From: Octopus bimaculoides
Lineage: Eukaryota
Reading direction: 5' to 3'
Length of the DNA stretch: 51,367 nucleotides
Assembly: GCF_001194135.2 (NCBI RefSeq)
Contig: NC_068983.1
Location: forward strand, 10,499,642 to 10,551,008
The notes below the pieces were generated by a model. The model was not told the DNA's origin, did not search any database, and worked only from the letters and a program-made list of their open reading frames with translations. Each line of letters starts with the position of its first letter. Within the stretch, counting starts at the first letter, position 1. This document shows, in pieces, positions 1-51,367 of this stretch. The position numbers were made by a program, and so were the translations under genes.

Positions 1-201
1 GACACCATTTCGAGCGTGGCCGTTTTCGTGCGGGTGACACGTAAAAGCACCCACTACACTCTCTGAGTGGTTGGCGTTAGGAAGGGCATCCAGCTGTAGA
101 AACTCTGCCAAATTAGACTGGAGCCTGGTGTTGCCATCCGGTTTCACCAGTCCTCAGTCAAATCGTCCAACCCATGCTAGCATGGAAAGCGGACGTTAAA
201 C

Positions 202-234
<33 letters not shown>
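1..234 (+). mobile_element. 3' end of young RTE-type LINE with (GAT)11 tail
   Basis: The same 3' UTR follows RTE reverse-transcriptase coding sequence at 18439-19373. It ends in ...GGACGTTAAAC(GAT)n next to (TA)n. Confidence 0.8.
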
Positions 235-1311
235 ATATATATACACAGGGTGTCCACAAAGTCTGGATACATGGGGATTTACACATACTTTAAGAAATTA
301 TTATTTCTTATATTTAATTGTTTATGTTATGATTTTATTTACTCCATGTACCCACATTGAGATTAACACACACTTTAAGAAATCATTATTTCTTATATTT
401 AATTGGTCCTCATAGGTGCCTATATGTGACAGACACCCACATGGGTGCTTTTATGTAAAACCAGCACCCACGATCTCTCAAGGGAAGGACCTCTTGGCTG
501 AGAGAGGAACATAGATGACATACCTGGATGTATGGATGGGTATGTCCCCTCTGTGCCCCTCATGATGGTCTCCAGCATGTCATATTTTACTCAGAAAGTA
601 TAAGACAACTTGGTGCTATAGTAAACATCATGGATAAAGAGCTGTACTGCAGGATTGAACACAGAACCACCCGGCTGCAAAGTGAACGTCTTTACTGTAC
701 AGCCTAGCCTGCAACCATGGATATATTAAGCATATATAAAAAAAAAAGCAAATATCTATGAGGAAGAGAAAAACTGGAAAGGTTATCAAAATGTCAATGA
801 GTGAATTTTTATTGCTTGTAAATCAGTGAAGCTCTCTCAATATACTCAGAATAGGAATCTTCATATTAAGCTTTTTCTCCATATTTATTAACAGTTATCC
901 TTGCAATAGATTAAAATTCTTTTTGAGATGTCACACATCTAAGACCTTACCAGGCAAATAAACATATAAATAGTCTAGTGGTCTGAAGTGCTAGATTTAT
1001 TTTGATTACACTAGGAATATTCTGGTCCACAGATGTGTGATTTCAAAACTCATTCTCAGGGCAGACATTTTATTGTAATGCATCTGAGCACTGTATATAT
1101 AATAAGCTCATTCAGCTCTTTAAATTCTGAGTTCAAATTCTGCTGAGATTGACTTTGTCTTTCATCCTTTTGGGATCAATAGAATATGTGCAGTTGAGTG
1201 CTTACCCATCCCCTAAAATTGCTGGCCTTATGCCAAAATATGAAGCCGCTGCCATCATCATCATCATCATCATATAGGCAGTGAGCTGGCAGAATTGTTA
1301 CCACATCCATA

Positions 1312-1879
1312 GACACAGGAGTGGCTGTGTGGTAAGTAGCTTGATTACCAACCACATGGTTCTAGGTTCAGTCCCACTGCGTGGCACCTTGGGCAACTGT
1401 CTTCTGCTATAGCCTTGGGCCAACCAAAGCCTTGTGAGTGGATTTGGTAGACGGAAACTGAAAGAAGCCTGTCGTATATATGTATCATCATCATCATCAT
1501 CATCGTTTAACGTCCGCTTTCCATGCTAGCATGGGTTGGACGATTTGACTGAGGACTGGTGAAACCGGATGGCAACACCAGGCTCCAGTCTGATTTGGCA
1601 GAGTTTCTACAGCTGGATGCCCTNNNNNNNNNNNNNNNNNNNNNNNNNNNNNNNNNNNNNNNNNNNNNNNNNNNNNNNNNNNNNNNNNNNNNNNNNNNNN
1701 NNNNNNNNNNNNNNNNNNNNNNNNNNNNNNNNNNNNNNNNNNNNNNNNNNNNNNNNNNNNNNNNNNNNNNNNNNNNNNNNNNNNNNNNNNNNNNNNNNNN
1801 NNNNNNNNNNNNNNNNNNNNNNNNNNNNNNNNNNNNNNNNNNNNNNNNNNNNNNNNNNNNNNNNNNNNNNNNNNNNNNN

Positions 1880-1935
<56 letters not shown>

Positions 1936-2140
1936 CTGTGTTTGTCCCCCCAATATTGCTTCACAACCGATGATGGTGTGTTTATGTCCTCATAACTTAG
2001 CGGTTTGGCAAAAAGAGACCGATAGAATAAGTACTAGGCTTACAAAGAATAAGTCCTGGGGTCGATTTTCTCAACTAAAGGCGGTGCTCCAGCATGGCTG
2101 CAGTCAAATGACTGAAACAAGTAAAAGAGTAAAAGAGTAA
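1312..2140 (+). mobile_element. tRNA-derived SINE (family A), interrupted by an RTE insertion and a gap
   Basis: Head with A-box-like TGGCTGTGTGG and B-box-like GGTTCAGTCC, a CCTTGGGCAA core, internal (TA)n(TG)n and a (GTAAAAGA)n tail. Matches the intact copy at 30141-30567. Confidence 0.8.
1484..1623 (-). mobile_element. RTE LINE 3' end nested inside the SINE's internal microsatellite
   Basis: (ATC)n followed by the reverse complement of the 1-234 sequence, running into the N gap. Confidence 0.8.
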
Positions 2141-2189
2141 ACCTTTGAATGTTGCATTAAATCCATTTGACAATATCACTAACCACCAA

Positions 2190-2640
2190 CTATTGAAATG
2201 CATTCAGGAAACAAGTTTGCGTACCTGAGGCAAACAGCATCATGAGAGCTGGAAAGGGGTTTAAGTATTCCCTGACTAATGTCCAAAGATACACATCTAA
2301 GGGAGAGGTGTACATCATATGAAATACTGTATGCTTATCAACAGAAGGTAAAGAATGGCTATCTTGTCAGAAAACTTCAGAGTGAAACTGACTGACTTGG
2401 TAGACACCCACAAGATTATCCACCATCTTTCCAATAACAACCTCGGGCACCTTTTTGAATTCCATATGTCTAATACTCATGGACATGTTTACAAAATAAA
2501 AAAGCAACACCACACCCATGTCTTTCAGAAACATTTTTTCATGCTCAGAATCGCTGAAGCAGGGAATAAACTCCCCCACATCAGCAGTTGGCTGTTGGGA
2601 TACTGCACCCTTCAAAATTTCTATGCTTCCTGAAATTCGT
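2190..2640 (+). mobile_element. Decayed CR1/L2-clade LINE, C-terminal ORF2 fragment
   Basis: ORF 2355-2633 reads ...NTHGHVYKIKKQH...KHFFMLRIAEAGNKLP, resembling the CR1 ORF2 C-terminal motif TRGHxxKL...RKHFFSxRVVxxWNxLP. Confidence 0.65.
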
Positions 2641-2920
2641 CAACAGTACACCTGATATCCCCCACCTCCCCACCGTTTTTTTTTAATAACTAATGTACTC
2701 TTCAATTCCTGTGCATTATTCTATGTACCGTTCATGCACTTTTGATTAATTTTTCTGATGAGTTGTAGTACACCTGACCACAATACACAGTAATTTCATT
2801 ATTAACATATGTAACTGAAAGTAGTTTTGTTTTTGACAAACAACCAGTATGTTAGCTGTCTCTTTGAAAAGGTATATGGCTGGAAAGTTGGGCTTCACAA
2901 AACCAGGAAGAACATAACTA

Positions 2921-3083
2921 CCATATTTTAACGTGTATGTGGAACCCTTTTTTGTCAAAAATTAGGTTTAAAAAATAGGGGACTTTTTTATACATGGATA
3001 ATATTATAATTCTTTACAAAACCTTTTTGCCCAAATTTTAAGCTCAAAAAATTAGGGGATTCCTTATACACGTTAGAATATGG
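2921..3083. mobile_element. 163-bp MITE (Tc2/pogo-like TIRs, TA target duplication)
   Basis: Left CCATATTTTAACGTGTAT and right ATACACGTTAGAATATGG are inverted repeats with 1 mismatch. TA lies on both sides (2919-20, 3084-85). Confidence 0.75.
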
Positions 3084-3238
3084 TAATTAAAAAATTGTAA
3101 TTAGAAGCTGTTAATAAAACTGTAAAAATATGTAACGTATTCTAGAAGTTTATCCTTTAGTGAGTACATATACACATATAAATGTCTGCACAAATATGTG
3201 TATGTGTGCATACATAAATCAAAACGTGTACCCACGCA

Positions 3239-3260
3239 TGCATATAAATGTATGCATGCG

Positions 3261-3302
<42 letters not shown>

Positions 3303-3325
3303 TACATACATACATACATACATAG
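3239..3325. repeat. Compound microsatellite (GC)n(CA)n(TACA)n
   Basis: Directly visible. Confidence 0.9.
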
Positions 3326-3945
3326 TTGTCTAAATCCCAATGGAAATGCCTTGTTTCTAGGTTAGAAACTCGTTCTTTATCGATGAGAAAGTTTAAAAAT
3401 AAAACCAGAAGGAAAACCATACATACACAGATTCATATTATACATATATTCATACTTACATCTATACAAACATACATGTATGCATACATTCATAGTTACA
3501 TGCATACATCTATACATGTATGTACATTTATGTTTGCACACACAAACATATACTCATGTGTATCAGTATCCCTTCTTTGGTTTATTTGAACCATCAAGAT
3601 CAAGGTCAGGCTAAAACAAAGACTTTTTTCTTATTGTTTTTACCTGATTGAAAGGTTAATAGGTCACAAAAGAAAGACAAAAAAGAAATATCAGTCTTAA
3701 ATGTGGTAGACAAATTATAACGCTTTCAAATAGTATCACCAAAAACACAAGTTCAAAATTAAAATATCCAATCAATCAAGACCAAACAAAAAACTAAAAG
3801 AAACAAATGTACAAAAATTGTGAAAGCTGAATATTTAGTAATAATTAAAATATATCCTAATCATAAAAGTAATGAAGTAATTGTGTCATATTTTGGTTTC
3901 ATTGCGAGATTTGTAAGAAACCAAGAAATATTGGAAGTTGATGTA

Positions 3946-4671
3946 CAGGGTCTGCCATAAGTAACTATATATTTTCTTTTGCTTGTAACTTTGTTGATAC
4001 TTATTCAATTTTTCTATTTTATTTGAAAGCTGAAATCTTATATTTTTATTTCTTTTTCTTTTTCCCCTATTTCAGATATACTGTTATATCAATTATGTCT
4101 ACCCGATTAACAAAAGAGCAAAAGATTGCAGTTTTGAAATGGTTATCTGGCTATGCTACAGAAGCTGCTTTTGCCATTATTACAACAGCAGGATGGAGCA
4201 GAGGGTCTGTACTTTCAGCAGGATGGGGCACGGCCCATTATGCTACGCTTGTGCGAGACTGGCTGGACGCCAACCTGCCTTGTCGATGGATTGGCAGGCA
4301 AGGACTGCTTGAGTGGCCGTCTCGTTTGCCGGATTTGACCCCACCCGACTTTTTCCTGTGGGGCGTTCTCAAAGAGAAAGTCTACTCAGCAAAGCCCCGC
4401 AACATTGCTGAACTTAAGGAACAAATTCGAGCTGCAATTGGTCAAGTGCCGTTGGAGCTGTGCGCCAAAGTATGCCGCTCAGTTCCTGAAAGATTAGCAA
4501 AGTGCATTGAGCTTCACGGAGAGCACAGAGAGCTTTAATAAACATCACGTTTTATGTTGCAACAAACTTTAGTGTACCCTGTGTTGCTTTCTGTATTGTA
4601 GTAGCTTATTTCTTCTATGTTACATTTATCATGTTGAAATAAAAATATATAGTTACTTTTGGCGGACCCTG
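3946..4671 (+). mobile_element. Internally deleted Tc1/mariner-superfamily element, DD41D (rosa-like) clade, 726 bp
   Basis: TIRs of about 27 bp (CAGGGTCTGCCATAAGTAACTATATAT and its inverse, 2 mismatches) with TA on both sides. After repairing a 1-nt deletion in GAT GGG GCA C-G GCC CAT, 41 residues separate QD and the D of PDLTPPD. Confidence 0.85.
4095..4538 (+). pseudogene. Truncated, frameshifted DD41D transposase
   Basis: N-terminal MSTRLTKEQKIAVLKW is fused to the catalytic C-terminus (QQDGA...WPSRLPDLTPPDFFLWGVLKEKVY). The middle, including the first catalytic Asp, is missing. Confidence 0.8.
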
Positions 4672-4929
4672 TATAATTAAAATTTAGTTAAAGTTTGTGT
4701 TGAGCATATAGGCTCATTAGACTGGGCTATTCCATCTGACCCGTGTAAGCAGGAAAAAAATGAATATTAAAACAATGATGAAATCTTATTATCTGAAGCA
4801 TGTCATCCCATTTGATGTCAACTCCTGGTTCTTTTCTGATACAAACTTCTTGTCTAAAAGTGAATTAAATTAAACTCTTCCATCAAAATTTCATGTTAAT
4901 TTATGTCGCAAACACCAGCTTAATTATTC

Positions 4930-6830
4930 TTTCTAATTTTGACATAAGGCCAACGATGTTCAGAGGAGGAGGTAAGTCAACAACATTAACACCAGTACTT
5001 GACTAGTACTTTATTTTACCAACCCCAAAAGGATAAAAAAAAGTTGACTTTAGTGGGATTTGAACTCAGAGGACATGCCACTATGCATGTCCTCTGAGTT
5101 CTGCTAGCTCAATGCACTAACAATTCTGTTAGCTCAATGCTTTCACACCAGCATAATAATGGCAGTTATTTTCAAAATTACTTTTAAAAAATACAGTGTT
5201 TCAACAAAAATGTGGTAATAAAACAGTCAGTTGATTGGGAGTGTAAGATTCTTCTCGGAACGGCATACCAATCAGTAGTGAGGGTAATCCCTAGCTTCTA
5301 CTGATGCTGGTACTTATCTTCAGCTCCAGTGAACTAGAACAACATGCAATGAAGTGTATTGCTCAAAGACAATGCTCTGCTCAGTCTGGAAATAAACCCA
5401 CAATTTAATGATTGCAAGCCCAACATCTTAACCACTAGACTACATATCTATAAGACTACTAGGTGCTGAAGGCACTCTCTACACACTGTAAGCAAAAAGT
5501 GGATGGTATTAGAAAGGGCATCCAACAGTAAAAATCATGCTAAAGGAGACATTGGGGCTCAGTGCAGTCATGTGGTTCACTCCCTTTGATGACCCATTCA
5601 AGCCATAGCCAGTATGGAAAATGGATGTTAAATGGTGGTGGTGTTGATGGTGATGGTGGTGGTAGTGATGATGATCTTTGTTAATTATTAGAATATTTAA
5701 AATCTGGTCCATAGTTTAGTTTTATTCCATTTTCAAAACTTTTAATTCTATTCACATCTAAGATGATTTATGAAAATATTGAATCAGTCTGTACACTTGA
5801 CTGGAATTTTATTTTATGGATCCCAGAAGAATCAAAAGGCAAATCTAGCTTCAGTGGGACTTGAACTCAGACTGTAAAAAGCCGAGGTAAACATAACAAA
5901 GCATTTTGTTCAATTCTAAGAATCTACAATATAAATGAAAATAATAATAATTGTTTCTAACGTGGTCACATGGCCAGAAATTTAGTGGAAGCTGGACAGT
6001 CAATTAAAGTGATCCAGTTCCTGACCTGTACATCATTGTATTAACTCTGGAAGGATGAAAGATGATGTCAATCTTGGTGGAATATGAACTTAGAACGTAA
6101 AGAGCAGGAAGAAATACCATTATAGTAATTTCACAAGACAAACAGACCCACTACTAGAGCTGGTATTTTATTTTATTGACATTGGAAGGATGAAAGGTAA
6201 AGTTTGACTAGAAGGATTTGAACTCAGACATAAAGGATGGAACAAATACCACCAGGTGATTTTTGGGAGGGGGGAAAGTCAATTACATCAACCCCAGTAC
6301 TCAATTGTTACTTATTCCATCAACCCCAAAAGCATGAAAGGCAAAGTCAACCTTGGTAGAATTTGAACTCAGAATGTAAAAAAACAGGTGAAATGCTGCT
6401 AAGCATTTTGTTCAGTGTGTTAATGATTCTGCTTGTTCTTTGCCTTAGTATTAATGCTTTCTACTATAGGCACAAGGCCCGAAATTTTGGGTACTAGTCA
6501 ATTACATCAAGCTCAGTACTCACTGGTACTTGTTTTATTGTCAATCATGCCAGAATTTGACCTCAGAACATAAAAATGGATGAAATACTGCTAAGCACTT
6601 TGTCTTACATGCTAACAATTCCATTTTAATGATAATAATAATCCTTTCTACTATAAGGCCTGAAATTTGGAGGGGGACGGGGGCTAGCTGATTACATAGA
6701 CTCCATTGTTCAACTGGTACTTATTTTATCAAACCCGAAAGGATGAAAGGTAAAGCTGACCTTGGTGGAATTTAAACTCAGTACATAAAGACGGACGAAA
6801 TGTCATGATTCTGCCAGATTGCCACTTAGT
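4930..6830 (-). mobile_element. Cluster of about 7 same-orientation copies of a second tRNA-derived SINE (family C)
   Basis: Recurrent motifs GGCACAAGGCC, CCCCAGTACT, AAAGGATGAAAGG and ATTTGAACTCAG at about 4930-5135, 5800-5925, 5955-6120, 6150-6250, 6255-6448, 6455-6625 and 6640-6830. Confidence 0.75.
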
Positions 6831-6987
6831 GATGATGATAGTTGTAATGTAGTAAAATTCTTAGTTTAATCGAAGGCGTGTGAAGAAAGCGGAATAAAGT
6901 ACATCACTTGAAAATGCGAAAGACTGGCATCTAGGTATAAAGTACTGCCTCAGGAAATCTAATCTAACTCCTGCTATAATGATATTT

Positions 6988-7034
<47 letters not shown>

Positions 7035-7036
<2 letters not shown>

Positions 7037-7285
7037 GTGTCAGATAAATTCGTCCGTCTTTTTCTACTTGGCACTTCATCGTTACGTTTGAAACAAGGTA
7101 AAAATTTATTCAAATTTTAAAAAATGATAAACAAATGTTTTAGAATTAGAATAGAGTAACAAAAGTTCATAAAATATGACGATTAAATTATTTTTGGTGT
7201 TCATTCAGATACTCTTGGAAACGATTTAATATAAATGAGGTGATGTGGGGGTGAGGGACAGGTAAATTTATTCGAAAACCCAATA
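7035..7285. mobile_element. Degenerate mariner-like MITE
   Basis: Begins CAGGGTGTCAGATAAATT after (CA)n and ends AATTTATTCGAAAACCCAA-TA. The TIR match is only partial. Confidence 0.35.
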
Positions 7286-7499
7286 TATATATAACGAAGT
7301 ATTCTATTTCTAAATCTTTTATTTCTAATCGATCTGATTTCAAAAAAAAATTCAGATTCTGAAACTAACGTTCAAAATACAAGTCTGAAGACTGTTTTGA
7401 AAAAACACGCTTTAGTCGAATATATATATATATATATATATATATATCTATACACGCACACACACTTTGATCACAGCGGCTGAAAAGAAACAAATGGTT

Positions 7500-7798
7500 A
7501 GAGTTTGAACTCGCATCATCTCCAAAAACATCAGCAACAATGACGTAGTCAGGCAAGCCAACCAATCACGTTGCAGAGAGTGCTGTTCAAAAAGCACCGG
7601 CCTAACTTGCCCAGACTTGCTTGTTCGTAACGTTTGCGTGTCGTGCTGCTCGAATCTTTTAAAAACCTCATTACCGAACGTTTTCCTTTGCGAATCTATC
7701 ATTTACTTGTATTGCCATATCTTTTCAATTTTAGTTCATCCGTTTGCATTCCAGAAGTTTCATTTTCCCCCAGTTGTCGTCGACGATATATTTGAAAG
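7500..7798 (+). promoter_or_regulatory. Cks promoter/5' UTR: CpG-rich, with CRE half-site, CCAAT box and CHR-like hexamers
   Basis: TGACGT 7541-46, CCAAT 7562-66, TTCAAA 7586-91 and TTTGAA 7791-96, directly upstream of ATG 7799. Motif matches only. Confidence 0.5.
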
Positions 7799-7863
7799 AT
7801 GACTAACTTTCAGAAACAGATATACTACTCAGAAAAATACTGCGACGAAAAATACGAATATCG
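7799..7863 (+). CDS. CKS1: Cyclin-dependent kinases regulatory subunit (Cks/Suc1 family), exon 1
   Basis: MTNFQKQIYYSEKYCDEKYEY-R(CG), then donor GTAAGT at 7864. Matches the Cks N-terminus IYYSxKYxDxxxEYR. Phase 2. Confidence 0.95.
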
Positions 7864-10191
7864 GTAAGTACCTTTCGATAATTCCTCCTTATTTGAACAA
7901 TTTTAAATCTTTTATTTCTGGGTGTTGTCTGGTTTTATTAGATGTATTTGTATTGTCTGTAATATGTTGCTTTTAAAAATTAGTTTTTTTTCCATCAATC
8001 CACTCTATTCTTATGAATAATAAATGAAAAAGGAGGAATTATACATATTTTTGATTTTTCCATAACTTGACAGAGAATTTAGATTCTGTTTGAAAAGTAT
8101 TGAAAGGAAAAAGGTATGAAAATGCTTAAAAATGAAGAACAATAGCTGTTTTTAATTTTTAAACTGCACAAATTTGTCTCAGTAACGTAAATTATTGTCA
8201 GGTAGTAGATAAGATTTTTCTTGAAATAATAATGTTTAATATCTAGCAGAGTATATACATTAGTTAAAACACTTAATTCTGACACCCAAAACTGTATATA
8301 CGTCTTTCGTTTTAAATTTTATTTCGAAAACTGTCAAAGATCGTTCATTCATTCGCATCTACTTTTCTCGAGAATTTCAAATGCAATTCCGTTGTCCAGC
8401 CCACGCGTTGTTTGTTTTCCTTTTTATTCCTTCAATTTTATGTGTTTTCTTTCTCTAACCAGTCGCTTTTATCTTCGATTCAAATATCGATTATTGTGGT
8501 CATAAAATTTTTTTAAATTGTGGTTTAAAAAAATGGGTAATCTGAAAAATTACCAAAAAATGTAAATTCAATCTAATAACGTTCTTAGCCCCCCCCCCTT
8601 TAAAATCTTATTTACACTCCTCGTTTTTGTATACCCCAATTAGGCCCTATATAAAAAATATAGTCTGTGTGGTTAATAACAGTTGATATGATGTTGGTTG
8701 CCGAGATAGCTGAAATAACGCCGGACTAATTATATTACAATATGTATATATTTCCGATCTTCTAAAGTCCGTGTTCGTTTCTTGATGCTGCAGAGTTTTC
8801 ATTTTTTTTAAAGTATACTGGTAATATAGTGGATCCATTTACTATAATTAAGATTAGAAATTATCTAGGATTTTAACGATAGTGACCGTTTGAAATCTGT
8901 CGTTACTGTAAAGTAGGACAGTTATTTTAATTAACCCCTGCTCAGTAATGTTTGAGCACACATTTTAACAAAGATCTTCCTGCCATGGCCATCCTGAATT
9001 TTATCAAATGCATCTGCGACTACATTTTTTAAAATGGGATTTGAGGGAGATTTGGTTTGTATTTCTGCTCATTCGAGCGACCTCATAGAGGTGACAGTTA
9101 GGGTGCCCCATTATTATTATTATTATTTTTTTTTCTTTGTAGAAGATGCGTACTTTAATATTTTGCAGAAATACATTTTCGCGAGTGCCGATTACGTATT
9201 GATGATGTTTCAAGCATCTGAGGTGAGGGGGAAAAGTCTAAATTTACGGGAATTTAAATCAAAAGACGGAAGAATGATCGGAAACTATACTAAAACTTTA
9301 TCTAAATATTATCAACTGGAGCGTAATTTCTTGAGAACGTATCTCTGCACAATTTTGAAAATTTATCACGAAACAGTTGGAAGGTGGTACTCGAAAGTAA
9401 AATAGCACAGGTTCGTTGGATGAGGAGACATTACAAAGACAAAATAGATGGTGATATATTGCAGTTGGACTTAATAGTTCTCCCATCAAAACAAGTGAGT
9501 TCAATTCTTTATAGGAAGCAAGTCTTCCCCAAAATTTTTAGATTTCTAAATTATTTTAGCTTCGGTTATTTTATTAAAACTATATTATTACTCACTCTCA
9601 CGAGCTACTTTAGTCTCTGCATTGTGTATGATATAGTTTTACACCCATGAGGTGCAATTAAAATATTTGGTAAGACGGTAATACCTTACAGTTTTTGGAT
9701 CCCATCGAGACCGACTCTACTTTTTTTTCCTTCCTAATAAAACTGTTATTTAGCGAACAGCTACAGTAGCTAAGCGGAATGATAAATTATCAGCTATGAT
9801 CTTTTCTCCAAACTTGTGGCTTTCTGCCTATCTATTGGAGTATTTTTGAAAGATGTTTGTTTTGAACTTTAATATGTGATCTTTACAAAATGCCGTAAAC
9901 TTTAACAAAATGTCACCATATTTTTGATTGGTTTCGTTGTCTTAGTGATTGATAATTATCAAGCAACGAAATACAAACTTATCGATTTTGGTCAGTGATC
10001 TGGTAAATTTGCTTCTATTACTTGGCCACTTGTGATATCGCTTACACGTCGTTAAGTTTGAAGAATTGCGATTTAAGTCAACAACAATAGTTCTAGTGAC
10101 TTTTCAGGAAATCAGATCTTATTGTTTAACCCCAGGTCAGTCTTAGGTTCTTGCCTATTTTACGAATATGTTGCAACGATCCATAAGGTAC

Positions 10192-10425
10192 AGGCGTAGC
10201 TGTGAGTTAAGAAGCTTGCTTCCCATGGTTCTGGGTTCAGTCCCACTGCGTGGCACTTTGGGCAAGTGTCTTCTACTATAGTCTTAGGCTGACCAAAGCC
10301 TTGTGAGTGGATTTGGTAGACGGAAACTGAAAGAAACCTGTTTATATTTTTGTTTGTCTGTGTTTGTTCCCCTACGTTTGACAACTGATGCTGGCGTGTC
10401 TCCGTTATCTAGCGGTTCGGCAAAA
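10192..10425 (+). mobile_element. SINE family A, 3'-truncated, in Cks intron 1
   Basis: Same head and core as 30141-30567. Confidence 0.7.
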
Positions 10426-12504
10426 AAAAAGTTTCACCTGTGACTGTCCAGTTTATATCGTTTAAACCCACCTGAGACAGCCCCTGGTTCTATGAAACAA
10501 GCTTAATTTTTTAAAGCGATCTAAATTAAAATTTATCAAAGTGAAATGTTAATTTAGGTTCCAAAATACCTGCTTAATAAGGACAGGTATTTTACTAAAT
10601 TCGTCATTTTAAAAACTAATTGAAAAATAAAGGTAGTGTTTTTGAACAAAAACCTAGTAATAAAAGGATTACACTTTTGGAGACTAGGCTATTCTTCCCA
10701 TAATCAATTTGGTTAGGTCCATTGACCATTTCTACAGACTTTTTCGAGATGATGGATACAGGAACTGATGCATTTTGACAACAAATTAGCAACTTAATCT
10801 AATTGTCATAGAGATCTAACATCCCAAACTTATAAATGATGTGGTTCAAGATGTGTATATGTTTGTAATGCATTACCTTGGAGAGAGGCAAAAAATTAGG
10901 AGACCATTAACACCTTACATATCAGTTTTCTTTCTCCGATCCTGAAGTTTGAAGAAAACTTCACAATGTTAGTATGAGTGTGTTGAAATGTAAGCTTTGT
11001 TTGAACTTCCTTTTACCATCAATTGTGAATGGTGCATTTGCCTTGTTAAAAGAAGCCAATGTTTTAAGTCCTAACAATTTTAGTTTTGTTTTCAATCATT
11101 TTGACCTAATTTTACATTTAATTGTAATTTTGAGTCTGTTACATTTACAGTGAAACACTAACATTCAAACTAAAGTTATGGATAGAACAAAAGGCTCTCA
11201 AATAGCTCAGAATCAAATAACTGAACTAGCAAGACAACGATATTAGTATACAAAACGTTTTTTCTACAATAGGCACAAGGCCTGAGATTTGGGGGGGAAG
11301 GGGCTAGTTGATTACATCGACCCCAGTGCTTGACTGGTACTTACTTTATCGGTCTTGAAAGGATGAAAGGCAAAGTTGACCTCATTGGAATTTGAACACA
11401 ATAATAATAATCATCATTTAACGTCCATTTTCCCTGCTGGTATGGGGTTGGTTGTTTTAATAGAAGCTGGAGAACTGCATCAGATTCCAATTGTCTATTT
11501 TGGCAAGTTCTATTGTTGGATGCCCTTCCTAACACCAACCAGTGAGTGTACTGAATGATTTTTACATCTTTTTTGTTCTTACATTTCAATTGTTTCCTTA
11601 AACTCCTTTAACATAGGCTGGTTTTTTTTGACACCTCATGCCCTTCACTTCCAAGGTTTCCCTATTGTGTACTCCTGCCATCCAACCCTTTGTTTTTGTG
11701 ACCTATTTAACTGCTGATATGCTGTTTTCAAGTTAGGGAACTGTTCAAATGATTTCAGAGGTTGATTAACAGCTTGATGAAGTTCAGTAGGTTTGTCTGG
11801 TCAACTCTACTTTGATTCAAGATTTGACCCCTCCACATGCAACACCTTGAGCAAATACCTTGGGTTACAACAATATGAGTGAAATTGTCTGTAATGGACA
11901 CCATACAGAAACCTATTCTTGAATGTTGGGCTTAATCTGTTAATCGGTTTAACACTAACACCTAGCGTTTTGTATACTTGTGTTCAGCCACCCCCTCTGC
12001 AAGCATAGACAGACGAGGATGATCTTGGTGCACTACTTCCTATTGTAGCAGCTCACTCCCCATCACCATTAGTGTTAAAGGATCATGATCATTGTCTTTA
12101 CTCCTCTAAGTTATATGATAGAATATAGCCTTGCAATACAAGACAGAGGAAACCTATGTTGTAGAAACAAACTCATATCCATTTTTCACTGATGTCTCTC
12201 TGTTAATAATACCTGATGTTCCTGCATATTCAGTTAATTTGTATGAGCATTTGTATGCAATGATCTTATAACAAGATACCCGTTTTTTTATTGTAAACTT
12301 CTTAGCTGTGAAAAGATGGTGGTAGATACTTTGAGATAAAATAATTAGTAGATAAAATAAACTAACAATGAAGTGTTTCAATTGTAGTTGTTTTAGACCT
12401 GGTTAACTGATCAGCTGGTCTGATTTAAGATATTCCAGCCATGGCTACCCTGTCATTAGGAGTATGTAGAACTACATTATTAAAGACAATAAGACCCGGC
12501 AAGC

Positions 12505-12724
12505 CAAGTAAGATCGTTGCCAGTGCCCCTGGACTGGCTCTTGTGTGGGTGGCACATAAGATGCACCATTTTGAGCGTGGCCGTTGCCAGTACCGCCTGA
12601 CTGGCTTCCGTAGGATTTTCGAGCGAGATCGTTGCCAGTGCCCCTGGACTGGCTTGTGCGGGTGGCACATAAAAGACACCATTTCGAGCGTGGCTGTTGC
12701 CAGTATCGCCTGACTGGCCTTCGT
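12505..12724 (+). repeat. Tandem-repeat segment of the RTE LINE 3' UTR (about 114-bp period, two subunits)
   Basis: Four GTTGCCAGT-N8-ACTGGC units at 12519, 12586, 12634 and 12699. The reverse complement occurs at 51230-51367 joined to the RTE 3' end. Confidence 0.75.
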
Positions 12725-13082
12725 NNNNNNNNNNNNNNNNNNNNNNNNNNNNNNNNNNNNNNNNNNNNNNNNNNNNNNNNNNNNNNNNNNNNNNNNNNNN
12801 NNNNNNNNNNNNNNNNNNNNNNNNNNNNNNNNNNNNNNNNNNNNNNNNNNNNNNNNNNNNNNNNNNNNNNNNNNNNNNNNNNNNNNNNNNNNNNNNNNNN
12901 NNNNNNNNNNNNNNNNNNNNNNNNNNNNNNNNNNNNNNNNNNNNNNNNNNNNNNNNNNNNNNNNNNNNNNNNNNNNNNNNNNNNNNNNNNNNNNNNNNNN
13001 NNNNNNNNNNNNNNNNNNNNNNNNNNNNNNNNNNNNNNNNNNNNNNNNNNNNNNNNNNNNNNNNNNNNNNNNNNNNNNNNNN

Positions 13083-13480
13083 ATTTGACTGAGGACTGGC
13101 GAACCAGATGGCTGCACCAGGTTCCAATCTCATCTGGCAGAGTTTCTAGTGCTGGATGCCCTTCCTAATGCCAACCACCCCGAGAGTGTAGTGGGTACTT
13201 TTACGTGCCACTAACATGAGGGCCAGTCAGGCAATTCTGGCAACGGCCACGTTCAAAATGTTGTTTTTTAGGTTCCATCTGCACAGGAGCCAGTCCAGCG
13301 GCACTGGCAACGACCTCGCTCGAATGATTTTCTAACATGCCACCGGCACAAGTGCCAGTAGTGCGACGCTGGTACGATCACGCTCAAATGGTGCTATATA
13401 CGTGCCACTAGCATGGGAGCCAGACAGCTACTTTGGCAATGATCACGCTCGGAAGGTGCTGTTAGTGCTCCACTGGCAGT
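13083..13480 (-). mobile_element. Older RTE LINE 3' UTR copy in opposite orientation
   Basis: ATTTGACTGAGGACTGG...GGATGCCCTTCCTAATGCCAACC followed by degenerate GCCAGT/CTGGCAACG units. Confidence 0.7.
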
Positions 13481-13665
13481 AACCAAAATATGAAAAGAAG
13501 TGGTATCGTCAGATTTCAGGACATTGTGACCCACAGATGAGTTCACATGCAGAATCTAGACATGTAGAGCTAAATGACTTATTAAAACATGATATTGCTT
13601 AATTTGTATTTGTTTCTTGCTGACTGATGCCTGTTTTCTGATGTACTGTTTTTATTTTTTCGTAG

Positions 13666-13793
13666 ACATGTTGTTTTACCCAAAGAGATTGCCAAATTAG
13701 TGCCAAAGAACAAACTCATGACAGAGAGTGAATGGAGAGGGATTGGCGTTCAGCAGAGCCAAGGCTGGATTCATTACATGAAACATGCTCCAG
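13666..13793 (+). CDS. CKS1: Cks exon 2
   Basis: Acceptor TTTTTTCGTAG. Encodes [42 protein letters not shown]. Donor CAG|GTAACC. 128 nt, phase 2 to 1. Confidence 0.97.
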
Positions 13794-14889
13794 GTAACCA
13801 TTTCCTTCTGTATGGTCTTGATTATATTAAAGATTTAGGTTTGTTATTGAGCTCAAGTTCAACTCTGAATCCTGCAAACCCACAATCAATGGCATTGTTG
13901 CCATTGTGTATCTAGAACAGTTAACAAAATTTTTTAGATGGCAGGCTGTGTGATTTGGGGACAATTTGGCTGCTGTTTCCATAAAAGTGACTTTGGAAAT
14001 AGCAGCTTGGTTAAAGCCAGGAAAATAAAATAGTTGAAAATGGCTTTGGATTACTTTTCCAAATACAGGCACAGGTGTAAGTATTATATTCACTTTGCAG
14101 CTACACAGTCCTGTGCTCTGTCTTCCTGCATAGTAACTTGAGTATGTCTTTTTCTGCAATAATCTCAAGTAAAAGCAAAGGCCTTGTCAGTGGAAATTAA
14201 TAGATCGAAACTATAAATTGAACAAGTTGGTGTAAGATAACAATATTGCTGTACAAAAATACTTTTATGGTAGATTGATGCATCTTAGTTATCTCCCTTT
14301 TACATCCCTTTGTTTTTGTTTTTATCCTTCTGTGAGTTGCTAACAACTAAAACATTTGAAAGTAGTGCCCCAACATAGTCACAGTCCAATGAAAAATCAA
14401 TCAGAATATATTTTGCTTCTAAGTTCAAGTCCTGATTTTTGTTGCTTTTTTTATCTCTCTAGGCAGGATAAAGTATATTTTCTGCAAAGAAGTGATGAAA
14501 AGTGAATTTTGTACAAATCACAGTACACATTGGATATTTTTGGTACTGTCACAATAGACTTTGATGGCTATTAAAATACGATCATATACAGAGGCAGAGA
14601 TAGATTCTAGAGTTACCAAGTCTAGACAGGTGACGGAATTTACAACCTATTTATGACATATTTGCTTTTGTGTGTGGTTTAGAAGCACTAGTTGTGAGCA
14701 CATGCTACTTCCATGCACAACCTGGTGAGAAGCTCAAAAGCTAAACTTGCATCTTAATTTATTCTACCTCTGCTAAACAATAAGTGCAACTTTCGCTTCT
14801 CAAACTGTAGGTAAGGGATTTAAAGATGCAGAAATATCCTTGAAATTAGGAAACCTAATTTAATAATTTTATTTTTTCATTTTTTGCAG

Positions 14890-14933
14890 AACCTCACATA
14901 TTGCTGTTCAGGCGATCTCTTCCTCCAGTGTGA
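14890..14933 (+). CDS. CKS1: Cks exon 3 (terminal coding)
   Basis: Acceptor TTTTTTGCAG. Encodes (E)PHILLFRRSLPPV*. AATAAA hexamers follow at about 14978 and 15075. Total protein 78 aa. Confidence 0.95.
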
Positions 14934-17900
14934 TTGTGTAACTGTGACCTTGATTCTGAAAATGAATGTTCTGGTAGAATAAATTGTCTGAGTTTTTTTT
15001 TTTTAACCAAATGTGTGTGGCTGGGTATTTTAAAACCACACAATATTGCATATTCCTATGCTCGCATTGTACATAATAAAGATCTAGTATGTTCCTCTAC
15101 CTTGGTTCTTGTTTTAAGTACTTTGAATAATGAAATCGTTTTCTGTTGCTTTTAAAGATGCCTATGAGCAAAGGCCATCAACAAATGCTTTCTAAGTTTT
15201 TGTGTCTCATGTAAACCTTTTTAACAGCTCTCAGCTAACATTTTTGTTCAGCCTTCCAATTCTTTGATCAAAAGACAGTGTAAAAGAGCTTCTCCTTTGA
15301 GTTTTTTTTTTTTTTTTGTTCTGACATACCAGTCTAGAAAGCTAGATCTATCTTCCATGACATTGTACTCTAGCCACAAGGCAGATTCAGGTGTCATCAT
15401 TTATGTCATGGAAATATCCATGCTCTTCATAAGGAGTTAGAATGTCTGAATCCCAACAGACAAATTATTCTCAACAATCAGTCCTGATTACTTCTACTAC
15501 AAAGGTATTAGTAGATAAATTAGCCTAGTTGCTTTATAAGGGTTAATGCTTCATTCTTCATTGCCAGTTGCAAATTTGGACATTTGTGTATACAAGTGCA
15601 GGCATGACTGGATAAGAATTTTGCTTTCCTACCACATGGTTTTGGGTCCAGTCTCATTGTGTGGAACCTTGAGCAAGTATTTTTGACAGCCTTGGACTGA
15701 CTAAACCCTTGTAAATGGAATGGGTAAACAAAAACTTTTTTTAAAAATTTTATGTTCTTTATATGGTCATTGTAAATGAATGTCACTGTCATTCCCCAAC
15801 TTTCTGCAAGAGACATGTCTGGCCATGGAGAAATATTACATTGATGAGGGTTGGTGGCAGGAAGGGCATCTGTCTAGAAAATCTGCCTCAAATTTTGGCT
15901 TGTTGCAAGTATGGAAAAGTGTATGTTAAAGCAATGAGCAATGGATTTTGCAGTTAGTCAGGAGAGAATTGAAACCTGTTTATCAGCTATGCAAACTGAA
16001 GATACAATTGTAATAAGATTCAATCTCACCACAAGCACTGTGAGATAGATTCTGCTAGAAATAGCAGCCAAGTCTAATTAACACTATTTTATAGAGGTGA
16101 GACAAGGCATTAAGAATCTAATCTTGAGCAAAATAGATATGCTCAAAGCTGGAATGAATTGAATTGAGTTTAATCAGTCAGGGAAAACCTAGAGATTAAA
16201 ACAATCATTTCCAAAGTGTTCAAATAGATTATGGTTTTAAAACTATTGACCTTGAATTTGAGGTCAGTCTTTTCTTTCAGGGCAGACTTGTTTGCAAAAT
16301 GGAACACAATATTTTGCCCTGAGGAAAAGTCTTCCATGCAGAATCCTTTACTACAGAGAGAGGAACTATTTCCTAGTTGTGATTAAGTTTCTGAGGTTAT
16401 GGTTTCTGTAGAGACAAATGTATGTATAGGACTTCTTTTCTTTTACCTTAGTCTAAGAGGAAGAAAAGTGTACAACTGAGGAAATTCTCCAAACTAAAGA
16501 CCTGAGGTGTTCAAATGGATGACGGATTGTCTTATTTTGATATTCAGCACTAATGAGGCTTAGTGCTGGTTGTGCCATGGTTATACTGAGAGAATCTAAG
16601 AATGGTACTTAAGATTTCCAATATTGAAGTATTAATAAAATAGACCGAGATTGAACCGTTTTACAGATGTCATATATATATAAGTATAAAGAATACTGGC
16701 TAATAGTTGATCAGGTCAATGCTTTTCTCAAAGTTACCTGATGAAAATCTGTCTTGCTCAGTGTCAAATGAGGAGTTGGACTGCAACAGTGTGGTCTTTG
16801 AAGGAAAATGATTGGGAAATGTTGGTATCAACTCAGTTTCGCAATATCATTCGTGCTGTACAGAAGTGTAAACTGGATTGCTTGCAGAGGCTATACCGCC
16901 AGGAGTGACGACCTCTTTTAAGTATTAAGAAGGGGAGGTAATTTGGTAGTTTTCATCATTGTTCAGCAGCAACACTGGTGCCAAACTATTGGTAATTACA
17001 CTTCACTTAAATTATATGAATGCTGTGAACAAGGGACCAGATGCAATTGCTCAACCAGCTAGTAATAGCAAAATCATTCACTACCATCTTGCAGAAACTA
17101 ATTAATTGTAAGAAAATTGTGGAGGATCTCCATTTTGGAATTTCTTTTTTTCTGTACATATTTCTTTGTCTGAAAATAAAAATTATACATGGTTAGGAAA
17201 TTTGCTTCTTCAAGAGCTGACTCCACTTTAAAGAACTATGCCACATTGTTAGTGACTAGCTTGTGTTGTACAGAGGGAAAAAAATTTTAATCCCAAAGAA
17301 AAACATACCTACATATGCTTTTCTTGGTGATTTGTCTGTACATCTATCAACCATACTCTTTGCAAGCTTATGTATGTGCTTATCTGAGGAGATCAATTTA
17401 AGAAGCTACTGTGATGAGAAGAGTATCCCTGCACAAAGAATACTGGTAGAATGCCCTTGTCAAAAGTTCAATGACATGTAAGTACAACAGGCCAGGCATA
17501 ATTTGGGATTGAGAAAAGAAACAATTCACAGTAATTGAAATCAGTTGCTTAGCAATGTCAACATTATGTTAAATATCTGTGAACAAGAAAACGTCTATGC
17601 TGAACTGATATGAAGACTGCGGTTACTGCATCAGGACTATGACTATAATTATTGGATCACTTGAAGGCAAGTGAGCTGGTAGAATTGTTAGCACAATGGG
17701 CAAAATGCTTAGTGGCATCTCATCTGTCGCTATGTTATGAGTTCAAATTCTGTGGGGGTTGACTTTGTCTTTCAGAGCCGATAAAATAAGTACTAGCTTA
17801 GGGGTCAATGTAATCGATTTGTCCCCCTACTCCGAACTTACTGGCCTTGTGTGCCAAAGTTTGAAACCAATTATTGGACCACTTGGTTAGGTGACTAACT

Positions 17901-18407
17901 GTTACTAATTCTGGAAAACTGGATTTCATAAAATCAGAACACCAAATTATTAGATTACAGCTAATAAGCTGTCAAAAGTACTGTTGATATATGTAAAAAA
18001 AGAAGTTCATCATATAAGATCCATGTATATAAAGCTATCTATGCCTGTGGCCATGTGCATGTATACATACCAGACATCTGTTTATGTGCATACATGCATG
18101 CAAGGGAGCTGTCAACTTATAAACAAGTATGGCCATCACTGACAAATTCTTATCCTAGATGTAAAAGACAATGGTTCTCAAGATGGATATAGGAATTGGT
18201 AAAATGACTATTAAATTATAAATTCATAGATCAGGTAAGTACTCAGTAAAGCTGTTTCCTTTTAAGAAATGTGGTCCTGTATCTAAGAGAGAAACACGTG
18301 CGTGTGTGTGTGTGTGTATAGATGTGTACCTGTTTGTGTATGATTATGTTAATAGCATGCCTGTATTTATGTGTGTGCATATATACACGTGTGCTGACAT
18401 GAGTGCA

Positions 18408-18438
<31 letters not shown>

Positions 18439-18439
<1 letters not shown>

Positions 18440-19373
18440 AGAATAAGAATAGCCTGGGCAAAGTTTAGAGAGCTCTTACCCCTGCTGGCGACAAAGGGAC
18501 TCTCACTCAGAGTAAAAGGCAGACTGTATGACGCATGCGTACGAACAGCCATGCTACATGGCAGTGAAACATGGGCTGTAACTGCTGAGGACATACGTAA
18601 GCTCGCAAGGAATGAAGCCAGTATGCTCCGTTGGATGTGTAATGTCAATGTGAATACCCGTCAGAGTGTAAGTATCTTGAGAGAAAAGCTNNNNNNNNNN
18701 NNNNNNNNNNNNNNNNNNNNNNNNNNNNNNNNNNNNNNNNNNNNNNNNNNNNNNNNNNNNNNNNNNNNNNNNNNNNNNNNNNNNNNNNNNNNNNNNNNNN
18801 NNNNNNNNNNNNNNNNNNNNNNNNNNNNNNNNNNNNNNNNNNNNNNNNNNNNNNNNNNNNNNNNNNNNNNNNNNNNNNNNNNNNNNNNNNNNNNNNNNNN
18901 NNNNNNNNNNNNNNNNNNNNNNNNNNNNNNNNNNNNNNNNNNNNNNNNNNNNNNNNNNNNNNNNNNNNNNNNNNNNNNNNNNNNNNNNNNNNNNNNNNNN
19001 NNNNNNNNNNNNNNNNNNNNNNNNNNNNNNNNNNNNNNNNNNNNNNNNNNNNNNNNNNNNNNNNNNNNNNNNNNNNNNNNNNNNNNNNNNNNNNNNNNNN
19101 NNNNNNNNNNNNNNNNNNNNNNNNNNNNNNNNNNNNNNNNNNNNNNNNNNNNNNNNNNNNNNNNNNNNNNNNNNCGTGCGGGTGACACGTAAAAGCACCC
19201 ACTACACTCTCTGAGTGGTTGGCGTTAGGAAGGGAATCCAGCTGTAGAAACTCTGCCAAATTAGACTGGAGCCTGGTGTTGCCATCCGGTTTCACCAGTC
19301 CTCAGTCAAATCGTCCAACCCATGCTAGCATGGAAAGCGGACGTTAAACGATGATGATGATGATGATGATGAT
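18439..19373 (+). mobile_element. 5'-truncated RTE (BovB-like) LINE spanning a gap
   Basis: RIRIAWAKFRELLPLL...KGRLYDACVRTAMLHGSETW...EASMLRWMC is a typical RTE ORF C-terminal region. After the gap come the 3' UTR and (GAT)n tail. TA repeats flank both ends. Confidence 0.85.
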
Positions 19374-20155
19374 ATATGTATGAGTTCTGGTAGTTAGTGT
19401 ACCATAGTATTTTTTTTATTTATCATCTTTTAGACTGTGGGAGGAATTTCAGTTTGATTAATTAATTGCCTTAAATCCTATCGAGATGGATATTATACAT
19501 AAAAGAGCTGATAGGATAAATTGATATTTACATTTTGTCTAGCTGCCTGGTTCTGAGATACACCTATTAGGTAGTGAAAATTCATTTCACATTTGCAGGT
19601 TTATTTCATAAGTTGATTGTGAATCAAATTATGATGACTGAAGAAGGTGAATGAATTCTAAATTTATTGTATAACTTTGTATGTAATATGAAATAAATGC
19701 TGCTGGTTTGCCAAAACATATGTAACATGGATCTGACTTCTCTTCCCTTCAATAAAAATTCTTGTTATTCACTCTGTAAGGATCATAACGAACCTATTCG
19801 ACATACATACTTTGGATTAGCTAAGTCTTCCTTTTATAATTGATTGAAGTATAACATTCTTTGGTAAATCAAAAGGTGTAACCTTTATACTATTAACTGA
19901 GCCATGTTCCTACATGATGTGCTACTGAGGTAATCACCTGTATTTTACAGATCCCCTCAATAATTACACACACACACACACATGAACAAGCATAGCTGTG
20001 TAGTTTAGAAGCTTGCTTTCTAACCATGTGGTTTCAGGTTCAGTCCCACTGTATGGCACCTGTGGCAAGTGTTTTTTACTATGATACTGAGCCAATTAAT
20101 GTTTCGTGAATGAATTTGCTAAACAGAAACTTCATGGAAGCCCATAGGATATGTA

Positions 20156-20198
<43 letters not shown>

Positions 20199-20201
20199 AT
20201 A

Positions 20202-20600
20202 CAGGGTGTTAAGGATAAATTTGACTGTTGGCATAAAAGGAAACACAATATCTCATCCAAAAATAAAGTATTTTATAAAATCCAAAAATATCAACAAGAT
20301 TAAGGCTGTGGGATAACAGTTTACTAAAGCAGCTGCTCTCAGCTTCCACCACAGCTTCAAGAAGGCTCCAGAATCTGGCATATGCATTCCTCACTGTGTC
20401 CCTGGGAAGATCTTTGAATGCCTCCTTGATCTTGACCACCAGCTCAGCATTGGTGTTGTAGGCAGAGCAGTTGGTATTGTTCTCACTCATGCTCCACATC
20501 ATGGGATTACAATTGGAGAAATAAGGTAAGATATTGGGGCTGGTGAAGTTGTTGAAATTCTCTGTCAACCACATCTGAATCTTTCCAGAAGTATGGTAAG
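20202..20600 (-). mobile_element. Decayed DD37D (maT-like) transposon, 3' part
   Basis: TIR CAGGGTGTTAAGGATAAATTTGAC after TA. Minus-strand ORF ...CNPMMWSMSENNTN...KIKEAFKDLPRDTVRNAYARFWSLLEAVVEAE. Homologous to 50480-50880. Confidence 0.7.
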
Positions 20601-23600
20601 AAGCCTCAGCTACACTTTGGCATAAATAGTTTGAGATTTGGTTCAGTAGAAAAAAAGTTACATCAAAATATGTCAGACCTCAAGTGGGCAGTAAAGCAGA
20701 TATCCATCTTCAATTAACATAAATTTTAAAAATTTAAATTAAAAGTATACTTTTCTTAGGGTTAAATGATAGAAAAATGCATGAGGAATTCAGAATCGTT
20801 AGTCGCATTGAACAAAAATTAATAGAAAAGCAGTTATGAGGTAAAATGTTCCAAAATTTAATGTCAGTGAGGAGGTAAGAAGTAATGCTTAAGCAATAAG
20901 AATAAAGAATATATTTAAAAAATGAATGTTCATATTCTAAGGTTGTGAGCTGGCAGAAATGTTAATGTGCTGGGCAAAATGTTTAGCAGTATTTGGTCTG
21001 TCGTTATGTTTTGAGTTCAAATTTTGCCGAAGTTGACTTTGACGTACAGATTATTCAGTTAATTTTTTAAAACTAAACACTTTCAAACTTCCGATACTTG
21101 TAGAATGTGTCACATAGAACAGGGTTTACTCTTAACATTTTTGACAAAATCTTGTATTTTAGAAGTTATTTTGTCAGAAGTTACAGAGTGACAATGAACA
21201 AATTCATATTTGGCAGGTGCCAATACACGAAACTCTCAGCTTTTGACTTACTCTCTAACTTCTGTCGATGATATATATACATATTAAATATAAGTGTAAA
21301 AAAATTTCATCACGCAATCAAACCAATGAAAGAGCCTCTACCTGGTTGCTCGACACACTAAAAATAGCAGCCAAAGTATCCCCCTACCTATTGTATGTAA
21401 TGTCCTAGATTATCCCTAAAAAGACGGTTTACTGAAGGCTGGAATGTCTTTGATGATACGTTTGCAGTATCAGGGTTGATTTCAGGCTAAATAACATTAT
21501 GGTCAATTTCTATATTAACACCTGCACAATTTTCACTAAGAAAAAAAAAATTTGATTTTTTGCGTGGAATCAAGTACCTTGACCTCCTAATATGCTGCAA
21601 ATCCCTTATTTTGGTTTGGGAAAAATTGAGGCAAGGGGTCTCCTCCAATCCCGGAATCATTGGAAATTTTTTTCATTGAATGAATTCCTGTGACCTCCTA
21701 ATATTGCAAAATTAGGTTATTTAAGGTGAGCCTGGTAACTGATGGTTTTGGGGGTCTTGTTGTTTGTAACTGTTGGTGAGCCATGGTGCAACAAAATGGT
21801 AAAAATCCCTGCCATTAATTTGATGTGGATGGGTAATATCAAATAATTCAATCACAATATATATTTAAATTAAACATGATAAAAATTGAAATATTATCAT
21901 CACTTACATGGAAAAATTGAAATATTATCTTTCAGTATTTGGTAAGGTAAAATCTTAAACTATTAATTGACACATTATTAATTATCTTATAACAGCAATG
22001 CCTGGAAAAATCATGAATTACTTGGAAAAATGCGAACATGAAAAGCATCTTAAGATTATAAACCTGGAAAAGTACAGGACAAGTTACTACACCTGTAAAA
22101 GTATAGGGCAAGCTATTACTTCAAGTATAGTAAAGAAAAATGACCACCCCGAGATAGAACAATATATATATTTCCATGGGTTTAAAATCATAAAAAAAAT
22201 TTCGATTTAATTCAATTTTATTCTATTTTGTTTTTAGATTTTAATCTTTCCAATCCTTTAATTTCTAACTTCAATTTTTTATTTTCATTTCTGTATTAAT
22301 GTGATCCTTACTCTCTTATTGTTGCTCTATTATTACCCTATGGTTGTTATTATTATTTTTTTTATTACTTTGTAATATTATTGATGTTGATGTTGTCACC
22401 TTCATCATTATTGTTCTGGTATCACACATTACTCCACAAATTTATTTTAATACTTCTACATCTAAGTTTACTCTAATGCTTTAGTTCAAAGTTTAATCCA
22501 TGACCTTTTTATTAGTTTAAAATTTTTAAAACCTGTATAATCAGTTTAACCTGAATTTACATTTAACACATAAAGCATGATGGACCATGATTGTGGCTGC
22601 CAGGCACAGGTCGACAGGCCATAATTGTGACTCAGACAGATGCATTAAATTTATGGGCATTTGTTGGGGTCAAATGCTCCCATACCCCACAGAATGTAAG
22701 AGGACTAATACTTCAACTAATGACTTCTCAGATGATGTAAAACTTACCACCATTATATACTAAGATATCTTAACTATTTTTTGTTTTTTATGTGTGCATG
22801 GTAGCCTCATTTTCATTAAATGTGCTCAGCAGTCCATGCTGTGTAAGTGCAAATCCCAACAACTTGACATCATCCCATTTGTAACATTTCTCAATCTATC
22901 AGTATTTATATCCTGGATAATATGAGCATTCCTGATCTTTACAATATGACTACACTTGATATACCGTTATTTTCTAATATAATTCCTCTACTATGCTAGA
23001 TAGCAACAACTGAAAATTACTGTCTTAGACTGATCATGTTCATAAAAATAAAATATCAGATTGCAACAATGACTGGAGAATATCTAAACTATATACAATA
23101 CTAATACGGTTATGTGTGTTGACCTGACTACAAACACTAATGTTTTATGATTGTCCTTCCAAATTTTAGCAATACAATGCCCCTCCTGCTTCTAGTAAGT
23201 GACTCGTGTACCATCCCCCTTACCTCCTTCCACCCCTTTGTAACCTGTCTTCCTCTGTTCTCTATTCTACTTGCGTCTTTCCATCTTCTCCTCCTCACTT
23301 CCTCATACAATAGCCATTCCTTCAGTGTTCTGTTTGTTATAACCAGAAATGGTTCTGATGAAAGTAGCGTTAATTTTCTTAGGTCGTTCAATTTTCTTTA
23401 ATTGATAAATAGACACATTGAGTAAACTTATCAGTAGTGTACCTATAATGGTTACTGGAAACAGTTGTAAGGCCAAATTTGCTCCAATAAAGGAAAAAAA
23501 ATTTCTTGCGAAGCAGAGAATATATAATGACCATTATATTAGCATACATGTTTATGTGTTTTCGTTCTCCCACTTCATAACTGGTGTTGGTTTGTGTACG

Positions 23601-24352
23601 TCCCTGTAATTTGGCGCTTCGACAAGAGACGGATAGAATAAGAGGACTTAGTTTCATTTATTCGATTAAGACGCCTCATGACGGTGCCCCAGCATGGCCG
23701 CTGTCTAATGACTGAAACATGTAAACAATATATGTCTGAATGAGTTCAAATTAACCTCAGTATATCTCGGACTACAGTCTCTACCGTCATTTTTTCTTTA
23801 AGATTGTAGACTGTAATTTTGGGCGGGGGAGATATTCAGCTACTATTTCTAGCAGATCGAATGACCACAAATATTGCTGGCATGGGTAGTACTTTTCGAG
23901 AATCGGGTCGCACTACTAAAAAATTGAATTTTTCGTTTAGACAGTCTTGCTAGCCGCATATTATCCGGCACTAGCATATTGTATAAATAAAAGTAAATGT
24001 TTTGTCAACATGTGACAAGACTCCATCAGACATTATTACTCTTGTGTCTTTTGCACCTCCGGCACTGAAGAGTGACAAAACATTTCAGTTTCACACAAGT
24101 TGGCCCACTCAGTGTGTATACATGTATATACACACATTATATACACACGCGCACATATAGGCACACACACACTTACACACAAATATTCACTGCATGCGTA
24201 CACACATCTATTTTGTAAACTTACATTAAATATCCATTCCACACACCCATACATGCACAAAATTCTGTCAGCTTCCTCTTTCTTTCCAAATACTTTGTCC
24301 ACCTTCTTGGAAACATCAAATATTGCAATCAACTCTTTCTTTAACCCTACAG

Positions 24353-24388
24353 CGTGTGGCCGGCGATTTACAAGACACACCTGGAACT
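24353..24388 (+). other. M6PR: Probable 5' UTR part of the first M6PR coding exon (acceptor at 24351-52)
   Basis: Strong acceptor CTCTTTCTTTAACCCTACAG, implying an upstream non-coding exon that was not located. The region 23860-24600 is CpG-rich. Confidence 0.5.
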
Positions 24389-24576
24389 ATGTTGACTGTA
24401 CAATGGCTTAGCTTGGAACGAGTTCATCTAATACCTATGGTAGCTCTGTTTTTGAATATTCTGTTAAGTCTTTCAAGTCTTCCTGCGACCAACGCCAAGT
24501 GTGTGTTTGTAGGGCGCCCGAGCCAAGCTACGGTGAAGCGAATCAGCGATCGAATCGCACCGCTTGATCAGAAAAA
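24389..24576 (+). CDS. M6PR: Cation-dependent mannose-6-phosphate receptor, coding exon 1 (alternative start at 24437)
   Basis: Signal peptide MVALFLNILLSLSSLPATNA, first Cys (KCVFV), and RIAPLDQK resembling human RLKPLFNK. Donor AA|GTAAGT at 24577, phase 2. Confidence 0.85.
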
Positions 24577-25864
24577 GTAAGTTGTATGAATATATATATA
24601 TTGAACTTTTTTTGTTATATTTACCCGAGTCTCTGCGTTGTTTGACCAAATCTTCAAATTATACATTTGAACAAACACGTCTATGTTTATTCTGCAGGTT
24701 TATAAAGAGAGGGAGCTAGAGACGGATTAATGTTATGTTGAGTTGGCACGTAATTAGGATAACATTATTGACTGTATGAACCTGTTGTTGATTTCAATCT
24801 CCTTCTCGTTCCTCTTCCCTACAAGTTGACTCTGAGCAAGCAGACCTGTGGTCAAAGGTGTTTTTCGCTGACTGCCCCACCCATTTTCCTCGGATTAATA
24901 TTTAATACGTCCTTCCATTTTAAGACAGCAGTGTGTCATTTGAGAGATATTTGCCTGTTATTTCTAGTAACTGTAATGGCCACGTGGAAACTTCCTCCGA
25001 GGTTCGACGCTAGCATGTTTATTTAGCAAAGTCTGCACTGATCGAGCAAACCTATAAATAAAAGGCGTTCCAGTGATGATCATCCCTTCTTTTACCTTAA
25101 TTCCATTTTCATCTAGAATATACTTTTTATTAATATTAAATCGATTTCAATACTTGATTGATACTTTAATTTTATTGACCCCCGGATGTATAAAAAGCAA
25201 AGTTGACCTCGGCCGCATTTGAACTGAAAACGTAAAGGGTAGTAACTAAATACTGCATTTTATCCAACGATCAAAATATGTTAGCAATCCATTTGCTTTT
25301 TTTGTTTTTTAAACCTCTGCACAATGCATATATGAATACATTGTGCGATGTGCCCTTCCTTTCTTAGATGATAAGTGTATGATTTGAGGGATACTTGACA
25401 GCTACTTCTACCTGTGGAAAGGCCACGTTGGCTAGACACTAACCAGATGCTGTTTAGCTCCATGTCATCCCTGATCATAAATTTTCAAAACATTGTTTAT
25501 TTAAAAAGCTTTCCCCCATAACTTCCAAGACCATCGTCAAAAAAAGAAACGTTGAGAAAATCCTCAACAAAACGAGGAAGTCCACCTTATGTGAATGTAC
25601 TAATCCGAAACTCCGCCCAAATTTATTTTGATTGGAATTTTTGACTTTGAATTCGTTTTTGTTAATGTTATTAAAATCATAGATGTATGCCACCTCTCTG
25701 ACTAAGTTAATTTAATCTTTTTTTTGTCTTTCACATATAAACTATCGAGTTACGTACATTCACACACACACATACACACTATATATATATATATATATAT
25801 ATATAACGGCGGTGCCCCAGCATGGCCACAGCTGAGCTGAAACTACAAAAATAAAAAAAAAGAA

Positions 25865-25935
<71 letters not shown>

Positions 25936-26622
25936 ACGGAATGCCAAAAATGGGACAAGAACGCAAAACATCCAGACAGTAGGTGATACAANNNNNNNNN
26001 NNNNNNNNNNNNNNNNNNNNNNNNNNNNNNNNNNNNNNNNNNNNNNNNNNNNNNNNNNNNNNNNNNNNNNNNNNNNNNNNNNNNNNNNNNNNNNNNNNNN
26101 NNNNNNNNNNNNNNNNNNNNNNNNNNNNNNNNNNNNNNNNNNNNNNNNNNNNNNNNNNNNNNNNNNNNNNNNNNNNNNNNNNNNNNNNNNNNNNNNNNNN
26201 NNNNNNNNNNNNNNNNNNNNNNNNNNNNNNNNNNNNNNNNNNNNNNNNNNNNNNNNNNNNNNNNNNNNNNNNNNNNNNNNNNNNNNNNNNNNNNNNNNNN
26301 NNNNNNNNNNNNNNNNNNNNNNNNNNNNNNNNNNNNNNNNNNNNNNNNNNNNNNNNNNNNNNNNNNNNNNNNNNNNNNNNNNNNNNNNNNNNNNNNNNNN
26401 NNNNNNNNNNNNNNNNNNNNNNNNNNNNNNNNNNNNNNNNNNNNNNNNNNNNNNNNNNNNNNNNNNNNNNNNNNNNNNNNNNNNNNNNNNNNNNNNNNNN
26501 NNNNNNNNNNNNNNNNNNNNNNNNNNNNNNNNNNNNNNNNNNNNNNNNNNNNNNNNNNNNNNNNNNNNNNNNNNNNNNNNNNNNNNNNNNNNNNNNNNNN
26601 NNNNNNNNNNNNNNTATATATA

Positions 26623-27894
26623 TTCGGTCATCCCATAAATGCGGTTTTTTCAATTGCTTGAACTAAATGTCGGAGGGGGTGGGATAAACTACCTCCATCA
26701 ACTTGCTTTAAAAGCATGTAGTAATTTTTACCTTATTCTTAGTGCAAGTTTTGAAGAGTGCAATTCGATTTTAACACTTATTTTTTCAAAACTATAGTGG
26801 AAGTGACAAAGGAGCTTATTCGGCATATTTCGTGTTACGAGTTCAGTAAAGGCAACAACACAACGGAAAGTGCGAAGAATATTAATGCAGTATATGGGGA
26901 TCGGATAATAAGAGTAAGCCAGTGTCAATGGTGGTTCCAGAAACCCCAAGCTGGAAACTACAGCCTAGAAGACAATCCTCGCCCTGGAAGATCTGGAGAG
27001 CTCGACGAGGACGTCCTGCAAATCCTGGTGGAACAAAATCACATCGTAACTGTTGAGGAACTAGCAGAGAAGCGTGGATTTGGTCATTCAACCATTCATC
27101 GACACCTGCGTACCATCGAAAAGTTAGTAAATTGGGTCAATGGGTTCCTCACAAACTTTTTGAGTTTTATCGCACGCAGAGAGTGAATGTGTGCTCTTCT
27201 TTGCTGTCACATCTCACGAATGAACCCTTTTTGGACCGAATAGTGACTGGTGACGAGAAATGGGTCCTCTATAAAAATGTCAAGCTCCGAAGACAGTGGG
27301 TAGGGAAAGGAGAAACACCGGCACCCCAGGCTAAAGAAGGTCTTCACCCACGTATGGTATTGTTATCTGTTTGGTGTGATATGAAAGGTTTAGTCCACTT
27401 GGAACTTTTAAACCCAAACCAAACGATAACAAAGGAGATCTACTGCGAGCAGCTTGAGTGGCTTAAGTGAGCGCTAGAAGGAAAAATGACCATCTTTGGT
27501 TTCAAGACGAAAGGTGTTCTTCCATCAGGATAATGCTCAGCCACATACAGCGAGGATGACATCTCAAAGGCTGGAGCAGTTTGAATGGGAAACGTTACCC
27601 CACCCACCATATTCACCGGACATTGCCCCATCTGATTATCATTTATTCCGCAGTCTTCAAAATTATTTGGACGGAAAAAATAGGAATTCTGAAGACGAGG
27701 TCAGAACAGTACCGGAGGAGTATTTTTCGTCACGAGCAAGTGAATTTTGGAAGAGGGGCCTTGCAAGTCTATCAGATAGATGGAAGAAGAAAATGAAGGA
27801 GAATGTATTTTAGATTAGAAAAGAACTTTGTTTATCTTAATTTTGAAAGATAAAAGAAGTATAAAAAAAAACGCATTGTTTTTGGGATGACCCA

Positions 27895-27895
<1 letters not shown>
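26623..27895 (+). mobile_element. Near full-length mariner (DD34D), 1273 bp, in M6PR intron 1
   Basis: TIRs TT(C/G)GGTCATCCCA(T/A)AAA with TA flanks. Motifs WVPHKL, TGDEKW, HQDNAQPH and YSPDIAPSD, with 34 residues between the last two Asp. Confidence 0.92.
26797..27818 (+). pseudogene. Mariner transposase pseudogene
   Basis: Start codon is GTG. There is a -1 frameshift near 27120, TGA at 27468-70, a +1 frameshift and second stop near 27485, and a small terminal deletion. Confidence 0.85.
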
Positions 27896-27925
<30 letters not shown>

Positions 27926-28734
27926 AAAGAGAGAGACAAACACATATATGGCGTTGCTACAAACGCCATAGAGATTAGAATTAATGTGGTCGCTTGACTT
28001 GCTCGAAATTGCAGTTAAATCTCCCTCAGATTGTCTTAAGGAAACAAATCCATCTTCAGACGTTTGATAATATAATCGTAGATACACAATGTTAGAAAAA
28101 AAGATATGGTCATGGTGGGAATGTCTTTGGACATAAGTTTTGTTTGATTATGGCTGACCTGGTGCTAAGCAACAACGCTAGGAATATAAATGCCTTTGCT
28201 GTAATATAGTTGTCACCCAATTTCGATCCCCGTTGTAACTACTTCACTTACATTGCTAATGTATCTGGGGGGAAAGCATAAATGTCACATTTGCTTTCTT
28301 TCGTCATGAGAGTCTGTGTGTGGTGGCTCGACCGGTTTAAAATAGACCCAATTCTGTTTTTTATTCAAATCTACCGTCTTATAAAATGAAAGTTTAATGT
28401 AATCTTACGAAGCACGGAAAAAAAAGTAAAAATTGAAAATGTACGGCTGTAACACTTTGATTATAGGTCGGCGTAATCAAGACTGCCTTCCTGGGCCTAA
28501 TTAACGACGACAACCACAACCTAACATAGAATGTCTGTTGTCTTGTCGAAAATAAACAGCGATATTTTGGTCGACGCTGTTGATTGTAAATAAACGCTCC
28601 GGCGGCCCGGTTTCGATCTGAGATGAATTGTTTTTCTTTATGAACCATTCATGAATTTCACACTATCTTATTTGCTCTTATTCATGCCTGGAGTTTTGGA
28701 ATGTTGTTTAGCACCAAGTGAACCTTGATTAAGT

Positions 28735-28880
28735 GAAATCGCGTGGTCCAGTGGCTAAGGTGTTGCACTCAGGATCGTTAGATCGTGTTTTCGATTCCTG
28801 GCCAGACCAGTTGGCGCATTGTATTCTTGAGCAATAGACTTCACTTCACATTACTCCAGTCCACACAGCTGTAAGATGAC
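28735..28880 (+). mobile_element. Degenerate tRNA-headed SINE fragment
   Basis: GTGGTCCAGTGGCTAAGG...TTCGATTCC A/B-box-like head followed by a TTCTTGAGCAA core. Confidence 0.45.
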
Positions 28881-29123
28881 TCCCAACAATAGTTAGGAAG
28901 TTAACCCCCGAAACAGACTAGCGTTCCGTTTAAGGTTGAATAGTGTTGTAATCGTCATGGAAACCGGTTAACCTCCGGCCTTGTGAGTCCCAAGGTTCGT
29001 GTCAACTTTAAACCATGAAGACCTAAGATCAATAGCATTCCAGCCATCATCTCGTTATTTTCCTGTGTGCAAAGAACCAAGAACAACATGAATCAGTGTA
29101 CCCTCTTTCGTCAAACTAAAGCG

Positions 29124-29912
29124 TTTGACCTGAGCTCAAAAATCAAAAAAAAAAAATTAGTGTAATAGGTGTAAAACAACTTGCTGGGAACGAATATGAA
29201 CGAGGAGTTGTGTCTGAAATGCTACACTTCTATTCGTCCTCAATCAAGTACTGGGGTCAATGTTATCGACTTGTCTCCTCTGAATGAAGTTTTAGGTTTT
29301 TGTGCCTCTAGTAGAAATCTGGTACAGAGAGATGTGACAGGGTGACACCATAGTAGGATGGTGAGAGGGGGTGCTATACTAAGAGGAGTAAAGTTGCATT
29401 CATTCTATGGCGTCTGTTGAAGATTTGTGTTGTGTCTTGTAACAGTAGACTGTNNNNNNNNNNNNNNNNNNNNNNNNNNNNNNNNNNNNNNNNNNNNNGC
29501 GAAAGGCGGGGTGGGGATGGGGAGAGGACTCTGAACATTCACATCGTCACACATCGTCAGTCCATGGCCTCTAAACTATAGTGTTTGACCCGAGCTCAAA
29601 ACAAAAACAAAAAAAAAAGTCTAATAGGTGTAAAACAACTTGCTGGGAACGAATATGAACGAGGAGTTGTGTCTGAAATGCTACACTTCTATTCGTCCTC
29701 AATCAAGTACTGGGGTCAATGTTATCGACTTGTCTCCTCTGAATGAAGTTTTAGGTTTTTGTGCCTCTAGTAGAAATCTGGTACAGAGAGATGTGACAGG
29801 GTGACACCATAGTAGGATGGTGAGAGGGGGTGCTATACTAAGAGGAGTAAAGTTGCATTCATTCTATGGCGTCTGTTGAAGATTTGTGTTGTGTCTTGTA
29901 ACAGTAGACTGT
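29124..29912 (+). repeat. Direct duplication of 291 bp around a 45-N gap
   Basis: 29163-29453 is identical to 29622-29912. The upstream poly-A regions differ. Confidence 0.9.
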
Positions 29913-30140
29913 TTACACAGCTAGATGGACAGGGGGCCAGCGAGAGTTAAGTGTCTAGACCAGTGGAACAGGGCAATGTCACTGGTAGGATTTGAACCTT
30001 CTACTTTACATGCTTAGTTTCCTGTGACTTATTTACTGAAATGGAGCTGTTTAGTTCGGAGTCAAACCTTTGATCAGAGGTATTCCAGACATATCTATCC
30101 CGTTTTTAGTATATAGGTGATTTTAGACTATATTTACCCA

Positions 30141-30305
30141 GGCGTAGGAGTGGCTGTGTGGTAAGTAGCTTGCTTACCAACCACATGGTTCCGGGTTCAG
30201 TCCCACTGCATGGCATCTTGGGCAAGTGTCTTCTACTATAGCCTTGGGCCGACCAAAGCCGTGTGAGTGGATTTGGTAGACGGAAACTGAAAGAAGCCTG
30301 TCGTA

Positions 30306-30348
<43 letters not shown>

Positions 30349-30567
30349 TTGTGTGTCTGTTTGTCCCCCCAACACCGCTTGACAACCGAGGCTGGTGTGT
30401 TTACGTCCCTGTAACTTAGCGGTTCGGCAAAAGAGACCGATAGAATAAGTACTAGGCTTCCAAAGAATAAGTCCTGGGGTTGATTTGCTCGACTAAAGGC
30501 GGTGCTCCAGTATGGCCACAGTCAAATGACTGAAACAAGTAAAAAGTAAAAAGAGAGTAAAAGAGTA
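30141..30567 (+). mobile_element. Full-length SINE family A
   Basis: A box 30151-61, B box 30194-203, internal (TA)n(TG)n and a GTAAAAGA tail. Confidence 0.85.
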
Positions 30568-30821
30568 ATACGCTCATCCAATTTTTAAAAAGATGATAGG
30601 GTGTGTGATATAAGAGAATTTTGATTGCTACTTTTAACATGTATAATAATCACACAAGTTTTCCCCATTGGTTCATCCACATAATGGGGTATATTTAATT
30701 GGCTACAATTTTGCAGTAACAATTAGCCTTCTTATAGTTAGAAAAGAAATTGTTGACATATGATGTCACAGCCAGAACTAGTTGGAACTGGACCATTTAG
30801 TTTGACTCCCTTCTATCATAT

Positions 30822-31035
30822 TGGTTTCAAATTTTGGCACAAGGCCAGCAATTTCAGAGGGGAAAGCAAATTGATTACATCAACTTGTGTTCAACTGGTG
30901 CTTATTTTATCGACTCTGAAAGGATGAAGGGTAAAGTTGACCTCGGTGGAATTTGAACTTAGTATCTAAAGACGGATGAAATACCGCTAAGCATTTTTCC
31001 CTGGTGTGTTAACAATTCTACCAGCTCACCGCTTT
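30822..31035 (-). mobile_element. SINE family C
   Basis: GGCACAAGGCC...GACCTCGGTGGAATTTGAAC...CCAGCTCACCGC. Other copies lie at about 11265-11400 (-), 17660-17870 (+), 20940-21045 (+), 25170-25280 (-) and 47090-47300 (-). Confidence 0.75.
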
Positions 31036-31823
31036 ATTCCCATATTAACAACAGAGTTTTGTAGCTTTGTTGTTATTCTTATTTTCTATTTCTGTAGAGG
31101 TAACATTTGGTTATTATGCAGCTGAAAATACTTCTGTAACTAACATGACCTAAATAAGGAAATTTTTAATTTACCTCTACCTAGACCAGCTAGATAAAGG
31201 AACCTCTACGTGGTCATTCGACGTCCTAAAAATAGCAACAAAATTACCTCAGATCACATTAAGACAACACTTTGGATAATGTCTGGGAGCACTACAAGGC
31301 ATGGAAAAATATATATCCACGTAGATGGTCACAACTGCAAGACCTTTGATGTTAGGTTTGCTTGTTCAGAATTGACTAGAAGACATGCAACTTCTAACAG
31401 AATAGTTATCCTAAGAATGTCCGCTTTCTCTCAAAACATATTTGCCTAAGTCAGTGAGGGAGACTGTTCTAGACACTCTACCTGCTAGAAATAGCAGCAA
31501 AATCTTCTCAAACCACAGTTGAAAAAAAAGTCTGGTGCTTATAGCTGGAATATCTTTATTAGCCTGCAGATCTAGTTGGTTTGGCTGCCAGCATCAATTT
31601 CTGTTTGAATTGATTTCATATTCAGCGTAATAATACACTTTTATAAGCTAATGAATGATGTGAAAATCATTTTCGCTATAAATCATTTAGCAATTAAAGT
31701 TTGAAAATTTTGGGTAATTTTAGCCAATTGTAAGCCACAGGCTCATTCATACCTGTTTCCAGGGAGAAAGCACGTGTGTTGACTGGTATATTCTACGCGA
31801 TGCCATGTGTGTTGATGCTGTGT

Positions 31824-31873
31824 TCTGTTGCTTGTGCCCATCTGTTGCTTGTGCCTATCTGTTGCTTGTGCCC
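31824..31873. repeat. 17-bp minisatellite, 3 copies (TCTGTTGCTTGTGCCCA)
   Basis: Directly visible at 31824, 31841 and 31858. Confidence 0.85.
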
Positions 31874-32586
31874 TGGTTGTGAGATGTGCTAAAAATAGCA
31901 GCTAAATATGCCTTAAATCACGCACCCCCCATTAAAAAAAATTTTCCCATTATCATATGAATTCCCTTGTGTATAGTACAAATTTGCAAAAATTTTCAAA
32001 AAATTCCAAATTTTAAAGAAGTTATGAGGGGTTGTACATTAAACAGAATTTGATTCCTTTACAGTTTCATATAAAAACACATGCTATTTTCAGAATGTTG
32101 ACAACATGTGCAGTCATGCACAAAATGACAGCTTCCAAATCCTGTTTCCTGACTAAGTGAAAATCATCAAACTTTAAACCTCTATAACTTTTTAAAAACA
32201 TTTTTCTGGAAAAAGTGAAATAACTCCAGCAATTCAGCTTGGAAAAGTATATTAATGTGCCAAATTTTAAAATTTTTGATAAACTTTAATTATTGAAATG
32301 CTGGCAGTCAAACCAACTAGATCCTACCCCACTTGGTCAGTCCTGACTTGGGGTTAGGTAACCATATTATTAACAAATGAAGGAAACTTTACATAGCTGC
32401 ATGAGCTGATAGAAATAACTGAATTTCCTCAAAACACACATCTTTCTGACTTTAAAAAAAAAAATAAATAGTCTATTACATAGTGTAGTCATAGATACAA
32501 ACACCATGTCTTAATGAAAAACACGATGGCCTCAGCTCGAATATATATTTAGTCACATAATATATATATTTAGAATAATATATATA

Positions 32587-33011
32587 TCATAAATCCTCGA
32601 GTATAACCCGCCCTTTTTTCCCAAAATTTAAAGGTCAAAATTTCTAGTGCATACTATATACGAGGTTAAAGATGAAAAATATTTTCTAAGCAACATTTTC
32701 TAAGTGATAAATATGTAAAGGCAATTTACTTAATATTTATTTTTCACTGACGTTATTACTGTTATTTCTTTATTTTCTGCAAACAAAGTGCACAAAAAAG
32801 CTACACGTTTGCATTATGTTATATATACAATAATAATAAAGGACGTTACCGTATATACGTTTACAAACCAAGGACGTTATATCGACTTCTTTGACTCAAG
32901 TTAGAGAAGGGGTGCGTATTATACACAAGGTTTAGGTTTTTCAGAGGTACAGCCCCCTAAAAATCCCCTGCGTATTATACTCAAAGGCAGACTATACTCG
33001 AGGATTTACGG
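32587..33011 (+). mobile_element. 425-bp MITE (Tc2/pogo-like)
   Basis: TIRs (T)CATAAATCCTCGAGTATA and TATACTCGAGGATTTACGG, with TA flanks. Confidence 0.8.
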
Positions 33012-34793
33012 TATATATATTCAGAACTAGTTGGAACTGGACTATTTAGTTTGACTCCCTTCTATCATATTTGGTCACAAAATATATATTAGTCAGAGCT
33101 TATCACCATTGGAGCAGTTGGTGTTAGGTTCTGCTAAACTTAATGATCAAAGTCAACTAAATTATTTGACTTCCAACAACAAAACTATATTAATGCTAAT
33201 AACGTAATGAGCGCAGTTAAATTGTGTGCCAGTCTAGGCCTCCTGGCAGTATCTGTTTGCGGCCCTTTGCGTTCTGATTTCAAATCCTGCTGAGCTTAAC
33301 TTTACCTTTCATCGTTACTGGATTAACAAAATACAACACAGGTCCAGCACTGAAGTTGATTTAATAAACTGTACCCACCCTAGATATGTGAGGTTTGGTG
33401 TTACTGTCAGAAATCAATAGTAGTGCAGTTATATGAAATTTATATATATAAAAAAAAATTGTCCTATTTATAATAAATAAAGTTTTCATTGATTTTTATG
33501 GCAGGAAAACATTTCTCTAATGAAACATTTTTAACAAGTAGTTAAGCTGCAGTTTTCTTTCTAAAATTTATATTTTTGTTTGAGACGGAAAAAAAAAAAA
33601 AAGAACAGAGCGTATTGTCTTTCTTCAGCTAATATATAGACAGCAAATTAGAGGATTAAATAACAATCTTTGGTTAAGATATGATACAATACCAGTGAAG
33701 TACTAAGATTGGTTTATATTCAGATCTGTTCAGTTTGGCTCTCAGATTTTCTCAAACTGAACAGATCCTTATATTCTTATGAAGTGTTCTAAAATGTAAA
33801 TGGAAATATAAAAGGAGACTAGCAATTATATATATTATTTAGTCCAAAGTCAACCCTGATCCTGCAGACCCATAAGTGCAGCTGTGACTGTTTTGACCTA
33901 TTTTCTGGGTCATAGTATTTGTTTTCAATTTTCAAGATGGCAGGATGTGATAAGAAGCAGATTTTGTTGCTGTTTCTAGCACACTGAACGACCACATAGT
34001 CACCTTCCACTGGCTTATAAACTGGACATGTTAAGTAGTTTATGATTTAAGAGGAGAATAAAGTAAACACATGCATGCATGCATGCGCTCACACACACAC
34101 ACACAAATACACACACACAAATACACACACACACAAATACACACACAAATACACACACACCTCACTATATTTCCCTTTTTGTTTTATGTTTACATATATT
34201 CTTATTCTTGATCTCTAGTTCATGACGAACTTCTGGTGTTCCATTATTAATTACTCTGTCTCCTACATTTGTTGATAGAAATGCCATGTGTATACATTCA
34301 TGTCTGAATTCATTGATTGTCAAGACACACAGCACACTTATTGGCTGTGTGCTCATGTTAATTCATTATCACACACTCTAGTAACAGTTGGTGGTTTTAA
34401 CCTGTCAGCATTACATGCTATAGTTATTTTATTGTTATTGCTTATAGCTAAGAGCCATGCTTTCTATGTGTAACTCACCATACAACTGCAATATGTCTTT
34501 TTAACAATATGGCTGAAGGGAAATATATCAGCAGAAAATTTAGCATATTAAATACATGTAAAGTAGGATCCTCAGTCAGCTGAGATTATCCAAGTAATTA
34601 GTTAACAAAGCCTCCTACCAAGGGCATTTAAAATCTAAGAAAAACTACAGGCAAAAGAGATATGTCCTATAAGTTGATTCGAATGTTTGTGTAGTATAAA
34701 TAATGCAAACTGGCATCTTGGGTCTTCTGCTATAATTCTGAGCTGATTAAAGACTTGTAAGTGAATTTGAAAGACGGAAACTGAAAGAGGCAC

Positions 34794-34827
<34 letters not shown>

Positions 34828-34989
34828 ACATATGTATATGTGTTTGCATGTACTTGTGTCTTGACATCTTGTGATTGTTGTAAACGAGCATCACCATCAG
34901 ATAAGCTATGTTATTTGTTTCCAGTCTTCCTTGGAAAACATATCCACCCATGGGACATATTAGCTGCTTGGAAATAGGTGGGGGTTGGT

Positions 34990-35830
34990 GACAAGAAGGG
35001 CATCTAGATTGGACGGTTTAACCTAGGTTGGTAAGCTGAGGGGCTGCACCAGACTCCAGTCTGATTTGGCATGGTTTCTATGGCTAGATGCCCTTCCTAA
35101 CACCAACCACCCTGAGAGTATAATAGGTACTCTCACGTGCCATCGGCACAGGTGCCAGTTGCGTGGCACCAGTATCCGCTACAATTATGATTTTACTTGG
35201 CTTGATGAGTCTTCTTCTCAAGCATGGCATATAATACCAAAAGTCTAGGTCATTTGTCATTGCCTTCATGAGGCCCAATGCTCAAAAGGTGCTTTTCATG
35301 TGCCGCTGGCATGGGTTCCAGTTATGTGCCACTGGCACGGTTCATGACTATGATTTCACTTGGCTTAACAGATCTTCCCAAGCATGTCATATCGCTAAAG
35401 ATCTTGGTCACTAGTCATTTCCTCCATGAGGCCCAACATTCAAAGATCATGCTTCACCACCTCGTCCCATGTCTTTCTCGGTCTACCTCTACTACAGGTT
35501 CCCTCCACATTTAGAGCTCAGCACTTCTTTACACAGCTTTCCTCGTCCATACACCTCACATGACCATACCAGCACAGTTGTCTCTGTTGCACACCACATT
35601 TGATGCTTTTTATGCCCAACTTTTCTCTTAAGATGCTTACACTCTGCTGTACATGCACACTTATATTGCACATCCAGCGAAGCATGCTAGCTTCATTTCT
35701 TTCAAGCCTACGCATGTCCTTGCTGGTCACAGCCCATGTTTCACTGCTGTGTAGCATAGCTGTTTGGACATCGGCCTTTCACTCTGTGAGAGAGACCCTT
35801 TGTTAGCAGCAGAGGTAGGAGCTCTCTGAA
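34990..35830 (-). mobile_element. Older RTE LINE fragment (RT C-terminus plus 3' UTR)
   Basis: Minus-strand MLHSSETWAVTSKDMRRLERNEASMLRWMC...LREKLGIKSIKCGVQQRQLCWYGHV. Confidence 0.8.
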
Positions 35831-36222
35831 CTTTGCCCAGCTTATATATGTGTGTGTGTGTATGTGAGAGAGAGAGAGAGAATGTAGTGATACTTATGGA
35901 TTTTTGCAATATGGCTGAGGAAAATACCTTAGTGGAGTAGTATTCCTTATGCTAAATTCAAAAGAAGTAGTATTTCACATATGAAAAATATTAGCTGAAA
36001 AAAATCTTTGTCTACTGAGATTATCAAGGTAAATTAGTTAGCGAAAACTCCTTGTAGGAGACAAAATCTAAAAACCAGGTAAGGGACATAACTCTATTAA
36101 TATCTCTGGACATTCCAGAACAAAACAAAAAACACACAGAAGCAAACACAAAACAATACAAACTCAATGTAACGGTGTAAAAAATTGTAAATTGTTTTTC
36201 CTATCTTTCTATCTCTTATCAG

Positions 36223-36389
36223 GTTTAAAGTTGTTGGTATGATGGGTAAATATATTTATAACATTGGTATATGTACTCCAGTTATGGAGAATGCTAACCA
36301 AGATGATATTGCTGTAATACAGATAAAAAGTGATGACAAGACCAGTACTGTCATTGGCAATATCACTAATACCTACATATTAGATGGGG
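36223..36389 (+). CDS. M6PR: M6PR coding exon 2
   Basis: Acceptor CTCTTATCAG. Encodes FKVVGMMGKYIYNIGICTPV...AVIQIKSDDKTSTVIGNITNTYILDG, resembling human YIYIFRVC...GLVQIN...TVVGRLNETHIFNG. Donor GG|GTAAGT. 167 nt. Confidence 0.9.
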
Positions 36390-36742
36390 GTAAGTAACAA
36401 AATTCTTTAAAAATATTTTGTTTTTCTTATGTACTTCAGTTTTTTTATTTTGTTCTAAAATGTCATTTTGAAGCTGCATAAGCATCTATGATTGTGAAAC
36501 CTTAACAGTGAATGGTTTGCCTATTAATGTATGTTGTTATGCCTTAGATCAGCTCTGATTGAGCAGACATATGATCAAAGATTTCCCAACCAGGATTACT
36601 ATCTCCTTTTGTTTTCCCAGAAATAGTTTACCTGGGACTACATTATTCAGTATGCGTTTCTTTTTTTTAAGATAGAGGGTGATTTGAGGGGCAGGATTTA
36701 ATTGTTGCTTCTAGCAATTTCAGTGACTATATAGTCCTCTTA

Positions 36743-37128
36743 GTGGAGGCGCAATGGCCCAGTGGTTAGGACAGCGGACTCGTGGTCATAGGATCGTGGT
36801 TTCGATTCCCAGACCGGGCGTTGTGAGTGTTTATTGAGCGAAAACACCTAAAAGCTCCACGAAGCTCCGGCAGGGGATGGTGGCGAACCCTGCTGTACTC
36901 TCTCAGCACAACTTTCTCTCACTCTTTCTTCCTGTTTCTGTTGTGCCTGTGATTCAAAGGGTCAGCCTTGTCACACTGTGTCACGTTGAATATCCCCGAG
37001 AACTACGTTAAGGGTACACGTGTCTGTGGAGTGCTCAGCCACTTGCACATTAATTTCACAAGCAGGCTGTTCCATTGATCGGATCAACTGGAACCCTCGA
37101 CGTCATAAGCGATGGAGTGCCAGCAACA
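36743..37128 (+). mobile_element. Full-length tRNA-derived SINE (family D) with 12-bp target-site duplication
   Basis: Head GGAGGCGCAATGGCCCAGTGGTTAGG...GGTTTCGATTCCC and CAA tail. TSD ATAGTCCTCTTA at 36731-42 and 37129-40. Confidence 0.85.
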
Positions 37129-37872
37129 ATAGTCCTCTTAAAATTATGGCTTCAGTCAGATGTAGCAGAGGGAAAGGACATTATTCTAAGAAAAATTTCT
37201 AAAGAAATGAAAATATTTTGGAGATTGTTACTGTGTAGCACTTGGTCAGCCCAGATTGAGCAGTGCTATGATCAAAATATGATTTGAAGATTCAGCTGCT
37301 ATTTCTAGCAGGTTCATTTGCTGATAAATTGGCATAGTATATGTGGGTGAAATTGGTACTGTTGATGTAATTTATGTTCAGTTTTAATAACTGCATGGAA
37401 CATGTGGAAATAATGGAACCACATAGGGATATAGTGTATGAAAAGACAGGTAGAGAAAAAATAGCCCACAGTTTTAACACAGGTGGGCAGTTTCAATTAT
37501 TATCAAGTTAAGAGTTTTAGTTCATTACAATGTAAACTGTTTCAGTTCTCATTAAGATATCAAGTCTTTATACTCACACACCTGTGTGTGTGTGTGTGTA
37601 ATTTTGCTTGGGTTTTCTTGTCTTGACAATGCATGATAGTTGTAAATGCGTATCACTGTCATACAAGCAGTGTCATTTGTTTCCAATATTCTGCAGAAAC
37701 TTGTCTGGTCATAGGGAAATATCAACTTGTTAGGTAACAGGTGAGGGTTAGCAACAGGAAGAGCATCTGGCTTTAGGAATCTACATGTTTGCATGGGTTT
37801 GATGGGGTTTGCTGGCCAAGCTCCTACACAGTGAGACTGAACCTAAAAACCATGTGGTCACAAAAATATTTA

Positions 37873-37945
37873 TCGTAAATCCTCGAGTATAGTCCGCCCT
37901 TGAGTATAATATGCAGGGGATTTTTAGGGGGCTGTACCTCTGAAA
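37873..37945 (-). mobile_element. Second copy of the same MITE, inverted, running into a gap
   Basis: Reverse complement of 32940-33011. Confidence 0.75.
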
Positions 37946-38587
37946 NNNNNNNNNNNNNNNNNNNNNNNNNNNNNNNNNNNNNNNNNNNNNNNNNNNNNNN
38001 NNNNNNNNNNNNNNNNNNNNNNNNNNNNNNNNNNNNNNNNNNNNNNNNNNNNNNNNNNNNNNNNNNNNNNNNNNNNNNNNNNNNNNNNNNNNNNNNNNNN
38101 NNNNNNNNNNNNNNNNNNNNNNNNNNNNNNNNNNNNNNNNNNNNNNNNNNNNNNNNNNNNNNNNNNNNNNNNNNNNNNNNNNNNNNNNNNNNNNNNNNNN
38201 NNNNNNNNNNNNNNNNNNNNNNNNNNNNNNNNNNNNNNNNNNNNNNNNNNNNNNNNNNNNNNNNNNNNNNNNNNNNNNNNNNNNNNNNNNNNNNNNNNNN
38301 NNNNNNNNNNNNNNNNNNNNNNNNNNNNNNNNNNNNNNNNNNNNNNNNNNNNNNNNNNNNNNNNNNNNNNNNNNNNNNNNNNNNNNNNNNNNNNNNNNNN
38401 NNNNNNNNNNNNNNNNNNNNNNNNNNNNNNNNNNNNNNNNNNNNNNNNNNNNNNNNNNNNNNNNNNNNNNNNNNNNNNNNNNNNNNNNNNNNNNNNNNNN
38501 NNNNNNNNNNNNNNNNNNNNNNNNNNNNNNNNNNNNNNNNNNNNNNNNNNNNNNNNNNNNNNNNNNNNNNNNNNNNNNNNNNNNNNN

Positions 38588-38626
<39 letters not shown>

Positions 38627-39061
38627 CCAAGAAAGTTAGGGGTTGTGAATCCAACCCACTAAGGGATAATATCTATCCAATATACTGCCAGAAGACATTC
38701 ATTTCATCTATCAATTACTCCAGTCTACTGGAGTTATATAGATAGAATGAGGCATGTCACCTCTAGGCTGAAACAGCTGTAAGACATTGTCCCTTCTTCG
38801 GTCACTAGATGCCCTTTTTTATTTTTATTACTGATATGACATAATATGTCGTATTTGTTTGTATATTGTTTTTATTGTCCTGTCCTCTTAGTTGAAAAAT
38901 AAACAGGCAAATTGACATTATGCAATGTCTGCAAATTGATGAGTACCACATATTCCCCTCCATTTTCTTATTGCTATATATATATATATATTAAATTCAA
39001 ATTACGACAAACGTAAATAAACAAGCGAAGCTTGCTTTTAGAAGCATTGAGATGTCTTTTT

Positions 39062-39294
39062 TATAGAAAGTTAAAGAAGTGATGTTTAAATTCTCAATTG
39101 CAGAATAATGCTAATAATATAGCCTGAACAGGATAAACTATCCCTATTTTGCAGAGAAAAGTGTAGGCGGCTAGCTGTCCACAGCTAGCTGCCTACACTT
39201 TTCTCTGCAAAAATAGGGATAGTTTATCCTGTTCAGGCTATATTATTAGCATTATTCTGCAATTGAGAATTTAAACATCACTTCTTTAACTTTC

Positions 39295-39298
<4 letters not shown>
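39062..39298. repeat. Near-perfect 237-bp palindrome (117/118-bp arms, 2-nt spacer)
   Basis: Arms 39062-39178 and 39181-39298 are reverse complements except for one G/A difference and one extra A. Confidence 0.95.
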
Positions 39299-39333
<35 letters not shown>

Positions 39334-39359
39334 ATAGTTGTCAACTGTGGAATACAACT

Positions 39360-39392
<33 letters not shown>

Positions 39393-39894
39393 ATAAACCT
39401 AATCATTGCATAGTGCATGAAAATACTAGTTTTATCACAATAGATATATAATATTCTACCATTATAATATTGTAAAATTGTAAATAATAAAAATGAAAAT
39501 CAGATTAAGTTGGAATTTCAATGATTTGTGTGTGTGTATGGTGTCTGTGTATGAGAATATTTACATTCCACATATTCGTATGAAACATTTGACCAAAATG
39601 AACAGTGATGTTATGTTGAGCTTAACTGTTAATTTGTCCTGTAGCTTTCCATTTTTGACGACAAGTGATATATAAAGGTTCTTTACTTAAAAAATAGTTG
39701 AGAAGTTCGTTCATCTGCAAATTAATGCCTCAGTAAGTGTTCTTCCTAGTTTTGCCTTCATGGGAAAATGGACTTAAAATGAATGACTGAATGTATGTAT
39801 GTATGTATGTATGTATGTATGTATGTATATACACTAACACACACACATATTCTATATATTTATGCATATATTCTATATATTTATACTTCAACAG

Positions 39895-39980
39895 TTAACT
39901 GGGTATCATTAGAATATCGCAATACCTACAATAAGAAGAAAGCTCTTCTTATGATCATTTGTGATGAATCTGTAACTGAT
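39895..39980 (+). CDS. M6PR: M6PR coding exon 3
   Basis: Acceptor TACTTCAACAG. Encodes (V)NWVSLEYRNTYNKKKALLMIICDESVTD, resembling human SNWIMLIY...RRAVVMISC. Donor GAT|GTAAGT. 86 nt, phase 1 to 0. Confidence 0.88.
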
Positions 39981-40318
39981 GTAAGTAATTTTTGTTTATC
40001 TATTTTTATTAATTCGTCTGAGAAGGCAGGATAAAATCCATGGCATATGCGGGACTTTCCCAGACTAGTGAAATTTATTTTTTCAGCTTAATCAGGAAAA
40101 AGAGGACAACATCCAACAGTTTGATTTGTTTTCCATGGTACCTTTTTTTCAGAACCTCCAAGACTGGTGGGAGTTGAGGAGGAAGAAGTTAACTTATGAC
40201 TGGAGACCTAGCCTTGATGCTTAAAACTGAGGGACCTGCATTAAAGGCATCCAAGGATCAGGAGGTGAAGCCAGACTGGGTGACTGGTTAATCTATCATC
40301 CAGAAATATAGGACAGAA

Positions 40319-40497
40319 GTTGTTGGCACTCCGTCGCTTACGACGTCGAGGGTTCCAGCTGATCCGATCAACAGAACAGCCTGCTCGTGAAATTAATGTG
40401 CAAGTGGCTGAGCACTCCACAGACACGTGTACCTTAACATAGTTCTCGGGGATATTCAGCATGGCACAGTGTGACAAGGCTGACCCTTTGAATTACT
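40319..40497 (-). mobile_element. 5'-truncated SINE family D
   Basis: Reverse complement of 36949-37128, with about 13 differences in about 180 nt counted by eye. Confidence 0.85.
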
Positions 40498-40796
40498 GCA
40501 TGAAAAAATAGACATGAAACACTGACAATGATAGTGATATGTCACTTTCTTTTACTGGTTCCAGTCATTGGACTATGGCTATGCTGGGGCACTGTTTTGA
40601 GGAATTTAACCAAACAAATTGATCCTAGTACTTTTATTTTTGTAAACCAGGTACTTATGCTACTGGTCTCTTTTGCTGACTCACTAAGTTAGCTGGATGT
40701 AAACAAACCAACACCAGTTATCAAGCAGTGAAAGGACATACACAAACAAAAGTAACACACATAGATGTATATACATACATATATAATATATATACA

Positions 40797-41002
40797 GTAC
40801 CACCTGACTGGTCCTTGTGCCGGTGGCACGTAAAAGCACCCACTACACTCTCGGAGAGGTTGGCGTTAGGAAGGGCATCCAGCTGTAGAAACTCTGCCAC
40901 ATCAGATTGGAGCCTGGTGTAGCCATCTGGCTCACTGGTCCCCAGTCAAACCGTCCAACACATGCTAGCATGGAAAGCAGACGTTAAACGATGATGATGA
41001 TG
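40797..41002 (+). mobile_element. RTE LINE 3' end with (GAT)n tail
   Basis: Homologous to 1-234, more diverged. Confidence 0.75.
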
Positions 41003-41172
41003 AACATAAAACCAGAAGAAATGCTGCAAAGCATTTTGTCTGGCATGATAAGAATTCTGCCAACTCAGTGCCTTTTCTTTTAATATTGAAACCATTTCCA
41101 GTATGTTATATGTTCTTGTTTCCTGCCTACAATGCTTGCTTGATTTGTTTGTTTTTTCTCTCTCATTCACAG

Positions 41173-41303
41173 GATAATCCCCAAATTCAAATTATCACTC
41201 GAAACATCAAGAACACTGATAACTACTATGTGTTTACACTTTTACATCCATCTGTCTGTAAGAAACAACCATCAATAAGTGTTGGATCTATCATTGTAAT
41301 TGT
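41173..41303 (+). CDS. M6PR: M6PR coding exon 4
   Basis: Acceptor CTCATTCACAG. Encodes DNPQIQIITRNIKNTDNYYVFTLLHPSVCKKQPSISVGSIIVI, resembling human FYLFEMDSSLAC...LSVGSILLV. Donor GT|GTAAGT. 131 nt. Confidence 0.9.
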
Positions 41304-41654
41304 GTAAGTTCACAGATCATAAAATTTTGTTACCACTCATTTCTGAAATATTAGTATTAATAGTCAGATCACTGCACCCAGTCTTATATTATAAAATATT
41401 GGAAAGTTGTCTTATATTTATGTTGATGTTCTTTCTCCTTCAAAAAGTTTGTAGGTGATTTGACTGTTATTTAAAGCACGTAGGAGCTCGATTGTTGGCT
41501 GTAGGTCGAAATGTAGCATGTTACCTCATACAGCTCAATTTGTTCATAGCTAAGTTGTTAAAGGTTAAAGCTTATTTCGTTTGAGCGAGGTTATGCAAGC
41601 AAGATTTATCTCCCTTAGTAAAAAAAACTATTATTCTTACCATTTCCAGCTTCT

Positions 41655-42048
41655 CTTTTATTCTTTTACTCTTTTACTTGTTTCAGTCTGCGGCCATGCT
41701 GGGGCACCGCCTTTTAGTCGAGCAAATCGACCCCCAGGACTTATTCTTTGTAAGCCTAGTACTTATTCTATCGGTCTCTTTTGCCGAACCGCTAAGTTAC
41801 GGGGACGTAAACACACCAGCATCGGTTGTCAAGCGATGTTGGGGAGACAAATACAAACACACAAACATATATATACATATACATATATACGACGGGCTTC
41901 TTTCAGTTTCCGTCTACCAAATCCACTCACAAGGCTTTGGTCGGCCCGAGGCTATAGTAGAAGACACTTGCCCAAGGTGCCACGCAGTGAGACTGAACCC
42001 AGAGCCATGTGGTTGGTAAGCAAGCTACTTACCACATAGCCACTCCTG
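41655..42048 (-). mobile_element. Full-length SINE family A
   Basis: Reverse complement of the 30141-30567 family. Partial minus copies also lie at 42305-42470 and 43336-43610. Confidence 0.85.
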
Positions 42049-42164
42049 TAAAGTTATTTCTAGTTAGCTTTTAACACTCTCTTCAAATTAAATTATGATT
42101 GATTAAAATATAAGATCCTTATTTCCTTTTAAAATATGTTTTTAATATGTTGTCTCTTTGACAG

Positions 42165-42291
42165 TTTTATCAGTATTGTTGCTGCCTACTTTATTATTGG
42201 CTTCTTATACATGAGGTTTGTCTTAGAAGCAAAGGGTCTTGAACAAATACCAAATTATGGATTTTGGCAAGATTTTGGTAACTTACTGGCG
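42165..42291 (+). CDS. M6PR: M6PR coding exon 5 (transmembrane segment and start of tail)
   Basis: Encodes [42 protein letters not shown], resembling human [31 protein letters not shown]. Donor GCG|GTAAGT. 127 nt. Confidence 0.95.
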
Positions 42292-43715
42292 GTAAGTAGG
42301 TCTATACTCTTTTACTCTTTTACTTGTTTCAGTCATTTGACTGCGGCCATGCTGGAGTACTGCCTTTAGTCGAGCAAATCGACCCCGGGACTTAGTCTTT
42401 GTAAGCCTAGTACATATTCTATTGGTCTCTTTTGCCGAACCGCTATGTTATGGGGACGTAAACACACCAANNNNNNNNNNNNNNNNNNNNNNNNNNNNNN
42501 NNNNNNNNNNNNNNNNNNNNNNNNNNNNNNNNNNNNNNNNNNNNNNNNNNNNNNNNNNNNNNNNNNNNNNNNNNNNNNNNNNNNNNNNNNNNNNNNNNNN
42601 NNNNNNNNNNNNNNNNNNNNNNNNNNNNNNNNNNNNNNNNNNNNNNNNNNNNNNNNNNNNNNNNNNNNNNNNNNNNNNNNNNNNNNNNNNNNNNNNNNNN
42701 NNNNNNNNNNNNNNNNNNNNNNNNNNNNNNNNNNNNNNNNNNNNNNNNNNNNNNNNNNNNNNNNNNNNNNNNNNNNNNNNNNNNNNNNNNNNNNNNNNNN
42801 NNNNNNNNNNNNNNNNNNNNNNNNNNNNNNNNNNNNNNNNNNNNNNNNNNNNNNNNNNNNNNNNNNNNNNNNNNNNNNNNNNNNNNNNNNNNNNNNNNNN
42901 NNNNNNNNNNNNNNNNNNNNNNNNNNNNNNNNNNNNNNNNNNNNNNNNNNNNNNNNNNNNNNNNNNNNNNNNNNNNNNNNNNNNNNNNNNNNNNNNNNNN
43001 NNNNNNNNNNNNNNNNNNNNNNNNNNNNNNNNNNNNNNNNNNNNNNNNNNNNNNNNNNNNNNNNNNNNNNNNNNNNNNNNNNNNNNNNNNNNNNNNNNNN
43101 NNNNNNNNNNNNNNNNNNNNNNNNNNNNNNNNNNNNNNNNNNNNNNNNNNNNNNNNNNNNNNNNNNNNNNNNNNNNNNNNNNNNNNNNNNTATGAAGAAA
43201 CGTCTGGCCATGTGACCTTGGAAACAGCTGATGGTTCCGGACAGGTTTTCTCATGTTATGTGATCTTTGAAAATAAAAAAGCCTCCTTAAATGGTGTTAC
43301 TTGTTTCTACTTCTATACATCAAACAGGCCTGGGGTCTATTGGTCTCTTTTGCCGAACCGCTATGTTATGGGGACGTAAACACACCAACATCAGTTGTCA
43401 AGCGATGTTGCGGGGACAAACAGACACACACACACACATATATATATATACATATATATGACGGGCTTCTTTTAGTTTCCGTCTACTGAATCCACTCACA
43501 AGGCTTTGGTCAGCCCGAGGCTATAGTAGAAGACACTTGCCCAAGGTGCCATGCAGGGGGACTGAACCCGGAACCATGTAGTTCGTAAGCAAGCTACTTA
43601 CCACACAACGCCTGTAGACTTATGAGACAGATGAATGTGTTAATATTCACAAAAAGACATTTTGTTTCTCTTTATTGTCTCAATTTAACGATCGTTTTTC
43701 TTACCTTTCTTCAAG

Positions 43716-43835
43716 GATGGCTGTAACTTAACTTGTCGATCTGGAAGTTCAACTCAACAGAAGACTTATAAAGGAATTGGTGACGACCAGCTTGAAGAAG
43801 AAGATGAGCGTGATGAACACTTACTTCCAATGTGA
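43716..43835 (+). CDS. M6PR: M6PR terminal coding exon
   Basis: Encodes DGCNLTCRSGSSTQQKTYKGIGDDQLEEEDERDEHLLPM*. It carries the two juxtamembrane Cys, YKGI, and the acidic-dileucine C-terminus characteristic of CD-MPR. Candidate AATAAA at 44624. Confidence 0.97.
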   Translation, partial: DGCNLTCRSGSSTQQKTYKGIGDDQLEEEDERDEHLLPM

Positions 43836-46800
43836 AAAACAGAGCCAAATATGTATTTGGGGAATATAAAAGCAGGACACATGATCAAGTGATATCTGTG
43901 AAATAATTTAGAGTATTATCAGTTAGGCACTCAATCTCATTAAAATGTTTTTTTGGATATTTTGTCAAGAAGGAACTCACAGTATCTGTGTACAATTCTC
44001 TTGGTTTCTGAATTTAATGACTAGCATTATTGAAAGTATTTTAAAAAATGAAATACATTTCTTTAAAAAAATATCGCATATTTCTTTTTACTTAGGTAAC
44101 CATAAATACACACACACCTTATTTTTATCATTTGTCATGAAAACAGTTGTAAGAATGATTGAAAAAATTTTACTGATTTGTAAATGAAAGAGATAGATTT
44201 ACAAATTGGATTTCAATGAAGAGTCTGATTGATTTCTAGAACCATATGATATAGATATGCACACATATGGCAACAGTTTTTGATTGTCAAAATTATTTTA
44301 AAAAATATCTGTCCAGAGGTGCTATCACTTGAATAGATATAAAATTGTTCCTTATTTTATTTGTTGTGGGGTTTATAGAAAAACTAAATACTCTAAGATT
44401 GATGAACTGATTTGTATGAAACTTCACAAAATACTTCTTGTTTTAACTCTTACAGCCAACATTGGAGTTCTTCCTATTATTGTACTAGCTATTTCTTTAC
44501 AACTGGTTTCAGGTTTTCCCATTTTCCCTAAGATTCCACTAATATTTATTTATATATATTTCTTTGCCTTGTCTTTCCAAATGCATTTTGAATGAAAATC
44601 ATTTCACTTAACAAGAGTTATAAAATAAAATTTGTTGTTTCCTTTTTAAATCTTGGGAGTCTTGTGTTAATACTTTACAAACATATTTTTCTCATCTTCT
44701 CTTGTAGCAGATTATTTTCAATGAAATATATTTTTAAAAAGGGAGAATGATTCATTTTGAATTCTATTTCATTTATTTTTGATGGAAAAAACCTAAGGAA
44801 AGGAGTTTCAGAAAAGAAAAGAAAAAAAAATTGTTGCTGTTTAGCTTCTAGGTCAGAACTTATTCAACAATCATATGATGAAAAGCATTCCTGCCTTGAC
44901 CATCCTGATTTTTTAAAGGCATCTTGTATCTAATACATGGTTTAATGTAGTCCTTGATAATCTTTTCAAGATGGAAGGATGGATTTAAGGGAAATTTGGC
45001 TGCTATTTCTAGCATGCCAAATAACCACATAGATGCTCTGTGTAGTGTGTACCTGACAGATGAAACATGTATATTAACTCATTACTGTGGAATTAAAGTG
45101 CTATGATTTGTTCATGATGAAATGCAAACTAAATCTTCTGTAAAGGGACAAATCTACGATCAACGAATTTCCAGCATGGACCACCTCATTATTTTTGTAC
45201 ATGATAGGCTACACATGTTGAACAACTGTGCAGAGACTCTCTCATTGGTCCAGTAATAGTACTGAGAAAGTACTTGATTAAATAGATGTTAGGGACAAAT
45301 GTGGCTGTGTGGTAAGTTTGCTTCCCAATCACATCGTTGTGGCACTTTGGACAAATGTCTTCTATAGTCCCGGGCTGACTAATTCCTTGTAAGTAGATTT
45401 GGTTGATGGAAACTGAATGTAGCTAATTATGTTGTGTAAGTAGTGTTCTTCATTTATTTTTCCATGAAGACATGTCTGGTCATCGGGAAATAATACCTTG
45501 CTTGAAAATAGGTGAGGATTGGTATCTGGCTGTAGAAAATCCACCTCAAATTCTGTCAGACCAATGCAAGGACAAGTGAACAGTAAAGCTATGATGAATG
45601 AAACCAGATGCAGCCAAGAGTGACAGGTGAGTAACAAAACAAGATATAAAAAAGAATTGCAGCTTCTTGTATTTGATGAGAAAAATAAAAGAAGCCAAGG
45701 AATAAAAGAAAAGACAAGAATGCTTTTGAGTAAAAAAATATTTTAATAGTCTTTTTTTGTTTGTTTTTACACAGCAATTTATTTGCTGAGAATGGAATGA
45801 AATATAAAATGTTTATTCTTTTATTTTCTCTTAAGAATATCAAATATTGTAAAATACAATAAGATGGTAAGTCAGTTACCAAATTTTTGAACAGGTTGAT
45901 AATGGAAGTGTTATGAAAGTAGAGCCATCAGATCTAAAATTTGGAATATTAAATTAATAATTTTTTTTTTTTATATAATAATAATATGAAGTATAGAGCT
46001 GAAATTTTCTAAAAAAATTCAACATCAACAAAAGAATAAATTAAAGTGAAAATTAGCATTTCAAAGAGAGTTAACAACCATTGCCAATTTGATCAGTTAC
46101 AGCATAAGAAATACAGCAAATTAATTGAAGACACTGGTCTGTTTAGATCATTGTTGTTGATTTAGAAAAGCTATGAAATGCTTCATAGCTTTCTTTCTTT
46201 TGGCTTATGTAAAAGCTATTCTCTTGAAGTAACGGCATAAAAATTTTTCATACGCACATACACAAATGTATATATTATATATTCAGAATATACACACATA
46301 CATATATTATTTCTTCACTATATAAGTAAACAATAAGTATTGAGCAATGAAAAAGCCTCAAAGGAATAGAGAAGGTACAGTTTAGCTTTGTCTGCTTAAG
46401 CCTCAAAACAACAAGAAGTTTATCTCACGTCACTGAAGTTTTATAATTATTTACAATATTACAATGTCTTGTTTCGATTTCTTGTATGCTTATCACAGTT
46501 AGGAGGAGAACACAAAATGGTGACATTTAGTTAACAGTCAACAAAGGTAAGAAAATCCAACTGATGTGGAGAAGAGTCTGAATTGTTACATTATACAGAT
46601 AAAGATATCCAGTCTAAATACTTATTTTATACAGATAGTAAAGTCCAGTCTCAACAGTTGCATTATACATATAAAAGTGTCCCAGTCTAAATTTTTATAT
46701 ATAGAAATATCCTGTCTAAACTATTATATAATATAGAAATGTTCTGTTCAGCTTCATGTTTTATGAAGATATGAGTTGGTACAAAGATAAGAAGTTGTTA

Positions 46801-47564
46801 GATGGAAAAGAAAAGCCCATTTATAAAACAAATTCTTTGTAACTATATTAATGTCAACAAATTACAGAACATGAATAATTAGTTATACTAAACATTACAT
46901 AATGTCAGGAAATAAGTACACAAGTCCGGAGCAGTCACCAAAATGTATAAATAAAAAAAGATAGGGAAGGGGTGTATTGTTAACAAAATATGTAACAAGC
47001 ATAACCATCTACTGTTATATTGGTCTAAGATGGCTTTCCATGAAATCTTGTAGGTCTTGGCCCAAGTGTCTAATAAATAATCATTTTGAAGATAGGCACA
47101 AGGCCTCGAACTTAAAGAAGAAGTTAGTCAATTATATTGATCCAAGTATTGCACTGGTGTTTTATTTAATTGACCTCAGAAAGATGAAAGGTAAAGTTGA
47201 CTTAGGTGGGATTTGAACACAGAATGTAAAGGGTCGTAACTAAGTACCATAAGACATTTGTCCAATGCTCTAACGCTTCTACCACTCCACCACCTTAATT
47301 ATAGTAATAATAAAACAATGGAGAGCCGAGTATCACTACCGAGCCCTATATTGATTGGAAGAAACTTTACGTACAGTCTGTGCTGATAAATCTCAAAAAT
47401 CAGTGTACGACTGCACTGCAATAATTTAAAAGGAAACAACCAGCATTAATAGTCCAATTTTAAGAATAACAACCAGCTTTTATATAAAATGTTGACTTTC
47501 ATATACTTCATTAGACAATCACTCATTTGTTTCCAGTAAATGATTTTAATGATCAAGAAAACTC

Positions 47565-47644
47565 TCACTCACTCACTCACTCACTCACTCACTCACTCAC
47601 ACTCACACTCACACTCTCACTCTCTCTCTCTCTCTCTCTCTCTC
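47565..47644. repeat. (ACTC)n/(TC)n microsatellite in the presumed NADK 3' UTR
   Basis: Directly visible. Confidence 0.9.
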
Positions 47645-47733
47645 AGCAAAAGTGTGATGAACAATCAGCCAATAACAGCCGAATAGATTGTGTAAGCTAG
47701 ATGTTGAAGGGTCCAAAAGGAAGAGACTGGGGG

Positions 47734-47920
47734 TTAGCTGCTATGATTAAACTCTATTTCATCAGAATTCAGACTAGCCATACTTGTGGTCGATGAAGGT
47801 CCTCCTTGCAATTTCCGTACATTCCAATGTAAACATTCAGCTAAACTGTTGAACCAGTCATCAATGGGATCTTTACAACATATTGAAGGAACTGGATGAG
47901 TTGCTGTCTTGATTTTCACA
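47734..47920 (-). CDS. NADK: NAD kinase (cytosolic type), terminal coding exon
   Basis: Acceptor TTTTTGCCTTTGCAG. Encodes VKIKTATHPVPSICCKDPIDDWFNSLAECLHWNVRKLQ...*, resembling human PLPSICVRDPVSDWFESLAQCLHWNVRKKQ. 187 nt, phase 2 start. Confidence 0.93.
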
Positions 47921-48291
47921 CTGCAAAGGCAAAAATTCACATCATTAAGAATGTAAAAATATACAGGCAAAACATTTATATTAAATCAATGTGAACACTG
48001 AATTTCATTGCACAATCAGTATTTTTAGCTGTGAAAAAATTCCTTTTCTATTTATTTTCAGAATCAATATTTTCTCTAATGGCTTAAATATAAAGTCTAA
48101 TAAAATAAACTTGTTTGCCAGTACTTTCATATATATAACCTCCATAAAAATCATTCTAAAGATAACATAATATAGTTTAAAATACCTTTTGCAAAGCAAT
48201 GAAATCACTGTCATGGCTGATGACAGTACCACCTAATTGGCACCTGTGCCAGTGGAATGTTAAAAGCACTGTTCAAGCATGATTGTTGACA

Positions 48292-48491
48292 GGATCACTG
48301 ACTGGTTCCCATGCCAGTGGCATGTAAAAACACCCATTACACTCTTGGAGTGGTTGGCATTAGGAAGGGCATCCAGCTGTAGAAACTTTGCCAGATCAGA
48401 TTGGAGCCTGGTGCAGCCTTCTGGCTCGCCAGTCCCCCAGACAAATCGTCCAACCCATGCCAGCATGGAAGGTGGACACTAAATGACGACG

Positions 48492-48496
<5 letters not shown>
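48292..48496 (+). mobile_element. RTE LINE 3' end, older copy
   Basis: Homologous to 1-234. The tail runs into (TA)n. Confidence 0.7.
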
Positions 48497-48528
<32 letters not shown>

Positions 48529-48568
48529 ATATATATATATATCTTGATATATATATATATCGATATAA

Positions 48569-48601
<33 letters not shown>

Positions 48602-48608
48602 TGATATA

Positions 48609-48643
<35 letters not shown>

Positions 48644-49515
48644 NNNNNNNNNNNNNNNNNNNNNNNNNNNNNNNNNNNNNNNNNNNNNNNNNNNNNNNNN
48701 NNNNNNNNNNNNNNNNNNNNNNNNNNNNNNNNNNNNNNNNNNNNNNNNNNNNNNNNNNNNNNNNNNNNNNNNNNNNNNNNNNNNNNNNNNNNNNNNNNNN
48801 NNNNNNNNNNNNNNNNNNNNNNNNNNNNNNNNNNNNNNNNNNNNNNNNNNNNNNNNNNNNNNNNNNNNNNNNNNNNNNNNNNNNNNNNNNNNNNNNNNNN
48901 NNNNNNNNNNNNNNNNNNNNNNNNNNNNNNNNNNNNNNNNNNNNNNNNNNNNNNNNNNNNNNNNNNNNNNNNNNNNNNNNNNNNNNNNNNNNNNNNNNNN
49001 NNNNNNNNNNNNNNNNNNNNNNNNNNNNNNNNNNNNNNNNNNNNNNNNNNNNNNNNNNNNNNNNNNNNNNNNNNNNNNNNNNNNNNNNNNNNNNNNNNNN
49101 NNNNTATATATATATATATATATGGAGGACTTGTAGGCTCTATCAGCTCTTTTAGGATACAATATAAACTTAGTGTTTTATGTTAAAGATTTACCAGTGT
49201 GTCTCTTTATAATTTTTATCTAAACTGTTTAATTACTGGTATGTAACTCACAGACTGTTCAGCACTGTTGAGAGGGACATAAAATGTAAATGCTATGATA
49301 TAGATGAGCCACAATGTGGCTGCTTGACCTGCTAAAATCAGCAGCAAAATCTCTCTCAAATCGCATCATCTTAGAAAAAACACACTGATTACTATGATAA
49401 TGTGATCCTGAATTTCCTGATTTTGTGGAATACCTTTTATCACAGACTTTCTTAATCAATGCTGACTTGGGGCAAAAAAAGTAACAATAACAATTATAAC
49501 TCAGAGATAACTTAC

Positions 49516-49598
49516 CAATCACCAACCTTCAGCTCCTGCCTGCTACGACCATCAAAAGAAACCCAGGCTGTATTGCGTGCTTCTTTGGATACCATCAA
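49516..49598 (-). CDS. NADK: NAD kinase, penultimate exon (upstream exons lie beyond the window)
   Basis: Acceptor GGTGTTGCAG. Encodes LMVSKEARNTAWVSFDGRSRQELKVGD, resembling human IMLSPEARNTAWVSFDGRKRQEIRHGD. Donor TG|GTAAGT. 83 nt, and the phase joins the terminal exon. Confidence 0.95.
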
Positions 49599-49740
49599 CT
49601 GCAACACCAAATATTTAAAAGACTTTCACACCTTTTTGAATTAGCAATTAGCTGTGTCCAGAATTAGCTGTACACAGAATTAACTCCCCACACAAAAGTA
49701 TATAAGCATACATACAAAAACATGCACATAATCACATATA

Positions 49741-50922
49741 CAGGGTGTTCGGGCTAAATTTGACAAATTTTTATATCCACTTTTTTCAGGAACAGCTTGA
49801 TGCATTGGTGAATAGTATAACGATTAAAGTTGTAGTTGAGATAATGTTAGCTGACATGGAGGACTGGAAGCCATCTGATTACTAGAAAAGAGTTACCTGT
49901 ATCATGACGATTTGCACTAAGTATCAAAATGCCAACATCATTATTGCTTAGAAATAATATATTTCTAAATCTCTCAGAGAGATTTATGCAGTAGTGATAC
50001 ATTGAAGCAGTTGTATGCTGTCATAGACCTAGAAAGCTGCACCATTTCCTGTCGCATCTTCGACTAGTAAGTCATGCTACTCCAGAATGATGATGAGCAA
50101 AGACTCAGAAACATGTCTCTGGATGCAGGCTTAGCTGGGTGGAGGTGCTTGTCTCCCCCTTGTAAACATAAGGACACAGGAAATGTGTCAAGGCCGACAG
50201 GAAGCGGTGCAGCTTCCTAGGTCTAAACAACAGTAGTATTATTCCCTTTATGGGACTGTCACATTAAGTTGACAGCATACAACTACTTCATCATTACTAC
50301 TGTTGAATGCTCTGTAAAGACTGTAAAACATGCAATGGAGACTACAGAGCTGTGGCCAGCAAGAAGAGACATAGCACACATTCTGATTGCATCTGCACAC
50401 TGGAGTTCATCCAATAACTGATGAACAGGGCCTTAGGCTCAATTCAGATGACTATGTGAAACTGGCTGGGTTGTTGATGGAAGATTATATGTGTAGCAGC
50501 AGGATTTGGCACGTTGCCATGCTTCTGTAAAGAGTCAGAAGTGGTTATTGGAGAATTTCTATTTCACCAGCTCTTATTTCTGGCCTCCTTATTCCCCTGA
50601 TTGCAATCCCTTGAATTACTATGTGTAAGGCACGATTAAGAAAGATACCAACTGCTCTACCTGTAAAAATCAAGACCAAGTTTGTGGCCAAGATGAAGGA
50701 GGTATTCAAAGATCTTCTCAGGGACACAATGAAGAATGTGTGTGCTAGGTTCTGCAGCTGTCTTGAGACTGTGGTGGAAGCTGAGGTTGAATAAACTGTT
50801 ATCTCCTGGCCATAATCTAGTTGCTACTATTTTTCACTTTTTAAAATATTTTTATATTCGGATGGAACACTGAGTTTTCTTTTCTGTTTATGTAAACTGT
50901 AAAATTTAGTCTGTACACTGAG
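49741..50922 (+). mobile_element. Decayed full-length DD37D (maT-like) transposon in a NADK intron
   Basis: Left TIR CAGGGTGTTCGGGCTAAATTTGACA and a degenerate right TIR near 50900-50922. QQDLARCH...FWPPYSPDCNPLN has 36 residues between the catalytic positions, consistent with one lost codon from 37. Confidence 0.7.
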
Positions 50923-51029
50923 CATACATGCAAATATACAAACATTCAGCAACCCAAACAAAAGCACTGACACAAATACTTATTACAAATCAGGTATGAA
51001 TCAAAGATATGAAATATTTGTTTGCATGA

Positions 51030-51367
51030 ATCATCATCATCATCATCGTTTAACGTCCGCTTTCCATGCTAGCATGGGTTGGACGATTTGACTGCGGACT
51101 GGTGCAACCGGATGGCTACACCAGGCTCCAATCTAATTTAGCAGAGTTTCTACAGCTGGATGCCCTTCCTAACGCCAACCACTCAGAGAGTGTAGTGGGT
51201 GCTTTTACTTGTCACCCGCACGAAAACAGCCACGCTCGAAATGGTGTCTTTTATGTGCCACCCGCACAAGAGCCAGTCCAGGGGCACTGGCAACGATCTC
51301 GCTCGAAAACCCTACAAGGCCAGTCAGGCGGTACTGGCAACGGTCACGCTCAGGATGGTACATCTTA
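51030..51367 (-). mobile_element. Young RTE LINE 3' end including the hairpin-repeat segment
   Basis: (ATC)n, the reverse complement of 1-234, then GCCAGT-N8-ACTGGC units. Confidence 0.8.

Follow-up and report, generated by a model that had tools for sequence, protein, structure and literature searches.

Among the closest described counterparts of the gene analyzed here is bovine/human M6PR (CD-MPR or MPR46; PDB 1M6P, 1C39, 1KEO, 2RL8), which has in common with the predicted octopus protein the Pfam family, the type I topology and a luminal domain made of an N-terminal helix and a nine-strand barrel. In the bovine receptor, loop D gives the phosphate and Mn2+ contacts D103, N104 and H105 as well as C106, which is paired with C141. 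The loop D contacts have reportedly been described in earlier work, in which an R-to-K substitution is also said to inactivate the receptor. Mutagenesis has shown that Man-6-P binding by this receptor depends crucially on four residues, Q66, R111, E133 and Y143 (PMC11422237). Drosophila LERP, an ortholog of CI-MPR (the cation-independent MPR), is an MPR-family trafficking receptor that has been implicated in lysosomal function even though its Man-6-P-binding residues are not conserved (PMC4610224), and it serves as the functional analogy for a Man-6-P-independent MPR; however, LERP is a multi-domain relative of CI-MPR from an animal in which the enzymes that make Man-6-P are reportedly missing, whereas the octopus protein is a single-domain CD-MPR. 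The non-lectin domains of CI-MPR, such as the IGF2-binding domain 11 (PDB 1GQB, 2V5O), have the same barrel without the sugar-binding residues and are used in protein binding, but they belong to another gene.

The octopus gene lies on the plus strand of the window, by which we mean the whole stretch of Octopus bimaculoides DNA that was analyzed (51,367 nucleotides). It has six coding exons with AG/GT at all internal splice junctions (GT-AG introns), and its CDS of 819 nt encodes 272 amino acids without an internal stop; the studied span, 36223-41303, is exactly exons 2-4. Exon 1 starts at an AG acceptor near 24353, and therefore a non-coding 5' exon lies upstream. The features, by position in the window, are:

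24389 (ATG)-24576, plus strand: coding exon 1, with the start codon, signal peptide and N-terminal helix (tblastn with the O. vulgaris protein, sequence reading and CDS assembly)
36223-36389, plus strand: coding exon 2, strands β1-5 (alignment and CDS assembly)
37946-38587, no strand: assembly gap of 642 N inside intron 2, across which the coding sequence is complete
39895-39980, plus strand: coding exon 3, with 86 nt against 110 nt in Sepia pharaonis (alignment)
41173-41303, plus strand: coding exon 4, strands β8-9, the stalk and the first part of the TM helix (alignment)
41191-41226, plus strand: former pocket-wall segment, I154-Y165, equal to bovine V131-F142 and now hypervariable among octopods (residue differences between the window and Argonauta)
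42165-42291, plus strand: coding exon 5, the remainder of the TM helix and the membrane-proximal tail with the conserved FW motif (GFWQDFGNL)
42471-43190, no strand: a further assembly gap of 720 N, within intron 5
43716-43835 (TGA stop), plus strand: coding exon 6, the distal tail with DGCNLTCRS (two conserved Cys), YKGI, the acidic cluster and the C-terminal DEHLLPM

Because the protein matches Pfam PF02157 (Man-6-P_recep) over profile positions 41-254 of 254 (E = 7e-96, 320.7 bits, cut-off 25.4), and because the gene shares its six coding exons and the NAD-kinase gene downstream with Sepia pharaonis M6PR, it is, judged from these features, the octopod ortholog of CD-MPR (M6PR/MPR46), as the original prediction had it. 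A profile search also places an octopod representative among the CD-MPRs. The exon phases in Sepia are those of the octopus gene, with exon 3 longer by 24 nt, and the convergent NAD-kinase gene is found in Sepia, O. sinensis, O. vulgaris, A. hians and the window; the upstream neighbor is not shared (CKS in octopods, TPK in Sepia). Decapodiform M6PR (Sepia/Acanthosepion pharaonis CAE1273502.1 and squid or cuttlefish transcripts) is 50-56% identical to the octopus protein, with a nearly identical tail and with a β3-β4 loop and stalk longer than in octopus.

The predicted fold also matches bovine CD-MPR. The AF2 model has an N-terminal helix (46-59), nine strands that form a flattened barrel, and one TM helix (184-210), with luminal pLDDT blocks of 83-94, and when this predicted model was used as the Foldseek query the best 14 PDB matches were all bovine CD-MPR (target-normalized TM-score 0.70-0.78, E ~1e-11); the IGF2-binding domain 11 of CI-MPR was among the fold matches. 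The cytoplasmic tail, as read from its putative sorting signals (the FW motif, a palmitoylatable Cys pair, YxxPhi, an acidic cluster and a C-terminal DxxLL), is fully canonical. These elements and the terminal HLLPM are common with bovine/human M6PR, and the matches of the tail exons to human have E-values of 2e-13 and 2e-10.

The binding pocket was compared with bovine CD-MPR by phmmer alignment to chain 1keo_A, in which chain numbering equals mature numbering, and by a second alignment of ~60 family members with MAFFT. Both agree with the earlier claims that Y45 (Y73, 36251-36253), Q66 (Q96, 36320-36322) and Y143 (Y166, 41227-41229) are kept and that R111 is replaced by K (K133, 39936-39938). 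The cysteines of C6-C52 (C38, 24500-24502 in exon 1; C80, 36272-36274) and C119-C156 (C141, 39960-39962; C176, 41257-41259) are also kept. These are the four luminal cysteines counted originally, against six in the bovine receptor; the equivalents of C106 and C141 are both absent (C141 is opposite N164, 41221-41223), and two of the three disulfides of a P-type lectin are retained as cysteine pairs in the sequence. E146 is opposite T169 (41236-41238). E133, for which T or I had been proposed, is opposite T156 in the phmmer alignment and R157 in the MAFFT alignment (41197-41202), so that T was borne out and I was not; other octopods carry Q, and the residue is non-acidic in either alignment. Exon 4 (DNPQIQIITRNIKNTDNYYVFTLLHPSVCKKQPSISVGSIIVIV) contains no Glu, as had been noticed.

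Loop D has lost eight residues, also as predicted, and whether D103, N104, H105 and C106 are affected depends on gap placement: phmmer opens two gaps of 2 and 6 residues over G99, D100 and N104-E109 and aligns D103 to N, and MAFFT makes the eight-residue gap contiguous. Exon 3 has 8 residues (RNTYNKKK) from the Y of LEY to ALLMIIC, against 16 in bovine, and the Y96-to-111 spacing is 6 residues (the loop D remnant R127-K132, 39918-39935), compared with 14 in the bovine chain and a range of 12-19 across 90 representatives. Overall, the Q-R-E-Y signature (Q66, R111, E133, Y143) is incomplete in four octopods, with Q and Y kept, K for R111 and T, R or Q for E133. At the sequence level, octopods alone among the ~60 aligned relatives have a dismantled canonical Man-6-P site, as the original prediction had proposed for this gene. 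The protein has one N-glycosylation sequon only, NIT in exon 2, which is a difference from bovine/human M6PR. Some features speak against a loss of binding: what remains of loop D is rich in Lys and conserved among octopods (NKKK/NKKS), K133 preserves a positive charge opposite R111, and the retention of Y45, Q66 and Y143 in all octopods could mean a residual sugar contact instead of a purely structural role.

O. sinensis, O. vulgaris and Argonauta hians have the same pocket state as the window gene, whereas every pocket residue is kept in the aligned sequences of cuttlefish-type cephalopods, bivalves, gastropods, annelids, a coral and vertebrates; decapodiform M6PR keeps loop D, C106, R111, E133, C141 and E146. 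When conserved positions were defined as those at ≥ 85% in 46 non-cephalopod CD-MPRs (24 luminal, 31 TM/tail), ten of the 24 luminal positions (G99, Y102, H105, C106, R111, E133, C141, L144, E146 and one stalk Leu) were lost in all three octopods compared and 0/24 in decapodiforms. E133, lost in octopods, is invariant in 46/46 non-cephalopod and all decapodiform aligned CD-MPRs, and the C141 position in octopods is N or K. All of the conserved TM/tail positions are retained in octopods (0/31 lost), consistent with the intact trafficking tail that had been predicted.

Between Octopus and Argonauta, dN/dS is ~0.23 for the luminal domain and 0.06-0.07 for the TM and tail, values that are approximate with dS near saturation (~0.9-1.25). 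The segment I154-Y165, the strand-loop segment that held E133, R135 and C141, is the least conserved part of the domain: 11 of its 12 residues differ between the window and Argonauta, against 32/134 (24%) over the remainder of the luminal domain (Fisher p = 5e-6), and only 2-3 of 13 positions differ in the equivalent segment of decapodiforms. The luminal domain as a whole is thus under purifying selection, with constraint relaxed at the old pocket wall. Judged from the luminal dN/dS of ~0.23 and the predicted bovine-like fold, the gene is not decaying.

We consider it probable that this single-copy ortholog of CD-MPR is lectin-dead while its Golgi-endosome cycling continues. The pocket was taken apart on the octopod stem, later than the split from decapodiform cephalopods, with a 24-nt in-frame deletion within exon 3 removing loop D, R111 changing to K, E133 to T, R or Q, and C141, the disulfide partner of C106, to N or K, and L144 and E146 changing as well. 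The product is still a type I membrane protein with, by prediction, the MPR β-barrel fold, two of three disulfides and the canonical tail. Most likely, the octopus receptor no longer reads the usual lysosomal-enzyme tag, and we infer that Man-6-P binding was lost, trafficking continued and a Man-6-P-independent role remains, which might be cargo binding via another surface or tail-driven coat recruitment. Man-6-P sorting, if kept in octopods, would pass to the cation-independent receptor.

Alternatively, the receptor could be a retuned lectin: its remodeled pocket (Q96, Y73, Y166, K133 plus the Lys-rich hairpin) would recognize some other ligand, e.g. a protein or another anionic glycan, and the receptor would sort this as its cargo. 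Purifying selection on the luminal domain, the conservation of the loop D remnant and of the Q/Y/Y residues in four octopods, and the earlier repurposing of MPR-fold domains, e.g. the IGF2-binding domain 11 of CI-MPR, are all consistent with this explanation, but we think it unlikely: the low conservation of I154-Y165 is unexpected for a newly specified binding site, and we know of no candidate ligand. Because the pocket wall is the least conserved part and purifying selection acts on the remainder of the domain, we lean toward a pocket function that was lost rather than retuned. It is likewise doubtful, if slightly less so, that octopod CD-MPR, having lost Man-6-P recognition, was kept because a new specific ligand came to bind its pruned barrel; if so, the canonical Golgi-endosome shuttle would sort a cargo class unique to octopods, a natural experiment in the re-specification of a P-type lectin. 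Candidate binding surfaces for a new ligand are the conserved Lys-rich hairpin in place of loop D or a different conserved face, e.g. the MENA(N/D)QDD loop.

It is quite improbable that Man-6-P or mannose is still bound through compensating residues. The ligand-contacting Y45, Q66 and Y143 are kept, K is a conservative replacement of R111, and another Arg or acidic residue (e.g. the conserved R127, or E86/D90-D91) may reach the site. However, the otherwise invariant E133 is lost, the phosphate-binding loop is deleted, strand β8 and the following loop of the window protein have no acidic residue ahead of D163, and R-to-K at the R111 position reportedly abolishes binding in the mammalian receptor.

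Still less probable is a divergent paralog with a canonical CD-MPR elsewhere in octopod genomes, or a copy drifting to a pseudogene. The luminal ω of 0.23 is above the 0.13-0.16 of deep decapodiform comparisons and ω among Octopus species is ~0.5, the latter from only 11-12 non-synonymous changes, which could point to decay; however, these values are far under 1, four species have an intact ORF with intact splice sites, conservation of the tail is perfect, and the exon structure and NAD-kinase neighbor are common with Sepia M6PR. Sequence and profile searches of the annotated O. vulgaris, O. sinensis and A. hians proteomes returned this gene alone, with no second CD-MPR/M6PR paralog.

Although the 642-N gap falls within the studied span, the loop D shortening sits inside the uninterrupted exon 3, away from the gap. 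Exon 2 finishes in phase 1 with a G, to which exon 3 adds TT, giving ...TYILDG-V-NWVSLEY... in frame with no residue missing, and this junction is collinear with bovine ...TQIFQGSNWIMLIY... and matches the orthologs residue for residue; the exon 5/6 junction (..NLLA/DGCNL..) also runs on without a break relative to the orthologs. The gap-free loci of O. sinensis, O. vulgaris and Argonauta hians have the same exon 2/3 junction and exon 2/3/4 sizes of 167/164, 86 and 131 nt. In these three loci, tblastn with squid and scallop exon 3/4 peptides found the short versions only and no alternative exon 3 or 4, and the orthologous introns contain no CD-MPR-like reading frame; the longer O. vulgaris isoform departs from the shorter one solely by an N-terminal extension. 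Since the pocket changes are common to four octopod species from independent assemblies, three of them gap-free, they are true remodeling and not a sequencing error, as the original prediction argued, and it is hardly credible that an exon or part of one was missed or is hidden in the gap and that the true protein has a normal loop D.

The CD-MPR-like proteins of mandibulate arthropods (Homalodisca, Rhodnius, Gryllus, Chamberlinius, Penaeus, Procambarus) and of the acanthocephalan Pomphorhynchus have partly or wholly lost Q-R-E-Y and are independent examples of a lectin-dead CD-MPR. Unlike the octopus protein, they have a full-length loop D (12-19 residues) and, in most, C106/C141, and their tails have diverged too (ends ..LLSP, ..LLHP, ..LLQP). 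The octopod protein is set apart from these cases by its deletion, its unchanged tail and its origin in a phylum with otherwise canonical members.

We placed the exons of the CD-MPR gene (M6PR) by tblastn with the human M6PR sequence and the O. vulgaris protein, and found that the span 36223-41303 coincides with exons 2-4 of a gene with six coding exons on the plus strand.

Coding exons (tblastn and CDS assembly) and assembly gaps of the CD-MPR gene, in window positions
24389-24576, plus strand: coding exon 1
36223-36389, plus strand: coding exon 2
37946-38587: assembly gap of 642 N inside intron 2
39895-39980, plus strand: coding exon 3
41173-41303, plus strand: coding exon 4
42165-42291, plus strand: coding exon 5
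42471-43190: second assembly gap, inside intron 5
43716-43835, plus strand: coding exon 6

All internal junctions carry AG/GT, and the joined CDS of 819 nt encodes 272 residues ending in ...DERDEHLLPM, with a Pfam match to PF02157 (Man-6-P_recep) across exons 2-6 (E = 7e-96). The last base of exon 2 (G) and the first bases of exon 3 (TT) join to give ...TYILDG-V-NWVSLEY..., which is collinear with the bovine ...TQIFQGSNWIMLIY.... In Argonauta hians (L001), O. sinensis (L008) and O. vulgaris (L009) the orthologous locus is free of N; the coding exons measure 179/164/86/131/127/120 and 179/167/86/131/127/120 nt, and their translations are identical to the deposited proteins. The octopod exon evidence comprises independent annotations as well as gap-free loci. 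Nucleotide identity to the O. sinensis locus is ~90% along a collinear alignment, and the window differs from O. sinensis and O. vulgaris by a synonymous divergence of ~0.06, which places it in another Octopus species, probably O. bimaculoides. Exon 3 is 86 nt in octopods versus 110 nt in Sepia pharaonis, and the shortening of loop D lies within this uninterrupted exon. A tblastn search for a hidden or alternative exon 3 or 4 with squid and scallop peptides (E up to 10, in the window and the three gap-free loci) returned only the short octopod exons, and together with the gap-free loci this effectively excludes an assembly artefact or a hidden exon. The 285-residue O. vulgaris isoform P0076 was considered as a transcript that might restore loop D and was rejected, as it differs by an N-terminal extension only.

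Man-6-P-dependent lysosome biogenesis is defined by two receptors, of which CD-MPR is one, and the four residues with which it contacts mannose are taken as the mark of a functional P-type lectin. D103, N104 and H105 provide phosphate and Mn2+ contacts, C106-C141 acts as a tether, and an R-to-K substitution is inactivating. We aligned the window protein by phmmer against the PDB to chain 1keo_A of bovine CD-MPR, in which residue index and mature numbering coincide (Y45...C52, Q66, D103, H105, C106, R111, C119, E133, C141 and Y143).

Pocket and neighbouring positions of bovine CD-MPR and their counterparts in the window protein (phmmer)
Bovine Y45: Y73, kept
Bovine C52: C80, kept
Bovine Q66: Q96, kept
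Bovine loop D: eight residues missing
Bovine R111: K133
Bovine E133: T156
Bovine C141: N164
Bovine Y143: Y166, kept

The original prediction, made by eye, had Y45, Q66 and Y143 retained, R111 replaced by K and loop D shortened by eight residues, and all of these agree with the alignment. The eight missing residues also appear when ~60 relatives are aligned with MAFFT, though phmmer splits the gap into two pieces of 2 and 6 residues (G99, D100; N104-E109, with N opposite D103) and MAFFT makes it contiguous (G99-C106). C106 falls in the gap in either alignment and C141 is replaced, so the predicted loss of both cysteines holds, and the luminal domain has four cysteines (C38, C80, C141 and C176), as had been counted, versus six in the canonical form. 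For E133 the prediction offered T or I; T is what phmmer places there, and neither alignment puts Ile there; MAFFT places R157 of the window protein, and Q of the other three octopods, opposite E133. No carboxylate stands at this position under either alignment, and exon 4 indeed encodes no Glu. PMC11422237 lists Q66, R111, E133 and Y143 as crucial to Man-6-P binding on the basis of mutagenesis.

The O. vulgaris and O. sinensis proteins (94% identity to the window protein) and that of Argonauta hians (74-77%) share the short loop and K at 111, and likewise lack E133, C106 and C141. This recurrence in loci without N bears out the claim that losing both cysteines reflects real remodelling and not a sequencing error. 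Four decapodiform sequences (50-56% identity), one of which clusters with the Sepia/Acanthosepion pharaonis M6PR, keep all the pocket features, and the pocket is fully kept also in bivalves, gastropods, annelids, a hemichordate, scorpions, a coral, hagfish, chimaera and teleosts. We then scored the 55 positions with at least 85% conservation in 46 non-cephalopod sequences.

Loss of conserved CD-MPR positions in cephalopods
Luminal domain: 24 conserved positions, 10 lost by all three octopods, 0 by decapodiforms
TM and tail: 31 conserved positions, 0 lost by all three octopods, 1 by decapodiforms

The ten luminal losses are G99, Y102, H105, C106, R111, E133, C141, L144, E146 and one stalk Leu. 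The octopod loss is therefore centred on the ligand site, with the trafficking module spared, and is specific to this lineage. Besides loop D, the octopod luminal domain is pruned throughout: compared with decapodiform and most molluscan CD-MPRs, the beta3-beta4 loop is 6 residues shorter and the stalk 4 shorter (alignment A1), at residues 100-104 and 180-183 of the window protein.

Sequence and profile searches yielded no second CD-MPR from any octopod. The six coding exons, the PF02157 match and the convergent downstream NAD-kinase gene, which is common to the Sepia and octopod M6PR loci, sustain the assignment as an MPR46 ortholog first made from exon structure and tail, and the shared neighbour favours orthology over paralogy. 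The upstream neighbour differs (TPK in Sepia, CKS in octopods), so the synteny support for orthology comes from the downstream NAD kinase alone.

AlphaFold2, run on a 48-sequence alignment, predicted that the fold is retained, with one helix and nine strands in the luminal domain (pLDDT 83-94) plus the TM helix, and the best 14 PDB matches of the predicted model are all bovine CD-MPR (target-normalised TM-score 0.70-0.78). The luminal domain has a dN/dS (Nei-Gojobori) of 0.23 between Octopus and Argonauta, versus 0.06-0.07 in TM and tail; luminal values of 0.13-0.16 were obtained for deep decapodiform pairs. Because dS is near saturation these values are rough, yet far from neutrality. As the ORF is also intact in four octopod species, a pseudogene is effectively excluded. 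Selection on the domain is relaxed at the old site: the segment I154-Y165, equivalent to bovine V131-F142 and formerly the site of E133, R135 and C141, differs between the window and Argonauta at 11/12 positions, versus 32/134 in the rest of the luminal domain (Fisher p = 5e-6), and in decapodiforms its equivalent is as conserved as the remaining domain. We read this pattern of substitutions as the old pocket wall probably having been freed from selection, with the remaining luminal domain maintained.

The best-supported reading of these comparisons is that the octopod protein is a putative lectin-dead CD-MPR ortholog. Canonical Man-6-P binding would be absent, the receptor would go on cycling between the TGN and endosomes via its tail signals, and it may have a Man-6-P-independent role. 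A retuned ligand site is unlikely given the divergence of the pocket segment, though we give it some weight, and residual sugar binding, for which Y45, Q66 and Y143 are still in place, seems very improbable with R111, E133 and loop D altered.

A separate pattern was seen in three close cuttlefish-type transcripts (L002 135-1028, L010 121-1014, L012 41-934), in which luminal dN/dS is 1.55-2.2 (35-43 non-synonymous versus 5-7 synonymous differences, dS 0.05-0.07), the corresponding TM and tail value is 0.05-0.34, and the pocket is complete. Rapid or positive evolution of the luminal surface among sepiids may explain this, as may paralogs or alleles that went unrecognised.

A profile search of 1.84 billion representatives gave ~90 CD-MPR-length proteins, which we scored on the bovine numbering. 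Complete Q-R-E-Y was found in 60 and ~15 are clearly degenerate, including proteins from leafhoppers (Homalodisca and relatives), Rhodnius, Gryllus, the millipede Chamberlinius, Penaeus, Procambarus and the acanthocephalan Pomphorhynchus. Pocket loss in the CD-MPR family is thus not unique to octopods. However, the arthropod and acanthocephalan proteins (P0269, P0272, P0273, P0291, P0299, P0314, P0335), which have lost Q-R-E-Y partly or wholly, have loop D at full length and tails with diverged ends (..LLSP, ..LLHP), whereas in octopods loop D is deleted and the tail is unchanged. None of the ~90 has a shortened loop D, the spacing from Y96 to 111 being 12-19 residues versus 6 in octopods. The octopod loss arose independently within Mollusca, and in it loop D was deleted and its disulfide lost with the tail unchanged. 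Pocket loss in the family is in keeping with what is known of Drosophila LERP: this CI-MPR ortholog has no binding residues, and the fly is reported to have no Man-6-P-making enzymes (PMC4610224). Our literature searches on octopus and cephalopod CD-MPR found no description of the octopod pocket loss. The top CI-MPR-like representative was P0197 (transcriptome SRR24111717). A homology query with the human GNPTAB Stealth core (100% identical to PDB 7S05) returned only fragments of ≤201 aa, none cephalopod-named. We also noticed P0074, a short and very divergent 169-aa protein of Patella caerulea annotated as CD-MPR-like, which resembles MPRs in its TM and tail start and shows an R/E/Y-like pattern, lacks the HLLPM end and C106/C141, and may represent a distinct MRH paralog of limpets.

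The loss of a pocket already has precedents among MPR-family proteins; octopods add an animal order in which the ortholog has an untouched trafficking tail and a selected luminal domain, predicted to be folded, with the site gone. Since the squid/cuttlefish sister group and other molluscs retain the site, Sepia and Octopus form a clean comparative pair that bears on CD-MPR roles beyond Man-6-P binding, on the sufficiency of one Man-6-P receptor and on the route by which a lectin pocket is lost. The annotation "mannose-6-phosphate receptor" should not be transferred as a function to the octopod protein or to many arthropod ones.

Other features were recorded around and within the gene.

Neighbouring genes and repeats, in window positions
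14891-14975, plus strand: last coding exon of the upstream CKS gene, reading ...EPHILLFRRSLPPV and a stop
26758-27186, plus strand: intron 1 ORF with the HTH_48 domain of Mos1/mariner transposases (E = 2.4e-14)
47734-47970, minus strand: ORF piece, by appearance a C-terminal NAD kinase exon, ending ...HPVPSICCKDPIDDWFNSLAECLHWNVRKLQ...

The short ORF piece at 47734-47970 had no Pfam match; NAD kinase is the annotated convergent downstream neighbour in the O. sinensis, O. vulgaris and A. hians loci. The start codon of P0076 (MNVL, then gt) maps to 14963-14974, in the CKS 3' UTR, and may reflect transcriptional read-through from CKS into M6PR or an annotation that is chimeric. The HTH_48 match identifies the intron 1 ORF as a transposon remnant. 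Many SINE-like repeats (e.g. ~36740-37130, with an inverted copy at ~40330-40480) recur across the window and the O. sinensis locus, and ARAGORN called no tRNA genes in those of the introns. Intron 2 also holds a perfect inverted repeat at 39062-39298, its 89-nt arms lying at 39062-39150 and 39210-39298, with a 32-nt palindrome nested in the middle. It may represent a foldback element or result from misassembly.
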